In this document: positions 1 to 64,000 of the stretch, piece after piece | Position numbering within the stretch: position 1 is the first letter of the stretch | Layout: the number at the start of each line of letters is the position of its first letter | DNA from: Deltaproteobacteria bacterium | GTDB taxonomy: Bacteria > Desulfobacterota > Syntrophia > Syntrophales > JAAYKM01 | NCBI GenBank assembly: GCA_012522415.1 | Contig: JAAYKM010000123.1 | Location: 1,833-65,832 of the forward strand | Length of the DNA stretch: 64,000 bases | Direction of reading: 5' to 3' | Made by a program: the position numbers and the translations under genes | Notes under the pieces: generated by a model | Seen by the model: the letters and a program-made list of their open reading frames with translations, nothing else | Told to the model about the DNA's origin: nothing | The model's database searches: none

Positions 1-233
1 GTTGCGTCTCTCAGCAGGTTGAGAAGATAGGCTCGTGGAAGCTGGAAAGATACATTGGTACAGAGGCCATGGTAGTCGGCAAGTCGCATGGAAAGCCATT
101 TTTCCATGCCCCGACTGCCGACAAGGACAATTTCCGGTGAGCAAGGCGAGGGCAGGGGGGGCGTCATGATGTCTGCCAGACGTGCCGCCAGTATTTCCAT
201 CATATTGGATGTTGTAATATGAAGCCCCGCCAT
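1..233 (-). CDS. recC: Exodeoxyribonuclease V gamma subunit RecC, N-terminal fragment (runs off left edge)
   Basis: Reverse translation from the ATG at rc 231-233 gives MAGLHITTSNMMEILAARLADIMTPPLPSPCSPEIVLVGSRGMEKWLSMRLADYHGLCTNVSFQLPRAYLLNLL. This is colinear with the RecC N-terminus (HSN..L..L, PE.ILVQS.GM..WL, F.LP). Not in the ORF track because it is truncated by the window edge. Confidence 0.6.
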   Translation of the reverse strand, partial: MAGLHITTSNMMEILAARLADIMTPPLPSPCSPEIVLVGSRGMEKWLSMRLADYHGLCTNVSFQLPRAYLLNLLRDA

Positions 234-387
234 AAAGTCACCCGATGTGAGAAAGAACATGTATCACACCTTGCCTTCCCCTCCAAGCATTTCACTGGAA
301 GATTTTCCCGATGTTGCCAGGATAAAAAAGGCTTTACAAACTGGAAAGGGGAAGTCAAGAATAGCACCGTCTTTGGAGGTGTAATTC

Positions 388-1716
388 ATGGGATGGCTAT
401 GGCCGTTGGTGGCCGGTCTTTTTTTGTTCTGTGTCACGGCGGGATTTTATTTTCTTGGTCGCAGGAAGACAAGAGACAATATCCGAATTCAGTTTTATCT
501 TGAATCCCTCGAAAAAAATTCTGAGCGCCTTGAAGGGCTGATCCGTGAGGAAGTGGAGCGGATGCGCGATACGGTGGTCAACAATGCGTTTCAGACAAAA
601 ACCTCCGTTGCCGGGGAGTTGAAGGATTTCGGGAATGCCGTGAAGAAATCGGTGGAGGATATGATCCATTTCCAGCGGATACATGTCGAGACCTCGACGA
701 ATCAGATGAATCTGTTCATAAAAAACAGCGAAGAACGCATTGAACGTATCCGTGCAACGGTCGATTCCAGGCTGGAACAGATCCAGAATGATAACGCCAG
801 AAACATCGAACAGGTTCGCCTGACCGTAGATGAAAAACTACAGGGAACTTTGGAACGGCGCCTTGGCGAGTCGTTTCGTCAGGTTTCCGAACGACTGGAA
901 CAGGTTCACCGGGGCTTGGGTGATATGCAAAACCTTGCTTCGGGGGTCGGTGATTTGAAGAAGATTTTTGCGAATGTTAAATCCCGGGGCATGTGGGGGG
1001 AGATCCATTTGGAAAACCTGCTGGTCGATATTCTCTCACCCGCCCAGTATGAAAAAAATGTCCGGACGAAGGAACGGAGCAATGAGGTGGTGGAATTTGC
1101 CGTCAAATTGCCCGGCGGCGAAGAGGGTGAAATGCCGGTCTGGTTACCCGTTGACTCGAAATTTCCACTGGAAGATTACCAGCGTCTCATCGATGCCCGG
1201 GAAAGAGGTGAAACACAGGATGCCACGGAAGCGGCCCGCATGCTTGAGGTACGGTTGAAACGCTGTGCACGGGATATCCATGATAAATATCTTAGTCCTC
1301 CCCGGACAACTGATTTCGCTGTGATGTATCTCCCGTCGGAAGGGCTTTATGCCGAAACGGTGAGTCGAGCCGATTTGATCGCGGCCATGCAACGCGAATA
1401 CAGGGTGCTGGTTGCCGGCCCCTCAACCTTCGCCGCCTTGCTGAATAGCCTGCAGATCGGCTTCAGGACCCTGGCCATTCAAAAACGCACAAGTGAAGTC
1501 TGGCAGATCCTGTCCGTTGTCAAGACCGAATTCGGTAAATTCGGCGAGATTCTCCAGGGGGTGAAAAAGAAACTGGAACAGGCAACGAACAACATGGATG
1601 ACGCATTGAAAAAATCACGGATCATTCAGCGCAGGCTCCGTGATGTTCAGAGAATTGACGGGAGCGACAAAGGGCGGGCTGAAGATGAAATCATGGACGA
1701 TCATGTGGACGATTAA
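388..1716 (+). CDS. rmuC: DNA recombination protein RmuC
   Basis: 442 aa ORF with an N-terminal TM helix, a long coiled-coil region and a C-terminal RmuC nuclease-like region (GMWGEIHLENLL, VEFAVKLPG, PVDSKFPLEDY, FAVMYLPSEG). GGAGG lies 8 nt upstream of the ATG. Confidence 0.85.
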   Translation: MGWLWPLVAGLFLFCVTAGFYFLGRRKTRDNIRIQFYLESLEKNSERLEGLIREEVERMRDTVVNNAFQTKTSVAGELKDFGNAVKKSVEDMIHFQRIHVETSTNQMNLFIKNSEERIERIRATVDSRLEQIQNDNARNIEQVRLTVDEKLQGTLERRLGESFRQVSERLEQVHRGLGDMQNLASGVGDLKKIFANVKSRGMWGEIHLENLLVDILSPAQYEKNVRTKERSNEVVEFAVKLPGGEEGEMPVWLPVDSKFPLEDYQRLIDARERGETQDATEAARMLEVRLKRCARDIHDKYLSPPRTTDFAVMYLPSEGLYAETVSRADLIAAMQREYRVLVAGPSTFAALLNSLQIGFRTLAIQKRTSEVWQILSVVKTEFGKFGEILQGVKKKLEQATNNMDDALKKSRIIQRRLRDVQRIDGSDKGRAEDEIMDDHVDD

Positions 1717-1795
1717 CCGGAATTCATTTGCCATAATCGAAGAATTATGAAAAAAACATCCGGGAAAAGACATCTATAGCTGGCCGCTATACGAG

Positions 1796-2788
1796 GTGGT
1801 TGTGTTATTGAAATATATTCTACCACAGAGACGGGCTGAAAAAGAACGCCATAAGGCAAAAAGAACCCTTCAGGGAAGGTGCAAATACCGATGCGATGCG
1901 GTTCTGTTGATTTTTTTCTTCTCTTGCCTGATATTCGCCCAAACCGGTATGTCATTCGCCCGGGATGTCCTTGTTTCGGGTAGTCCTGAAGTCGCCCTGC
2001 AGGCAAAATATATGGCCTTGCGGGATCGCCTGGACCAGAATGAATTCCAGAGACCCTTATCCTTGGATTCGTCGGAAACTGACGGGGAGTTGAGGGGTGA
2101 GATCCATGCCGTCCTGGACTTCCCCTTCAGGGAAACAGCCCTGGCATTGAGGGGGACCCATGCCTGGTGCGACATCCTTAATCTCCACCTCAATGTCAAA
2201 TATTGTAGTGCCCGGACAAAAAAAACGGCGAACAGCTTGTCGCTTTCTGTCGGGCGCAAACATGAACAACCCCTCGATAAAGCATCGACCGTTGATTTGA
2301 CCTTCCATGCCGATGCAACGAATCCGGATTACCTGCGAATCGTATTGCAGGCGGTAAATGGCCCTCTTGATACCCGGGACTATCGAATTGTGCTGGAGGC
2401 AATTCCTCTGGAGAGGCAGCGGACATTCATCCGCCTGTCATATTCCTATGAGACGAGCCTGATGGCGCGACTGGCCATGCAATGCTATTTCAGTACCCTG
2501 GGAAGAGATAAAGTCGGCTTCACCGTGACGGGAAGAACGGATGACGGGCGACCCATTTACACCAGAGAGATGCGTGGTGTCATCGAACGGAACACGATGC
2601 GATATTACCTGGCCATTGAAGCCTATCTCGGCACCATGGCCATACCGGAAGATCGACGCCTGGATATTCGCCTGAATAATTGGTTCGCTGCCACTGAACG
2701 ATACCCTCTCCAGTTGCACGAGATGGACAGGGCAACCTATTTGAAGATGAAACGCAGAGAATATGAGCGGCAGATTGCCGTGCCGTAA
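1796..2788 (+). CDS. Hypothetical protein with N-terminal hydrophobic/signal-like segment
   Basis: 330 aa ORF with no motif I recognise. The hydrophobic stretch AVLLIFFFSCLIFAQTGMSFA suggests export. The true start is uncertain because the track start is a non-ATG codon. Confidence 0.45.
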   Translation: MVVLLKYILPQRRAEKERHKAKRTLQGRCKYRCDAVLLIFFFSCLIFAQTGMSFARDVLVSGSPEVALQAKYMALRDRLDQNEFQRPLSLDSSETDGELRGEIHAVLDFPFRETALALRGTHAWCDILNLHLNVKYCSARTKKTANSLSLSVGRKHEQPLDKASTVDLTFHADATNPDYLRIVLQAVNGPLDTRDYRIVLEAIPLERQRTFIRLSYSYETSLMARLAMQCYFSTLGRDKVGFTVTGRTDDGRPIYTREMRGVIERNTMRYYLAIEAYLGTMAIPEDRRLDIRLNNWFAATERYPLQLHEMDRATYLKMKRREYERQIAVP

Positions 2789-2902
2789 ACCCATAAGGGA
2801 AAATCCCCTGAAGCTACGCGTTCTTAGATCTTTACAGAGAAAAATATCCGCTGGCGACCGTTGTGTTAGTACCCCATAACCGTGTGAACCAAATAATAGA
2901 CC

Positions 2903-3661
2903 ATGGATAAAGACCTCATCAAACAGTGCCGATTTTTTCTGAAAGACACGATTCGAAAGATGATCGACTTTTCCAGGACGGATCAGTATCTCGGTGTTCC
3001 GCCGCCTCCTATTCAAAAACCTTTTTCCCAAGATGCGAAAAGAATTGTCCTGCCCGGCATGAAAGCATGGCAGGACATCGGAAAGGCCGATTTCAAGGCC
3101 ATAATTCTCAACAGGGAAAGTCATCGGTCTTATCTGGAGGAGGCTCTTACCCTTGGAGAATTGGCTTTTCTCCTTTGGGCAAGCCAGGGGATAAAGGAGA
3201 GACTGGATGAGGGACATGCCCTCCGCACGGTTCCTTCCGCAGGATGCCGCCACAGCCTCGAGACTTATCTTTGCGTATTGAATATCGATGGATTGGAACG
3301 CGGGATTTACCGTTATCTTCCTCTTGAGCATCAATTGCTCCTCCTGTACACGGACCAGGATCTGGATGAAAAAATTTTCGAAGCAACTTTCAACCAGACT
3401 TATCCGGCGGTGGCCGCCGTTACCTTGATATGGACCACCATTCCATACAGGATGGAGTGGCGCTATGGTCCGGCTTCAGCTAAAGTTATCGCCATTGAGG
3501 CGGGTCATGCCTGTCAGAATCTTTATTTGGCCTGTGAAGCAATTGGGGCGGGTGCATGTGCCATGGCCGCTTATGACCAACAGGCCATGGATCACCTTCT
3601 TCATATCGACGGTGAAGATGAATTCACCCTGTATCTGGCATCGGTGGGACGAAAATTGTAG
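2903..3661 (+). CDS. SagB-type dehydrogenase / nitroreductase-family protein
   Basis: 252 aa with a nitroreductase-fold signature: RESHRSY near the N-terminus, LSFLLWASQG, PSAGCRHSLETY, and a C-terminal AIEAGHACQNLYLACEAIGAGAC. Confidence 0.7.
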   Translation: MDKDLIKQCRFFLKDTIRKMIDFSRTDQYLGVPPPPIQKPFSQDAKRIVLPGMKAWQDIGKADFKAIILNRESHRSYLEEALTLGELAFLLWASQGIKERLDEGHALRTVPSAGCRHSLETYLCVLNIDGLERGIYRYLPLEHQLLLLYTDQDLDEKIFEATFNQTYPAVAAVTLIWTTIPYRMEWRYGPASAKVIAIEAGHACQNLYLACEAIGAGACAMAAYDQQAMDHLLHIDGEDEFTLYLASVGRKL

Positions 3662-3828
3662 AAACGCGCTGTCATTAATTCACCGTAACCAACCGTTCTT
3701 CAGAGGGGCGGAGGCACGTATTTTATGAAGACTTTCCTTGCATTCCCACCGATGCGTGATTAAAATATAATCATCGGACAGGGGATGAAGTGAAAGTGGA
3801 TTGAACAGACTGAGAAAGGAGGATTCCC

Positions 3829-4119
3829 ATGGCTCTTACGAAGGTTCTTATTGAGAGGAAGGTCAAACCAGGTCAGGAACAGGCGTTTAAAAAACTCATG
3901 CGCGAAGTACTCTCTGGAGCGGCACATACCCATGGTTTCATTTCCGGCGAGACCCTGCAGTCTCTGAGTGATCCCTCGGTTCATGTGACCATCAGTCTAT
4001 GGAAAGATTTGTCATCCTGGCAGGATTGGATCAACAGCCCACCTCGTAAAAAAATACAGGAGGAATACGATAAGGCTCTGGCGGAACCCATGAAAGTTAC
4101 CACTTTCCATTACGAGTGA
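3829..4119 (+). CDS. Antibiotic-biosynthesis-monooxygenase (ABM/Dabb) domain protein
   Basis: 96 aa, the size and pattern of a single ABM ferredoxin-like domain (VLIERKVKPGQEQAFKKLM...ISLWKDLSSWQDWINS). AAGGAGG-like RBS (GAAAGGAGG) upstream. Confidence 0.6.
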   Translation: MALTKVLIERKVKPGQEQAFKKLMREVLSGAAHTHGFISGETLQSLSDPSVHVTISLWKDLSSWQDWINSPPRKKIQEEYDKALAEPMKVTTFHYE

Positions 4120-4137
4120 TAACGAAACGGACAGGAA

Positions 4138-4169
4138 GAGGGCAGCCTTTCGGCTGCCCTCTTTTTTTT
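4138..4169 (+). terminator. Rho-independent terminator after the ABM gene
   Basis: 10-bp GC-rich stem GAGGGCAGCC (4138-4147) / GGCTGCCCTC (4152-4161), loop TTTC, followed by T8 (4162-4169). Confidence 0.8.
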
Positions 4170-4321
4170 CTGTTTTCCCGTCGGTGGGAAAAAGGGGCTG
4201 AATTGAGAGCTCCCGAGGCGGGTTGCCATTTGAGGACTTCCTCCATGTCCTAAAATATGCATGTCTATCATCGTTACCTGTTGTGTTGAAAAATATCTGA
4301 GTTCCTCCCCTTGGAAATATC

Positions 4322-4350
4322 TTGACAAAGCAATTCGACTGTGCTTTACT
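4322..4350 (+). promoter_or_regulatory. Sigma70-type promoter of the aro leader/supraoperon
   Basis: TTGACA (4322-4327), 17-nt spacer, TTTACT (4345-4350). It lies about 40 nt upstream of the leader-peptide ATG. Confidence 0.55.
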
Positions 4351-4389
4351 CCGCGAGCAGTATTTATTCATAAGGAGTAGGAGTACCCG

Positions 4390-4476
4390 ATGGACAACAA
4401 CACGCGGAAAAATATCCAGGCTTATTTTTATAGCTTTTATTTTTACGGCGAGGTCTGTCCGTCGCTTGGGGAGTAG
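4390..4476 (+). CDS. Aromatic (Tyr/Phe-rich) leader peptide of the aro supraoperon, 28 aa
   Basis: ATG 4390 is preceded by AGGAG (4379-4383, 6-nt spacing). Translation is MDNNTRKNIQAYFYSFYFYGEVCPSLGE with stop TAG at 4474-4476. Codons 12-19 are Y F Y S F Y F Y. It is followed by terminator hairpins. Too short for the ORF track. Confidence 0.7.
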   Translation: MDNNTRKNIQAYFYSFYFYGEVCPSLGE

Positions 4477-4498
4477 AAGCAAATACATATAACCTTAA

Positions 4499-4544
4499 GC
4501 CATGGTCAGACCGATAGGCGCTAACCATGGCTTTTTTGTTTTTT
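4499..4544 (+). terminator. Attenuator hairpin 1 (segments 1:2) with U-tract
   Basis: GCCATGGT (4499-4506) pairs with ACCATGGC (4524-4531), followed by TTTTTTGTTTTTT (4532-4544). Confidence 0.65.
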
Positions 4545-4545
4545 G

Positions 4546-4577
4546 GCCATGGTGATGAAAGCACCGTGGCTTTTTTT
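4546..4577 (+). terminator. Attenuator hairpin 2 (segments 3:4) with U-tract, 23 nt upstream of aroF
   Basis: GCCATGGTG (4546-4554) pairs with CACCGTGGC (4562-4570) with one G-U pair and a 7-nt loop, followed by T7 (4571-4577). Segment 3 is also complementary to segment 2 (4524-4531). Confidence 0.7.
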
Positions 4578-4600
4578 ATTTCAGCAAGGAGGATTATCAA

Positions 4601-5614
4601 ATGATCATTATCATGAAAAGAGGGGCCAGCGAGGGGCAGATCGACCATGTCATCCACTGGATCGAATCCGTTGGCTACAATGCTCATCCATCGCGGGGTG
4701 TGGAGAGGACCATCATCGGTTGTGTTGGGGACGACCGGGGAAAAATTCAGCTCACTTATGCCGAATCCTTTTCAGGTGTGGAGAAAACCGTGCCGATTCT
4801 GAAACCCTATAAATTGGCAAGCAGGGAAGCCCGGGAGGGAGAAACGGTCATTCATGTGGGACGCCTGCGTATAGGCGGCGGTGGTTTTGTCGTCATGGCA
4901 GGTCCCTGTTCCGTTGAAAGCGAGGAACAGATGATGGAAAGCGCCTACATCGCCAAGAAAGGCGGGGCCGATATTCTTCGGGGCGGCGCCTATAAGCCAC
5001 GCACCTCACCCTACAGTTTTCAGGGGATGGAAGAGGAGGGTTTGAAGCTCTTGAAAAAAGCCAGGGAAAAAACAGGCTTGCCGGTTATTACGGAGGTGAT
5101 GAGTACGATGGAAGTCGATCTGGTTGAGGAATACACCGATGTGCTCCAGGTCGGCGCCCGGAACGTCCAGAATTTTTCACTCCTGAAAAGGATCGGGCAG
5201 TGCAAAAAACCGGTTCTTCTGAAACGGGGCATGATGACGACGATCGAGGAGCTTCTGATGTCGGCCGAGTATATTCTTTCATCGGGAAACGCGCAGGTGA
5301 TTCTCTGTGAGCGAGGTATTCGCACCTTCGAAACGGCAACCCGTAATACCCTGGATATTTCTGCCGTACCCGTGCTCAAATCCCTGACGCATCTCCCGGT
5401 CATTGTCGATCCAAGTCATGCCGCCGGTCACTGGCACTACGTCAGGCCTTTAAGTCGGGCCGCCCTTGCGGTTGGTGCCGACGGCATCCTTGTTGAAGTC
5501 CACCCCGATCCGGCGAAGGCCGTTTCCGATGGGGTGCAATCCCTGAAACCGGAGAAGTTCTACAGCTTGATGGAAGAACTGCGTAAAATAGAAAACCTTT
5601 TGAAACTTCAGTGA
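4601..5614 (+). CDS. aroF: 3-deoxy-7-phosphoheptulonate (DAHP) synthase, type I-beta with N-terminal ferredoxin/ACT-like regulatory domain
   Basis: 337 aa. The core has [31 protein letters not shown] and VIVDPSHA. A roughly 65-aa N-terminal extension resembles the Thermotoga-type regulated enzymes. AAGGAGG RBS. Confidence 0.9.
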
Positions 5615-6720
5615 GGTTGAAGGAAATGAAAAAGCTTGTCCTGGAAATTGAACGAAAGGGCACCGTCCGTTGTGAAATCACCATAGGCTATGACATCATG
5701 GACCGGGTTGGATTGCTTCTAGCGAAGGAGTACGGCAAGGTACGCTCTTTCATGGTTACGGACGATCGGGTGGCTGACCTTTATGGGGCGCAAATTACCG
5801 ACGGGTTTCGGAAAATGGGAATGACAACCTCGATGATTGTGATCCCCGCAGGGGAAGCATCCAAAAACGTGGATACCGCCCTGTTCGTAATCGGGGAGAT
5901 GCTCAAGGGGGGGGCTGATCGCAGCAGTGTTCTGATTGCTTTTGGAGGAGGGGTGGTAGGTGATCTGACCGGCTTTGTCGCTTCGATTTATATGCGTGGT
6001 ATCCCTTATATCCAGATTCCGACAACCCTGATGGCCCAGGTGGACAGCAGCATAGGCGGAAAAACCGCCGTTGACCTGCCTGAGGGGAAGAACCTGATAG
6101 GAAGCTTCCATCAGCCGGGGAGAACCTATATTGACCTCAAATTTTTGGAAACGCTCCCTGAAAAAGAGATGAAAAACGGTCTGACCGAGATTATCAAAGC
6201 GGCGATCATTGAAGACATCACCCTGTTCAACCTTCTGGAATCCGAAGCAAAGGCCGTTAAAGAACGGGATCGCCTGATCTTGACACAAATCGTGGAAAAG
6301 GCTTGCCGGGTGAAAAGGGGAATCGTCGAACTGGATGAACGTGAGAGGGGGTTGCGGCGTATTCTCAATTTCGGTCATACCTTGGGACATGCCATTGAGG
6401 CGGAATCAGGCTACAGAATGAGTCACGGTGAGGCTGTCTCCATCGGCATGGTTGCCGCAACAAGAATTGCCGAGAAAATTTATGATTTGCCCCCGTCCGA
6501 CAGGCAGCGAATTGAATCTCTCATCGGGGCACTCGGTCATCCGACAACCATAGGGGCGGATATTTCCACCGAGGGTATTCTGGCTCGGTTGAAAATGGAT
6601 AAGAAAAAAATGGGGGACACGGTTCATTTTGTTTTAATCAAGAAAATAGGATTCCCTTTTGTCAATGGCGCGATTGAAAGCGGGACCCTCCGAGACATTA
6701 TCGAGGAATTGAGGTCATGA
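5611..6720 (+). CDS. aroB: 3-dehydroquinate synthase
   Basis: 369 aa with [35 protein letters not shown] and [12 protein letters not shown]. The GTG start overlaps the aroF stop (GTGA); the alternative ATG at 5626 is equally possible. Confidence 0.9.
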
Positions 6721-7802
6721 CGGATAAAAAATTGTTGGAAATTCGTCGCCAAATGTCAGAAGCGGACCAGAAAATTATTCGGTTGCTTGAACAGCGGGCA
6801 GGTTTGGCACGGAAGATCGGGAGCATAAAAGAAGAACACGGGACGGAGATCTACGATCCCGCGCGTGAGGCACAGATCATGTCGGATTTAGAAAAAGCGC
6901 TCCGCGATGACACCCTGCCCGCCGGATACCTGAAAACAATTTACCGAGAGATCATTTCCGCCTGTCGTAACCTGCAAAGGCCGATGGAGGTGGCTTGCCT
7001 GGGGCCGGCCGCATCATTTACGCATCTGGCGGCGAAATCTCATTTCGGTGGGAGCACCGCATTTTCCTTTCAATCGACGATCTCCCACGTTTTTGATGAA
7101 ATGGAACGGGGACGGGCTGATCTGGGAGTCGTGCCCATTGAAAATACCTTCGAAGGGCCGGTCAATTTCACGGCCGATCGCCTGATTCATACCCCCATAA
7201 AGGTCATTGGAGAAATCTATCAGCGAATCAACCATTGCCTGTTATCGGAAGAGCGGGATTTGACGAGAATCAGACGCGTCTATTCCCATCCGCAGGCGTT
7301 TGCTCAGTGTCAGGATTGGTTGAAAAAAAAGATGCCGGATTCCGAGTATCTGGATGTTTCCAGCACGTCGGCGGCCGCACAGAGGGCTTTGCAGGAAAAG
7401 GGCGCGGCGGCGATCGCCAGTATACTGGCTGCCTCGGTTTACGGTCTCAATGTCCTGGCTGAATCCATTCAGGACCACCCTTTTAACACAACGCGGTTTA
7501 TCGTTTTAGGACAAACGACGCCCGCGCCGACAGGTACCGACAAAACCTCCATCATCTTTGGAACACCCCATTCTCCTGGGGCGTTGCACCGTGCTCTGGG
7601 GGCCTTTGCGGATCGTCAAATCAACCTCATGAAAATCGAGTCTTATCCATTAAAAGAACGGTTGTGGGAGTATCTTTTTTTTGCCGATTTTGGCGGTCAC
7701 GAAAAGGATCCGGTCATCGAAGATTGCCTGAATCATTTAAAAACGATGACGACCTTCGTGAAGGTCCTGGGCTCATATCCCAGAGCGGGAGAGAACCTAT
7801 GA
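6717..7802 (+). CDS. pheA: Bifunctional chorismate mutase / prephenate dehydratase (P-protein)
   Basis: 361 aa. It has an N-terminal CM helix region (LLEIRRQMSEADQKIIRLLEQRAGLARKIG), a PDT domain (VACLGPAASFTH, YSHPQAFAQC) and a C-terminal ACT region (TSIIF...PGAL, ESYP). The start overlaps the aroB stop (ATGA). Confidence 0.9.
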   Translation: MTDKKLLEIRRQMSEADQKIIRLLEQRAGLARKIGSIKEEHGTEIYDPAREAQIMSDLEKALRDDTLPAGYLKTIYREIISACRNLQRPMEVACLGPAASFTHLAAKSHFGGSTAFSFQSTISHVFDEMERGRADLGVVPIENTFEGPVNFTADRLIHTPIKVIGEIYQRINHCLLSEERDLTRIRRVYSHPQAFAQCQDWLKKKMPDSEYLDVSSTSAAAQRALQEKGAAAIASILAASVYGLNVLAESIQDHPFNTTRFIVLGQTTPAPTGTDKTSIIFGTPHSPGALHRALGAFADRQINLMKIESYPLKERLWEYLFFADFGGHEKDPVIEDCLNHLKTMTTFVKVLGSYPRAGENL

Positions 7803-8542
7803 TATGCGTTTCCATATGCGCGTCGACTCAGAAAAAGGCCATGCAGGATATCCGAAGGGTTTTCAACAGATGCGATCTTCTGGAGTTGCGGATGGACGAA
7901 ATCGCGGACGGAAATCTCGTTGAACTGATAAACTGCATTCGCGGGTTGTCCCCAGCCTCTCCCGTTCTTGTTACATACCGCAAGTCAAGGCCATCCGAAC
8001 TCGGTAGAATAACGAGGATGAATGAATCTACGCGTCGAATGGAGGACGATAGGAAGCGATGGGAAATCCTTCGGGAAGCGGTCCATTTGGAAACGGCCTA
8101 TGTCGATGTCGAACTGGAGGATGATGACGAAAAAATCGCCTCTCTGAAGATGCTGATCGCGCGAAAAGGGCGGCGGACGAAACTCGTCTGTTCACATCAC
8201 AACTACATGAAAACGCCTTCCTTGGCTCACTTGAAGAATTTGTATCAGGCCTGCGTTGCTAAAGGGGCGGATGTAATTAAGATCGTGCCCTATGCAAGGG
8301 CGGCGGAAGACAATATCCGCATCTTTCAATTTCTGGCCTGGGCGTCTAAACAGAAAAAAGAGGTTGTTGCATTTTGCATGGGTCCAAAAGGGCGTTTGAG
8401 CCGGGTTGGCGCCCTCCTCTTTGGAAGCGCCTTTTCCTTTGCAGCCCTGGATGAAAAATCTTCGGCCGCACCTGGTCAGATCGGAGTGAAGGATATGGAG
8501 ATCCTGAAAGAAATACTTTTTCACGAGGAATGCAGAAATTGA
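7799..8542 (+). CDS. aroD: 3-dehydroquinate dehydratase, type I
   Basis: An in-frame ATG at 7799 overlaps the pheA stop (ATGA). This gives 247 aa starting MICVSICAST, consistent with type I DHQase (ELRMDE, HNYMKTP, KIV). The longer track start at 7664 lies inside pheA and is rejected. Confidence 0.8.
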   Translation: MICVSICASTQKKAMQDIRRVFNRCDLLELRMDEIADGNLVELINCIRGLSPASPVLVTYRKSRPSELGRITRMNESTRRMEDDRKRWEILREAVHLETAYVDVELEDDDEKIASLKMLIARKGRRTKLVCSHHNYMKTPSLAHLKNLYQACVAKGADVIKIVPYARAAEDNIRIFQFLAWASKQKKEVVAFCMGPKGRLSRVGALLFGSAFSFAALDEKSSAAPGQIGVKDMEILKEILFHEECRN

Positions 8543-9369
8543 AAACCCTCCCCCAAAAAAATCAGGCTGGTTTGATATTTGCCCTTTTCGGGAATCCGGT
8601 TGCTCAGAGCCTCTCCCCTCGAATGCATAACCGGGCGCTTCGGTTCATGGGAATCGATGGATATTATATCCCGGTTCTCGTCAAGGATTTGGCTGGAGCC
8701 GTTGCGGCGATTCGTGCCCTTGATATGCGGGGTGTAAGTGTGACCATTCCCTTCAAGGAAGCGATCATACCGTTGCTGGATGAGGTCGATGCCGATGCCC
8801 TGTGTATTGGTTCGGTTAACACGGTTCTCAATGATGGTGACACATTGACCGGTTTTAATACGGACTGGCAGGGAATGGAGGCCGCCCTGGTCAAGAAGAT
8901 GCGAATCGCCGGAAAGAGGTTTGTTCTGATCGGTTCCGGGGGGACAACCCGGGCGGTGGCCTTTGCGATCAAAAGAAATGGGGGGGAGATTGTTGTGGCA
9001 AGCCGGAATCGTGACCGGGGAACCACATTGGCCACCAAGTTCGGTTGCGTCTGGATCCCGCTCAGTGCCGGGGAAAAAATCGAAGGGGATGTCCTGATCA
9101 ATACGACTCCTGTGGGGATGATGCCCCGGGTGGACGCCCTCCCCGTTGCGAAAAATATCATCCATCGCTTTAAATATGTCGTGGATGCGGTCTATAATCC
9201 AACAAATACGCGGATGCTGCGCGTGGGAAAGGCATCGGGGGCCGTTACGATTTCAGGAGTCGATATGTTCGTTGCCCAGGGAGCGGAACAGTTTCGCATC
9301 TGGACAGGAAGGAAGCCCCCACAACGGTCTATGAGGGCAACCGTCCTTGCCGCCCTGAAAGACAGGTAG
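8530..9369 (+). CDS. aroE: Shikimate 5-dehydrogenase
   Basis: 279 aa with NPVAQSLSPRMHN, RGVSVTIPFK, NTVL..GD.LTGFNTDW, GSGGTTRAV and a C-terminal DMFVAQGAEQFRIWTG. Confidence 0.9.
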   Translation: MQKLKTLPQKNQAGLIFALFGNPVAQSLSPRMHNRALRFMGIDGYYIPVLVKDLAGAVAAIRALDMRGVSVTIPFKEAIIPLLDEVDADALCIGSVNTVLNDGDTLTGFNTDWQGMEAALVKKMRIAGKRFVLIGSGGTTRAVAFAIKRNGGEIVVASRNRDRGTTLATKFGCVWIPLSAGEKIEGDVLINTTPVGMMPRVDALPVAKNIIHRFKYVVDAVYNPTNTRMLRVGKASGAVTISGVDMFVAQGAEQFRIWTGRKPPQRSMRATVLAALKDR

Positions 9370-9385
9370 AAAGTATCCGTAGCGT

Positions 9386-10678
9386 ATGAAAAAGATGTCC
9401 GTCATTCATATTGAGCCGTTCAGATGTTCCATGGCCGAGGTGACCGTCCCGGGTTCGAAAAGCTACACCCAGCGGGCTCTGGTTGCCGCTTCTCTGGCAC
9501 GGGGTTCTTCAGTGCTGATCAATCCTCTTCTATCTGAAGATACAATGAGAATCATCGAAGCCCTCCAGGCCATGGGGCTCGGTGTGGCAATCGAGAACGG
9601 GGACATTCGTATAGAAGGGGCGGGGGGCGTTTTGTTGGCACCGCAAAATCCGATTTATCTGGGCAACAACGGTACGGCCATGCGTTTTCTCGTTTCCCTC
9701 TCCAGTCTTGGACGGGGTCCTGTTACGCTGACGGGAGATGCACGATTGTGCGAAAGACCGATCCGGCCCCTCATGAATTATCTCGGTTTGCTTGGTGTAC
9801 CGTATCGATATCTCGGTCAGGATGGATTCCCACCCGTGGAAATCCACGCATCCGGTTTGCGGGGAGGGGAGCTTACGATAAAAAACACGGAAAGCAGTCA
9901 ATACATTTCCTCAATCATGCTGGCGGCGCCTTACGCCGATAATCCTGTTACGCTGACCCTGGAAGGGGGCATTGTTTCGCGTCCCTATATCGATATGACG
10001 TTGCAGGTAATGACCGACTTCGGCGTTCCGGCGGAGGTGAAGAAAAAGGATTGTTACACGTTCCCGGCAAAAACGGCCTATCAGGGACGCAGATATGTCA
10101 TCGAAGGCGACGCATCCAGCGCCTCGTATTTCTTTCTGGCCGCCATGCTCTGTGAGGGGACGGTGAGGGTGAACAACCTGAACCCCCGGAGCACTCAGGG
10201 TGATCTGAAATTCCTGGATTTGCTTGAAGGCGTGGGCGGGGAGGTGCGTTATGGCGACAACTGGATTTCCGTTACGGGAAAGAAGATGAAGAAGGGACGC
10301 CTGGTTGTTAGTATGGCGGACATGCCCGATATGGTGCCCACTGTTGCGATTCTTGCCGCCTTCAGGGAAGGGACGACGGAGATCCGACGGGTAGCGCACC
10401 TACGGATCAAGGAAAGCAACCGTCTGGCGGTGCTGGTTGCGGAGCTGGGTAAAATGGGTATTGATGCGCGTGAAGAAGGGGATAGCCTCGTCATCGTCGG
10501 CGGAAAGCCCAACGGGGCGACCATTCACACCTACAACGATCACCGGATTGCCATGAGTTTCGCTGTGGCCGGACTTGTGATACCGGGCATTTCGATCCAA
10601 AACCCGGGCTGTGTCGATAAGTCTTTTCCTGATTTTTGGAAGATTTTTGAAGAACTTAGAGGAGGTGAACGTGACTGA
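9386..10678 (+). CDS. aroA: 3-phosphoshikimate 1-carboxyvinyltransferase (EPSP synthase)
   Basis: 430 aa with PGSKSYTQRAL, LGNNGTAMRFL, KESNRL and DHRIAMSFAVAGL. Confidence 0.92.
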   Translation: MKKMSVIHIEPFRCSMAEVTVPGSKSYTQRALVAASLARGSSVLINPLLSEDTMRIIEALQAMGLGVAIENGDIRIEGAGGVLLAPQNPIYLGNNGTAMRFLVSLSSLGRGPVTLTGDARLCERPIRPLMNYLGLLGVPYRYLGQDGFPPVEIHASGLRGGELTIKNTESSQYISSIMLAAPYADNPVTLTLEGGIVSRPYIDMTLQVMTDFGVPAEVKKKDCYTFPAKTAYQGRRYVIEGDASSASYFFLAAMLCEGTVRVNNLNPRSTQGDLKFLDLLEGVGGEVRYGDNWISVTGKKMKKGRLVVSMADMPDMVPTVAILAAFREGTTEIRRVAHLRIKESNRLAVLVAELGKMGIDAREEGDSLVIVGGKPNGATIHTYNDHRIAMSFAVAGLVIPGISIQNPGCVDKSFPDFWKIFEELRGGERD

Positions 10679-11243
10679 CCGGGAAGACAAACGGGGGGAC
10701 AACATCCTGCTGGTTGGTTACCGCGGAACGGGAAAGTCAACATTGGGAAAACGTCTGGCGGATGTTTCGGGGATGCCTTTCATCGATATGGACCAGACCA
10801 TTGTTGAGGAAAAGGGCTCTTCCATTTCGGAAATCGTGGAGGATCACGGATGGTCGTTTTTTCGTACTTTGGAGAAAAATCTGCTGATCAGACTGTCAAA
10901 GGGGAAAGGTCAAGTCATTGCCACAGGTGGTGGTGTCGTGTTAAACGCGAAAAACCGTACACTTCTAAGAGAAATGGGTCGGGTGGTCTGGCTTCAGTCG
11001 GATCCGGAGAAGATTGTTACGCGGTTAACCCAGGATAAAACGAGGATAGAACAGAGGCCTGCCCTCTCCGATCTTGATTTATGGAAAGAAACAAACCTGA
11101 TCCTGCAAGAGAGAAGCCCCCTTTATGAAAATGTCCACGATATCGCGGTGAATACATCGGAGTCCACTGTGGGGGAATGTGTTGACGAAATCATTAGAAT
11201 CCTCCATATTGAGCGGACATTGTCGCCCCTGGGAGGCTTATAA
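10671..11243 (+). CDS. aroK: Shikimate kinase
   Basis: The Walker A motif GYRGTGKST lies right after the GTG at 10671, which is preceded by GAGGAGG. The start overlaps the aroA stop by 8 nt. The track start at 10611 lies inside aroA and is less likely. Confidence 0.85.
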   Translation: MTDREDKRGDNILLVGYRGTGKSTLGKRLADVSGMPFIDMDQTIVEEKGSSISEIVEDHGWSFFRTLEKNLLIRLSKGKGQVIATGGGVVLNAKNRTLLREMGRVVWLQSDPEKIVTRLTQDKTRIEQRPALSDLDLWKETNLILQERSPLYENVHDIAVNTSESTVGECVDEIIRILHIERTLSPLGGL

Positions 11244-11302
11244 GCGCCGAAGTGGTGGTTACCGGCCGACAAAGAGCCAACCTATAACGTGGAGAGGGAT
11301 AT

Positions 11303-12373
11303 ATGTCGGGGAATAGCATTGGAAAAATCTTTCGGGTCACAACCTGGGGAGAATCGCACGGACCGGCAATCGGTGCCGTTGTGGACGGTTGCCCTGCAGG
11401 GCTTCACTTGTCGGTTGCCGATATTCAGCGCGCCTTGGATCGCAGGAAAGCCGGAGGGTTGCCTTCAGAGACCTCCCGACGTGAAGCGGACCAGGTTGAG
11501 GTGCTGTCGGGGGTATTCCAAAACAGAACAACGGGAACCCCGATTTCACTGATCATCCATAATCGTGAACATGCAAGCGGGGACTATGAGAGCCTGAAAA
11601 ATCTTTTCCGGCCGGGACACGGCGACTTTACCTACACAGGGAAATATGGGTTTCGGGATTATCGTGGAGGCGGACGTGCCTCAGGGCGTGAAACCGCGGC
11701 AAGGGTGGCCGCCGGAGCCATCGCAGAAAAATTTGTCCGTTCAGCGGGTCTGGATGTGATGGCCCACACGGTCATGCTCGGTGGAATTTGGGCGAGAGGT
11801 CTGAAAACGGCTCAAGTAAAACATGAAGAGGTCGACTCCAGCCGGTTAAAATGTCTGGATGGGGAAGCGGAAAAGCTCATGCTGGAAAAACTGGAACAGG
11901 TGCGGATGGACGGAGACACCCTCGGTGGAATCGTGGAAATCGTTGTCCGGGGCTGTCCGATTGGTCTCGGAGAACCCGTATGCGACAAGTTGGATGCTGA
12001 TCTGGCCAAGGCATTGATGAGCATCGGCACTGTCAAGGGAGTCGAAATGGGTGACGGTTTTGCCGTGGCCGCTAAAACGGGTTCGGAGAACAATGATCTC
12101 CAGACAACCGGAGGATACCTCACCAATCATGCAGGAGGTATTCTTGCCGGTATTGCCAACGGAAACGACATCGTATTGCGTGTGGCCTGCAAACCGATTC
12201 CGTCCATTGCGAAAACACAACGGTGTTTGGATGCCGACGGTCGTGAAAACGATTATGCCATCAAAGGAAGACATGATCTCTGCGTTATTCCCCGAGTGAT
12301 TCCGGTTTGTGAGGCCATGGTCTGGATAATCCTGGCCGATCACCTGTTGCGTAACAGGGCGACACGTTTATGA
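11303..12373 (+). CDS. aroC: Chorismate synthase
   Basis: 356 aa with FRVTTWGESHG, GRASGRETAARVAAGA and GGILAGI.NG. Confidence 0.92.
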   Translation: MSGNSIGKIFRVTTWGESHGPAIGAVVDGCPAGLHLSVADIQRALDRRKAGGLPSETSRREADQVEVLSGVFQNRTTGTPISLIIHNREHASGDYESLKNLFRPGHGDFTYTGKYGFRDYRGGGRASGRETAARVAAGAIAEKFVRSAGLDVMAHTVMLGGIWARGLKTAQVKHEEVDSSRLKCLDGEAEKLMLEKLEQVRMDGDTLGGIVEIVVRGCPIGLGEPVCDKLDADLAKALMSIGTVKGVEMGDGFAVAAKTGSENNDLQTTGGYLTNHAGGILAGIANGNDIVLRVACKPIPSIAKTQRCLDADGRENDYAIKGRHDLCVIPRVIPVCEAMVWIILADHLLRNRATRL

Positions 12374-13152
12374 AAGAGACGGTAATAGGCGTTATCGGTG
12401 GAACCGGCGGCATGGGGGGCTGGTTTGCCTCGTTGCTGCGGGGGGACGGTTATACCGTTCACTGTGCCGGGCGGCGCAGCGGCATGCGGCCGGAAGACAT
12501 GGCCCGGGTTTGCCAGGTTTTGGTCATCAGCGTACCCATTGGCGTAACGTGTGAGGTCATTGGCAGGGTGGGGCCGTTCATGTCCCCTGACAGTCTCCTC
12601 ACGGATCTGACATCCCTCAAGGAAGCGCCGGTCAGGGAGATGCTGAGGGCTTCCCAATGCGAGGTCATCGGTTGCCATCCTCTTTTCGGCCCCGAGATCA
12701 CCGGACTTTCCGGGCACAATGTGATCTTATGTCCGGGACGGGGGGATCTCTGGTTTTCTTGGTTCAAATCAATTTTTGAGAAACATCAGGCTGTCATAAC
12801 CGTGACCACACCGGAGGAGCATGACAGAATGATGTCCGTTGTCCAGGTAATGAACCATCTCCACACCATGCATCTGGGCATGATCCTTGGACAGGAGAAT
12901 ATGACCTGTGATAAACTTCTTCCCTGGTCCACGCCGGTACTTAAAAAAAAGATGGAGATGCTTCGTAAGGTGTTCCAGAACCAGCCCGGTATGTACGCGG
13001 AAATGCTTGTGAATAATCCACATCTGGAACGCATTTGCGAACTCTATCAGGAAACGTTTTCCCTATTGGAAAAAACACTGGCGAGAAAGGACGCGGATGC
13101 CCTGTGCGACCTGCTCCATAAGCAGACGAAAAAAATCTGGCCGAAAAAATAA
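12370..13152 (+). CDS. tyrA: Prephenate dehydrogenase
   Basis: 260 aa with an N-terminal Rossmann motif IGVIGGTGGMGGWFA and HPLFGP. The start overlaps the aroC stop (ATGA). Confidence 0.85.
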   Translation: MKETVIGVIGGTGGMGGWFASLLRGDGYTVHCAGRRSGMRPEDMARVCQVLVISVPIGVTCEVIGRVGPFMSPDSLLTDLTSLKEAPVREMLRASQCEVIGCHPLFGPEITGLSGHNVILCPGRGDLWFSWFKSIFEKHQAVITVTTPEEHDRMMSVVQVMNHLHTMHLGMILGQENMTCDKLLPWSTPVLKKKMEMLRKVFQNQPGMYAEMLVNNPHLERICELYQETFSLLEKTLARKDADALCDLLHKQTKKIWPKK

Positions 13153-13179
13153 GAGAACCTTGATCTGGTACATGGGAAC

Positions 13180-13947
13180 ATGAATGAACAGGAAAAAAAG
13201 ATAGAAGCCCTCGCGGCGATGCTGAAAAACACCCAAAAGGCCGTTTTTTTTACCGGTGCAGGGGTGAGTACGGAGTCCGGGATACCGGATTTCCGCAGTC
13301 CCGGCGGAATCTGGACAAAATTCAATCCGGACGACTTCACACTGGACCGGTTTCTGAACAGCCACGAGAGTAGAAAGAAACAGTGGCAGTTTCTTCTTGG
13401 AACGGCCTCGATCCGTATGGCCGAGCCGAATATGGCCCACCTGGGCATTGCCGAACTGGAAAGAATGGGTCATGTGGATTGCGTTATCACGCAAAACATA
13501 GACGGCCTCCACCAGAAAGGCGGTTCAAATCCGGACCGTGTTTACGAGCTTCACGGAAACCTGGAGTGGGTTCATTGTCTCGGTTGCCGGAACCGCTATA
13601 AAACGGACCGGGTCATCGAACGGAACGGAGGTGTCCAGGATGTCCCCGATTGCGAATATTGCGGAGGTATACTGAAGCCGGACGTCATTTTCTTTGGAGA
13701 ACAGCTTCCCCAGGAAATCCTGGAAACGGCGATGATTTCATCCAGCACATGTGAATTATTTATCGTTGTCGGCTCATCGCTCGTTGTCTATCCGGCGGCC
13801 TACTTGCCCGTTTACGCCAAATCGGCAAATGCCAAGCTGGTTATTCTCAACATGATGGAAACGCCTTGCGATACACAGGCCGATCTGATCATCACTGGCC
13901 AGGCCGGTGCCATTATGGAACGGGTCATGCAGAAAATAAGAGCGTGA
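13180..13947 (+). CDS. cobB: NAD-dependent protein deacylase, Sir2/CobB family
   Basis: 255 aa with GAGVSTESGIPDFRS, QNIDGLH, the Zn-ribbon cysteines CLGC...CEYCGG, and GSSLVVYPAA. Confidence 0.9.
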   Translation: MNEQEKKIEALAAMLKNTQKAVFFTGAGVSTESGIPDFRSPGGIWTKFNPDDFTLDRFLNSHESRKKQWQFLLGTASIRMAEPNMAHLGIAELERMGHVDCVITQNIDGLHQKGGSNPDRVYELHGNLEWVHCLGCRNRYKTDRVIERNGGVQDVPDCEYCGGILKPDVIFFGEQLPQEILETAMISSSTCELFIVVGSSLVVYPAAYLPVYAKSANAKLVILNMMETPCDTQADLIITGQAGAIMERVMQKIRA

Positions 13948-13962
13948 GAAGGGAGTTATCGG

Positions 13963-14391
13963 ATGTCCAATCGGTTATACCCCGAAAGTCCACGTGTGGG
14001 TGTCGGTGCCTTGGTGATCCATGGCGGAAAGGTTTTGCTCGTGAAACGGGGTGTGGCTCCAAGCGCAGGATTCTGGGCGCCCCCCGGCGGGTCTCTGGAA
14101 CTTGGAGAAACGCTGGAATCCTGTGCGGAGAGGGAAACCCTTGAGGAAACCGGAATAACTGTCCGCGCGGATAAACCGGTTTACGCCTTCGATTATATTG
14201 AACGGGACAGGGCCGGAGAAATTATGTTCCATTTTGTCATCATCGATTTATGGGCGGAGTACATCTCGGGGAAACCGGTCGGCCGGGACGATGCTCTGGA
14301 GGCAAAGTGGGTGGGGAAGGATGATATTGGATCCCTCCAGATAGGGAAAAACACCTTGAAACTTTTGCGGGCGACAGGGTTTTTTGCCTGA
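13963..14391 (+). CDS. NUDIX hydrolase (ADP-ribose pyrophosphatase-like)
   Basis: 142 aa with a complete Nudix box, GGSLELGETLESCAERETLEETGI. It starts 15 nt after the cobB stop. Confidence 0.85.
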   Translation: MSNRLYPESPRVGVGALVIHGGKVLLVKRGVAPSAGFWAPPGGSLELGETLESCAERETLEETGITVRADKPVYAFDYIERDRAGEIMFHFVIIDLWAEYISGKPVGRDDALEAKWVGKDDIGSLQIGKNTLKLLRATGFFA

Positions 14392-14410
14392 AAAGACAGG
14401 GAGTGACGCC

Positions 14411-15157
14411 ATGAAAATCATATTTCACGAAGGCTTCTACCAGGTTTATGCTTCTGATCCAGCCGCGGCTCCGGGCAGAATGGAGGCAATCGTTTCCGTG
14501 ATCGGAGAAAAACATGAATTTCTTCAGGCGGTTCCCGCTGAAGAAGCGGACATCCTCGCCGTGCATTCTGATTTACATGCGCAAAGGGTTCGACATGAAG
14601 GGGTCTACGAAATTGCCGCGCTGGCCGCAGGCGCTTCCATCGAGGCGGCAAAAATCGGAATGAAGGAACCGGCCTTTGCTCTGGTAAGGCCTCCCGGCCA
14701 CCACGCCTCGGAGGATAGTGCCTGGGGATTTTGTTATTTCAACAATATGGCCATTGCGTTAACTCACCTGATCAGGGCCGGTTTGATTCAGAAAGCCTCC
14801 GTCCTTGACTTCGATTTGCACTACGGTGACGGTACGGTCAACATACTGGGCACTTTGGATCAAATCGCCATTTTTAACCCTTCGGCATCGGATCGTTCTC
14901 ATTATCTGCGCAGCGTAGAGGATTTTCTTGCAGAACAGAAAAGCGATATCATCGGCATATCCGCCGGGTTCGATAATCATGAAGCGGACTGGGGCGGCCT
15001 CCTTTTGACGGAAGATTACCGGGAAATGGGCAGAATGGTCAGAATGGCCGCCAATGCCATGGACCTTGGTTATTTCGCCGTTCTGGAAGGTGGGTACAAT
15101 CACCGTGTGTTGGGTGAAAATGTTGCGGCCCTGCTGGAAGGCATGGGAGGCGAATGA
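14411..15157 (+). CDS. Compact histone-deacetylase/acetoin-utilisation (HDAC/AcuC) family protein
   Basis: About 248 aa from the ATG at 14411 (RBS AGGGAG), with RPPGHHA, FDLHYGDGT, SAGFDNHEADWGG and LEGGY. It is shorter than typical 300-370 aa family members. Confidence 0.8.
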   Translation: MKIIFHEGFYQVYASDPAAAPGRMEAIVSVIGEKHEFLQAVPAEEADILAVHSDLHAQRVRHEGVYEIAALAAGASIEAAKIGMKEPAFALVRPPGHHASEDSAWGFCYFNNMAIALTHLIRAGLIQKASVLDFDLHYGDGTVNILGTLDQIAIFNPSASDRSHYLRSVEDFLAEQKSDIIGISAGFDNHEADWGGLLLTEDYREMGRMVRMAANAMDLGYFAVLEGGYNHRVLGENVAALLEGMGGE

Positions 15158-15343
15158 GGGTCTTGCCGGAGTAAAGGAAATGATGAAATCCACGTTGGAC
15201 CGATGTATCGTTAGCCTGAATAGGAGATCGGAGAATTGGGAAGCCGTTGTCATAACCGTTCCCAGGACAGCCACGTTTTCATGGTTCTGGCATGATCCCG
15301 TTACGTGTCATACGCTGATGCAAGCCCCTGATTTCCTTTAAAT

Positions 15344-15367
15344 AGCATTACTTTTAAAAGTATTGCT
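15344..15367. promoter_or_regulatory. 24-bp near-perfect inverted repeat abutting the -35 of the pan promoter (candidate operator)
   Basis: AGCATTACTTTT / AAAAGTATTGCT, with 11 of 12 positions complementary (mismatch T15348/T15363). The last base is the first T of TTGACA. Confidence 0.45.
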
Positions 15368-15395
15368 TGACAAAGAAATATCTGTCTGTTAGAAG
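15367..15395 (+). promoter_or_regulatory. Sigma70-type promoter for the panCD leader
   Basis: TTGACA (15367-15372), 17-nt spacer, TAGAAG (15390-15395). It shares the 10-mer CTTGACAAAG with the aro promoter. Confidence 0.45.
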
Positions 15396-15517
15396 CCCTA
15401 CGCCGCTTGGATCCGCTTCAGGACTGAGACGGAAAGGTTGGAAAGATTGTTTATGTGGGTATCCTTACCTCCCGTCTCGCGACGCGGAGGTTTTTTTTTG
15501 CGCAAAGGAGAATTGCA
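15396..15517 (+). ncRNA. Structured 5' leader of panCD (candidate pan-motif-type cis-regulator) containing an intrinsic terminator
   Basis: The terminator at 15468-15499 is CCTCC-CGTC / loop TCGC / GACG-(C)-GGAGG followed by T9. The upstream GAGACGG (15426-15432) is complementary to CCGTCTC (15472-15478), which overlaps the terminator's 5' arm and loop. There are six GGA triplets in about 110 nt. I could not align it to the pan consensus. Confidence 0.45.
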
Positions 15518-16396
15518 TTGGAAATATTCAATTCTGTTACGGATATGCAAAACAAGGTAAATCTCCTCAGGCAGCAGGGACAAAGGATCGCTTTTGTTCC
15601 GACTATGGGGTATTTTCACGAAGGACATCTGGACCTGATGAGGGAAGGTCGAAAGCGGGGCGATTACCTGGTCGTCAGCATTTATGTCAACCCGACACAG
15701 TTTGCTCCAACGGAAGATCTGGATGAATATCCACGGAATTTTGAACGGGACTGTTCAATGGCCGAACAGGTCGGAGTCGATGCGGTTTTTTTCCCCGATG
15801 ACTCGGGAATGTACCCCCCTCATTATCAGACGTATGTCGATGTGGAAGGGGTTACGAAGAATTTGTGTGGGGCCTCGCGTGCCGGTCATTTTCGTGGTGT
15901 GACGACGGTTTGCACAAAGCTTTTCAACATCGTCAAGCCCCATGTGACTATTTTCGGCAAGAAGGATTTTCAGCAGCTTATTACGATAAAGACCATGATT
16001 CGGGACTTGAACATGGATATAGAGGTAATAGGCATAGCGACAACACGTGAACCTGACGGTTTGGCCATGAGTTCCCGTAATGCTTACCTGAATGAGGAAG
16101 AACGAAAATCGGCTCAGTGTCTCAGCCGTTCCCTGATGATCGCAAAACGGCTGTACGAATCGGGTGAAACCGATGCCGGTCAAATTTTGAATCAAGTACG
16201 CAAGTATATAAAATCACATCCACATGTTGAAATTGATTACATAAAGGTCAGTGATGTCGATACGGTTGAAGAGGTATGGTCCGTGGGCCCCGACACTTTT
16301 ATCGCCATGGCGATCAGGGTCGGTAAAACGAGATTGATCGATAATTATGTTTTTGGAGAGGATCTGAAGGTTCCATCTCCAGAAAATTATCGATGA
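15518..16396 (+). CDS. panC: Pantoate--beta-alanine ligase
   Basis: PTMGYFHEGH and GKKDFQQ motifs. The TTG at 15518 is preceded by AAGGAG (7-nt spacing), and the N-terminal length then matches PanC. The track start at 15455 would translate through the terminator hairpin. Confidence 0.88.
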   Translation: MEIFNSVTDMQNKVNLLRQQGQRIAFVPTMGYFHEGHLDLMREGRKRGDYLVVSIYVNPTQFAPTEDLDEYPRNFERDCSMAEQVGVDAVFFPDDSGMYPPHYQTYVDVEGVTKNLCGASRAGHFRGVTTVCTKLFNIVKPHVTIFGKKDFQQLITIKTMIRDLNMDIEVIGIATTREPDGLAMSSRNAYLNEEERKSAQCLSRSLMIAKRLYESGETDAGQILNQVRKYIKSHPHVEIDYIKVSDVDTVEEVWSVGPDTFIAMAIRVGKTRLIDNYVFGEDLKVPSPENYR

Positions 16397-16423
16397 TTAA
16401 AAATATTTTTGAGGTGAATTTCA

Positions 16424-16783
16424 ATGCAACGGTTCATGATGAAATCAAAGCTGCATAGGGCTACGGTGACGGATGCAGACCTGCATTATGAGGGTAGTAT
16501 TTCTATTGATGAGGATCTCCTCGAAGCATCCGACATCCTTCCTTATGAGAAGGTTGCCATTTACAATGTCACCAACGGAGAGCGTTTTACGACCTATGCC
16601 ATTACGGGCAAGGCGGGTTCCGGGGTTATCTGTCTCAATGGTGCGGCGGCCAGAAAAGTATCGAAGGGTGATATCATCATCATCGCGTCGTATTGCATGG
16701 TCGAGGACAGCGAAGCCAAGGGTTGGAAGCCGACCTGTGTGCTTCTGGACGGTGGAAATAAAATAAAAAAGATTACCCCCTGA
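16424..16783 (+). CDS. panD: Aspartate 1-decarboxylase proenzyme
   Basis: 119 aa starting [29 protein letters not shown], with the self-cleavage G-S site. Confidence 0.92.
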
Positions 16784-16907
16784 GCTACCTGTCAACGACA
16801 AATGGGGACAAGGGAGCGCACCTGCGCTGTTTACGGGACACTTTTTTATTGAAACTACGAGTTCCGTTTGGTAGGCAGGAACTGTCTTTCTACAGCGGGG
16901 ATCAATT

Positions 16908-17552
16908 TTGAAAAAAAAGCTTAAAAGTGTTTTTCTGACGGGTCTTGCTGTGACCATCCCTATCGGCCTGACCCTTTACATTCTCTTCTTCATCATCGAC
17001 GTCATGGACGGCCTGCTGAGGATCGTGCCGGCCCGGTATGACCCGAATGTTCTGCTGGGGTTTCGTATACCGGGTTTGGGTGTTGTCTTTACGGTGCTGC
17101 TCATTCTTCTCGCTGGACTCATCACAAAAAGCTATGTGGGCAACAGGGTGCTGCGCAAAGGCGAGGGCCTGTTCAGCAGAATTCCCATTGTCCGCAGCAT
17201 TTATTTGGCGATCAAGCAAATATTCAACAGTCTTTTTTTGGGGAAGAGCCGCAGTTTCAGGAAGGTCGTTCTGCTTGAGTATCCACGGAAGGGATTGCAC
17301 AGTATCGGTTTCATCACCGGCTCCGTGGAAGAAACCTTTCCACAGATTGCCGATGATAATCAGAAAAAAATAGGGGTTTTTATACCACTGGCCGTTACCC
17401 CCTATACAGGAGCCTTTGTCATTGTTCGGGAAGATGAGGTGGTTGAAGTAGGGATGACCGTCGAGGAAGCGTTTACCCTCATCATATCGGCGGGAATCGT
17501 TTCCCCCGAAAGCGGGAATTCAAGGTACGAACGAGCCATATCTGGGAATTAA
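16908..17552 (+). CDS. DUF502-family membrane protein
   Basis: 214 aa with a TTG start, two N-terminal TM helices and the conserved IPIVRSIY, YPRKG and GFIT pattern of DUF502. Confidence 0.65.
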   Translation: MKKKLKSVFLTGLAVTIPIGLTLYILFFIIDVMDGLLRIVPARYDPNVLLGFRIPGLGVVFTVLLILLAGLITKSYVGNRVLRKGEGLFSRIPIVRSIYLAIKQIFNSLFLGKSRSFRKVVLLEYPRKGLHSIGFITGSVEETFPQIADDNQKKIGVFIPLAVTPYTGAFVIVREDEVVEVGMTVEEAFTLIISAGIVSPESGNSRYERAISGN

Positions 17553-17579
17553 TCAGAAAAGGAAAAGGGGACTCTTTAA

Positions 17580-18758
17580 ATGAACATCACATCAGAAAGC
17601 GTAAAAATCGGGCATCCGGATATCGTTTGCGACATGATTGCCTCACACATCATCGCGGAGATCATTGAAGAAGAACATCGGGCGGGCATGACCATAGACA
17701 CGATGCCCCATTGCGGTCTTGAGGTTTTTTTGGGGAAAGGCCTGTGTATCGTCGGAGGCGAGGTTGCCACCCGCGTCTATGTCGATATCGAGAAAATCGT
17801 TCGCAATACGGTGCTCTCTATCGGGTATGACGATTACCTTCTGGGACTCAATGGCAATTCCATGGGTGTCCTGAACACCATCATCCCACAATCACCGGAT
17901 ATCAACAAGGGTACAAGGGCGCATCTCGGAAAATACAAAGAAATCGGTGCCGGCGACCAGGGTATCATCTATGGTTTTGCATGCAACGAAACTTCAGATT
18001 TTTTGCCTTTGCCGTATGTACTCGTCAACAAGATGATGCGCTGCTTTGAAACCTGTGGGAATCCTGTTTTTGCGCCGGATGGGAAGGGTCAGGTTACGGT
18101 CCAGTACAATGAGCGGGGAATGCCTGAGCGGGTCTCGACCGTGTTGATGTCCAATGCGATAGACTATCGCTGTGTCAAGGAGGGAGAGAAAAGCGGGATT
18201 GAACCCATGGCAAAAGAAATGGCCATGGGTTGCGTCGCTGATTGGGTGGATGACGGCACGGAATTCCTGTTCAATCCTACGGGAGAATGGCAGGCCATCA
18301 ATTCCTGCAGTGCGGCAGATTCGGGTGTTACGGGACGGAAGTTGGTGGTCCAGCTCTACGGCGGTTTTCCGGGAGCTCAGTTGGGAGGCGGCGCCATAGT
18401 CAACAAGTCGCCGGAAAAGGTGGACTGTTCCGCAACCTTCGGTGCGAGACATGTGGCGAAAAACATTGTCGCGGCAGGTCTGGCCGAAAAATGTTCGGTA
18501 CAACTGGCTTACGCCATCGGGATTGCCCGGCCCATATCGGTCTATGTGAATACCTTCGGTACAGGGATACTCTCCGACAACAATTTGGTTCTCTTGGTGA
18601 AGGAGTATTTCGACCTCTCCCCCCGGGGAATGATCGAAAAGTTCAATTTATTGAATGGTGATATTTACCGAAAAATCCCACGGAGTCTTTTCCTAGGTGA
18701 CTACCCCTGGGAACAGCTTGATATGGTCGACGCGCTTAAAAAAGCTGCGGGTATTTAA
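17580..18758 (+). CDS. metK: S-adenosylmethionine synthetase (divergent MetK)
   Basis: 392 aa with SESVKIGHPD, GAGDQGIIYGFA, PDGKGQVTV, DSGVTGRKLVV.LYGG and GGGA..NKSPEKVD.S..FGARHVAKNIVAAGLA. Several normally invariant flanking residues differ. Confidence 0.8.
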   Translation: MNITSESVKIGHPDIVCDMIASHIIAEIIEEEHRAGMTIDTMPHCGLEVFLGKGLCIVGGEVATRVYVDIEKIVRNTVLSIGYDDYLLGLNGNSMGVLNTIIPQSPDINKGTRAHLGKYKEIGAGDQGIIYGFACNETSDFLPLPYVLVNKMMRCFETCGNPVFAPDGKGQVTVQYNERGMPERVSTVLMSNAIDYRCVKEGEKSGIEPMAKEMAMGCVADWVDDGTEFLFNPTGEWQAINSCSAADSGVTGRKLVVQLYGGFPGAQLGGGAIVNKSPEKVDCSATFGARHVAKNIVAAGLAEKCSVQLAYAIGIARPISVYVNTFGTGILSDNNLVLLVKEYFDLSPRGMIEKFNLLNGDIYRKIPRSLFLGDYPWEQLDMVDALKKAAGI

Positions 18759-18827
18759 TCGACCCGATTTTTCTGATTATTCATCGTTTATGGGTTGGTT
18801 TGAAACTGCCTTGTCGGGAGGTTTGAA

Positions 18828-20252
18828 ATGAATTTCCTCAAGATTGATCTGAGTTTACCTCATAAAATTGCGGATATAAATTTGGCCGAATGGGGAAGAA
18901 AGGAAATTGCCCTGTCTGAAAAGGAAATGCCGGGTTTGGTGGCGATTCGGGAAAAATACGGTCCCCTGGAACCCCTGAAGGGTCTGAAGGTTACGGGCAG
19001 CCTGCACATGACTATTCAGACGGCGTTTTTAATCGAAACCCTTAAACTTTTGGGAGCCGACATACGTTGGGCATCCTGTAATATCTATTCCACCCAGGAC
19101 CATGCCGCCGCGGCTATTGCGGCATCAGGATCGGCAGCGGTATTCGCCTGGAAGGGCGAGACATTGGAGGAGTACTGGTGGTGTACGGAACAGGCCCTCA
19201 CCTGGCCGGACGGTTCCGGGCCGGACCTGATTGTCGATGACGGCGGTGATGCGACGATGTTTGTACATCTTGGCGTCAAGGTGGAAAGGGATCCCGAACT
19301 ACTTGAAGTAACACATGAAGAAAAGGAGATGGCCGTCGTTATGGAACGCCTGAGGCGTAGCCGTAAGATGAATCCTGAAAAATGGCAGAAGATTGCGGCG
19401 GATATCCGGGGTGTCTCCGAGGAAACAACCACGGGGGTGCACCGTCTCTATCAGATGGCAGCCAAAGGGGAATTGCTCTTTCCTGCAATCAACGTCAACG
19501 ATTCCGTTACGAAATCCAAGTTCGATAACCTCTACGGGTGCAGGGAATCTCTGGCCGATGGGATCAAAAGGGCGACGGACATCATGATTGCCGGCAAAAT
19601 GATCGTGATTTGCGGATATGGGGACGTGGGCAAAGGATGCGCCCATTCCATGAAGAACCTGGGTGCACGGGTCATAGTGACGGAAATCGATCCAATCTGC
19701 GCCCTCCAGGCGGCCATGGAGGGTTATCCGGTCAAGAGACTGGAAGACGTCGTCAGGGAAGGAGACATCTTTGTTACGGCGACCGGGTGCTGTGATGTCG
19801 TTCGGGGAGAGCATATGGAGCAGATGAAGGATGAAGCGATCGTCTGCAACATCGGTCATTTCGATAGTGAAATCGCCATGTCTTATCTGGAAAGTAATCC
19901 CAAATGCCGTAAGGAGAACATCAAACCCCAGGTGGATCGTTGGTACCTTGAATCGGGACGGTCCATTTTGATTCTGGCTGAAGGGCGGCTGGTCAATCTC
20001 GGCTGTGCGACCGGTCATCCGAGTTTTGTGATGAGCAACAGTTTCACCAATCAATGCCTGGCCCAGATAGACCTGGTCAAAAACGATTACAAACCGGGCG
20101 TTTACCGTTTAAGCAAGTTGCTGGATGAGGAGGTGGCCAGACTTCATCTGGAGCGGGTTGGTGCCGAACTGACCCGACTTGATCAGAAACAGGCAGATTA
20201 TATCGGCGTACCTGTCGATGGACCCTATAAACCGGATTACTATCGTTATTGA
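18828..20252 (+). CDS. ahcY: Adenosylhomocysteinase
   Basis: 474 aa with [39 protein letters not shown] and a C-terminal YRY. Confidence 0.92.
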
Positions 20253-20275
20253 CAGGGCTGCGGAACGAGGGTTTC

Positions 20276-21361
20276 TCAGGTTCTTATCCGTTGACTGAGT
20301 GACGCTGCCACGATCAGGAATATTCCATTTGCCGTCCAGGCAGCGGCTGCCGGGGGAATTGTACCGGCTCGCCCCAGTGATACGGCAAAGGCGTGGACGA
20401 TCCAGTAGGAAAAACCGATAATCATGCCCAGACCGATGCTTCTGGCAATGCCACCGCTTCGTTCCGCATGGACGGAGAAAATAATGCCAATGGCCGTGAG
20501 AATCACGGTTACGAAGGCAAACGCGATTTTGGCGTGCAGATCCGCGAGATATGCCGTGACGTCGGCTCCAGCTTCAACCAGTTTATCGATGTAATTCTTC
20601 AATTCAAAAAACCCCATTTTATCAGGTGATGTTTGAACCGCCTCGAAATCAGCGGGTGTTTCCTTGACAGGCAGGACCATGCGTCCCTTCTTTTCAATGG
20701 TCGGCAGGCCCCCTGGCGAAAGGGTGATCACCTGCACGTTATGCCCTATCCAGTGGTTTTTTTCCCAAAGGGCCTTTTCCGCACTGATCTGCAGCCTCGG
20801 GCGGAAATCATCCGTCATAAAATAAAGGGAAACCCCTTCGATCATTCCTGTTTTCGAATCGTACAGATGAAAATTGTAAATACTGTCCGTTCCACGGTAC
20901 CATATCTGTGATTGCTTGAAGGTACCGCGGGGTTGCTCCTTTTTTATTCCCACATACTTGATGAAGTCGGCTTTCTGATTGGCCAGAGGCGTGATCCATT
21001 CGCTGAAGAAAAAGAGGAAAAAACTGATTCCCACGGCCGATAGAAAAATCGGGGCGGAAATACGGTACAGGCTGATCCCGTTCGCTTTCATGGCCGTAAT
21101 CTCACTGTTTCGGGAAAGTGTACTGAGGGTGATCAGGGTTGCGACCAGTACGGCAACAGGCAAAGTAAGAGAAACAATCATGGGAATCTGATAAAAGATA
21201 AAGGCAGCCATTTGCTGGGTGGATGCGTTGTTGTTGAGAAACATCTTCAGTCTCTCGAAAAAATCAATAATGATGAACAAGGTGATGAAGAGACTCATGA
21301 CCATGAGCAGAAAAAGAAAGAATTCCCTTAAAATATAACGATCGATTATTTTCATGCCCAA
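20276..21361 (-). CDS. lptG: LPS export ABC transporter permease LptG
   Basis: 361 aa of the YjgP/YjgQ permease family (IIDRYILREF start, 6 TM with a periplasmic beta-jellyroll insert). It is the second of two tandem paralogs. Confidence 0.75.
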   Translation of the reverse strand: MGMKIIDRYILREFFLFLLMVMSLFITLFIIIDFFERLKMFLNNNASTQQMAAFIFYQIPMIVSLTLPVAVLVATLITLSTLSRNSEITAMKANGISLYRISAPIFLSAVGISFFLFFFSEWITPLANQKADFIKYVGIKKEQPRGTFKQSQIWYRGTDSIYNFHLYDSKTGMIEGVSLYFMTDDFRPRLQISAEKALWEKNHWIGHNVQVITLSPGGLPTIEKKGRMVLPVKETPADFEAVQTSPDKMGFFELKNYIDKLVEAGADVTAYLADLHAKIAFAFVTVILTAIGIIFSVHAERSGGIARSIGLGMIIGFSYWIVHAFAVSLGRAGTIPPAAAAWTANGIFLIVAASLSQRIRT

Positions 21362-21424
21362 TGACTGTTCACTTCGTTAAAAATGGATTTTTCTCACGTA
21401 ATTGCGCCGGAGCACATTGGTTTG

Positions 21425-22558
21425 TCATGTCCGAAAAGGGGCGTTGAATCCCGTTATGCTTTTGTCGGATGCGGATCTCACGAAAAGCCAAACCGCCGCA
21501 ACAGAAAAGAGTCCTGTGGTTCCCATGGCTCCGGCCAGGGGATTCAGACGTCCCATTTCAACCAGGGCGTCGCTTCCCAACTGCATCAGGTAATAAACCA
21601 GTACGATGAAAAGTCCAATGACAAAACCGCGGGCTTTTGCTGACCGTTGCGGACGAATAGCCAGCGGAAGTCCCATGACGGCAAAAATGAGACATGAGAA
21701 AGGAATGGTAATTTTTTTATATAACTCGGTCATCAATTCAGCCAGGTTTTTTTGTTTCAAACCGCCTTTCCTTATTTCGTGAAGCAGTTCTTTAAAAGTC
21801 ATCTCACGCGTATCCTTTCCCTTCCGGCTGGACAGGGCCGCGCCGATATCGAGATTGATATCGTATGTCTGGAAGATCATCTGCCGGTAACTTGCCCGGC
21901 GGAGGTCGGTGCTTGAAGAGACACCTGATTCCAGTCGCATGTTCAGGGATCGGTTATCCGGATCCGAGACCAGATAGGCTTTTCTGGCGAAGATTGTTGC
22001 GGGTTCCTGGCCCGGACGGCGATCTGAGATCATGACACCTTCCAGGTAATCTCCGCTCTGAGGGATCCGGTCTGCATAGATCAAAATCCCCTGAAAATCA
22101 TCATTGAAGACTTTTTCCTGAATGCCAATGGTGGCCTTTTGTTGGGCAATAGAAAAGAGAAGGTTTTTTGTCGCCGTGTTTCCGGCAGGCATGAGGAAAA
22201 AAGACATCACCATGGTCGCCAGGAATGTCAAGGCGGAGAAAAACAGTACCGGAACGCACAACTGGAACAGGCTCACACCGGACGATCGCATCACCGTGAT
22301 TTCGTTATCACTGGAAAGTCGTCCCACACCGATGAGAACCGAGATCAACAAAGAAATGGGAATCGTGTACACCAGAAGTGCCGGCATCAAAAAACCGATC
22401 AATTGAGCGATATCGGCAAAACGTATCCCCTTGTTTACCATCAGGTCCATAAGTCGCAGGGTTTTGCCCATAAGCATAACGAAGGTAAGAATCAACAGCA
22501 CGAACAGGAATGGCAGAGAAATCTCTTTAAGAAGGTAGCGATAGAGTATTTTCTTCAT
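21425..22558 (-). CDS. lptF: LPS export ABC transporter permease LptF
   Basis: 377 aa of the YjgP/YjgQ family (ILYRYLLKEI start). It is the upstream member of the pair. Confidence 0.75.
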   Translation of the reverse strand: MKKILYRYLLKEISLPFLFVLLILTFVMLMGKTLRLMDLMVNKGIRFADIAQLIGFLMPALLVYTIPISLLISVLIGVGRLSSDNEITVMRSSGVSLFQLCVPVLFFSALTFLATMVMSFFLMPAGNTATKNLLFSIAQQKATIGIQEKVFNDDFQGILIYADRIPQSGDYLEGVMISDRRPGQEPATIFARKAYLVSDPDNRSLNMRLESGVSSSTDLRRASYRQMIFQTYDINLDIGAALSSRKGKDTREMTFKELLHEIRKGGLKQKNLAELMTELYKKITIPFSCLIFAVMGLPLAIRPQRSAKARGFVIGLFIVLVYYLMQLGSDALVEMGRLNPLAGAMGTTGLFSVAAVWLFVRSASDKSITGFNAPFRT

Positions 22559-22770
22559 AATCTTTTACGACCATTCACATCTTTTATGACCACCCATGAA
22601 TTGAGCGAATATATGCATTAACTTCGGTTTTCACAACTATAAACTGTGGCCGTCAACGAACGATCGTCGAATGATCGTCAGGAACGGTTTGCAAAAACCG
22701 GAAAAATATGCAAAAGGAATGGAAAATCCTTACGTCCCGTCGAAGGGTGGCGGAAGGGATTTGTTTGGAG

Positions 22771-23427
22771 ATGAAAATGATAGACCTCCACACACATACG
22801 ATTTTCAGCGATGGGGAGTTGGTTCCATCGGAACTGGTGCGCAGAGCCGCCGATCGAGGCTACCGGGCTATCGCCATGACGGACCACGCTGATCTTTCGA
22901 ATCTTGATTTCATTGTGCCGCGCATGGTCAAAATCTGCGGCAGCTTGACTGCCATCGGCATGATAAAAGTCATTCCAGGCATAGAGTTGACCCATGTGCC
23001 GCCGGTGCATATCAAGGAATTGGCCAGAGAAGCCCGGTCTCTTGGTGCGCAAATCATTGTCGTTCACGGGGAAACCATTGTGGAACCAGTTGAAGAAGGG
23101 ACCAATTTGGCGGCGGTCACTTCCGATATAGACATTCTGGCCCACCCGGGTCTCGTGACGGAGGAAGTTGCCGTGTCGGCCGCAAAAAAGGGTATCTGTT
23201 TCGAAGTATCCGCCCGGAAAGGGCATAGCCTCTCCAACGGTCATGTCGTAAAATACGCCAGAAAATACAACGTACCCCTCGTCCTGAACAGCGATTCCCA
23301 TTCACCAAACGATTTGCTTACACCGGCCTTTGCACGCCTCGTAGCAGCCGGGGCGGGACTTGCTGCCAATGAAATCGAAAACATGTATCGAAACGCGGAA
23401 AAACTTGTCCGGAGAAGATCTCTCTAA
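22771..23427 (+). CDS. PHP-domain phosphoesterase (histidinol-phosphatase-like)
   Basis: Starts MKMIDLHTHTIFSDG, with TDHAD and HGE motifs. ATG at 22771 or 22777 after GGAG. The longer track start at 22708 has no support. Confidence 0.75.
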   Translation: MKMIDLHTHTIFSDGELVPSELVRRAADRGYRAIAMTDHADLSNLDFIVPRMVKICGSLTAIGMIKVIPGIELTHVPPVHIKELAREARSLGAQIIVVHGETIVEPVEEGTNLAAVTSDIDILAHPGLVTEEVAVSAAKKGICFEVSARKGHSLSNGHVVKYARKYNVPLVLNSDSHSPNDLLTPAFARLVAAGAGLAANEIENMYRNAEKLVRRRSL

Positions 23428-23581
23428 GTTCATTCAGGATGAATTTCCAGCAGCCCCCCAATAATCACTGAATTTGCCTTTAGATTTTCCGGCCGCAGGA
23501 TCTGCACCCAGGGCCTCTCCTCTCGTCCTCCAATTCATCTGAAAAACATCAATTTCTGAAGGAATTATCCCGGACAGAGCC

Positions 23582-23610
23582 TTGACAGGGTATGGGGTGA
23601 TAACTATATT
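23582..23610 (+). promoter_or_regulatory. Sigma70-type promoter upstream of gmhA-grpE-dnaK
   Basis: TTGACA (23582-23587), 17-nt spacer, TATATT (23605-23610). Confidence 0.55.
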
Positions 23611-23656
23611 ACCCACGCGTTTGGCGCTCCGGTGTCTCAATAAAGGGAAAGCAGGA

Positions 23657-24247
23657 ATGACCATGGAAGATCTGATCGTAAAGATATTCAAAGAAAGCTC
23701 TCACGCTAAAGATATGTTTATCAATGAAAATCTGTCCCGTCTGGTCAATATCGTTGAAGTGATCAAAAAATGCCTGGAAAACGGTAATAAGATTCTTATT
23801 TTTGGTAATGGTGGCAGCTCATCAGATTCACAGCACCTCGCCGCGGAATTCGTGAACCGTTTCAGGATCGAGCGACCGCCCTTGCCGGCCATTTCGCTGG
23901 CGGCAGATACGGCTGTGATCACCAGTATCGCTAACGACTATGATTTTTCCGAGGTCTTCAGCAAACAGATCCGGGCGGTGGGACAACAGGGTGACGTGGC
24001 GTGGGGGTTGAGCACGAGTGGCAAGTCGCCCAATGTATTGAAGGCCTTGGAAACCGCCAGGAAGAACAGCTTGGTCACGATCGGTTTTACAGGGGCGGAC
24101 GGGGGGGAAATGGCCAGAGTATGTGATTACATCCTCAATGTTCCATCGTCCAACACGGCGCGCATTCAGGAGGTACTCATGACGGCGGGACATGTAATCT
24201 GTGAAATGGTGGATTTCAAACTTTTTCAAAGACCGGAGGTGGGTTGA
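23657..24247 (+). CDS. gmhA: SIS-domain D-sedoheptulose-7-phosphate isomerase (GmhA/DiaA family)
   Basis: About 196 aa from the ATG at 23657, with ILIFGNGGSSSDSQHLAAEFVNRF and STSGKSPNV. The track start at 23582 overlaps the promoter. Confidence 0.8.
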   Translation: MTMEDLIVKIFKESSHAKDMFINENLSRLVNIVEVIKKCLENGNKILIFGNGGSSSDSQHLAAEFVNRFRIERPPLPAISLAADTAVITSIANDYDFSEVFSKQIRAVGQQGDVAWGLSTSGKSPNVLKALETARKNSLVTIGFTGADGGEMARVCDYILNVPSSNTARIQEVLMTAGHVICEMVDFKLFQRPEVG

Positions 24248-24281
24248 AGGACAAGTTTTATATAAAGAAAGCGGTGAATAA

Positions 24282-24842
24282 ATGACAAAGAAACTCAAAA
24301 AAGACAACGCACGGGATCATGTCGAAATTAGTGAAGACGCGGAAGAGAGGGTGAAGTCTGACTCTATATTGGCTGGTGACGAAAATTTGGAGAGCCTCAT
24401 TGTCGAGAAAGAAAAAATGGCGGCGGAAAGCCATGAAAAATACCTGCGAGCACGGGCTGATCTTGAAAACTACAAGAAAAGAGCGGCAAAAGACAAGCAG
24501 GACACCATAAAATATGGCAATGAAAAACTGATCAGAGATCTGTTACCTCTGATTGACGGAATGGACCGGGCTCTGGGCTGTTCGGAAAATTCAACTGATT
24601 TTGAAGCCTTTCGGGAGGGACTCCAGCTTCTTCAGGAGCAGTTGTGCTGCTGCCTGGAAAAGTACGGCGTTGAAACGATCGATGCGGCAGGGAAACCGTT
24701 TGACCCGAACATTCATGAAGCGCTTATGCAGGTGGAGAGTTCTGAGCATGAAGCCAATCAAGTCGTAACCCAGATGGAAAAAGGATATCTTCTTAATGGA
24801 AGATTAATCAGGCCGGCGAAAGTCTGTGTCTGCAAAAAATAA
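24282..24842 (+). CDS. grpE: Nucleotide exchange factor GrpE
   Basis: 186 aa with YLRARADLENYKKR, DPN.HEA and a C-terminal GY.LNGRLIRPA.V. Confidence 0.9.
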   Translation: MTKKLKKDNARDHVEISEDAEERVKSDSILAGDENLESLIVEKEKMAAESHEKYLRARADLENYKKRAAKDKQDTIKYGNEKLIRDLLPLIDGMDRALGCSENSTDFEAFREGLQLLQEQLCCCLEKYGVETIDAAGKPFDPNIHEALMQVESSEHEANQVVTQMEKGYLLNGRLIRPAKVCVCKK

Positions 24843-24892
24843 GTTAGGAATACATACAATCATTGAGAGATCATTTAAGGAGGGACATGGGG

Positions 24893-26809
24893 ATGGCAAA
24901 AATAATCGGTATTGATCTGGGAACAACAAATTCGTGTGTCGCCGTCATGGAGAGCGGCGATCCCGTCGTGATAGCCAATCAGGAGGGCACTCGAACTACG
25001 CCGTCCACAGTGGCCTTCACTGACAGTGGAGAGAGGCTTGCGGGGCAGGTTGCTAAACGTCAGGCCGTAACCAATTCGGAAAATACGGTTTACGCCATCA
25101 AAAGGATGATCGGCAGAAAGTACACCTCAAAAGAGGTTCAGCATGATATCCCCATTACACCCTATAAGATTACGGAAGCTCCCAACGGTGATGCCCAGGT
25201 AACGGTACGGGGACGAAACTACAGCCCGGCGGAAATTTCATCCATGATATTGACGAAGATGAGACAGACCGCTGAAGACTATCTGGGAGAGAAGGTGCAG
25301 GATGTCGTGGTGACGGTGCCCGCCTACTTCAACGATTCCCAGCGCCAGGCGACCAAGGATGCCGGCAAGATTGCGGGACTCAACGTATTGAGAATCATCA
25401 ATGAACCGACGGCGGCGGCCCTTGCTTACGGACTGGACAAGAAAAAGGACGAAAAAATAGCCGTTTTTGACCTGGGAGGCGGTACCTTCGATATTTCAAT
25501 TCTGGAAATAGGGGACGGGGTTTTTGAGGTCAAGTCCACCAACGGGGATACGCATCTTGGTGGAGAGGATTTTGACCAGGTTTTGATCGAATACCTGGCA
25601 ACGGAATTCAAGAAGGATCAGGGAATTGATATACGTGGTGATAAAATGGCTCTCCAAAGGTTGAAGGAGGCGGCCGAAAAGGCAAAGATGGAATTATCCA
25701 CGGCAATGGAAACGGATATCAATCTGCCGTTCATCACGGCGGATGCGTCGGGTCCCAAGCATATGAACATCAAGCTGACCCGGGCAAAACTCGAGGCGTT
25801 GGTGGAAAATCTGATAGGGAAACTCGAGCCGCCCTGTCAGACTGCCCTCAAGGACGCAAACCTGACGCCGAAAGACATCGACGAAGTGATCCTTGTCGGC
25901 GGGATGACGAGAATGCCCCGAGTACAGCAGAAAGTGAAAGAAATCTTCGGAAAGGAACCGAATAAAGGCGTGAATCCGGATGAAGTCGTCGCGATCGGTG
26001 CGGCGATTCAGGGAGGGGTACTGAAAGGTGATGTGAAAGATGTCCTCCTGTTGGATGTCACCCCCCTTTCTCTGGGCATTGAAACCTTGGGCGGCGTCAT
26101 GACGAAGCTGATTGAAAAGAACACCTCGATTCCGACCAGAAAGAGTCAGGTCTTCTCAACGGCGGCGGACAATCAGCCAGCAGTCAGTATCCATGTCCTC
26201 CAGGGTGAGCGGTCCATGGCTCAGGACAACCGCACCCTCGGGCGATTTGAACTTGTCGGCATTCCTCCGGCTCCACGCGGAATGCCCCAAATTGAAGTGA
26301 CCTTTGATATTGATGCAAACGGAATTGTCCACGTTTCTGCAAAGGATCTCGGTACGGGGAAGGAACAAAGCATCAAAATCACCGCTTCGAGCGGCCTGAA
26401 TGAGACGGAAATCGACAAGCTCGTGAAGGAAGCGGAGGCTCATGCCGAAGAAGACAAGAAACGTAAAGAATTAATCGAAGCGAGGAACCAAGCGGATTCT
26501 TTCCTTTATGGTGTCGAAAAGAATGTCAAGGAATATGGCGATAAAATTGATTCAACAGAAAAGGCAAAAATAGAAGACGCCATCGCCAAACTCAAAAAGG
26601 CGATTGAAGGCGAAGATCTGCAGTCAATTCAGTCGGCCCAGGAGGAATTGACGAATGCCTCCCACAAATTGGCCGAGGCCATGTACGCCAAAACGGCCCA
26701 ACAGGAAGGAGACGTCGGTCAGGGGAGCGGGACTACGGACGGCGCTCAGCATGAAGGCGGCCGCAAGGAGGACGATGTCGTCGACGCCGACTTTGAAGAT
26801 GTGAAGTAA
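24893..26809 (+). CDS. dnaK: Molecular chaperone DnaK (Hsp70)
   Basis: [14 protein letters not shown] from the ATG at 24893 (AAGGAGG 9 nt upstream), with DLGGGTFD and an acidic C-terminus. Confidence 0.95.
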
Positions 26810-26832
26810 AAGAGGAAATAAGGATGAAAATG

Positions 26833-26872
26833 CCCGGAAATCATGTTATCGGTTTCCGGGTATTTTCTTTTT
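26833..26872 (+). terminator. Rho-independent terminator after dnaK
   Basis: CCCGGAAA (26833-26840) / TTTCCGGG (26853-26860), followed by a T-rich tract TATTTTCTTTTT. Confidence 0.75.
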
Positions 26873-26942
26873 GTTGAATGATCGTAAGGATTTCATACAA
26901 CGAACCAGAGCCGCAAGGCAATTAAATGACGGACCTTGATAA

Positions 26943-28139
26943 GTGATTCACGCAAAATCCCCCTTAATTATCCTGGCTTTGTTCACATTGTTATTATCGC
27001 CGTGTGTTCAGGCGGAAGTTTTATCCATTAATGATCCGGAGAAAAATGAAAAGGGATTCTCTTTTGGGGCGATCCTCCCTCTCAGCGGATTCTATGAAGA
27101 TTACGGCGACCGGATTCTGAAAAGCCTGATCCTCGCCGGTGGTTTTTTCATGCCTCATCGGGAAACCTTTGCAGAACTCCATATAGAAGACTCGCAGATG
27201 CAGCCGGAAAAAGCACGACAGAGGTTCGAAAGATTAAAGGCCCCGGAGGATTTGCTTGCGGTAATTGGTCCCCTTTCAAGCGAGGAAGCCCTGGAATTGG
27301 GTGAACTTTCCGGTCGAAAGGGCATTCCCCTGTTGACATTAACGAAAAACGAAGATGTCACGGGTTTGAGTTCCTATTGTTTCAGCGCCGTCCCCAGCTC
27401 AAAACGGCAGTTGCGCCACCTTGCCCACCATGTATTGAATGAAAGGAACATAAACCGGATAGCCATTCTCTATCCCGACGTTCCGTTCGGTCAAGACGCG
27501 GCGCACTTTTTTCGGGTAGAAATAAAAAACAGGGGGGGGAGGATCACCCACTTCATCTCATACGAGGGACAATCAACTGATTTTTCGAAAGAAATCATGT
27601 TGCTTCTCCGAGACCCGGACGATTCTGCTCACTCGGGCGGTGATATGGGACAGGCGAATCAGCGAACCGCATTTGATGGACTGTTCATTCCGGATACGGC
27701 AGCCCGTGCAGCCCAAATTGTATCGCAGTTTTCCTTTTATAATACGCAGGGTTTTCAGTTGTTTGGCGGCAGCGGCTTGAATGATCCGGATACGATCAGA
27801 AAACATCGAGATCTTTTTGCGGGTGCGGTTTTTGTTGACGGCTATTTCTCCTGTGGCACCCATGCAAAAACGGAGGCGTTTGCCGACGGGTATTATGCGG
27901 CATACGCGAGGGAACCTGATTCATTGGATGCCTACGCCTATGATGCCATGATGCTGGTCATGAAAGCCCTGAAGGATGGCATGACAAGCAGCAGGCCGCT
28001 GAGAGATATTCTGGCGGAGACGAGAGCTTATCCGGGTGTTCGTGGTTTAATCACGGCGAGTCCAAGCCGTCTTATGGACAGCGAGCCTTTTCTGATTACG
28101 GTTGTCGAAGGGGAGGGGGTCCGTATGGGCCGTCCGTGA
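26943..28139 (+). CDS. Periplasmic type-I solute-binding-fold protein (Leu/Ile/Val-binding / LpoA-C-like), probable lipoprotein
   Basis: 398 aa with a GTG start, a signal peptide with a lipobox-like LLLSPC, and the overall PBP type-1 pattern (VIGPLSS, ILYPD..FG). Confidence 0.6.
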   Translation: MIHAKSPLIILALFTLLLSPCVQAEVLSINDPEKNEKGFSFGAILPLSGFYEDYGDRILKSLILAGGFFMPHRETFAELHIEDSQMQPEKARQRFERLKAPEDLLAVIGPLSSEEALELGELSGRKGIPLLTLTKNEDVTGLSSYCFSAVPSSKRQLRHLAHHVLNERNINRIAILYPDVPFGQDAAHFFRVEIKNRGGRITHFISYEGQSTDFSKEIMLLLRDPDDSAHSGGDMGQANQRTAFDGLFIPDTAARAAQIVSQFSFYNTQGFQLFGGSGLNDPDTIRKHRDLFAGAVFVDGYFSCGTHAKTEAFADGYYAAYAREPDSLDAYAYDAMMLVMKALKDGMTSSRPLRDILAETRAYPGVRGLITASPSRLMDSEPFLITVVEGEGVRMGRP

Positions 28140-28193
28140 CATCGGAAATCCTCGATTCTGTCCGATATATTACCTTAAGGAGCTGAAAATATA

Positions 28194-28985
28194 CTGAAAC
28201 GACGATATCTATTAACGAACGATGACGGGATCTACGCCAAGGGGCTGATTACCCTGCACCATGAATTGTCCAAAGACGCCGACTGCCTGGTGGTTGCGCC
28301 GGAGGTGGAGCAAAGCGCCGTTGGACACGCCATTACGCTCTTTCGCCCCATCATGGTAAGGCGAGCGAGAAAAAACGGCAGTGAAATAGGCTACGCCGTC
28401 AAGGGGACCCCTGCTGATTGTGTCAAACTCGGGATACGGGAACTCTCGGACAGGCCCATTGACCTTGTCGTTTCCGGCATCAATGTGGGCGCCAATGTAG
28501 GGGTTAATGTGATTTATTCGGGCACCGTATCCGCTGCAACGGAGGGGATCATCATGGGGGTCCCGGCCATGGCCATATCACTCGATGTCAGGAAAGACGG
28601 AGATTTCGAAACAGCCGGCCGGTTCGCCAGAAAACTCGCCTATTTGCTGGTGGAAAAAAATCTTTTTTCTGGAATGGCCGTTAATGTCAATGTGCCCGCC
28701 TTGCCGGAAAAAGAGATAAAGGGTGTTGTAATCGCCAAACAGGGGAAGGCCCGTTTCGTGGAAAATTTTGAAAAGAGGGTCGATCCGCGAGAAAACACCT
28801 ATTACTGGCTGGCTGGCGATACACGCATCTCAGAGTATGAAGATGAGGATTCAGATGCTTCCGCCTTAAGTCGGGGGATGATTACCATCACCCCCATTTT
28901 CCACGATTTGACTTGTCATAAGGTGATCAGTGAAATGCGTGAATCGCGGGCGGCGCAGGAATTATTTTCCGATCTATTGAAGTAG
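28194..28985 (+). CDS. surE: 5'/3'-nucleotidase SurE (non-canonical start codon required)
   Basis: The catalytic N-terminal motif LLTNDDG (NDDG at 28218-28229) lies upstream of the track start (TTG 28266). The frame is open only from 28179 (TAA at 28176-28178) and contains no ATG, GTG or TTG. CTG 28194 or ATA 28191 follow AAGGAG (28177-28182). Other motifs: SGIN.G.N, YSGTV.AA.EG. Confidence 0.8.
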   Translation: MKRRYLLTNDDGIYAKGLITLHHELSKDADCLVVAPEVEQSAVGHAITLFRPIMVRRARKNGSEIGYAVKGTPADCVKLGIRELSDRPIDLVVSGINVGANVGVNVIYSGTVSAATEGIIMGVPAMAISLDVRKDGDFETAGRFARKLAYLLVEKNLFSGMAVNVNVPALPEKEIKGVVIAKQGKARFVENFEKRVDPRENTYYWLAGDTRISEYEDEDSDASALSRGMITITPIFHDLTCHKVISEMRESRAAQELFSDLLK

Positions 28986-29045
28986 GGATCCCGGCAGACT
29001 CCGATTCATGCAAATTTGTAAAACCAAAGAGACCACGGCACCATT

Positions 29046-30248
29046 ATGTACGGAAAATTAAATCAATGCGAGTTGACGCCACGGAGAGATATTGAAGATC
29101 GTATCAGGCGCCTTCAAATTGAAATGGTCCGCCAGGGTATTTCTTTCTCCATCATTCTTCACAATGTGGGCCTTTTTTATTTAACCGGAAGCATCCAGCG
29201 TGGCGTTTTATTTCTTCCGGCTGAGGGCTCTCCCATCTACATGGTTGAAAAAAACGTGGAGCGGGCGTCCATCGAAACGCCACTGAACATCATCCCTTTA
29301 CAAAAAAAACAGGATCTCAGGGATATACTGCGTAACAGGATCAACCAACGAAGCATAGGCGGAATGGAGCTGGATGTTCTCCCCGTACTGGTTTTTGAAA
29401 AATGGAAGAATCTGCTGGAATTGGAGAATATAGTCGACATATCTCCGTCGATCAAAAAATTGAGATCCCTGAAAAGTCCTTTTGAAATCGATCAGATCCG
29501 TCGCTCCGGTCAGATCGTTTCCCGTGTTTTCGCCAAGGCGGGGGAGATCATTCAGGCCAACGATACAGAGGTGGGTGTTGCCGCTGCCCTGGAAGCGGAA
29601 GGAAGAATGTTCGGGCACCAGGGATTTCTCCGCATGCGCGGTTTCAATCAGGAAATGATGAACATTTACGTTACCCATGGCTATTCCGGAACCATTTTTT
29701 CAGGCTGTGACGTGCCGATTTCGGGTTTCGGCACAACCCATGCCGTTGCCCAGGGTCCATCGATTCAGAATCTCCAGCAAGACACGCCCATTCTCGTCGA
29801 TTATGGAGGCGCCTATAACGGCTACGTTACGGACGAAACACGTGTTTTTGTCGTTGGAAGCCTGAAGGATCTCTTCAGAAAAGCTTTTGAGGCGGCAAGG
29901 GATATGATCGACGATGTGGCGGCGTTCGGCAGGGTAGGGGTGGACACGGTGGAGATTTACGAGCGCGCCCTCGAACTCGCCCGGCAGGCCCATCTTGAAG
30001 AGCATTTTATGGGATACGGAAGGGGGAAGGTCCGCTTCATCGGCCACGGCCTGGGACTGGAAATCAACGAATGGCCTATCATCACGGCGGCCCACCATAC
30101 GGTATTGGAAGAGGGGATGGTCTTTGCCTATGAACCGAAGTTTATCTTTCCGGGGGAAGGGGCGATCGGTATAGAAGCCGATTTCATTGTCAGGAAGGAT
30201 GGCCTGGAGCGGGTGACGGATTTCCCTTTGGATATTCATTATCTGTAA
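29046..30248 (+). CDS. M24-family Xaa-Pro aminopeptidase
   Basis: 400 aa with a creatinase-like N-domain and a pita-bread C-domain (DYGGAYNGYVTDETR, GHGLGLEINEWP, YEP). Confidence 0.8.
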   Translation: MYGKLNQCELTPRRDIEDRIRRLQIEMVRQGISFSIILHNVGLFYLTGSIQRGVLFLPAEGSPIYMVEKNVERASIETPLNIIPLQKKQDLRDILRNRINQRSIGGMELDVLPVLVFEKWKNLLELENIVDISPSIKKLRSLKSPFEIDQIRRSGQIVSRVFAKAGEIIQANDTEVGVAAALEAEGRMFGHQGFLRMRGFNQEMMNIYVTHGYSGTIFSGCDVPISGFGTTHAVAQGPSIQNLQQDTPILVDYGGAYNGYVTDETRVFVVGSLKDLFRKAFEAARDMIDDVAAFGRVGVDTVEIYERALELARQAHLEEHFMGYGRGKVRFIGHGLGLEINEWPIITAAHHTVLEEGMVFAYEPKFIFPGEGAIGIEADFIVRKDGLERVTDFPLDIHYL

Positions 30249-30293
30249 AAAACGCCCCGGACATCATGAAATTATGGACAAAAAGGAGTATTC

Positions 30294-31946
30294 ATGAACC
30301 CTCACAAACTGGCGGGAAAACCGGTACCGAGAGATTTCCTGACCAATATCCCGCGCCTCATTACCGCTTATTACACCCAAAAACCGGATCCTCTCGAACC
30401 GGCCCAAAGGGTTTCATTCGGTACCTCGGGTCATCGGGGCTCCTCTTTCAAAAACAGCTTTAACGAGATGCACATCCTTGCCATCAGCCAGGCAATCTGC
30501 AATTATCGAAAATCAAAAAATATAGATGGGCCGTTCTTCATGGGGATGGATACCCATGCCCTGTCCGAGCCGGCAATGGCAACGGCAATCGAGGTCTTTA
30601 TTGCCAACGGCGTGGAATGCATCATCCAGCAGGGTCTCCGTTACACGCCCACACCGGTTATCTCCCATGCGATCCTGACTTACAACGGGAAGAGAGGATC
30701 CGGCTTTGCGGACGGGATCGTCATCACACCCTCTCACAATCCACCGGAAGATGGCGGTTTCAAGTACAACCCCCCTCACGGGGGACCCGCCGACACCGGC
30801 ACGACGGATCTCATAGAAAAAATGGCCAATGATTTCATGGAGGAGGACTGTGTTCATGTACGCAGGATCCCCCTGGAAAAGGCCATCAAATCCAAACGGT
30901 TTCATGAATACGACTATATAAATCCCTACGTTCGAGATCTTGCCAATGTCATCGATCTGGATGTGATTGCCCGGGCGGGGTTGAAGATCGGTATCGACCC
31001 CCTGGGGGGTGCGGCCATGGATTTCTGGGATCCCATTGCCGATCGTTACGGGATTGCCCTGGAGGTGGTCAACCGGATCATCGACCCGACATTTTCTTTC
31101 ATGACCCTGGATAAGGATGGAAAAATCCGCATGGACTGTTCTTCCGCCTTTGCGATGCAAAACCTGATAAAGATGAAAGATCACTTTGATATTGCCTGTG
31201 GAAACGATACCGACGCGGACCGCCATGGCATCGTCACGCGCGGGGGAGGGCTCATGAATGCGAACCACTATCTCGTCGTGGCCGTCCACTATCTCTTTCA
31301 GAACAGACCGGGCTGGAACAGCGAAGCGACTGTGGGTAAAACTCTCGTCTCGACATCCATGATTGACCGCATTGCCGCGGATCTGGGGCGTCGTCTCTGG
31401 GAGGTGCCGGTTGGCTTCAAATGGTTTGTCGGAGGTTTGCTTGATGGAACCTGCGGATTCGGTGGAGAGGAGAGCGCGGGGGCTTCCTTCCTGAGAAAAA
31501 ACGGGACCGTCTGGACAACGGATAAGGATGGCATCATCATGAACCTGTTGGCCTGCGAAATCATGGCCCGGACGGAAAAGGATCCGGCCATGATTTATCA
31601 GAACCTGATTGAACGGTTCGGGCGTCCCTCTTATAACCGGATGGATGTACCGGCTACCCCCGCACAGAAGGAAATCATAGGGAACCTTTCGCCGGATAAA
31701 ATCGAAGCCAGGGAAATGGCGGGAGAAAAGATCACTGCAATCCTGACAAAAGCGTCAGGGAATGATGCTGATATCGGTGGGTTGAAAGTTATTTCTCCAA
31801 ATGGCTGGTTTGCCGTGCGCCCCTCGGGAACGGAGGATATCTATAAAATTTACGCGGAAAGTTTTCTGGACGCAAAGCATCGTGAGTTGATTGAAGAGGA
31901 AGCGGTTGCCATCTTGAACAATGCTTTCAGGAATACGGGGGGCTGA
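30294..31946 (+). CDS. pgm: Phosphoglucomutase (alpha-D-glucose-1,6-bisphosphate dependent)
   Basis: 550 aa with FGTSGHRG, the active-site TPSHNPPEDGG, GNDTDADRHG and GGEESAG. Confidence 0.9.
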   Translation: MNPHKLAGKPVPRDFLTNIPRLITAYYTQKPDPLEPAQRVSFGTSGHRGSSFKNSFNEMHILAISQAICNYRKSKNIDGPFFMGMDTHALSEPAMATAIEVFIANGVECIIQQGLRYTPTPVISHAILTYNGKRGSGFADGIVITPSHNPPEDGGFKYNPPHGGPADTGTTDLIEKMANDFMEEDCVHVRRIPLEKAIKSKRFHEYDYINPYVRDLANVIDLDVIARAGLKIGIDPLGGAAMDFWDPIADRYGIALEVVNRIIDPTFSFMTLDKDGKIRMDCSSAFAMQNLIKMKDHFDIACGNDTDADRHGIVTRGGGLMNANHYLVVAVHYLFQNRPGWNSEATVGKTLVSTSMIDRIAADLGRRLWEVPVGFKWFVGGLLDGTCGFGGEESAGASFLRKNGTVWTTDKDGIIMNLLACEIMARTEKDPAMIYQNLIERFGRPSYNRMDVPATPAQKEIIGNLSPDKIEAREMAGEKITAILTKASGNDADIGGLKVISPNGWFAVRPSGTEDIYKIYAESFLDAKHRELIEEEAVAILNNAFRNTGG

Positions 31947-32003
31947 ATATTTCCGTTGATTCGTCCAATGAAAACGCACAGAGCCACTCAATACAGGCAC
32001 GTT

Positions 32004-32031
32004 CCCTGCGGGGTGCAGGGTGGGTCTTTTT
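32004..32031 (+). terminator. Possible terminator after pgm
   Basis: CCCTGC / GCAGGG stem (32004-32009 / 32015-32020) with a short T-run 6 nt downstream. This is a weak call. Confidence 0.35.
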
Positions 32032-32154
32032 CGGGTTTATCCTGCGGCGCCGTTAATGCAGGATGGCCCATTTTTTTGTTGCATAAGGCCATGCCTCGTG
32101 GTATGAGGGAACTCCTTTCCAAGAAGGTCGCCGAATAGACCTTATGCGCGTTCC

Positions 32155-32228
32155 TGGGGGATCGTTCAATGGTAGGACAACGGACTCTGACTCCGTGAAT
32201 AGGGGTTCGAATCCCTTTCCCCCAGCCA
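32155..32228 (+). tRNA. tRNA-Gln (anticodon CTG)
   Basis: Cloverleaf by hand. Acceptor TGGGGGA/TCCCCCA, anticodon stem ACGGA/TCCGT with loop CTCTGAC, T-loop GGTTCGAATCC, and an encoded G-CCA end. It resembles E. coli tRNA-Gln. Confidence 0.9.
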
Positions 32229-32235
32229 ATATAGA

Positions 32236-32269
32236 AAAGGATTGGATTCGTATGGATCCAATCCTTTTT
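32236..32269. terminator. Bidirectional terminator shared by tRNA-Gln (+) and glnS (-)
   Basis: 12-bp stem AAAGGATTGGAT (32236-32247) / ATCCAATCCTTT (32256-32267), flanked by an A-run upstream and a T-run downstream. Confidence 0.75.
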
Positions 32270-32295
32270 CCTATTTATAAGGGGTTGAATCCAAT

Positions 32296-33984
32296 TTATT
32301 TTTTTATCTGGTTTCTGGCCCAGGAATCCCGAAGGGTCACGGCTCTGTTAAAGACCGTGGTTTTGGGCGACGAATCAACGGGATCCACAATAAAATAGCC
32401 CAACCGCTCGAATTGAAAATGCCGTCCCGCCTGAACATCCCGCAGACTGGGTTCTACGATGGCCGTGGTGATGGTTTCCAGTGAATGCGGGTTCAGGAAG
32501 TCTTTGAGTTCCCCTTCTTCCGCCATAGGATCGGGGACGCGGAAGAGGCGGTCATACAGCCTCACTTCGCAGGGAATCCCATGACGTGCCGATACCCAAT
32601 GGATCGTCGCATTGACCTTACGGCCGTCCGGGGCAAAACCGCTTCTTGTTTCGGGATCATAGGTACAGTGAATGGCCTCGACTGCGCCTGTGTCCGGGTT
32701 TTTCTCAATACTGACGCACTTGATGTAATAACCGTAACGCAGCCGCACTTCCTTCCCCACGCTCAACCGGAAGAATTTTTTGGGCGGGTTCTCCATGAAA
32801 TCATCCTGTTCGATATAGAGGACCCGGCTGAAGGGGACCTTTCTTGAACCCATTTCCCCGTGTTTCGGATGGAAGGGACAATCGAAATCTTCCGTCTTTT
32901 CTTCAGGATAGTTGTCGATTACAACACGTAGGGGACGCAGGACAGCCATGACACGGGGGGCCCTTTCATTCAGGTCCTCGCGGACGCAGTTTTCCAGGAG
33001 GGCGACATCAATCATGCTGTTGTTTTTCGCGACCCCGATCCGTTCGCAAAAATCGCGTATGGCGGCGGGGCTGAATCCCCGCCTACGCATCCCGGACAGG
33101 GTCGGCATTCTGGGGTCATCCCAACCTGAGACCAATTCCCCTCCAACCAGTTCTATCAGTTTTCTTTTGCTCAAGACCGTATAGGTCAGGTTTAAACGGG
33201 CAAACTCGATTTGTCTCGGACGATCTCCTTTCACGACCTGATCAAGAAACCAGTCGTAAAGGGGTCTGTTATTCTCAAACTCAAGGGTACAAATGGAATG
33301 GGTGATATTTTCAATGTAGTCGGAAAGACAATGGGCAAAATCGTACATGGGATAGATGCACCACCTGCTTCCGGTTCGGTAATGCTCTTCCTTTTTAATC
33401 CGATACATGACAGGATCGCGCATGGTCATGTTTTTTGCCGCCATGTCGATTTTAGCACGTAAAACGTGGTCCCCTTCCTCGAATTCCCCGGCCCTCATCT
33501 TTTCAAACAAAGCCAGGTTTTCTTCCACTGACCGGTTCCTGTAAGGGCTTTCCTTGCCGGGTTCCGTCAGGGTACCCCGATATTGGCGCATTTCTTCCGT
33601 GGTTAAATCACATATATATGCTTTGCCGTCCTTTATCATCTGAACTGCATAGTTGTATAATTTGTCATAATAATCCGATGCAAAATAGAGACGATCCTCC
33701 CAATCGAACCCCAGCCATTTCACATCCGTCATGATGGACTCGACGTACTCCATGTCTTCACCGGCCGGATCGGTATCGTCCATCCTCAGGTTGCAGGTTC
33801 CCCCGTATTGCCTTGCAATGCCGAAGTTCAGGCAGACAGATTTCGCATGGCCGATATGGGGATATCCATTGGGTTCCGGTGGAAAGCGTGTGGTCACTCT
33901 CCTCTGATTTTTTCCAAGTTCCAGATCCTTATCGATAATATCCCGGATGAAGTCGGAAGGGTAGGTTGGTTGATTCTGTTCCAT
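32296..33984 (-). CDS. glnS: Glutaminyl-tRNA synthetase
   Basis: 562 aa with [15 protein letters not shown] (HIGH), VLSKRKL (KMSKS-like) and the class I Glx core. Confidence 0.92.
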
Positions 33985-34186
33985 GTGGCGCGTCCTTTCT
34001 TGTAATCGGTCATAACCTGAGAGAATATGTACATCATCATGATCATTTTGACAATTGTTAATGTTTTATCGAAACCCCTTGCCAATTTGAAAAATAATTA
34101 ATATGTTACTTCAGATATAGGCTTTTATTTATCTGTTATTACATTGTTTTTCGCTATCTTGATATGCGTGTCCATTACCGATCATA

Positions 34187-34214
34187 TTGACAATTTCCCT
34201 TTTGTTGTTAAGTA
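34187..34214 (+). promoter_or_regulatory. Candidate promoter of the DnaJ-like gene
   Basis: TTGACA (34187-34192), 16-nt spacer, TAAGTA (34209-34214). A sigma32-like CTTGATA-N13-CCGATCAT (34158-34185) lies just upstream. Both are weak calls in an AT-rich divergent intergenic region. Confidence 0.3.
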
Positions 34215-34273
34215 TGTAAAGCAATCATGTGAGCTCTGATTCGAACATCTATTTTCATGACAGGGTGAGGGGA

Positions 34274-35197
34274 ATGGCTGAAGATTATTACAAAATTCTG
34301 GGAATAGGCAAGGCTTCCACGGCTGATGAAATCAAGAAGGCCTACAGAAAACTGGCCTTGAAATTCCATCCCGACAAAAATCCCGGCAACAAAGACGCCG
34401 AGGAAAAGTTCAAGAAAATTAATGAAGCCTACGCGGTTTTGAGCGACGCGGAAAAGAGAAAGGAATACGATCAATTCGGATCGGCGGATTCCTTTAAGCA
34501 ACGATTTTCACAAGAAGACATTTTCCGCGGCTTCGACCTGAACGAAATCTTGAAGGATCTCGGTTTCGGATTCGGCGGTGCCAGCCAGCGGCGACAGGAC
34601 TTTTCTCAGGGACAAACCGATCCGTTCGCAAGTTTTTTCGGAGGCGGCCAGAGACGTTATGCTCGGGCCCCTCAGAAGGGGGAGGATCTTTACTATAATA
34701 TATCAATCAGCCTTGAGGAATCGGTTTTCGGGGCGGAGAAAAAGATTGCCCTCCACAAGCAGGACCACGTTGCGGAGATAAATGTAAAAATTCCCAAGGG
34801 AATCAACGCCGGCAAAAAGCTGAGACTTGCCGGGAAAGGCGGCCCCGGGGTTGCCGGTGGCCCGCCTGGGGACCTGTTCCTTGAAATCAATATACTTCCA
34901 CACCCCATCTTCGCCCGCGACGGCAATGACATACACATCCTGAAGTCCATCAACTATTCTCAGGCCGTCCTGGGAACGTCAATTGATATCCCCACGGTGG
35001 ATGGATCGGTCAAGAGGGTTAAAGTTCCTTCAGGGACGCAGAGCAACACCAAAATTCGCCTGAAAGGGCTGGGCGTACCCGCCACAAAAAATTCCCCTGC
35101 AGGTGACCAGTATGTAAAAATCACGATCGATGTCCCCAGGAAGCTGAATGATCGACAAAGAAAAATAATGAAGGAATTGTCAGAGACGGGTTTGTAA
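34274..35197 (+). CDS. cbpA: J-domain co-chaperone lacking the zinc finger (CbpA/DnaJ class II-like)
   Basis: From the ATG at 34274: [11 protein letters not shown]...[16 protein letters not shown], then a G/F-rich region and two C-terminal beta domains, with no CxxCxGxG repeats. Confidence 0.8.
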
Positions 35198-35241
35198 AAT
35201 AAATATATGTCTCATAAGATATATTATGTAAACTAATGAGT

Positions 35242-35958
35242 TCAAGCCAACTCAATATCGCCAATGAGCCCCATTTTATCTTTTATGATGATCAGAATGC
35301 CCCGAACCCCCTCGACCCTCATTCCCCATTCGAGGGCCTTTCGAATGTCCTTTTCGTCCTTCACGCGGTTGCAGACGGCTGTGGCCGCCGCATCGGCTAA
35401 GGCAGTCGAATCCGACACGACACACACCGCATCGGCTCTACCGAAGCTCAGGGAATGGCCGATCGATCCTGAAGATGTGCAGACCCCCGTCGGGATGGAA
35501 CGCGATCGAATTTTCAAGACAATTTTCTCACTCAACGGAGACGCCCCCGCAAACACCGCCACATGGGCGTCCTCGGTCGTTTTAATGAAATCATCACCGC
35601 CATTTTCGACAATGACGTTTTCGCTGAATGCAAGGAGGTCCGTTCCGACAAAATGCGACATGGCGCCGGCAACAGAGGCCATGGGACCGACACCGGCCTC
35701 TTTTGACTGAAAAATCATCTCTTTGACGATGGGAGGAGCGAATGGGTCGTCCGGAAAGGGTGCCAGGGTGTTGCGAAATGCCGGATTAATTTTAATATAA
35801 TTCTCTATGTTAATTCGATATTTAATGATTATATCTAAAGCAACACTGTATAAATTGCTGTCGGTGCCCACATATAAATCTGTTTCAGCGACACAGGGGT
35901 TGTAAAATTCCAGCCTGCCCGCTCTGATCCTGTTCCGATATGTCCTGGGTTCAACCAT
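35242..35958 (-). CDS. UPF0280 (ApbE-superfamily-like) protein
   Basis: 238 aa. The pattern VAETDLYV, GVGPMASVAGA, ENGGD and GHSLSFG is typical of UPF0280. The ATG overlaps the dnaE stop by 1 nt (TAATG). Confidence 0.6.
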   Translation of the reverse strand: MVEPRTYRNRIRAGRLEFYNPCVAETDLYVGTDSNLYSVALDIIIKYRINIENYIKINPAFRNTLAPFPDDPFAPPIVKEMIFQSKEAGVGPMASVAGAMSHFVGTDLLAFSENVIVENGGDDFIKTTEDAHVAVFAGASPLSEKIVLKIRSRSIPTGVCTSSGSIGHSLSFGRADAVCVVSDSTALADAAATAVCNRVKDEKDIRKALEWGMRVEGVRGILIIIKDKMGLIGDIELA

Positions 35959-38900
35959 TAATTAACATAATTAACGTAAGCGCCGGATATCATACTGTTT
36001 ATGCTATCTTTAAGCTCCTGGCAAATCCGGTATCTCGCACCGAGGGAGATCACCGTGTCGGACTTGTGGTTCAGTATATGAAGGAGAACTTCGTTTGATC
36101 CCGGATAGGCAAAAAGAATCTCTTTCAGTAAATGGACATCGCGGTCGGTATGCATTTCCTGACGAAAATATATATGAATGTCCGTTTCTTTCGTGTAACC
36201 CTTTAAATATTCATCCAGGTCGCTAATTTCATTGGCTATCACCTTGGTTTCATCATCCTGCGGATCCGCATAACCTCTGATCATCAAGGGTTTATCGCCG
36301 TGCAGCAAACTGTAGGATTTCATGTAGACATCGGAAAAACAGATGGCCGTGTACATGCCGCGCATATCCTCCATTTGGACGTATGCCATCGTTTCTTTCT
36401 TTTTGGTCTTCATTTCTTTGATGTTGACGACGGTCCCGCAGATATGAAGGTCTCTTTTATCCTTGATGGCGCCCAGATCGGATGAGAACAGCACATGACT
36501 ATGGGCCGACAATTTCTCGATATATTTGGCCAGGGGATGCCCCGTAACATAAAAGCCCAGGGTCTCTTTCTCGTAGGCGAGCAAGATCTGCTGGTCCGCC
36601 TCCGTTTGACCGTTTTTTGAACCGGAAAGGGGGGCTGGGGCCGTCTGGTTCTGAGATTCCGCCCCTTCATGAGAGGAGGAACCGTTTCCGAGCGAATCGA
36701 ACAGGCTGATCTGCCCGTTCGAGAGGTCCCTGTTTCTTTTTTGCGATTGACTGAGAATGTCTTCGTACGATGACAGGAGGTGAACCCGATCCCCTTCGAT
36801 TGAATCGAAGCCCCCGCATTTGATAAGGCTTTCAATGACCCGTTTGTTGACCTTGCGTGTATCGATGTGAAAACAGAAATCCTCGAAGGATTTGAATCCC
36901 CCCTGGGCGGTCCTCGCCTCGATGATTGACTCGATGGCCCCCTCCCCTACATTCTTGACCGCGGCCAGGCCAAATCGGATACTATTTTCCTTTGCTCTGA
37001 ATATTTTACGGGATTGATTGAAATCGGGGGGAAGGACATCGATGCCCATTTCCTTGCAACTGTTGATATATTTTATGATCTTATCCCGATTGTCCTTTTC
37101 ACTTGTGAGCAGGGCGGCCATGAAATAGGCTGGATAATGGGCTTTTAAATAGGCCGTCTGATAGGAAATCATGGCATATGCGGTGCTGTGGGATTTGTTG
37201 AACCCATATGCGGCAAAGGTTTCCATTTTTTCCCAAATCTTCTGTGCCTTCGCTTTCGTGATGTTTTTTTCGGTGGCCCCGGCAAGAAAATTCGGTTTTT
37301 CCTTCTCCATATCAGCGACCTGCTTCTTGCCCATCACCTTGCGCAGGGTATCGGCCTCGGACATGGTATAGCCGCCGATGGATACGGCAATCTGTATGAC
37401 CTGTTCCTGATATAATAGGACCCCGTATGTTTCTCCCAGGATGGATTTTAGTTGCGGTAATTCGTAGGTTATTCTCGTTTTTCCCTGTTTCCTGGATATG
37501 AAATCAGGCACCATGTTCATGGGACCTGGGCGATACAGGGCAATGGACGCGCTGATATCCTCGATGCAATCAGGCTTTATATTCACCAGGATATCCTTCA
37601 TCCCATCACTTTCCAGTTGGAAGATCCCGTCGGCATCTCCCCTGCCGAGCAACTGATAGGCCAGCGGATCGTCGAGCGGCAGGGCGTTCAGATCAATATC
37701 GACGTCATGGTCTTCTTTGATTGCCTGGATCACATTGTTGATGACCGTCAGGGTTTTCAATCCCAGGAAATCGAATTTTGTAAGCCCGATTTTCTCCAGG
37801 TCATTCATCGGAAACTGGGTAACGATGTCCTGGTCCTCCTTGGGATTTTTATAGAGAGGCACCCTCTCCACCAGAGGAACGTCGGAAACGACCACACCGG
37901 CCGCGTGCGTCGAAGCGTGTCTGTTCAGGCCCTCCAGCTCCCTGGCCAGGTCGATTAGCCGTTTGATCTCGGGAGACCGGTTCATTTCATCGGTCAGGCG
38001 TGGTTCGGATTTTAAAGCGGTATCGAGTGTCATGTTGACGGCTTCGGGAATCAGCTTGGCAACCCGGTCCACTTCCCCGTAAGGCATGCCGATCACCCTG
38101 CCGACATCCCGAATAACGGCCCTCGCCTGCATTTTTCCAAAGGTAATGATCTGGGCCACTTTATCGGCCCCATATTTATTCTTTACATAGCGAATGATAT
38201 CGTCCCGCCCCTCCGGACAGAAATCGATATCGATATCGGGCATGGTGATCCGGTCCGGATTCAGAAACCTCTCAAAGAAGAGACCGTACTTGATGGGATC
38301 GATGTTCGTGATTCCCAGAGAGTAAGCGACAAGGCTGCCCGCGGCAGAGCCCCTTCCCGGTCCGACGGCAATATTATTTTCCTTTGCGTAACGGACGAAG
38401 TCCCAGACAATCAAAAAATATCCGGCAAATCCCATGTTCCTGATGATGCCCATTTCATGGGACAGTCGTTCCAGATAGCGGGAGCGCAACGCCTTGTGGT
38501 CCAACTCGTCTTGGTTCTGCAAAATGTACGGAAATAGCTTTTCAAGTCCCTTTTCCGCTTCTCGGGTCAGTACTTCATCAAGTCTGTCTGTTGAACCCTT
38601 GAGTTCAAATTTGGGTAAATAGATCTTGCCGAATTCGAGGTCGAGATTGCAGCGTTCCGCTATGAGAAGCGTATTCTCTATGGCCTCCGGCAGATCCTTG
38701 AAGATTTGCGACATTTCCCGGGGAGATTTCAGGTAAAACTGATCCGTACTGAATTTCATCCGGTCCGTATCGTTGATTGTCTTTCCGGTTTGAATGCAGA
38801 GGAGGATCTCATGAGCTTCCGCTGATTCTCTGGTAAGGTAGTGGCAATCGTTGGTGGCAACAAGGCCAATACCCAGCTTTCGGGCGATATCGATCAACTG

Positions 38901-39482
38901 ATGATTGACCAGGTTCTGTTCCGGCAAGCCGTTTTCCATAATTTCGATGAAAAAATTGTCGGGCCCGAAGATTTTCAGATAGTCTCTTGCCGCCTCTTCG
39001 GCTTCCTCTCTTCTTTCCTTCAGCAGTTTGCTCGATATTTCGCCTTGCAAACAGGCACTCATGGCGATCAGCCCTTCATGGTTCCGCAGCAGGACATCTT
39101 TGTCGATTCTGGGGCGATAGTAAAATCCCTCCAGGTACCCAATGCTCGTCAGCTTCATCAGATTCTGATAACCCGTCATATCCTTCGCCAGCACAACCAG
39201 ATGGTTGGCGTTGTCGCCGATGTATCCGGCGGTTTTATCGAACCGGCTCTTGGGGGCAATATAAAGTTCACACCCGATGATGGGTTTTATGCCGTTTTTT
39301 TTCGCCTGCTGGTAAAAGTCGATCGCGCCGTACATGTTGCCATGATCGGTCATTGCGACGGCAGGCATAGCGAATTCTTTCGCTTTGGTGATCAGATCAC
39401 TGATACGAATTGCGCCGTCCAGAAGGCTGTATTGTGTATGAACGTGCAGATGAACAAAGGAATTCTGAAGCATGTTTAACAA
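35958..39482 (-). CDS. dnaE: DNA polymerase III alpha subunit
   Basis: 1174 aa with an N-terminal PHP domain (FVHLHVHTQYSLLDG), a palm/fingers region (GPGRGSAAGS, PDIDIDF) and an OB fold. Confidence 0.95.
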   Translation of the reverse strand: MLNMLQNSFVHLHVHTQYSLLDGAIRISDLITKAKEFAMPAVAMTDHGNMYGAIDFYQQAKKNGIKPIIGCELYIAPKSRFDKTAGYIGDNANHLVVLAKDMTGYQNLMKLTSIGYLEGFYYRPRIDKDVLLRNHEGLIAMSACLQGEISSKLLKERREEAEEAARDYLKIFGPDNFFIEIMENGLPEQNLVNHQLIDIARKLGIGLVATNDCHYLTRESAEAHEILLCIQTGKTINDTDRMKFSTDQFYLKSPREMSQIFKDLPEAIENTLLIAERCNLDLEFGKIYLPKFELKGSTDRLDEVLTREAEKGLEKLFPYILQNQDELDHKALRSRYLERLSHEMGIIRNMGFAGYFLIVWDFVRYAKENNIAVGPGRGSAAGSLVAYSLGITNIDPIKYGLFFERFLNPDRITMPDIDIDFCPEGRDDIIRYVKNKYGADKVAQIITFGKMQARAVIRDVGRVIGMPYGEVDRVAKLIPEAVNMTLDTALKSEPRLTDEMNRSPEIKRLIDLARELEGLNRHASTHAAGVVVSDVPLVERVPLYKNPKEDQDIVTQFPMNDLEKIGLTKFDFLGLKTLTVINNVIQAIKEDHDVDIDLNALPLDDPLAYQLLGRGDADGIFQLESDGMKDILVNIKPDCIEDISASIALYRPGPMNMVPDFISRKQGKTRITYELPQLKSILGETYGVLLYQEQVIQIAVSIGGYTMSEADTLRKVMGKKQVADMEKEKPNFLAGATEKNITKAKAQKIWEKMETFAAYGFNKSHSTAYAMISYQTAYLKAHYPAYFMAALLTSEKDNRDKIIKYINSCKEMGIDVLPPDFNQSRKIFRAKENSIRFGLAAVKNVGEGAIESIIEARTAQGGFKSFEDFCFHIDTRKVNKRVIESLIKCGGFDSIEGDRVHLLSSYEDILSQSQKRNRDLSNGQISLFDSLGNGSSSHEGAESQNQTAPAPLSGSKNGQTEADQQILLAYEKETLGFYVTGHPLAKYIEKLSAHSHVLFSSDLGAIKDKRDLHICGTVVNIKEMKTKKKETMAYVQMEDMRGMYTAICFSDVYMKSYSLLHGDKPLMIRGYADPQDDETKVIANEISDLDEYLKGYTKETDIHIYFRQEMHTDRDVHLLKEILFAYPGSNEVLLHILNHKSDTVISLGARYRICQELKDSINSMISGAYVNYVN

Positions 39483-39522
39483 CCCATATTAAAAACACCC
39501 GCGTAAAAATGCATGGATGGAG

Positions 39523-40980
39523 CTAATCCATCCAGTAATTGGGGGCCTCTTTCGTGATGATGACATCATGTACGTGACTTTCTCTCAATCCGGCTGATGT
39601 AATTCTGATAAATTTCGCCTTGGTTCTCAGCTCTTGGATATTTTGACATCCCACATATCCCATACCCGCCTTCAGGCCGCCAATGAGCTGGAAAATGCTG
39701 GCGGACAACGAACCCCTGAATGGCACCCTCCCCTCGATCCCTTCGGGAACCAGTTTGATTGTGCTTTCAATATCGTCATGATAGTATCGATCCACGCTTC
39801 CGAGCTTCATGGCCTCCAAGGACCCCATACCTCTGTAGACTTTGTAGCTGCGTCCCTGGTAGAGGATCGTCTCTCCCGGGCTTTCTTCCGTACCGGCAAA
39901 AAGGCTGCCGATCATGACCGTATGCGCGCCTGCCGCTAAAGCCTTCACAATATCTCCGGAGTATTTGATCCCGCCGTCGGCGATGACGGGAATCCCATAT
40001 TTCGACGCGATTTTACAGACATCGGTTATGGCTGTGATCTGGGGAACGCCGACCCCCGCAATGATCCGGGTCGTACAAATGGACCCGGGCCCCACACCGA
40101 CCTTGACGGCATCGACACCGGCGTCGATCAACGCCTTTGCCCCTTCCGCTGTGGCGACATTTCCGGCGATCAGTTCACACCGGGGAAAATTCCTTTTGGT
40201 GTCCCGGATCGCATCCAGAACGACGGAGGAATGGCCGTGGGAGGTATCGATCACAATGGCATCGGCTTCGGCGTCAAGGAGAGCGGCCACCCTCTCCTCA
40301 CGATCGACGATGCCGACTGCGGCACCGACACGTAATCTTCCGTGCGTATCTTTACAGGCCAGGGGGAATTTCTTGATTTTTTCTATGTCCTTGATGGTTA
40401 TGAGGCCCTTCAGATTGAAGTCTTCATCCACAACGGGCAGTTTTTCAATCCGGTGTTTATGCAAAAGCCGCTTGGATTCCTCCAGGGAAATATTTGCCGA
40501 CACCGTAACGAGGTTCTCTTTCGTCATCACATCGGCTACGGGTTGCTCCAGGTTGGTTTCAAATCGCAGATCCCTGTTGGTTAAAATACCCACCAGCTTT
40601 TTTTTGCTGACAACGGGCACACCGGATATCCGGTAGCGGTTCATGAGGTCCAGGGCCTCACTGACTTTCTGGTTTGGTTCAATTGTGATCGGCGAAATAA
40701 TCATTCCACTCTCGGACTTTTTGACTTTGTCCACCTCCAGGACCTGTCTTTCAATGCTCATATTCCGATGGATGATGCCGATTCCCCCTTCCTGGGCCGT
40801 GCAGATCGCCGTCCTCGATTCGGTCACCGTGTCCATGGCGGCACTGACAATGGGAATATTCAGGGGAATGTTGTTCGTCAAACAGGTGGATGTATCCACA
40901 TCCTTGGGTAATACCGAAGACTCACTGGGTACGAGGAGTACATCGTCAAATGTCAAGGCTTCTCTCATCTTTTCTTCCAA
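39523..40980 (-). CDS. guaB: IMP dehydrogenase
   Basis: 485 aa with [10 protein letters not shown], tandem CBS domains, the catalytic GPGSICTTR, and GGI.YSGD.KALA.GA. Confidence 0.95.
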
Positions 40981-41005
40981 CGTTTCTAACCTCCGTGTGA
41001 TTGAT

Positions 41006-41497
41006 TTATTGAGAGTTGTTTCCTTCGATGAAGCATCGCTTGCCGTTTATATTCAGAAAATACTTTTCAACCTGATCATCGTATTGAACATCGCTGATCA
41101 TCTGGTAGTAACTTTTTCTGGAAAACCGAGCCCTGAATGAATTCTTCTTTATTCGGCAATACAAAACATTCTCTTCGGAAATAGTCAATGTGTCGGGCTC
41201 CAACACTTCTGAAGAACCATCGGACAGGCTGAGGTGAATCACTTCTTCCTGCGAAGTGTCCGCCCGCACCCGTTCTACGGATTTCACGACGAATGCCGTA
41301 TCCTCCACGTCGATTTCGCATCGGTCATGTTCGGATACTTCAAGGTAATAACTGCCTCCAGGCGTCTTTTTCAAGTACCCGTACAGATACTGGACAATAT
41401 CCGCACGGAGCATTTCCGCACCGCGGTAATACCAGACGCCGTCTTTATCGATTTTGATGTCGCAGATCTCTTTTATCCGCTTTTTTATGTTTTCCAA
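41006..41497 (-). CDS. DUF1285-like protein
   Basis: 163 aa. The pattern [21 protein letters not shown]...[10 protein letters not shown] resembles DUF1285. The assignment is from memory only. Confidence 0.45.
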
Positions 41498-41512
41498 GGG
41501 GCTGCACCAGAG

Positions 41513-41956
41513 TCAGGTCCGACTGTTGATGGATAAGGTCACGGGTCCGTTATTGACCAAACGCACTTTCATCATCGTCTGAAATTCTCCTGACAAAATC
41601 CGGTCATAAAGCCCCCTCCCCCGGCTCAGGAAGTATTCGTAGAGATGCTTTGCCCGTTCGGGATCCTCCGCATCGGTAAACGAGGGTCTTCTCCCCTTTC
41701 TGCAATCGGCAAGTAACGTAAATTGGGATACCACGAGCAGGCCTCCACCAAGATCCTTTACGGAAAGATTCATTTTCCCCTGACGATCTTCAAAGATCCG
41801 CAAATTGAGAATCTTTTCCAGAAGATAATCGGCATCCTTTTCGGAATCGCCCTTTTTCACCCCCAAAAATACCAGCAATCCTACTTGAATGGCGCTGTGC
41901 AGGCGATCATCGATGTAAACCGACGCCTCATCCACGCGTTGTACCAAGGCAACCAT
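41513..41956 (-). CDS. dtd: D-aminoacyl-tRNA deacylase
   Basis: 147 aa with MVALVQRV, GLLVFLGV, VSQFTL.AD..KG.RPSF and a C-terminal NNGPVT. Confidence 0.9.
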   Translation of the reverse strand: MVALVQRVDEASVYIDDRLHSAIQVGLLVFLGVKKGDSEKDADYLLEKILNLRIFEDRQGKMNLSVKDLGGGLLVVSQFTLLADCRKGRRPSFTDAEDPERAKHLYEYFLSRGRGLYDRILSGEFQTMMKVRLVNNGPVTLSINSRT

Positions 41957-42181
41957 GTTCCAGTTTACGCTCCCTTAACTTTTTCAAGCGAAAAGACGTC
42001 CCATTCCTGATTTGAAAGAAGGGGAAAACCCATCCTTTTCATATCACAATATCGTCTCCAGGACATCCACTCATTTCTTTTTCTCATCCATTTTTCCGGG
42101 GACAGACACATAAAGAAGGGCTTGAATCGTCATTGTGAAAGTGTTAAGAGAGCACAAGTCATCGAAAAAACATAGGAGAAT

Positions 42182-43885
42182 ATGATGAAAAAATATTTTA
42201 AAATATTTTTTATCCTGACGATTATTTCCATTTTGATACAACCTGCAAATCCTTCGGCGAAGGATAAATTTGTGATCGCGGTCCTCCCGTTTTCAACACA
42301 CAGCGCGGAAAACATCGAGTACATCCGCCATGGTATCTGGGACATGTTGTCTTCCAGGATATCCTATCATGACAAGATGAGGGTTGTTGAAAAGGAGGTT
42401 CTCTCGACTCTTGTGCAAGACAACAAGGATCTCTCCTCATCTGAAATTTATGAAATCGGAAACAAGGTACAAGCCGATTTTGTCGTATCGGGAAGCCTCA
42501 CAAAAATCGGAAGCGCCCTCAGTGTGGACGGAAAACTGTTCGATATGACCGCCTCCGATAAACCTGCCTTGTCCATATACTACCAGTGTCAGTCCTTTGA
42601 CGAGGTCATTCCGAAAATCAATGAGTTCGCCAAGCAAATTGACCACCATGTACTGGGCTTTACCGAGGACGTTTCCTCGCAGCCGGTTTTAAAACAACCC
42701 TCCGCCGTGAGTTCGGGTTACGGTTCAGGAGGGGCCACCCGGGAATCGCAGATCATCAAGAGCATGAGAACATCCCCTCAGGGCACCCTGACTTCGGCCA
42801 TCAACACGGACTTTATCAACGCACAGCGTCCCCTCGACCGGGAAGGCTTCTGGATGAGTCCGAAAATTCCGACCCAGATCAAAGGGATGGATATCGGTGA
42901 TGTCAACAACGACGGTCTGAATGAAATCGTCCTGATCGATAATCACAATGTGATGATCTATCAAAAACGGGGTCGCGATTTGGTTCTCCTGAAGAAAATC
43001 GAAGGCAAACCCTACGACCAATACCTTTCCGTCGATGTGGCGGACATCAACGAAAACGGTGTACCCGAAATTATCGTGACACGGCTTCGCCGCAATTATC
43101 TGACTTCTTTTGTCCTTGAATTCAAAAAGGATAAATATGAAATGATTGCGTCAAAACTGGGCTATTTCATGCGGGTGATCGAAATGCCGGATGGAACCCC
43201 CCTTTTGATGGCACAGCCTCTGGGTATGACTGAACCGTTCTCGTCGCCGATTTATGAAATGACCTGGAAAAGCGGGAAGTATCAAACAGGAAAGAGGATG
43301 CAGATTCCTGAAGGCCTCTCCGTATACAGCGTTAACATCGTCAATTTTACGGACAGCGGTTCCGACAAGGTCCTTGCCATTGACGAAGGGGATTACATTT
43401 CCATGTATGCCAAAACGGAGAAGGCCCTGAGCAAGGTCAACGCTTTCGGGGGGAGCCCGGAGTACCTGTACAGAAGCGACGAAATATTCGGCGGCACGAA
43501 CAACGTCTTCGACCTCACGGACAGGCAGGTTTCGGATAATGTGGTCAAGAAGTTTTATTATGTGAACCTGAGGACTTTCGCCTACGATACAAACAAGGAC
43601 GGCAAGAAGGAATTGATTATCGTCAAGAACCTCTCCTCATCGGGCCGATACTTCGCCAATGTCAGGCTTTTTACCGCCGCTGAAATCTATAATCTTGAGT
43701 GGGATGGTCTGGGGTTCATAGAGAACTGGCGAACACGAAAAATTAACGGCTACGTTTGTGACTATCAATTCAAGGACGTGGACAATGACGGGGACAAAGA
43801 GATCGTCCTCGCCCTGGTTATGTCATCGGGGGTGAGTCTTCAGAAGACAAGCGTAATCGTTGCCTATGACCTGGTTGCAGAATAG
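42182..43885 (+). CDS. Secreted FG-GAP/VCBS-repeat protein with N-terminal LpoB/TolB-N-like domain
   Basis: 567 aa with a signal peptide and an N-domain FVIAVLPFSTHS...ADFVVSGSLTKIG. It carries at least four Ca-binding-like repeats: DVNNDGLNEIVLID, DINENGVPEIIV, DTNKDGKKELIIV, DVDNDGDKEIVLA. Confidence 0.6.
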   Translation: MMKKYFKIFFILTIISILIQPANPSAKDKFVIAVLPFSTHSAENIEYIRHGIWDMLSSRISYHDKMRVVEKEVLSTLVQDNKDLSSSEIYEIGNKVQADFVVSGSLTKIGSALSVDGKLFDMTASDKPALSIYYQCQSFDEVIPKINEFAKQIDHHVLGFTEDVSSQPVLKQPSAVSSGYGSGGATRESQIIKSMRTSPQGTLTSAINTDFINAQRPLDREGFWMSPKIPTQIKGMDIGDVNNDGLNEIVLIDNHNVMIYQKRGRDLVLLKKIEGKPYDQYLSVDVADINENGVPEIIVTRLRRNYLTSFVLEFKKDKYEMIASKLGYFMRVIEMPDGTPLLMAQPLGMTEPFSSPIYEMTWKSGKYQTGKRMQIPEGLSVYSVNIVNFTDSGSDKVLAIDEGDYISMYAKTEKALSKVNAFGGSPEYLYRSDEIFGGTNNVFDLTDRQVSDNVVKKFYYVNLRTFAYDTNKDGKKELIIVKNLSSSGRYFANVRLFTAAEIYNLEWDGLGFIENWRTRKINGYVCDYQFKDVDNDGDKEIVLALVMSSGVSLQKTSVIVAYDLVAE

Positions 43886-43888
43886 GGG

Positions 43889-43917
43889 TTGACATCGCAT
43901 TGAAAAACAGATAAGAA
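43889..43917 (+). promoter_or_regulatory. Sigma70-type promoter of tRNA-Met
   Basis: TTGACA (43889-43894), 17-nt spacer, TAAGAA (43912-43917). Confidence 0.45.
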
Positions 43918-43963
43918 GCAAAACCGCTACAGGAAAGGCTTACGGGATTTCAGAAGTACATAT

Positions 43964-44040
43964 GGCGGTGTAGCTCAGCTGGTTAGAGCATACGGCTCAT
44001 ATCCGTAGTGTCCGGGGTTCAATTCCCTGCACCGCCACCA
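43964..44040 (+). tRNA. tRNA with CAT anticodon (elongator Met, or Ile2 if lysidine-modified)
   Basis: Acceptor GGCGGTG/CACCGCC with a G1-C72 pair, so not an initiator. D-arm TAGCTCAGCTGGTTAGAGCA, anticodon loop CTCATAT, encoded ACCA end. Confidence 0.88.
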
Positions 44041-44046
44041 GCATAC

Positions 44047-44079
44047 AAGCTTGACTCTAGGGTCAAGCTTTTTATTTTT
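44047..44079 (+). terminator. Rho-independent terminator after tRNA-Met
   Basis: 9-bp stem AAGCTTGAC / GTCAAGCTT with a 6-nt loop, followed by TTTATTTTT. Confidence 0.75.
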
Positions 44080-44085
44080 CAAAGC

Positions 44086-44925
44086 ATGATCATGAACGAG
44101 ACCCAGACATCTTTCATCGAAAGGTTAACCCAATCCCTGCAAAATCCGCATATCGACTTCCATGAAAAATATCTTTTGATCCGGAATCAACAAGGAAAGG
44201 AAACAAAATACTTGTCTGCGGGAGTTTGCATGCCCATCTTCTCTGAAGCGGATCGGTTTTATTTTCAACTGATCAAAAGATCCGCAAAGGTCTCACAGCC
44301 CGGCGACTTGAGTTTTCCCGGCGGAATGCTCAATCCCATACAGGACTATCCGCTCAGATACATGATCACGTCCGGTATCATCCCGGTCATCCGCCGCAAC
44401 AGGTTCCTCGCCGTGAAGCAATATCCCCCTCACAACATGCGGGCCATGACGTTGTTTCTTGCCAACGCCCTCCGTGAAGCCTGGGAAGAGGTCGGCATGA
44501 ATCCTTACCACCTTGTATATCTGGGATCATTGCCGACTTATACTTTAAAAACCTTCCATCGCGTCATCTTCCCCTCGGTCTGTTTCGTGACCGGTCAACA
44601 GGCCCGGTATCGGTTAAATGAAGAGGTGGACCGTATTGTGAACCTTCCCCTGACGATATGTTTTGATGAATACAACTATTTTCAACTGATCATCGAAATG
44701 CCGGCGGGCTCGCCTGAACCTGTCGAAAAATTCCCCTGTCTGTTGTTCAAGGACGAAAGCGGCTATGAGCATATTCTTTGGGGGGCGACTTTTGCCCTCG
44801 TCATGGGGCTTCTGGAAGTTGTTTATGATTTTCACATTCCGGCAATTCCCGATGAAAAATCGATCAAAAAAACCCTCCTGCCGAATTACTGTGAAAAACT
44901 GACAAAGTTGGTGAGTTGGCATTGA
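44086..44925 (+). CDS. NUDIX hydrolase (CoA-pyrophosphatase-like)
   Basis: ATG at 44086 (MIMNETQ), downstream of the tRNA terminator. It has a Nudix-like box, LSFPGG...ANALREAWEEVGM. The track start at 44008 would overlap the tRNA and is rejected. Confidence 0.65.
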   Translation: MIMNETQTSFIERLTQSLQNPHIDFHEKYLLIRNQQGKETKYLSAGVCMPIFSEADRFYFQLIKRSAKVSQPGDLSFPGGMLNPIQDYPLRYMITSGIIPVIRRNRFLAVKQYPPHNMRAMTLFLANALREAWEEVGMNPYHLVYLGSLPTYTLKTFHRVIFPSVCFVTGQQARYRLNEEVDRIVNLPLTICFDEYNYFQLIIEMPAGSPEPVEKFPCLLFKDESGYEHILWGATFALVMGLLEVVYDFHIPAIPDEKSIKKTLLPNYCEKLTKLVSWH

Positions 44926-44948
44926 TGAAAAGGGCAGGCATAAAAAAA

Positions 44949-44977
44949 CAGGGCAATTCAGTTGCCCTGTTTTTTTT
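44949..44977. terminator. Bidirectional terminator between the NUDIX gene (+) and the tRNA-Val/Asp operon (-)
   Basis: Stem CAGGGCAA (44949-44956) / TTGCCCTG (44962-44969) with an A7 run upstream and a T8 run downstream. Confidence 0.8.
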
Positions 44978-44978
44978 A

Positions 44979-45055
44979 TGGCGGGGCCGATGGGATTTGA
45001 ACCCACGCCCTCCGGCGTGACAGGCCGGCGTTATAACCAGCTTAACTACGACCCC
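44979..45055 (-). tRNA. tRNA-Asp (anticodon GTC)
   Basis: The reverse complement folds as acceptor GGGGTCG/CGGCCCC, anticodon stem CCGGC/GCCGG with loop CTGTCAC, T-arm GTGGG-TTCAAAT-CCCAT, and a G-CCA end. Confidence 0.88.
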
Positions 45056-45092
45056 GCAATTCCAAATTTCAAATCAGAAAATCTTATATCCT

Positions 45093-45168
45093 TGGTGGGC
45101 GGAACAGGACTTGAACCTGTGACATCCACGGTGTAAGCGTGGCGCTCTCCCAGCTGAGCTACCCGCCC
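45093..45168 (-). tRNA. tRNA-Val (anticodon TAC)
   Basis: The reverse complement is GGGCGGGTAGCTCAGCTGGGAGAGCG..., with anticodon stem CCACG/CGTGG, loop CTTACAC, T-loop GGTTCAAGTCC, and an ACCA end. Confidence 0.9.
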
Positions 45169-45195
45169 AAAACGGTGTTCCCGATCAGCAGGGGG

Positions 45196-45224
45196 TTTTT
45201 AGCAACATATCTTATGGTTGTCAA
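45196..45224 (-). promoter_or_regulatory. Sigma70-type promoter of the tRNA-Val/tRNA-Asp operon
   Basis: On the minus strand: TTGACA (rc 45219-45224), 17-nt spacer, TAAAAA (rc 45196-45201). Confidence 0.45.
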
Positions 45225-45246
45225 GCAGTAAGTGTCCCGGGAATCC

Positions 45247-47655
45247 CTAGGCGTTAAAATGCTGCTCCGTTTCGGTGTTGAATTTTCCCGGTTCTTCACC
45301 TCTGAAGAGCAAGGCCGCCTTCAGCACCTCGTCGACATTGTCCACAAATATGACATCAAGGGCTTTCAGGATGTTACGGGGAACTTCCGCCAGATCCTTT
45401 TCGTTGTCCCGCGGAATGATAACCGACTTGATATTTCCCCTGTGGGCAGCCAGGAGTTTTTCCTTCAAACCGCCGATGGGTAAAACCCTTCCGCGTAAAG
45501 TGATTTCTCCGGTCATCGCCAGGTCCGCTCTCACGGGTTTTTTCATGAAAACGGAGGCGATGGACGTTGCCATGGCAATCCCTGCGGACGGTCCGTCCTT
45601 GGGGATCGCCCCCTCGGGCACATGAATATGAATATCCGATTCCTTGTAGAAATCCGGCGCCAGGCCGAATTGTTCTGCCCGTGCCCGGACATAGGTCAGG
45701 GCAGCCTGAACGGATTCCTGCATGACGTCGCCCAGTTTGCCTGTTACGATCATCTTCCCCGCGCCGGGCATGGTGGACGCTTCCACAATCAGCAATTCAC
45801 CGCCGAATTCCGTCCAGGCCATGCCGATGGTCAAGCCGATACCGGCCTGCCCTTCCGTTTCCCCGTGTCGATACTTTGGGACACCCAGATATTTGTGCAC
45901 AGCCTTCGATGTAATGTTCGAGAAATTCTTGTGCCCTTCCGTGACCACCTCTCGGGCAACTTTGCGGCAGATCGATGCGATTTCCCGTTCCAGATTTCTG
46001 ACACCCGCCTCCCGGGTGTACTGTCGTATGATCGTCTGAAGCGCTCCATCGGTGAAACGGATATTCTCTTTCGTCAAACCGTTTTGTTCCATTTCCTTGG
46101 AAACGAGAAATTTCTTGGCGATGTTCATTTTTTCCGGTTCCGTGTAACCGGCCAGACGGATGACTTCCATCCGATCCTGCAACGGCGGCGGAATCGTTTG
46201 GAGCACATTGGCCGTCGTGATGAACATGATATCGGAAAGGTCATAATCGACTTCCAGATAGTTGTCATTGAAGGCGTTGTTCTGTTCCGGGTCCAAAACT
46301 TCCAGCAGGGCCGACGAAGGATCACCACGGAAATCGGAACTCAGCTTATCCACTTCATCGAGACAGAATACGGGATTGTTTGACCCGGCCTTTTTTAAGA
46401 GCTGCACGATTTTTCCGGGTAAAGCCCCGATATAGGTTCTTCTGTGTCCACGGATCTCCGCTTCGTCGCGTACACCGCCAAGGGAAAGACGCACAAATTT
46501 TCGATTTGTCGCCCGGGCCACCGATTTTGCAATAGAGGTCTTTCCGACCCCCGGGGGTCCGACGAGACAAAGAATGGGGCCTTTGTTTTTCTTGACCAGA
46601 GTCTGAACCGCCAGGTATTCAAGGATTCTTTCCTTAACCTTTTTGAGACCGTAATGATCTTCTTCTAAAATAGCCTCCGATTCCTCCAGGGTGTGCTTGT
46701 TTTCTGTCCTTTCATACCAGGGCATATCCAAAAGCCAGTCGATATAGTTCCTCACAACGGTGGCTTCCGCGGACATGGGGGCCATCATCTGGAGTTTCTT
46801 TATTTCCTGCCTGACCTTTTTCGTGGCCTCCTCCGACATCTTTTTCATTTTGAGCTTCTTTTCAAGCTCGGCGATTTCATTTCTGAAATCGTCCTTCTCC
46901 CCCATTTCCTTCTGGATGGCGCGCATCTGTTCATTCAGATAGTAATCCTTCTGGGTTTTCTCCATCTGTTTTTTGACGCGCCTTTTGATCTTCTCTTCCA
47001 CTTCCAGGATCTCGATTTCAGAAACCATCAGGGCGTAAATCGTTTCGAGTCGCTCCGTGACATGGAATATCTCCAGGATTTTTTGTTTGTCTTCCAGTTT
47101 CACGTTCAGTTGGGAGATCACGGCATCGGCTATTTTGGAAGGGTCATCGATGGTGGCCAGGGTGCTCAGCATTTCAATATGCGCTTTTTTGCTGAGTTTG
47201 ATGTACTGTTCGAAGGATTCCTTGATGTTTCTGATCAAGGCCTGGGTTTTTATATCGTTTTCTTCAACGATATCATCTACTTCCTTCACCTCGACGTAGA
47301 AAAATTCGTCATTCGGCAGGTAACCCTGGATGACGCCCCTTTTCTTTCCCTCCACAAGAACCTTGACGGTCCCGTCAGGCAACCTGAGAAGCTGAATGAT
47401 AACCCCTATTGTTCCGACCTGGCAGATGTCATCCTCCGTCGGATCATCCTTTTGGGCACTCTTCTGGGCCACCATGAAAATCCCCTTCTCGTCCTTCATG
47501 GCGTATTCGAGAGCGGAAATTGATTTCTCCCTGCCCACAAACAACGGTACGATCATGTAGGGAAAAACAACCACATCTCGCAGGGGCAGCAAGGGTATTG
47601 AAATGAGTTTCTCTTCGCTGTTCTTATTCATATTAAAATTATTCAATGTTCCCAA
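45247..47655 (-). CDS. lon: ATP-dependent Lon protease
   Basis: 802 aa with an N-terminal LON domain ([12 protein letters not shown]), the AAA+ motif GPPGVGKTS, and the protease domain DGPSAGIAM with the catalytic Ser. Confidence 0.95.
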
Positions 47656-47677
47656 TTTATTTTATTCCTCGTTTCAA

Positions 47678-48937
47678 TCAGGCGGTTTCCGTTTTTTTCT
47701 CAAAAAGGAGAATGGGCTGTTCCTGATTGGATATGACATCCTCGTTAATGACGCATTCAGAAATATCTTTCCGGGACGGTATTTCGTACATGATATTCAA
47801 CATCGTGTCTTCGATGATAGCCCTCAAGCCCCTTGCCCCCGTTTTGCGATCCTCCGACAGTTTGGCGATAGCCCGGAGGGCCCCGTCCGTAAACCGGAGT
47901 TTTACGTTTTCCAGCTCAAGCAGTCTCTCGTATTGCTTGATGATGGCGTCCTTTGGTTCCGTCAGGATCCTGAACAGGTCGTGGTGATTCAGGTCGTTCA
48001 ATGTCGCCACCACGGGCAAGCGTCCAATGAATTCAGGAATCATGCCGAATTTCAGAATATCTTCCGGCCGCACTTTCGACAGGAGATGTTCGTTGCGGAT
48101 ATCCTTGCGGCTCTTCACTTCCGCGCCGAATCCCATGGCGTTCACGCCGAGACGTTTGGCAATGATGTCCTCCAGTCCGTTGAATGCGCCTCCACATATA
48201 AATAAAATATCCGTTGTATCGATCTGGATAAATTCCTGCTGCGGGTGCTTTCTGCCGCCCTTCGGCGGGATATTCGCCAAAGTGCCTTCCATGATTTTCA
48301 GGAGCGCCTGCTGAACCCCCTCACCCGACACATCCCGCGTAATCGAGGGATTCCCCGATTTTTTGGCGATTTTATCGATTTCATCGATGTACACAATACC
48401 CCGGCAGGTCCTGTCCGCATCATAATCGGCATTCTGCAGGAGGCTCAGTATGATGTTTTCCACATCTTCACCGACATAACCAGCTTCCGTTAAGGATGTG
48501 GCGTCGGCAATGGCAAAGGGAACCTTCAGAATTCTGGCCAAAGTCTTCGCCAGCAGCGTCTTGCCCGATCCCGTGGGACCGATGAGGAGGATGTTGCTTT
48601 TCTGGATTTCCACATCACCGGTTTTTTTGTCGGCGAACAATCTTTTGTAATGGTTGTACACCGCAACGGACAAAACTTTCTTTGGCTTCTCCTGCCCGAT
48701 CACATACTCGTCGAGATGGGCCTTGATCTCCTTTGGTTCGGGAATTTTTTTTACCGAACCTTCGCAGAAGTTCTCCTGATCCTCCTCAACGATGCAGCGG
48801 CAGAGGTTGATACATTCATCACAGATATAGGCGGCCGGTCCGGCAACCAGTTTGCGTACCTCGTTTTGATCTTTTCCGCAAAATGAGCAAAACATCAGGG
48901 ACAGATCACCTTGAGTATCTTTATTTTTTTTCCCCAT
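47678..48937 (-). CDS. clpX: ATP-dependent Clp protease ATP-binding subunit ClpX
   Basis: ATG at rc 48935-48937 (RBS AAAGGA) gives MGKKNKD...CSFCGK (zinc finger), the Walker A motif GPTGSGKT, and IGF-loop-like PEFIGRLP. The track start at 49018 would overlap clpP by 56 nt. Confidence 0.92.
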
Positions 48938-48962
48938 GAAATATCCTTTGTCTCTTATCTTA

Positions 48963-49547
48963 TCAGGCTCTTTTGGCGATAATCTCGTCAATAATACGAT
49001 ACTGTTTTGCCTGTTCACTGGTCATGTAATAATCCCGGTCCGTATCCGTCTCGATTTTTTCGAAGGGCTGATTCGTCAGTTTGGCCAGGATGCGATTGAG
49101 TTCCTCTTTCAAGCGGAGGATTTCCTTGGCTTGAATATCGATGTCCGTCGCCTGCCCCTGAAAACCGCCCAGAGGCTGGTGAATCAGAATTCTGGAATGC
49201 GGCAGGGCATAACGTTTTCCCGGCTCCCCGGCGGCAAGGAGAAATGCGCCCATGCTGGCGGCTTGCCCCATGCACACCGTCGATACGGGGGGTTTGATGT
49301 ACTGCATGGTGTCATAAATGGCCATGCCGGAACTGACGTGCCCCCCAGGGGTATTCAAGTAAAAGGATATCTCCTTTTCCGGATCCTCCGACTCAAGGTA
49401 GAGAAACTGGGCGATGACCAGATTGGCCACTTCATCGTTGATGGGTGTGCCCAGAAAAACAATACGATCCTTCAACAGCCGGGAATAGATATCAAAGGCT
49501 CTCTCACCTCTGCCATCCTGTTCCACCACCATGGGAATCAGAGCCAT
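48963..49547 (-). CDS. clpP: ATP-dependent Clp protease proteolytic subunit ClpP
   Basis: 194 aa with [15 protein letters not shown], the catalytic GQAASMGA, and IHQPLGG. Confidence 0.95.
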
Positions 49548-49556
49548 TTAATCCTC

Positions 49557-50867
49557 CTAAATATCCGCCGTTTTTTTGGCCACTGTGATGACCGACTTGC
49601 TTTCAAGAAAATCGATTACCTTGGCCATGAGGATCTCGCTTTCCAGATCCTCCACCATGTGGGCGTTTTCGAATTTTTTCTTTATCTGTTCATAGTCCTG
49701 GGCGTAATACCCGGCAAGGCCCTTAATCCGCTCTTCTATTTCCGACTCTTGAACCTCGATACTTTCCTTTGCCGCGATGGCCCTTAAAATCATGCCGGCC
49801 TTGACGATCTTTTCCGCCTCGGGCCTCATATTTTCACGCATCCCTTCGGCCAGTTCCTTGGCCCTCTCATTTGGCATACCGCTCGCTTTCCAGCGTCGGC
49901 TCGCCTCCATCACCATTTGTTCCAGTTGGTGGCCCGTCATGATGGAGGGCACCTCGAGATCGTTGTTGGCGATCAACCGGTCGATCATGCATTCTCTCAG
50001 GTCGGCGTTGGATTTATTCGCCAGTTCGATGTCCAGTTCCTTCCTCAGTTCCTCACGAAGTTCCGCCATGGTGTTGAACCGTTCGAAGTTCTTGATAAAG
50101 TTTTCGTCAAGCTCCGGCAGTTTACGTATTTTATGATCCTTCAGGGTCACTGTAAATTCAACATTCCTGCCTGCGACGTGTTCCGCATGATAATTTTCGG
50201 GGAAGGTCACGTCGAAGACCCGGGTTTCCCCCCTCTTCATTCCCGTCAATTTATCCTCGAAATCGTCAATAAATTGACCTGATCCGATCTCCAGGAAATA
50301 ATTTTCAGACGTCATCTCCTTGATCGCCTGGCCGTCAAGGGTCCCCTCGAACTGAATGGCCGTGAAATCGCCTTTCTGAATGCCGCGGTCCTCGGCGACA
50401 TCCTCCATGTAGCTGTAGAGATGGCGCAATTTTTCGATTTTCTCGTCAATCGCCTCTTCCGTGACTTCCGGATCCGTCTTCTCCAGTTCCAGACCGACAT
50501 AATCTTTTGGTTCGAAATCCGGTTCAATTTCGACGGCCACGTTAAACGCAAACATTTCATCCTTCGTAAAGCCCTTGTGATCGACGCTGGGATATCCCGC
50601 GGGGCGCAGTTTGCGGCTGTCCATGGTTTCCTGATACTGCCTGGCAATGATGTTTGCGGCGGCGTCATTTTCCGCATGATCTTTATAATAGGTCTCCAAA
50701 ATCTTCCGGGGAATTTTGCCCTGGCGGAAACCCTTGATCTTGGCCGTTTTGTTCAGGTTGTCGTAAACCTTGTCCAATTCTTTTTCCACTTCCATCCATG
50801 GAACTTCGAAGTACATCTTTTTTTTAATCTGGCTTAAATCCTCAAATTTGATACATGTTTCAGTCAC
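49557..50867 (-). CDS. tig: Trigger factor
   Basis: 436 aa with the N-terminal ribosome-binding GFRQGKIP motif and a central FKBP-like domain. Confidence 0.92.
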   Translation of the reverse strand: MTETCIKFEDLSQIKKKMYFEVPWMEVEKELDKVYDNLNKTAKIKGFRQGKIPRKILETYYKDHAENDAAANIIARQYQETMDSRKLRPAGYPSVDHKGFTKDEMFAFNVAVEIEPDFEPKDYVGLELEKTDPEVTEEAIDEKIEKLRHLYSYMEDVAEDRGIQKGDFTAIQFEGTLDGQAIKEMTSENYFLEIGSGQFIDDFEDKLTGMKRGETRVFDVTFPENYHAEHVAGRNVEFTVTLKDHKIRKLPELDENFIKNFERFNTMAELREELRKELDIELANKSNADLRECMIDRLIANNDLEVPSIMTGHQLEQMVMEASRRWKASGMPNERAKELAEGMRENMRPEAEKIVKAGMILRAIAAKESIEVQESEIEERIKGLAGYYAQDYEQIKKKFENAHMVEDLESEILMAKVIDFLESKSVITVAKKTADI

Positions 50868-50897
50868 GGTTTCGCGGCTCCTTTTTACGAGATATTA

Positions 50898-50984
50898 TGG
50901 TGCGAGAGAGGGGACTTGAACCCCTATCCGTTTTCACGGGCTGGATCCTAAGTCCAGTGCGTCTGCCAGTTTCGCCACTCTCGC
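50898..50984 (-). tRNA. tRNA-Leu (anticodon TAG)
   Basis: The reverse complement is GCGAGAGTGGCGAAACTGGCAGACGC..., with anticodon stem CTGGA/TCCAG, loop CTTAGGA, a long variable arm, T-loop GGTTCAAGTCC, and an ACCA end. Confidence 0.9.
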
Positions 50985-51006
50985 TTGGAACAAGCCTGAT
51001 GAGTCC

Positions 51007-51035
51007 TATATATTCACTGCCTGGATTGTTGTCAA
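51007..51035 (-). promoter_or_regulatory. Sigma70-type promoter of tRNA-Leu (possibly also tig-clpPX-lon)
   Basis: On the minus strand: TTGACA (rc 51030-51035), 17-nt spacer, TATATA (rc 51007-51012). It lies about 22 nt upstream of the tRNA 5' end. Confidence 0.55.
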
Positions 51036-51095
51036 TGGGAATTGCTTTTTTAACCAAAATGTCGTCGAGACTGGAAAAAGTGTGAAAAAGTTACA

Positions 51096-51127
51096 ATAAA
51101 AAAACCGCTTTTCAGGCGGTTTCTTTA
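51096..51127 (-). terminator. Terminator after tRNA-Pro
   Basis: Stem AACCGC (51103-51108) / GCGGTT (51116-51121). The minus-strand reading is followed by T7 (rc of A-run 51098-51104). Confidence 0.6.
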
Positions 51128-51131
51128 TTAC

Positions 51132-51208
51132 TGGTCGGGGCGAGTGGATTTGAACCACCGACCCTCTGAACCCCATTCAGATACGCTACCAAGCTGCGCT
51201 ACGCCCCG
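51132..51208 (-). tRNA. tRNA-Pro (anticodon GGG)
   Basis: The reverse complement is CGGGGCGTAGCGCAGCTTGGTAGCG..., with anticodon stem TCTGA/TCAGA, loop ATGGGGT, T-loop GGTTCAAATCC, and an ACCA end. Confidence 0.9.
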
Positions 51209-51240
51209 ACAGATCACTCCCGTAAATCTCTGTGCCGCAC

Positions 51241-51269
51241 CCATTACCACCTATAATTTATGGTGTCAA
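51241..51269 (-). promoter_or_regulatory. Sigma70-type promoter of tRNA-Pro
   Basis: On the minus strand: TTGACA (rc 51264-51269), 17-nt spacer, TAATGG (rc 51241-51246). Confidence 0.45.
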
Positions 51270-51368
51270 GCACTATAAGGCCATATTCTTGCAAGAAATA
51301 ATCGCTTGAATATCATCTTGTCATACCTTAATCTTGGTTCCTCGTTTTCGTATATCAGGAGAATACAG

Positions 51369-51971
51369 ATGATCGGAAAATGGTATCGGCGCTTCCTCGT
51401 TGCGGTGCTTTGCCTGTCGCCGTTATACGCGACATCGACCTTCGCCGATATTTACAAATTCATCGACGATGACGGGGTCACCCACCTCACCAACATACCG
51501 ACGGAAAGCAACCGGAATTACATCCTTTTGATCAAGGAAAAGCGGGTGATCATGAAAGTCAAAGGCGATGTGGCGCAATACGATGACATAATAAGGAAGG
51601 CGTCGGAGAAGTATGATGTCGATTACGCTCTTATCAAAGCCGTGATCAAGGCTGAATCGAACTTCAATCACCGGGCCGTTTCCCCCGTCGGCGCGCAGGG
51701 ACTCATGCAGCTCATGCCGAAAACAGCCTCGTCCCTCAATGTGCAGGATTCATTTCACCCGGAGAACAACATCAACGGGGGGGTCCGCTACCTCCGTTAT
51801 CTCCTGCGCCTGTTCAACGGGAACCTCTCCTTGGCCCTTGCCGCCTACAATGCGGGGGAAGGGGCCGTGGCCCGATACAACAACCGCATCCCGCCCTACC
51901 CGGAAACGCAGACCTACGTTCAGCGTGTTCTCCAGTACCTGGAACAATACCGCAACCTGAGCAGGAATTGA
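51369..51971 (+). CDS. Lytic transglycosylase (SLT domain) with N-terminal DUF4124-like segment
   Basis: ATG at 51369 after AGGAG. It has a signal peptide, DIYKFIDDDGVTHLTN, and the SLT catalytic region KAESNFNHRAVSPVGAQGLMQLMP...AYNAG. Confidence 0.85.
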   Translation: MIGKWYRRFLVAVLCLSPLYATSTFADIYKFIDDDGVTHLTNIPTESNRNYILLIKEKRVIMKVKGDVAQYDDIIRKASEKYDVDYALIKAVIKAESNFNHRAVSPVGAQGLMQLMPKTASSLNVQDSFHPENNINGGVRYLRYLLRLFNGNLSLALAAYNAGEGAVARYNNRIPPYPETQTYVQRVLQYLEQYRNLSRN

Positions 51972-51988
51972 CCTCCCCGTACCTTGCT

Positions 51989-52558
51989 TCAGGGAATCGC
52001 CTCGGTGAGGGCACCCCCGCAGGTTTCCGGCCTGGTGGTCAGGTACGGTCTCATCCTGGCGATCTTCCGTTCCTTGATGCCCCGGATCGCGCTCAGTTCC
52101 GACAGATCACGGATACAGCCCCGGCTCTGGATGTAGGCTACAATGGATGTGGATGTTTTTTCGCCGATCCCGGGAACGAGCATCATCTCCTCTCGTGACA
52201 TCCGGTTGATGTCGCTGGGGATGCCCAGGGCCATGGCCTTGTGGGGGGACATATCCGTAACGTCGCGCAGACGGTTTCCCCGGATCCGGACGGACATGCC
52301 GGGGGTGACGGCGGTCGTTTCACCCCCCTCCCATTGGGGGTTTATGCCCGACAGGCATGCCGCCATGGTTTTTCCGCGGGGGAAAAAGTATATGCCCTGT
52401 TCCTCGTCTTCCACGACCAGCTCGACCGCCGCCGTTTCTTCCCCCCTGACCTGGAAGGGGACGTCCCTCGTCTGATTCTTCATCAGGGAGGAAACGGACT
52501 GCACCAGAAGCAGTAAAAGAAGCAGTGTCGTGCCGCCGAGTAGAAGACGGGGTTTCAT
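51989..52558 (-). CDS. comEA: ComEA-family helix-hairpin-helix DNA-binding protein
   Basis: ATG at rc 52556-52558 gives MKPRLLLGGTTLLLLLLLV (TM/signal) and a C-terminal HhH region, LVPGIGEKTSTSIVAYI...LSAIRGIKERK. Confidence 0.75.
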   Translation of the reverse strand: MKPRLLLGGTTLLLLLLLVQSVSSLMKNQTRDVPFQVRGEETAAVELVVEDEEQGIYFFPRGKTMAACLSGINPQWEGGETTAVTPGMSVRIRGNRLRDVTDMSPHKAMALGIPSDINRMSREEMMLVPGIGEKTSTSIVAYIQSRGCIRDLSELSAIRGIKERKIARMRPYLTTRPETCGGALTEAIP

Positions 52559-52559
52559 C

Positions 52560-53792
52560 TCATGATTTTTTGGGTACGCAGAACACATCGTGAAGGATAG
52601 AGACGGCCAGCTCCGTGTACCTGGACTGGATGGCGCAGGATATCTTTATTTCCGATGTGCTGATCATCAGGATGTTGATCCCCTCTTTGGCCAGGGTATC
52701 GAACATTTTCGCCGCCACGCCGGAATGGCTGATCATGCCGACGCCGACAATGGAGACCTTGGACACGTTTTCATCCACCTCCACTTTATCCGCGCCGATT
52801 TTCCGGGCCGCGTCCTCGATGAGCCTGCGTGCCTGCCCGATTTCCTTCCTCGAAACGGTGAAGGTCAAATCCGTGTATCCGTCTATGCTCGCGTTCTGGA
52901 TAATCATATCCAGAACGATGTTGTTTTCCGCGAGGGGGGAGAGGAGCTGCGCCGCGGTACCGGGACGATCCGGCACATGGACGATGGTCACTTTTGCCTG
53001 ATCCTTGTCATAGGTCACACCCGACACCACTTCTTTTTCCATATCCATACTCGTATCCTCCTTGGTCACCAGGGTCCCCGCTTCATCGGAAAAGTTCGGT
53101 TTCACATAGAGGGGGACATTATATTTTTTTGCCAGCTCGACGGAACGGGGCTGCAGCACCTTGGCGCCCGCCCTGGCCATCTCCAGCATCTCGTCATACG
53201 TGATTCGATCGAGTCGCCTGGCATTGCTGCAGATATTGGGATCCGTCGTATAGACGCCGTCCACATCCGTATAAATATCGCACGCATCCGCCTTGAGAAT
53301 CGCCGCCAGGGCCACGGCCGTGGTGTCCGACCCGCCGCGTCCGAGGGTCGTGATGCTGTTGCCCGCGTCGATCCCCTGAAAACCGGCAACGACGGCAATC
53401 GTTCCCTTCTCCAGTTCATCCTGCAAGACACGCGCGTCCACATCCAGAATCCTGGCCTTGTTAAAGGCGTTGTCCGTGTGTACCCCGGCCTGAAACCCGA
53501 GAAAGGATCGGGCGGGATAACCGAGACGATTCAGGACCATGGACAGAATGGATATGGTAACCTGTTCCCCCGTTGATATCAAGGAATCGAACTCTCGCGC
53601 GTCAGGCGGGTCCGCCGCCTTCTGGGCCATTTCAATGAGGCGGTCCGTCTCACCCGCCATGGCTGACAGGACAACGACCACATCATGGCCCGCCTGCTTG
53701 GTTCTGATGATTTTCTGTGCGACCTTTTCGATCTTTTCGATGTTGGCGACAGACGTTCCACCATATTTCTGTACAATCAAAGCCATACCCAT
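52560..53792 (-). CDS. lysC: Aspartate kinase
   Basis: 410 aa with VQKYGGTSV, VVVLSAMAGETD, GRGGSDTTAVALA and two C-terminal ACT domains. Confidence 0.93.
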   Translation of the reverse strand: MGMALIVQKYGGTSVANIEKIEKVAQKIIRTKQAGHDVVVVLSAMAGETDRLIEMAQKAADPPDAREFDSLISTGEQVTISILSMVLNRLGYPARSFLGFQAGVHTDNAFNKARILDVDARVLQDELEKGTIAVVAGFQGIDAGNSITTLGRGGSDTTAVALAAILKADACDIYTDVDGVYTTDPNICSNARRLDRITYDEMLEMARAGAKVLQPRSVELAKKYNVPLYVKPNFSDEAGTLVTKEDTSMDMEKEVVSGVTYDKDQAKVTIVHVPDRPGTAAQLLSPLAENNIVLDMIIQNASIDGYTDLTFTVSRKEIGQARRLIEDAARKIGADKVEVDENVSKVSIVGVGMISHSGVAAKMFDTLAKEGINILMISTSEIKISCAIQSRYTELAVSILHDVFCVPKKS

Positions 53793-53798
53793 CCTCCC

Positions 53799-54281
53799 CT
53801 ATTCCCGTTCGCGCCGGTATTTTTCCAGAATTTGCCCGATAACGGACTCGTCACCGGATATTCTGATGATCCGCGTTGACTCATCGAAATACTCAAAATT
53901 GACAAAAAGGGTATCCCCGGGCAGGATATCCCGTATTTTTTCCGCCCATTCCACCACCACAACGCCTCCGTCGTCGAAGAAATCCTCAAACCCCGCATCG
54001 ATCATTTCACGGGATGTTTCCAGTCGGTAGGCATCGACATGCCGGAGAGTCATCCGCCCCGGATACTCGTTGATGATGGTGAAGGTGGGGCTTGTGATTT
54101 CATAACAATCGGACACGCCGAGACTTCTCGCCAGGCCCTTGGCCATACAGGTCTTGCCGGCGCCCAAATCCCCGATCAGTCCGACAACGTCTCCCGGGCC
54201 CAGGCATTCGCCGATCGCTTCGCCGAGGCGTATGGTTTCCCCTTCACCGAGGGTTCTGACTTCGCATGTTCTCTTTGTCAT
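53799..54281 (-). CDS. tsaE: tRNA t6A37 biosynthesis ATPase TsaE
   Basis: 160 aa with the P-loop GDLGAGKT, SPTF and HVDAYRL. Confidence 0.88.
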   Translation of the reverse strand: MTKRTCEVRTLGEGETIRLGEAIGECLGPGDVVGLIGDLGAGKTCMAKGLARSLGVSDCYEITSPTFTIINEYPGRMTLRHVDAYRLETSREMIDAGFEDFFDDGGVVVVEWAEKIRDILPGDTLFVNFEYFDESTRIIRISGDESVIGQILEKYRRERE

Positions 54282-54304
54282 AGTCCGCTTCTTTTACGGG
54301 CCCC

Positions 54305-55546
54305 TTATGCCGTGAACCGCCCCCGCATGATCGCGTCCGTCATGACGACGACTCTGGCGGTTTCGGCCACGTCGTGTACACGGACGACATGGGCCCCGCC
54401 CATGATGCTCGCCGTCAGCGCGGCGGCCGTCCCCTCCGTACGCTCCGCCGGCGCCTCGACACCGGTGACGGCCCCGATGAACGATTTCCGTGACACGCCG
54501 ACCAGGATGGGAGCGCCCAGAATTTTGAGTTCGGACAAACGCCTGACAATGGCAAGGTTGTCCTGAACCGTCTTCCCGAAACCCACGCCCGGATCCACCA
54601 TGATGCGGTCCATCGCGATACCCTGCGCCCGGGCGTGGTCAATCCGATCCGACAAATAGGCGATGATTTCCGCCATCAAATTCGAATACACGATGGGCCC
54701 CGACTGCATGGTCCTGGGAACGCCCCTCATGTGCATCAGGATCACGGCGGCCCCCGTATCGGAAACGACGGCGGCCATCACGGGGTCGCCGGTCATGGCG
54801 CTGATGTCGTTCACAATCTCCGCCCCTGCGGCGACGGCCTCACGGGCGACCTCCGCCTTCATCGTATCGATGGAAACGGGGACTCCGAGCCTCCCCCGCA
54901 ACCCGTCGATCACGGGAAGGACCCGCTTCAACTCCTCCGACGCCGAAACGCCCTCGGCGCCGGGGCGGGATGATTCGCCGCCGATATCGATAAAGTCCGC
55001 CCCCGCCTCTTCCTGGGCCAGGGCCAGATCAATCGCCTCGTGGGTGGACATCATCTCCCGTCCCCCGCCGGAAAAGGAATCGGGTGTGACATTCACGACG
55101 CCCATCACCCGGGTTCCGTCCCCCAGGGGAATTTTTCTTTTTCCCGTTGCAAGAACAAAATCGGTGCGGTGATAATGGGCCAGGCGTTGTTCCAGTTCTG
55201 CCGACAGAAAAGTCAGGCCGAAGGGTTGCCTCCTGATCCGCCCGGCGAACAGAAGGATCTGCTTTGCCGTTCCCATGAGGATGACATCGGTTGAAGGGAT
55301 GCTGCAGGAGACGGTCCCTCTCGCGACGGCGGCGTCCCCCCCGAGGGCGAGCATTTCCTGTTTGATGACATTGGCCGCCCGGCATTCGACATCTTGAAGG
55401 AGGATATTGAAATGCCTCATTTTGGGGAGCAGCCGTTCCCTGCCGGGTGGATCGACGCCGACGGCCTTCAGGAGCTCCATGAACGCCTCATCGCTGGTCT
55501 GTGACAGGATTCCAACCCGGAAAACCCGGTGTTCTGGTGAAGACAT
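54305..55546 (-). CDS. folP: Dihydropteroate synthase with about 135-aa N-terminal extension
   Basis: The C-terminal roughly 275 aa have VMGVVNVTPDSFSGGG, DIGGESSRPGA, ISIDT and VHDV. The N-terminal third has no motif I recognise. Confidence 0.85.
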   Translation of the reverse strand: MSSPEHRVFRVGILSQTSDEAFMELLKAVGVDPPGRERLLPKMRHFNILLQDVECRAANVIKQEMLALGGDAAVARGTVSCSIPSTDVILMGTAKQILLFAGRIRRQPFGLTFLSAELEQRLAHYHRTDFVLATGKRKIPLGDGTRVMGVVNVTPDSFSGGGREMMSTHEAIDLALAQEEAGADFIDIGGESSRPGAEGVSASEELKRVLPVIDGLRGRLGVPVSIDTMKAEVAREAVAAGAEIVNDISAMTGDPVMAAVVSDTGAAVILMHMRGVPRTMQSGPIVYSNLMAEIIAYLSDRIDHARAQGIAMDRIMVDPGVGFGKTVQDNLAIVRRLSELKILGAPILVGVSRKSFIGAVTGVEAPAERTEGTAAALTASIMGGAHVVRVHDVAETARVVVMTDAIMRGRFTA

Positions 55547-55587
55547 TGCAGATCACCTGATGGGGGATGTCGGGGGTTTCCCCGGCA

Positions 55588-57393
55588 TCAACCCTCCACG
55601 GCGCATCCGTCCACCCCGATGAGCTCGTCGAGGTCCTCCGTATCGAGGACTTCCTTTTCCAGAAGCGTCGCGGCAAGACGGTGCAGCGTCTCGATATTTT
55701 CCTCGAGCAGTTTTTTTGCGATTCGGTAACAAGTGATCACGATATCCGATATTTCCTGGTCGATCAGCCTGGCCGTTTCCTCGCTGTAATCCTTGTGGGT
55801 CGCGAATTCCCGGCCCAGAAATATCTGTTCATCCTTTTTACCGTAACTCAGGGGACCCATTTTATCGCTCATTCCCCATTCGCAGACCATTTTCCTGGCG
55901 ATGTTCGTCGCCCGTTCGATATCGTTCCCCGCGCCGGTGGTAAAATCACGAAGGATCAGCTCTTCCGCGGCGCGTCCTCCCAGGAGGATGCTGATGTTGT
56001 TCAGGAGGTATTTTTTCGGGTACGTGTGCCTTTCGTCAATGGGAAGCTGCTGGGTAACACCCAGGGCCATTCCCCGGGGAATGATCGTGACCTTGTGGAT
56101 CGGATCGCTTCCAGGGAGGAGACGGGCAACGAGGGCGTGCCCCGATTCATGGTAGGCCGTATTCTTCTTCTCCTCATCGGTGATGACCATGCTTCTGCGC
56201 TCGGCCCCCATGAGGACCTTGTCCTTGGCAAATTCGAAGTCGCTCATGCTGACCTTGTCCTTGTTGTACCGAGATGCGTACAAAACGGCCTCGTTCACCA
56301 GGTTCTCGATATCGGCTCCGGAAAATCCCGGAGTCCCTCTGGCGATAACGGAGGCATCCACATCCTCTTCCAGGACGGTTTTCCTTGCATGGACCTCAAA
56401 TATTTTCTCACGCCCCTTGACGTCCGGCAGGGGGACGACAACCTGCCGGTCGAACCGTCCCGGCCTCAGGAGCGCCGGGTCGAGAACATCGGGCCTGTTG
56501 GTGGCCGAAACCAGGATGACCCCTTCATTGGACTCAAAGCCGTCCATTTCGACCAGGAGCTGGTTCAGGGTCTGCTCCCGTTCGTCGTGCCCGCCCCCGA
56601 GTCCCGCGCCGCGGTGCCGGCCGACGGCGTCGATTTCGTCGATGAAAATGATGCAGGGGGCATTCTTTTTACCCTGCGTGAAGAGATCCCGCACCCGTGA
56701 AGCCCCGACGCCAACGAACATTTCCACGAAGTCCGAACCGCTGATGCTCAGGAAGGGGACCTCGGCCTCGCCGGCGATGGCGCGGGCAAGGAGGGTTTTG
56801 CCCGTCCCCGGCTGTCCGACCAGGAGCAGGCCCTTCGGTATCCTCCCGCCCAGGCGCGTGAACTTCTTCGGATCCTTCAGAAATTCGATCACTTCTTCAA
56901 GCTCCGCCTTGGCCTCGTCGATTCCCGCCACGTCCTTGAACGTGACTTTCTTCGTTTTATCCGTCATGAGACGGGCACGGCTTTTCCCGAAAGCCATGGC
57001 CTTCCCCCCGCCGGCGTGCATCTGGCGCATAAAAAATATCCAGACGCCGATCAGCAGAAGCATGGGGAACCACGAGATGAGAATCGTTACGTACCACGGC
57101 GACTCCTCAGAGGGCTTGGCCGATATGCGGACCCCCTTTTCCTTCAACAGGGGGACCAGGGTGGGATCGCTGGGACTGTAGGTTTTGAATCCCTTGCCCG
57201 AGGTGAAGGTCCCCGTGACATGATCACCCTGGATGGTGACCTCCTTGACCTGTCCCCGGTTCGCGTAATTGATGAAATCACTGAATACAACACTTTCCTG
57301 TGCATGCTGCGGCTGGGTGAAGAGATGATAAACCAGGACGAATATCAATCCGATGACAAGCCACAGGGCGATATTTTTTTGTAGTGGGTTCAA
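55588..57393 (-). CDS. ftsH: ATP-dependent zinc metalloprotease FtsH
   Basis: 601 aa with two TM helices, the AAA+ motif [17 protein letters not shown], and the zinc site HESGHA. Confidence 0.95.
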
Positions 57394-57451
57394 ATTGCTT
57401 ACTCCTTGTAATCTGACTTACCGCTTCCTTTATAATAGGGGGGACTTAATT

Positions 57452-58888
57452 TCAAATCATTTCTATTTTCAGACAGGTTTTTGTCGACGGCGTGATTTTG
57501 GCGGTGTCGCTGACCGTTATTCCGACGACGCACAGCACCTTTTCCCCGTCCACCAGCAGGGGTGTTTCCTTCCTGATTTCCCGGGGCACCTTTCGGTCCG
57601 CGAAAAATGTCCCGAGTTTTTTCGTTCCTCCCATGCCGAGGGGCCGGAAACGGTCTCCCGAACGGATATTCCTGATTTCGCAGGGGAAAGTGATTTTTTC
57701 GTAATCCAGGAGGACGACGTTTTCCGATTTCAGATCGCAGGCGGAGGCTCCCGTTTTCGTCAGCCTCATACGCATACCCGTTTCCTCGATGAGAATGTCC
57801 GCCGGTATGTCGTCGATTCGATAACGAAAGGCGCCCTGGAAGGGGGGGACGATCCCCGGGGGGCGGGCCCCATTGCGTTCTCCCGATTCCGCTTTTTTCG
57901 ACCGCCGCCGGGTTTTCTCCCTGAAGAGGATCCCGTCGTACCGACGAAAGACCTCCGTGTCGAAAGGGAGGGACAGCATTTGCCCGACCCGTCCCCTTTC
58001 CAGCAAGCGGGCCACGGCGTCCACGTGAACCCGGCTGATTCCGTTTTGTCTTTGCGACCGCCTCTCCAGGACCGCCTTGATGACACGCCGTTGCATGGCC
58101 CCGTGCAATTCCCGCATATCCCCGATCCTGAGGGCCGTATCTCCGCCGTCGGAAACACCCAGGCGCTTTAGGGCCCCCGCCGTTTCCCGCTCCAGGAAGT
58201 CGTTTTCGAGGCGCATCGTTTCCGCCAGATCACAAAGACGCGCCTCGATCCGGGGGTTGTACCGCTTCATGTGCCCCATCAGGTCGAGACGGATCCTGTT
58301 TCTGAGGAATGCACGGGACTGATTTGAACTGTCCTCCCGGTAGGGGATGTTTTCCCCGTCAAGATAAGCCAGGATCTCTTCCCGGCTGACGTCGAGGAAC
58401 GGCCGGATCAGCACGTTTTCCCTGACGGGCAGGATGCCCCTGAGACCCCGCGACCCCGCCCCCCGGATCAAGTTCATCAGAACCGTTTCCGCCTGATCGT
58501 GCCGTTGATGGCCCAGGGCGATTTTATCCGCGGGCAGGTCCTGGAGGAGGTGATGGAAAAAACCGTACCGCTCCCGCCTGGCCATATCCTCCAGGGAGAG
58601 GCCCTCCCGCTTTGCCAGGTTTCCGATATCCACCTGTCTTTCATGGAACGGCAGACCCAGGGTCGCGGCGGTGTTTCCCACCAGGTCCCCGTCCGCGTCG
58701 GACTCGCTCCCCCGCAGGCCGTGGTTCATATGGGCCACCACGAGGGTGACGGCCAGTTCATCCCGCAAACGGTGCAGAACCGAAAGGAGCGCCATGGAGT
58801 CGGCGCCGCCCGATACCCCCACAATGACCCGGTCCCCCCGTTTCAGCATCCCGTGGCGGCGGATGTACTTTCGAACCCTGTTGATCAT
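57452..58888 (-). CDS. tilS: tRNA(Ile)-lysidine synthase
   Basis: 478 aa with the PP-loop VGVSGGADS, plus central and C-terminal TilS domains. Confidence 0.9.
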   Translation of the reverse strand: MINRVRKYIRRHGMLKRGDRVIVGVSGGADSMALLSVLHRLRDELAVTLVVAHMNHGLRGSESDADGDLVGNTAATLGLPFHERQVDIGNLAKREGLSLEDMARRERYGFFHHLLQDLPADKIALGHQRHDQAETVLMNLIRGAGSRGLRGILPVRENVLIRPFLDVSREEILAYLDGENIPYREDSSNQSRAFLRNRIRLDLMGHMKRYNPRIEARLCDLAETMRLENDFLERETAGALKRLGVSDGGDTALRIGDMRELHGAMQRRVIKAVLERRSQRQNGISRVHVDAVARLLERGRVGQMLSLPFDTEVFRRYDGILFREKTRRRSKKAESGERNGARPPGIVPPFQGAFRYRIDDIPADILIEETGMRMRLTKTGASACDLKSENVVLLDYEKITFPCEIRNIRSGDRFRPLGMGGTKKLGTFFADRKVPREIRKETPLLVDGEKVLCVVGITVSDTAKITPSTKTCLKIEMI

Positions 58889-58906
58889 GATGCCGTTCGA
58901 ACCAAA

Positions 58907-59554
58907 CTAGGCCAGCCTCTCCTTGAGTTCCCCGAAATCCTCGAAGGTAATGTCCGGCCCCAGGGCCAGCAGTTCCTCCCGATCCCCCAGGCCGTTCAGA
59001 AAAGCGCAACCGATGATCCCGGATTCCTTCGCCAGAAGGAGATCGTTGACCCCGTCACCGATCATGACGACCCGGTTCCTCGCGACGGGATACCGGGACA
59101 GGACCGCCTGCATCAGTTCCGGATCGGGTTTGATAAACGGGGTGCTGTCGGCGCCGATGATTTCCTCGAAAAATCCGTCCAGGGCCAGGGCCTCGACCAT
59201 TCTCTTTGTAAAGCCGTATCTCTTGTTCGTCAGGATGATCTTCCTTTTCCCCGCAAAGTGCCGCAGGAGGTCGTAAACCCCGGGATACAGTTCCGCCTGA
59301 TCCATCATGTGCCGGCCGTAATGGTCCGAAAAAATCTCCATCGCCCGTTCGCGGTACGCCCTGCCCTCTTCTCCCGTGGCCCGTTCGATGAGCTTCACCA
59401 CACCGTCCCCGATGAAGGTGAGAATCTCCTCCCCGGCGATGGTGGGCAGATTCAGTTTGTTCAGGGTGAAATTCACCGATTTGACAATACCCTCTCCCGT
59501 TTGCACCAGGGTCCCGTCAAAATCAAAAATCATCAGATCGACTTCCGTCCGCAT
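58907..59554 (-). CDS. HAD-family hydrolase (phosphoglycolate phosphatase-like)
   Basis: 215 aa with the motifs IFDFDGTL, TNK and GDGVND. Confidence 0.8.
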   Translation of the reverse strand: MRTEVDLMIFDFDGTLVQTGEGIVKSVNFTLNKLNLPTIAGEEILTFIGDGVVKLIERATGEEGRAYRERAMEIFSDHYGRHMMDQAELYPGVYDLLRHFAGKRKIILTNKRYGFTKRMVEALALDGFFEEIIGADSTPFIKPDPELMQAVLSRYPVARNRVVMIGDGVNDLLLAKESGIIGCAFLNGLGDREELLALGPDITFEDFGELKERLA

Positions 59555-59647
59555 GGCCCTTCCTTTTCCCCTTTCCTAAATGAGCGGGTTATATTACAAT
59601 AAACCTTCCTGGAAACCCAGGACATTAATCAATCGGATCCCGGCGGC

Positions 59648-60514
59648 ATGGAAACATTCATCATCATCGGTCTTGGAAAAGTCGGCACATCCATCGGATA
59701 TCTCCTGAAAAAAGCGGGGTTTACCATCGTCGCGGCGGTCGATGCATCGGATGAGGCCCTGGCCCGCCATATTTCCCGGACGGGCGGCAGAACGTTCCGC
59801 CACCCGGCCGACCTAGACGTCACCGCCGACTGCTACCTCATCACGACCGGTGACGACCAGATCGAACCCGTCTGCCGGACCCTGTCGGACCGCATCGAAC
59901 CGGGGGCCATCGTCATCCACATGAGCGGCGCCGGTTCCCTCGCCCTTCTGGATCCGGCCCGAAGAGCCGGCGCGAAAACGGCCTGCATCCACCCCCTCCA
60001 GACCTTTTCGGATGTGGAATCCGCCATCGAGGCCCTGCCTGGAACCGTTTACGGCATCACCTGCGATCCCGGTTTACAAAGTTGGGCCGAACGTCTGGTC
60101 GCGGCCCTCGGGGGTATCCCCTTTTTCATCGACCACGGAGACCGCCCCCTTTATCATGCCGCCGCCTGCGTGGTCTCGAACTACCTCGTCACGCTCATTT
60201 ACATGGCGGAACGAATCTACGGCAGGCTCGGTCTGGACGAGCAGGAGGCCAGGCAGGCTTTCTGGCCCCTTTTGCGGGGGACCATGCAAAACATCCGGGA
60301 AAAGGGCAGCGTGCCCTCCCTGACGGGCCCCATCGCCCGCGGCGATGCGGGAACCCTCGAAAAGCATCTTCTGGCTCTGGGGGCCGCCATGCCCGACATG
60401 CTTCCCCCTTACCGGGAACTGGGAAAAATCACAGCCGACATGGCGTTGAAGAAGGGGGGCATATCCTCCGTCGAATCGGAAAACATCAGGACGTTGCTAT
60501 CGAAAGGAGCATGA
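59648..60514 (+). CDS. Rossmann-fold plus DUF2520 domain oxidoreductase (candidate 2-dehydropantoate reductase)
   Basis: 288 aa with an N-terminal GLGKVGTSIG (GxGxxG) and a C-terminal region with the PLYHAAA..SNY and GP..RGD pattern typical of DUF2520. The stop lies 1 nt before the panB ATG. Confidence 0.6.
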   Translation: METFIIIGLGKVGTSIGYLLKKAGFTIVAAVDASDEALARHISRTGGRTFRHPADLDVTADCYLITTGDDQIEPVCRTLSDRIEPGAIVIHMSGAGSLALLDPARRAGAKTACIHPLQTFSDVESAIEALPGTVYGITCDPGLQSWAERLVAALGGIPFFIDHGDRPLYHAAACVVSNYLVTLIYMAERIYGRLGLDEQEARQAFWPLLRGTMQNIREKGSVPSLTGPIARGDAGTLEKHLLALGAAMPDMLPPYRELGKITADMALKKGGISSVESENIRTLLSKGA

Positions 60515-60515
60515 C

Positions 60516-61331
60516 ATGAGTACACAGGCTCGAATGGACAGGGTCAGCGTGACAACGATCAGGAACATGAAGGAGAAGGGTGAGAAAATCACCATGCTGA
60601 CGGCTTACGATTACCCCACGGCATTGGCGCTCGACCAGTGCGGTGTGGAGATGCTGCTGGTGGGAGACTCCCTGGGGATGGTCGTGCTCGGTTACGACAG
60701 CACCCTGCCCGTCACGATGGAGGACATGATCCACCACACAAAGGCCGTGTCACGGGGCGCCTCGTCCTCCATGGTCATCAGTGACCTGCCCTTTCTCTCC
60801 TACCACTGTTCCGTCGATGAGGCCGTCTGGAACGCGGGCCGCCTGATGCAGGAAGGGGCCCAGGGTGTGAAGCTCGAGGGGGGACGGGAAAACGCGGAAA
60901 CGGTCCGGCGAATCTGCCTGGCGGGGATTCCCGTCGTGGCCCATCTGGGGCTGACCCCCCAATCGGTCCACCAGTTGGGGGGCTACCGGGTCCAGGGGAA
61001 GGATCAGGGCGCCGCGGAAAGGATGATCGACGACGCGAAGATTCTCGAAGAAGCCGGGGCGTTTGCCGTCGTTCTGGAGTGCATCCCCTCCTCTTTGGGC
61101 AAGACCATCACCGAGTCCGTCTCGATCCCGACCATCGGCATAGGCGCCGGCCCCGATTGCGACGGCCAGGTCCTGGTCATTCATGACATACTGGGTCTTT
61201 ACGAGCGGTTCACGCCGAAGTTCGTCAAACAATACAGCGCCTTGAACAAAAGCATCCGGCGGTCCGTGAAAAAGTTCATGCAGGAGGTGAAGGAGGGGTC
61301 CTTCCCCGACGAGAACCACTCCTTCCGTTGA
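60516..61331 (+). CDS. panB: 3-methyl-2-oxobutanoate hydroxymethyltransferase
   Basis: 271 aa with KITMLTAYDY, LLVGDSLGMV, VKLEGG and GIGAG..CDGQVLV. Confidence 0.93.
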   Translation: MSTQARMDRVSVTTIRNMKEKGEKITMLTAYDYPTALALDQCGVEMLLVGDSLGMVVLGYDSTLPVTMEDMIHHTKAVSRGASSSMVISDLPFLSYHCSVDEAVWNAGRLMQEGAQGVKLEGGRENAETVRRICLAGIPVVAHLGLTPQSVHQLGGYRVQGKDQGAAERMIDDAKILEEAGAFAVVLECIPSSLGKTITESVSIPTIGIGAGPDCDGQVLVIHDILGLYERFTPKFVKQYSALNKSIRRSVKKFMQEVKEGSFPDENHSFR

Positions 61332-61335
61332 GAAA

Positions 61336-62400
61336 TCAGGAACTGTAAACGGAAATTTTCGCCTTCTCCTTCAATTTTCTGAGGAGAGCCTCATAGGCCT
61401 GTTCCTTTTTCTGGTTTTTCAGATAACCGGTGATCCGCGACTTGATTTCCTCGTTCAGGGGCATGGCTTTCGGCCCTTCCCTGTGGAGGACCTGAATGAT
61501 GTGGTAACCGTATTCGGTTTTGACGACGGGGCCGATCTCCTTTTCCTTCTGGGAGAAGGCCGCCTCGTCAAAGGCCTTCACCATCTGTCCCTTCGTAAAA
61601 ACCCCCAGGTCCCCTCCGGCCTGAGCGCTGGGACAATCGGATTTCGCCGCGGCGACGTCGGCAAAATCGGCGCCATTTTGCAATTCCTTCCGGATGGCCT
61701 CCGCCTTCGCCTTCTTTTCCGCCAGGGTCCTGGCGTCGTCTTCATCTGACGTTTTCACCAGGATGTGCCGGGCCTGGACCGATTCGGGCACAAGGAACTT
61801 GTCCTTGTTGTTCCGGTAAAAATCGTTGATTTCCTTATCCGTCACTTTAGGATCCTGGGCGATCCTGGATTTGAGCAGTTTCTCGATTCGCACGCTCAGC
61901 CTGATCTCCTCTTTCGCCTGGCTCTTCGTCAATCCGTTTTTTTTCAGAAATTCTTCATAGGTCAGCTCGGGCGGAAGGGATTCCCTCAACTTGGCGGTCG
62001 CCTCCGTGATTTCCTTTTCGGACGCGGCGATTCCCAGGCGATTCACCTCGTTGCTCAAAAGGGTTTTCATGATGAAATGGTTGATGATACTCGCCCTGAC
62101 TTCGTTTTTTGTCTGCTCCAGCTTGTTCGCAGGGACCTGTGACTTGATGATATTCATCTTGGCCTTCAGATCGTTTTCCAGCTCCGTTTTCGTCAGCTTG
62201 ACGCCATCGACGACGATCACCGCGTCCGCCATCTCCGGCGGGGCCTGGGCGTTGTCCAGGATCGTGTCCGGCGCGGGTTCCGCGACGGTTTCCTTTTGGG
62301 CGGCCGTTTTCCCCTTGTTCGAGTCACACCCGACAACCAGCGTCAATCCCAGAAGCAGGGCGAGACAAAGGAGGATAGCGCCTTTACGAAAGCTCTTCAT
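61336..62400 (-). CDS. Parvulin-type peptidyl-prolyl isomerase (SurA/PrsA-like), probable lipoprotein
   Basis: ATG at rc 62398-62400 gives MKSFRKGAILLCLALLLGLTLVVGC (lipobox), a SurA-N-like chaperone region and the PpiC domain ARHILV...GGDLG.F...M...F...YGYHII. Confidence 0.8.
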   Translation of the reverse strand: MKSFRKGAILLCLALLLGLTLVVGCDSNKGKTAAQKETVAEPAPDTILDNAQAPPEMADAVIVVDGVKLTKTELENDLKAKMNIIKSQVPANKLEQTKNEVRASIINHFIMKTLLSNEVNRLGIAASEKEITEATAKLRESLPPELTYEEFLKKNGLTKSQAKEEIRLSVRIEKLLKSRIAQDPKVTDKEINDFYRNNKDKFLVPESVQARHILVKTSDEDDARTLAEKKAKAEAIRKELQNGADFADVAAAKSDCPSAQAGGDLGVFTKGQMVKAFDEAAFSQKEKEIGPVVKTEYGYHIIQVLHREGPKAMPLNEEIKSRITGYLKNQKKEQAYEALLRKLKEKAKISVYSS

Positions 62401-62497
62401 TGCCTGTTCTCCTCGATCGTTTGTGATCGGCCTTCCGGAATGCACGGACTTCCGGCGGCCGAATGTTCCGGCACTTTATGCCCATTGGGGCCGTCCG

Positions 62498-63871
62498 TCA
62501 AGGGAATATCTTTTCCCGCCCCGCGGCCCCCAAAGCCCTCTCCATATCCATCATGATTTCCAGGGCTTCCTCGGGACAGACCCCCGCGGACAGGGGGGGG
62601 CCAGAGAGGGGGCGGCCCGTTCTTTCGGCCATGCCGTTTATGGCCCGGTGCATGGCCACCCGGGGGTAACCGTGGTCCGTCAGGTGGTGAGCGAGTCTCA
62701 GGGTGGCGAGGCCGTCAAACCAGTTATGGAACTGCCGGCGCAGATTTTCCCGCCGGGGAAAGTTCCTTTTCAGCTTCTCCCAGACGGACATGAAGCCGAC
62801 TTCTTCGAGAAACGGCGGGAGGGCCCCGTCAATCTCCCCCGCCGCCTCCATGATGTCCCGGCCTTCCGTGAATGAGCCGCTGTCCATCACCCCGAGCCAG
62901 TCCCGGATGATCGTGAATATGGCCGGGTCATAAAACAGGTGGGTTTCCCCCTCGTCCCGGATCAGGGCATCGACCTTCCGGCCCGTCCCGAAAGGGGTGC
63001 GCGCCGACAGGCGCGGCGAGGGGTAAACGGTCGTCCCCTCCACCGACCCGATGCCCCTTATTTTGGCGAGCTTGTTCAGAAAATAGAAATCCTCCCCGGC
63101 GAGCCTCTTCGGCATCCCCCTGACCATGGCGTAGGCCCGGGCGGAACAGACGATCGTCGAACCGATGGCATGAAACGCGTAGGGCGACCCGGCGTGCTTC
63201 AAGCCGACGCCGTGATACCGCAGGTAAGCCTCGTAGGCCGCGGCGGCCCCGCGGATGGCCTCGTCGTCGCTTTTTTCGTGGGAGAAGGGCACGACCGCCG
63301 CCAGGGTCCGGTTCAGGGCAAAGTGGCGGAACACGGATTCGAGATAGTCCGGTTCGACCCGGGTGTCCGCGTCCAGGCTCAAAAGGAGGTTCCTCCCGTT
63401 CATGTCCGGCTCCATCACGGCCAGGGCCAGATCCATGCCGATTTTTCTCGCCGTTCCCACACCGGCTTTTTCGGGAAAGGCCAGGCCGTCCGATGAGGCG
63501 TCCACATAGGCGAGTCGCATGGGGCTGTTTAGGATCCCGTCGATCCGCCTTTGCTGAACCGGATCGTTCCCCTCAACAGTTTCCCCCCGCCGGAGCCCCT
63601 CCAGAAGGGCCATGGTTTTCCCGTTGTTCCCGATCTCCTCTTCCGTTGAATGGGGACGGGCCCGATTGTTGACGACGCAGACCACGAGGGTCCGCCGCAG
63701 GGCCTCGGGGGCGTTCCTCGAAAGGCTGTGCAACGTTTCCAGGATGGCCGGATACTCCGCCAGGGCGGGAATCACGACGGCGTGATGGATCCCGCTCCAT
63801 GAAGAGGCGGCCAGACGCCAGGGCCCCCTTTCGGCGTACCGGGCCAGGTACTTTTCAACATGGTTTTTCAA
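62498..63871 (-). CDS. GT-A-fold glycosyltransferase-like protein with long C-terminal extension
   Basis: 457 aa with VVIPALAE, the DxD-like motif LSLDADT, GEDFYFLNK and a unique C-terminal region of about 150 aa. The TTG start overlaps the upstream miaA stop (TTGA). Confidence 0.5.
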   Translation of the reverse strand: MKNHVEKYLARYAERGPWRLAASSWSGIHHAVVIPALAEYPAILETLHSLSRNAPEALRRTLVVCVVNNRARPHSTEEEIGNNGKTMALLEGLRRGETVEGNDPVQQRRIDGILNSPMRLAYVDASSDGLAFPEKAGVGTARKIGMDLALAVMEPDMNGRNLLLSLDADTRVEPDYLESVFRHFALNRTLAAVVPFSHEKSDDEAIRGAAAAYEAYLRYHGVGLKHAGSPYAFHAIGSTIVCSARAYAMVRGMPKRLAGEDFYFLNKLAKIRGIGSVEGTTVYPSPRLSARTPFGTGRKVDALIRDEGETHLFYDPAIFTIIRDWLGVMDSGSFTEGRDIMEAAGEIDGALPPFLEEVGFMSVWEKLKRNFPRRENLRRQFHNWFDGLATLRLAHHLTDHGYPRVAMHRAINGMAERTGRPLSGPPLSAGVCPEEALEIMMDMERALGAAGREKIFP

Positions 63872-63999
63872 ACTAAAAGTCTCTCTTGAACATATTCAAG
63901 TAACATATCGTAATCATTGGAATGAAACCACCTGATCGCGACGCCCCTGCGTTCCATCCGCCGGAACCAAGTCTCCTGCCGCTTGGCGAATTGATGGAT
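63868..63999 (-). CDS. miaA: tRNA dimethylallyltransferase MiaA, C-terminal fragment (runs off right edge)
   Basis: Reverse translation gives ...IHQFAKRQETWFRRMERRGVAIRWFHSNDYDMLLEYVQERLLV*. YAKRQ.TWFR is the conserved MiaA C-terminal motif. Confidence 0.55.
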   Translation of the reverse strand: MHQFAKRQETWFRRMERRGVAIRWFHSNDYDMLLEYVQERLLV

Positions 64000-64000
64000 T

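Follow-up and report, generated by a model that had tools for sequence, protein, structure and literature searches.

A single pan hairpin upstream of panCD in a Syntrophales bacterium as the probable sensor of an OFF-type transcription attenuator

We identify the segment at 15403-15436, upstream of panC, by sequence comparison as a single-hairpin pan RNA (Rfam RF01749) and as an ordinary member of the family described in 2010. The panCD leader which begins with this RNA probably works as an OFF-type transcription attenuator, in which the single pan hairpin is the sensor and a putative effector closes the hairpin. We assign this reading a probability of about 0.7. The window, i.e., the whole stretch of DNA that was analyzed, is 64 kb long, and all parts of the leader and both genes described below are on its forward (+) strand.

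The predicted panCD promoter starts with a -35 hexamer, which is read as TTGACA at 15367-15372. After a spacer of 17 nt, it is followed by a putative extended -10 element, TGT-TAGAAG (15387-15395). As the -10 ends 7 nt before the first base of the stem, transcription is predicted to start at 15400-15403, and the hairpin would therefore stand at the extreme 5' end of the mRNA. The pan hairpin (15403-15432) was placed by the RF01749 alignment, and RNAfold gives identical pairs. Its 5' arm, CCGCUUGG-A-UCC (15403-15414, with the bulged A15411), and its 3' arm, GGA-CUGAG-A-CGG (15421-15432, with the bulged A15429), enclose a loop at 15415-15420. In the hairpin state, the purine-rich 3' tail AAAGGU (15433-15438) is unpaired and may serve as a toehold. 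The spacer which follows (15439-15466) varies in sequence and length and has no conserved columns in the alignment of the relatives.

The intrinsic terminator is located at 15468-15499 and consists of CCTCC-CGTC (15468-15476), the loop TCGC (15477-15480), GACG (15481-15484), a bulged C15485, and GGAGG (15486-15490). This stem-loop (15468-15490) is followed by U9 at 15491-15499, and RNAfold assigns the terminator -14.3 kcal/mol. A simple consensus scan missed both the promoter and the terminator because the terminator is bulged and the -10 has no final T; both were parsed by hand and with RNAfold. The leader is about 118 nt long, and panC starts 18 nt after the T run. The Shine-Dalgarno sequence of panC, AAGGAG (15505-15510), is found 7 nt before the start codon TTG (15518-15520), which is in frame with PanC. 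The gene panC (15518-16396) encodes a pantoate-beta-alanine ligase (Pfam PF02569 Pantoate_ligase, 6.3e-104). It is followed by panD (16424-16783; aspartate 1-decarboxylase, PF02261, 5.9e-52) as the second gene of the presumably regulated unit. A leader peptide was considered and rejected, as the only ATG (15453) has no Shine-Dalgarno sequence and lies inside the unconserved spacer. An earlier, sequence-only reading of this DNA had described the terminator at 15468-15499, the complementary segments GAGACGG and CCGTCTC, the TTG start, and the gap of 18 nt, and all of these are present.

The same reading had suspected a pan motif, which is borne out by the match to RF01749, by both bulged adenines, and by a row for Syntrophus aciditrophicus in the 2010 alignment. 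The covariance model search it had proposed was performed with cmscan on a short stretch with an E-value threshold, and RF01749 was matched at 15339-15436 with 29.5 bits (E = 0.0038). This score is below the gathering score of 36.2 bits, as the Rfam model comprises two hairpins and the locus has one. When the whole window was scanned at the Rfam gathering threshold, only six tRNAs were reported and no pan match. Related leaders score between 28.2 and 42.6 bits against RF01749, some of them exceeding the gathering score. The second hairpin of the model aligns to 15403-15436 nearly base for base, both bulged adenines included; A15411 and A15429 take the places of the model's two bulges and show little or no variation among 83 hairpins. 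The primary sequence of the hairpin and tail is CCGCUUGGAUCC...GGACUGAGACGGAAAG, compared with the consensus CuGCCUgGAUCc...gGACcGGGACaGAaGG.

With the pan motif (RF01749; Weinberg et al. 2010, PMC2864571), the locus shares the conserved letters GCUUGGAUCC ... GGACUGAGACGGAAGG, the two bulged adenines, the position before panC, and the terminator after the hairpin. It differs from the Rfam model, which is a tandem pair, in that the window holds one hairpin only. The tandem arrangement is common in the pan family and not required, because delta-proteobacterial pan RNAs are typically single according to the authors of the family (PMC2864571). A second pan copy was not found in the 64-kb window, the next-best match (26382-26412, 14.9 bits) being inside a dnaK-like coding sequence. 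The location is that of a 5' UTR element, as 85 nt lie between the end of the hairpin and the start of panC, after which panD follows. What Rfam aligns as the "first hairpin" (15339-15365) was rejected as an artefact, since it contains three flagged non-canonical pairs and overlaps a palindrome, the -35, and the promoter. The same artefact is seen in the S. aciditrophicus row, NC_007759.1/1255322-1255406, by which this orthologue is represented in the original 2010 alignment (PMC2864571). The panC leader of S. aciditrophicus has the same layout, with a nearly identical hairpin, a different loop, and a tail that is one A shorter. The 2010 Stockholm file marks terminators, the S. aciditrophicus row included, whereas the 2010 text contains no antiterminator pairing (PMC2864571).

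For comparison, we used 80 panC relatives (PanC 52-84% identity), of which 71 leaders were parsed. The host is an uncultured Syntrophales bacterium, and its best PanC match is at 84%. A single-hairpin covariance model gave exactly one match in 73 of the 80 panC loci, on the coding strand and upstream of panC or panB. Just 5' of the hairpin and at a fixed distance from it, 66 of the 71 parsed leaders have a promoter of the form TTGAC(A/G) + 17-18 nt + TA. TG is present at -15/-14 in 58 of these 66, and positions 3-6 of the -10 hexamer are unconserved. From the end of the -10 to the first base of the stem, the distance is 6-9 nt in 56 of the 66 (7 nt here). An intrinsic terminator is located 3' of the pan hairpin in every parsed leader (71/71), and the distance from the cassette to the gene start is 2-27 nt in most Syntrophales. 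In 66 of the 80 relatives, panD follows panC; none of the genes upstream in the window stands upstream in any of the 80. By this comparison, the cassette travels with panC and not with the upstream gene.

This bears on an objection which the sequence-only reading had raised against itself, namely, that the hairpin is the plain terminator of an upstream transcript. The gene in question would be the upstream histone-deacetylase-like gene. Strand and order would fit, as the terminator is on the same strand and 3' of that gene. However, 310 nt and the conserved promoter separate it from the stop codon of the gene, and the gene is upstream in 0 of the 80 relatives, yet the terminator before panC is kept. 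With a cassette that goes with panC, a promoter of its own, and only 18 nt to the start codon, we exclude this origin as far as sequence can and consider it most improbable.

The cassette might also mainly produce a trans-acting small RNA of about 100 nt, with the panCD transcript as incidental readthrough. It is a full unit from promoter to terminator, and such activity in trans is known for terminated riboswitch leaders of other bacteria. Nevertheless, the cassette is always directly before a pantothenate gene on the same strand, no free-standing copy occurs in the 80 loci or in the 64-kb window, and the spacer, which would have to carry the seed, is unconserved. Such a role is very unlikely.

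The hairpin is conserved in both structure and sequence. In 66 Syntrophales leaders, 97.8% of the cells pair. In a set of 83 hairpins that spans three phyla, the value is 94.9%; 9 of the 12 pairs change on both sides there, which 0 of 500 shuffles reach. Nineteen columns are invariant although the PanC proteins are only 53-84% identical. The tail A(A)GG is conserved among the relatives, and in the terminator 5' arm, C68, C69, T70, C73, G74, and T75 (numbering of the first row) show a conservation of at least 90%, whereas the surrounding spacer does not.

These patterns also bear on the repeats and GGA triplets that had been pointed out from the sequence. The direct repeats exist (CCGCTT twice and GGAAAG(G/A)TT twice), but the second copies are in the freely varying loop and spacer, which argues against a significance of the repeats. 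Likewise as described, about 110 nt contain six GGA triplets, including one within the Shine-Dalgarno sequence. They had led to the idea of CsrA-type binding sites, with which control would be translational. Only the triplets at 15409, 15421, and 15431 are at conserved positions, and these are base-paired in the pan stem and not exposed in a loop. The other three, in the spacer, the terminator 3' arm, and the Shine-Dalgarno sequence, are unconserved or generic, so conserved GGA was found neither in loops nor over the Shine-Dalgarno sequence. Moreover, CsrA-type control would not need the strong terminator of the leader. We regard it as hardly credible.

A central element of the attenuator model is the pairing between the hairpin and the terminator. 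GAGACGG (15426-15432) and CCGTCTC (15472-15478) are perfectly complementary. The first antiterminator strand (15425-15438) comprises part of the hairpin 3' arm together with the tail, and the second (15467-15479) corresponds to the terminator 5' arm with its loop. The predicted duplex has -16.9 kcal/mol. Extending the helix by AGGT (15435-15438) with ACCT (15467-15470) is better in RNAduplex and RNAfold than the extension proposed earlier, AAGG with CCTT at 15463-15466, which we replace.

As a null, we took 45 unrelated hairpins of the terminator type, matched in stem strength, which gave a mean of -7.0 kcal/mol (sd 2.5). The lowest null value (-13.4) was obtained with the reverse complement of the pan hairpin of one relative (L047), and the best truly unrelated value was -11.6. 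The duplex means are -16.2 for the 71 genome leaders and -15.2 for 28 independent metagenome leaders, compared with -7.0 +/- 2.5 for the unrelated terminators (Mann-Whitney p = 8e-19). The complementarity behind the mutually exclusive helices of the sequence-only reading is thus kept in both sets. It holds despite a changed register or terminator shape in the leaders L042, L070/L078, L073, and L076; in L042, L070/L078, and L076, it is found in another register. Across 66 leaders, 80% of the antiterminator cells pair, compared with 38-55% when the strands are slid. Own pairs beat cross pairs slightly, with a gain of 0.8 kcal/mol (0/5000 permutations). Covariation of the antiterminator within Syntrophales did not exceed column shuffles (228/500); hence, the case rests on the complementarity, the unrelated-terminator null, and the distant lineages. 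The complementarity could partly be a by-product of two conserved purine/pyrimidine-rich segments. The fold energy of the whole leader is not unusual (z = -0.5) and is uninformative.

The sensor is combined with variable platforms that have mutually exclusive structures, as the terminators differ in sequence and register. In Listeria, the pan hairpin directly abuts or overlaps the Shine-Dalgarno sequence, and terminators are used in many other lineages. At this locus, the minimum free energy (MFE) structure of a transcript without the terminator 3' arm is the antiterminator fold (-21.1), in which AGGU (15435-15438) pairs with ACCU (15467-15470); the hairpin alone has -11.7. For the full leader, the MFE structure is hairpin plus terminator (-31.0). 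At the decision point of the 71 loci, the two alternative states are near-isoenergetic (-19.7 vs. -18.2). The antiterminator state was computed to be more stable than the hairpin state in only 20 of them, so that "ON by default" is not guaranteed.

In the proposed OFF-type attenuator, the hairpin would be transcribed first and hence fold first. The emerging 5' arm of the terminator would then pair with the free purine tail (AGGU:ACCU) and subsequently displace the 5' arm of the hairpin (GAGACGG:CCGUCUC). As the predicted stability of the antiterminator of 7+4 bp exceeds that of the hairpin, readthrough to panC and panD would result, which would make ON the default. When the effector binds, it would lock the hairpin, especially the basal 3-bp helix below the bulged A15429. 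This would leave the terminator 5' arm free, the terminator would form, and transcription would stop at U9, 18 nt before panC (OFF).

The logic could also be reversed: if the effector opened the hairpin or were bound by the antiterminator form, its signal would induce panCD. Since the hairpin state is at least as stable at the decision point in 51 of the 71 loci, termination could be the default. However, the conserved and covarying element is the closed bulged hairpin, which is what a partner would recognize. Operons for vitamin biosynthesis are usually repressed by their end product, and the Listeria hairpin abutting the Shine-Dalgarno sequence fits repression by a locked hairpin. We therefore consider an ON switch unlikely.

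A further alternative involves no sensing at all: a constitutive 5' stem-loop would protect the mRNA, and a fixed, leaky terminator would set a low level of expression. This would agree with the full-length MFE structure of hairpin plus terminator, with 16 years in which no effector was found, and with the fact that 5'-terminal hairpins are known mRNA stabilizers. A mere stabilizer would not require a fixed sequence. However, 19 columns are invariant, and the sequence is found in three phyla, there only in front of pantothenate genes. In addition, the terminator 5' arm would have no reason to keep its complementarity to the 3' strand of the hairpin. Hence, we rate this alternative as rather unlikely and retain the OFF-type attenuator as the preferred reading.

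The effector of such an attenuator could be a pantothenate/CoA-branch metabolite or a protein, which would possibly be dimeric. We hold the two nearly equal, with the metabolite slightly ahead and a small share left for something else. PyrR on pyr leaders and TRAP on trp are bound partners that stabilize an anti-antiterminator hairpin, so that the terminator forms and the end product represses its pathway. The model proposed here would share the partner-stabilized hairpin, the downstream terminator, and end-product repression with them, whereas the sequence of the pan hairpin is unrelated. The pseudo-dyad of the pan hairpin (CUNRG-A on both strands) merely hints at a dimer. Among the conserved neighbors, no RNA-binding candidate was found, as DUF502 and metK are not RNA-binding families.

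For a metabolite, the preQ1-I riboswitch offers a comparison, as it is a small OFF riboswitch with an aptamer of about 34 nt and a terminator platform. Shared features are the tiny sensor, a 3' strand that doubles as antiterminator, a terminator near the gene start, and a biosynthesis operon. In contrast, the pan RNA has no pseudoknot and is just a hairpin with bulges, and three obvious ligands were negative for it. The NAD+-I (nadA motif) and guanidine-II (mini-ykkC) riboswitches are tandem small stem-loops that were once suspected to be protein binders. By analogy, the pan RNA may resemble them, since elsewhere it occurs as tandem small hairpins and has conserved bulge or loop letters in a simple stem; it differs in that the window holds one hairpin.

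A Geobacter pan RNA was subjected to in-line probing with 1 mM pantothenate, CoA, or beta-alanine, and no modulation was observed (PMC2864571). For the construct used in 2010, a fold lacking the pan hairpin is predicted. It is possible, though we say so tentatively, that the single, pseudo-symmetric pan hairpin of 34 nt is in itself a complete aptamer whose ligand is a pantothenate/CoA-branch intermediate. Candidate ligands are pantoate, ketopantoate, 4'-phosphopantothenate, 4'-phosphopantetheine, and dephospho-CoA. If the aptamer reading is true, the negative result of 2010 would be due to a construct that folds into a competing structure, and the Syntrophales leader with its one hairpin, clean toehold, and terminator would be a minimal demonstration system. 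In the literature searched, we found nothing relevant on a pan ligand or protein in later work, and a 2024 paper on CoA in B. subtilis does not mention the pan RNA. The statement of the sequence-only reading that no ligand is established still holds in that literature.

A pattern search in metagenomes gave 80 matches, of which about 30 without a 5' arm were discarded as chance and 50 were kept. The gene 3' of the hairpin is panB in 26 cases, panC in 13, panD in 3, and a PanG-type DUF2520 reductase in 3-4, i.e., the hairpin precedes panB, panC, or panD in 42 of the 50. As the genes after pan hairpins are limited to panB, panC, panD, and PanG-type reductases, the signal is probably specific to the pathway.

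The pan motif has been an orphan since 2010, and many pan-bearing Firmicutes, Chloroflexi, and delta-proteobacteria lack an established regulator of pantothenate (vitamin B5) synthesis. The novelty of the locus is low, as it is one more member of a known orphan RNA family and adds no new kind of element. What is gained is an explicit three-part attenuator model, i.e., sensor hairpin, toehold tail with antiterminator, and terminator, in which the complementarity is kept across lineages, and a caveat on the sole published ligand test, whose RNA is predicted to misfold. The attenuator model, the pathway-restricted regulon, and this caveat render the question more accessible to a test with a minimal single-hairpin construct.

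A histone-deacetylase-like gene (ending at 15157) and panC (TTG start at 15518; Pfam match 6e-104) are separated by 360 nt. The terminator, the complementary segments and the TTG start proposed in the sequence-only reading were all recovered in place. The terminator stem-loop CCTCC-CGTC / TCGC / GACG-C-GGAGG (15468-15490) and its T9 run (15491-15499) can be read in the sequence, as can the exactly complementary segments GAGACGG (15426-15432) and CCGTCTC (15472-15478). The Shine-Dalgarno sequence AAGGAG lies at 15505-15510, and panC starts 18 nt past the T run. panC is followed by panD (Pfam match 6e-52) and, at 16908-20252, by genes for a DUF502 membrane protein, MetK and S-adenosylhomocysteine hydrolase.

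An Rfam search of the whole window at the gathering threshold returned tRNAs only; the window holds six tRNA genes (32155-32225, 43964-44037, 44982-45055, 45096-45168, 50901-50984, and 51135-51208). When 15150-15650 was searched with an E-value threshold, the pan family RF01749 matched 15339-15436 with 29.5 bits (E = 0.0038), which is below the gathering score of 36.2. The proposed check with the Rfam pan model thus gave a match, but a sub-threshold one. Nearly every base of the second model hairpin is matched by 15403-15436, with CCGCUUGG-A-UCC as the 5′ arm, GGA-CUGAG-A-CGG as the 3′ arm and AAAG as the tail after it. Its two bulged A residues, A15411 and A15429, are those by which the family is defined (PMC2864571). 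The "first hairpin" of the model at 15339-15365 was rejected as a forced fit with three non-canonical pairs, made up of a palindrome adjoining the -35 hexamer. This palindrome (15333-15378, 26-nt arms, 77% complementary, centre near 15355), which the Rfam alignment wrongly took for the first pan hairpin, overlaps the hexamer and by eye is not kept in the closest relative, L001.

According to the authors of the family, delta-proteobacterial pan RNAs are typically single, and their 2010 alignment includes the orthologue of this leader from Syntrophus aciditrophicus (NC_007759.1/1255322-1255406), for which the annotated file marks the same terminator and panC start (PMC2864571). That alignment row places the same promoter sequence (UCUUGACA...UGGUAGAG) under the first hairpin. 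With the Rfam model, relatives reach 28.2-42.6 bits, and 3 of 8 pass the threshold. Hence, the sub-threshold score stems from the two-hairpin design of the model and is no argument against the window sequence. The suspected pan-motif RNA is correctly identified as an additional member, of the single-hairpin type, of the pan family described in 2010, given the RF01749 match and the S. aciditrophicus orthologue.

A PanC protein scan with one genome per species gave 80 loci. The closer ones all belong to Syntrophales, Syntrophaceae or Smithella (best 84%), and Geobacter-type loci come next (52-57%); two Geobacter loci carry tmRNA genes about 3 kb downstream of panC (L072, 6071-6426; L080, 6543-6846). 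We built a single-hairpin covariance model on 83 sequences, including 18 that were typed from the 2010 alignment. Pairing holds in 94.9% of the cells of this set, and 9 of the 12 pairs vary on both sides, a degree of two-sided change matched by 0 of 500 shuffles. The model has exactly one match in each of 73 of the 80 panC loci, always on the coding strand and ahead of panC, or ahead of panB in loci where that gene comes first. In the window it finds 15403-15436 only, apart from a match at 26382-26412 (14.9 bits, E = 0.09) within the dnaK-like coding sequence (24863-26809), which we judged to be chance and not a second pan copy. Three Smithella panC leaders (L055, ~560-645; L056, ~2915-3000; L061, ~715-800) are without the hairpin and have other sequence (…GUCCACGCAGGCCCGGACAAAACUGGAC…) at its position; they retain a promoter of the TTGACA/TGnTA type as well as an intrinsic terminator, and no panD lies downstream.

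Two details of the earlier reading were not borne out. The second copies of the direct repeats CCGCTT and GGAAAG fall in two freely variable parts, the loop and the spacer. As to the GGA triplets suggested as CsrA sites, three of six are unconserved or generic, and the three conserved ones take part in stem pairs, which does not fit such sites.

The hairpin is preceded by a putative promoter. The pattern TTGAC(A/G), 17-18 nt, TA is present in 66 of 71 parsed leaders, 58 of which also have TG at -15/-14, and the -10 element ends 6-9 nt before the first stem base in 56 of the 66. In the window, these elements are TTGACA (15367-15372) and the extended -10 TGT-TAGAAG (15387-15395), 7 nt before the stem. 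In the window and in L001-L071, TTGACA and TGnTA are kept and positions 3-6 of the -10 are not; it usually lacks the final T (TAGAAG, TAGGGA, TACGGG), which is unusual for a sigma-70-type promoter. Because of this spacing, the pan hairpin is predicted to be the 5′-terminal element of a ~118-nt leader. A separate panC promoter after the terminator, as in the refuting case of the sequence-only reading, has no room there: the start codon follows the U run too closely. The cassette goes with panC: panD lies downstream of panC in 66 of 80 relatives, then DUF502 (37) and metK (36), with the order panC-panD-DUF502-metK kept in about half of the Syntrophales relatives, and none of the window's four upstream genes was found upstream in any of the 80 loci.

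In each of the 71 parsed leaders, the hairpin is followed at 30-60 nt by an intrinsic terminator (-9 to -23 kcal/mol, T4-T10), which in most Syntrophales ends 2-27 nt before panC. The hairpin 3′ strand and its purine tail are complementary to the terminator 5′ arm. In the window, GAGACGG:CCGUCUC plus AGGU:ACCU gives -16.9 kcal/mol; the AAGG:CCTT extension proposed earlier is less favourable than AGGU:ACCU. Over the 71 leaders the pairing averages -16.2 kcal/mol, versus about -10 with shuffled partners and -7.0 ± 2.5 for 45 unrelated terminator-like hairpins of equal stem strength drawn from the same sequences (best genuinely unrelated, -11.6; Mann–Whitney p = 8e-19). In 28 further leaders from metagenomes, most of them preceding panB and carrying GGCCUUCCGG-type terminators, the mean is -15.2. 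The complementarity behind the mutually exclusive helices of the sequence-only reading is thus kept well beyond the window. Own pairs exceed cross pairs (-15.9 vs -15.1; 0/5000 permutations), a small effect inflated by related sequences.

When 66 Syntrophales leaders were aligned with MAFFT, 80.4% of the antiterminator cells paired, versus 38-55% with the partner slid, and covariation was not above column shuffles (228/500). Hence, the evidence within Syntrophales is conserved complementarity, not covariation. Several Smithella leaders have U-A instead of C-G as the basal hairpin pair (GACGAAAGG), and their terminator arm CCUUUCGUC is the perfect complement of this variant. More telling are lineages in which the partner differs: it is the terminator loop in L042, and the hairpin strand pairs as CGGGACGG:CCGUCCCG in L076 and as GGACCGAG:CUCGGUCC, with the partner in the loop and 3′ arm, in L070 and L078. 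The terminator 5′ arm is near-invariant while the adjoining spacer is free to vary, which is most simply explained by pairing of the arm with the invariant hairpin strand.

The window hairpin alone has -11.7 kcal/mol. For the transcript cut at 15480, the minimum free energy fold is the antiterminator (-21.1 kcal/mol; -17.6 with the 5′ arm held open), and the hairpin state has -16.2; in the full leader, hairpin plus terminator reaches -31.0. Before the terminator 3′ arm exists, the 71 loci average -19.7 kcal/mol in the hairpin state and -18.2 in the antiterminator state. Such energies are expected of a kinetic switch tipped by modest hairpin stabilisation. In such a switch, the hairpin would form first, its tail AAAGGU might act as a toehold for the terminator 5′ arm, and this arm would displace the hairpin 5′ arm, resulting in readthrough. 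A putative effector would lock the hairpin, notably the basal 3-bp helix under A15429, which would leave the terminator 5′ arm free, so that the terminator forms and panCD is off.

The effector would be a metabolite or, nearly as probably, a protein. The 2010 authors took the simple, mostly tandem hairpins to suggest a dimeric protein, and in-line probing of the Geobacter metallireducens pan RNA showed no modulation by 1 mM pantothenate, CoA or beta-alanine; they warned that probing constructs may misfold (PMC2864571). The 106-nt RNA of this test, the only published pan ligand test, ends within the terminator 5′ arm (PMC2864571 supplement), and its predicted fold lacks the pan hairpin altogether (-32.9 kcal/mol). 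Hence, the negative result is weak evidence. Both hairpin strands read 5′-C-U-N-R-G-A(bulge)-3′, a pseudo-dyad that, speculatively, could suit a dimer or two ligand sites.

In metagenomes, pan hairpins are followed by panB (26), panC (13), panD (3) and a Rossmann-like/DUF2520 oxidoreductase gene (3-4), the latter of the FTT1388/PanG family of ketopantoate reductases (PMC4572677). Thus, the pan regulon is the pantothenate branch only. The oxidoreductase gene starts 4-105 nt after the hairpin in L086, L119, L125 and L137, and an ORF of this kind also comes after the Dehalococcoides pan RNA in the 2010 file (PMC2864571). In L085, the first ORF after hairpin and terminator, 236 nt on, encodes a SIS-domain protein. 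Expression platforms vary, and in Listeria the hairpin tail is itself the Shine-Dalgarno sequence (PMC2864571).

The pan family is still an orphan, and the orthologue of a cultured relative was already in the original alignment. The panCD locus will be unsurprising to a specialist and has some use as a minimal system for testing this orphan family.
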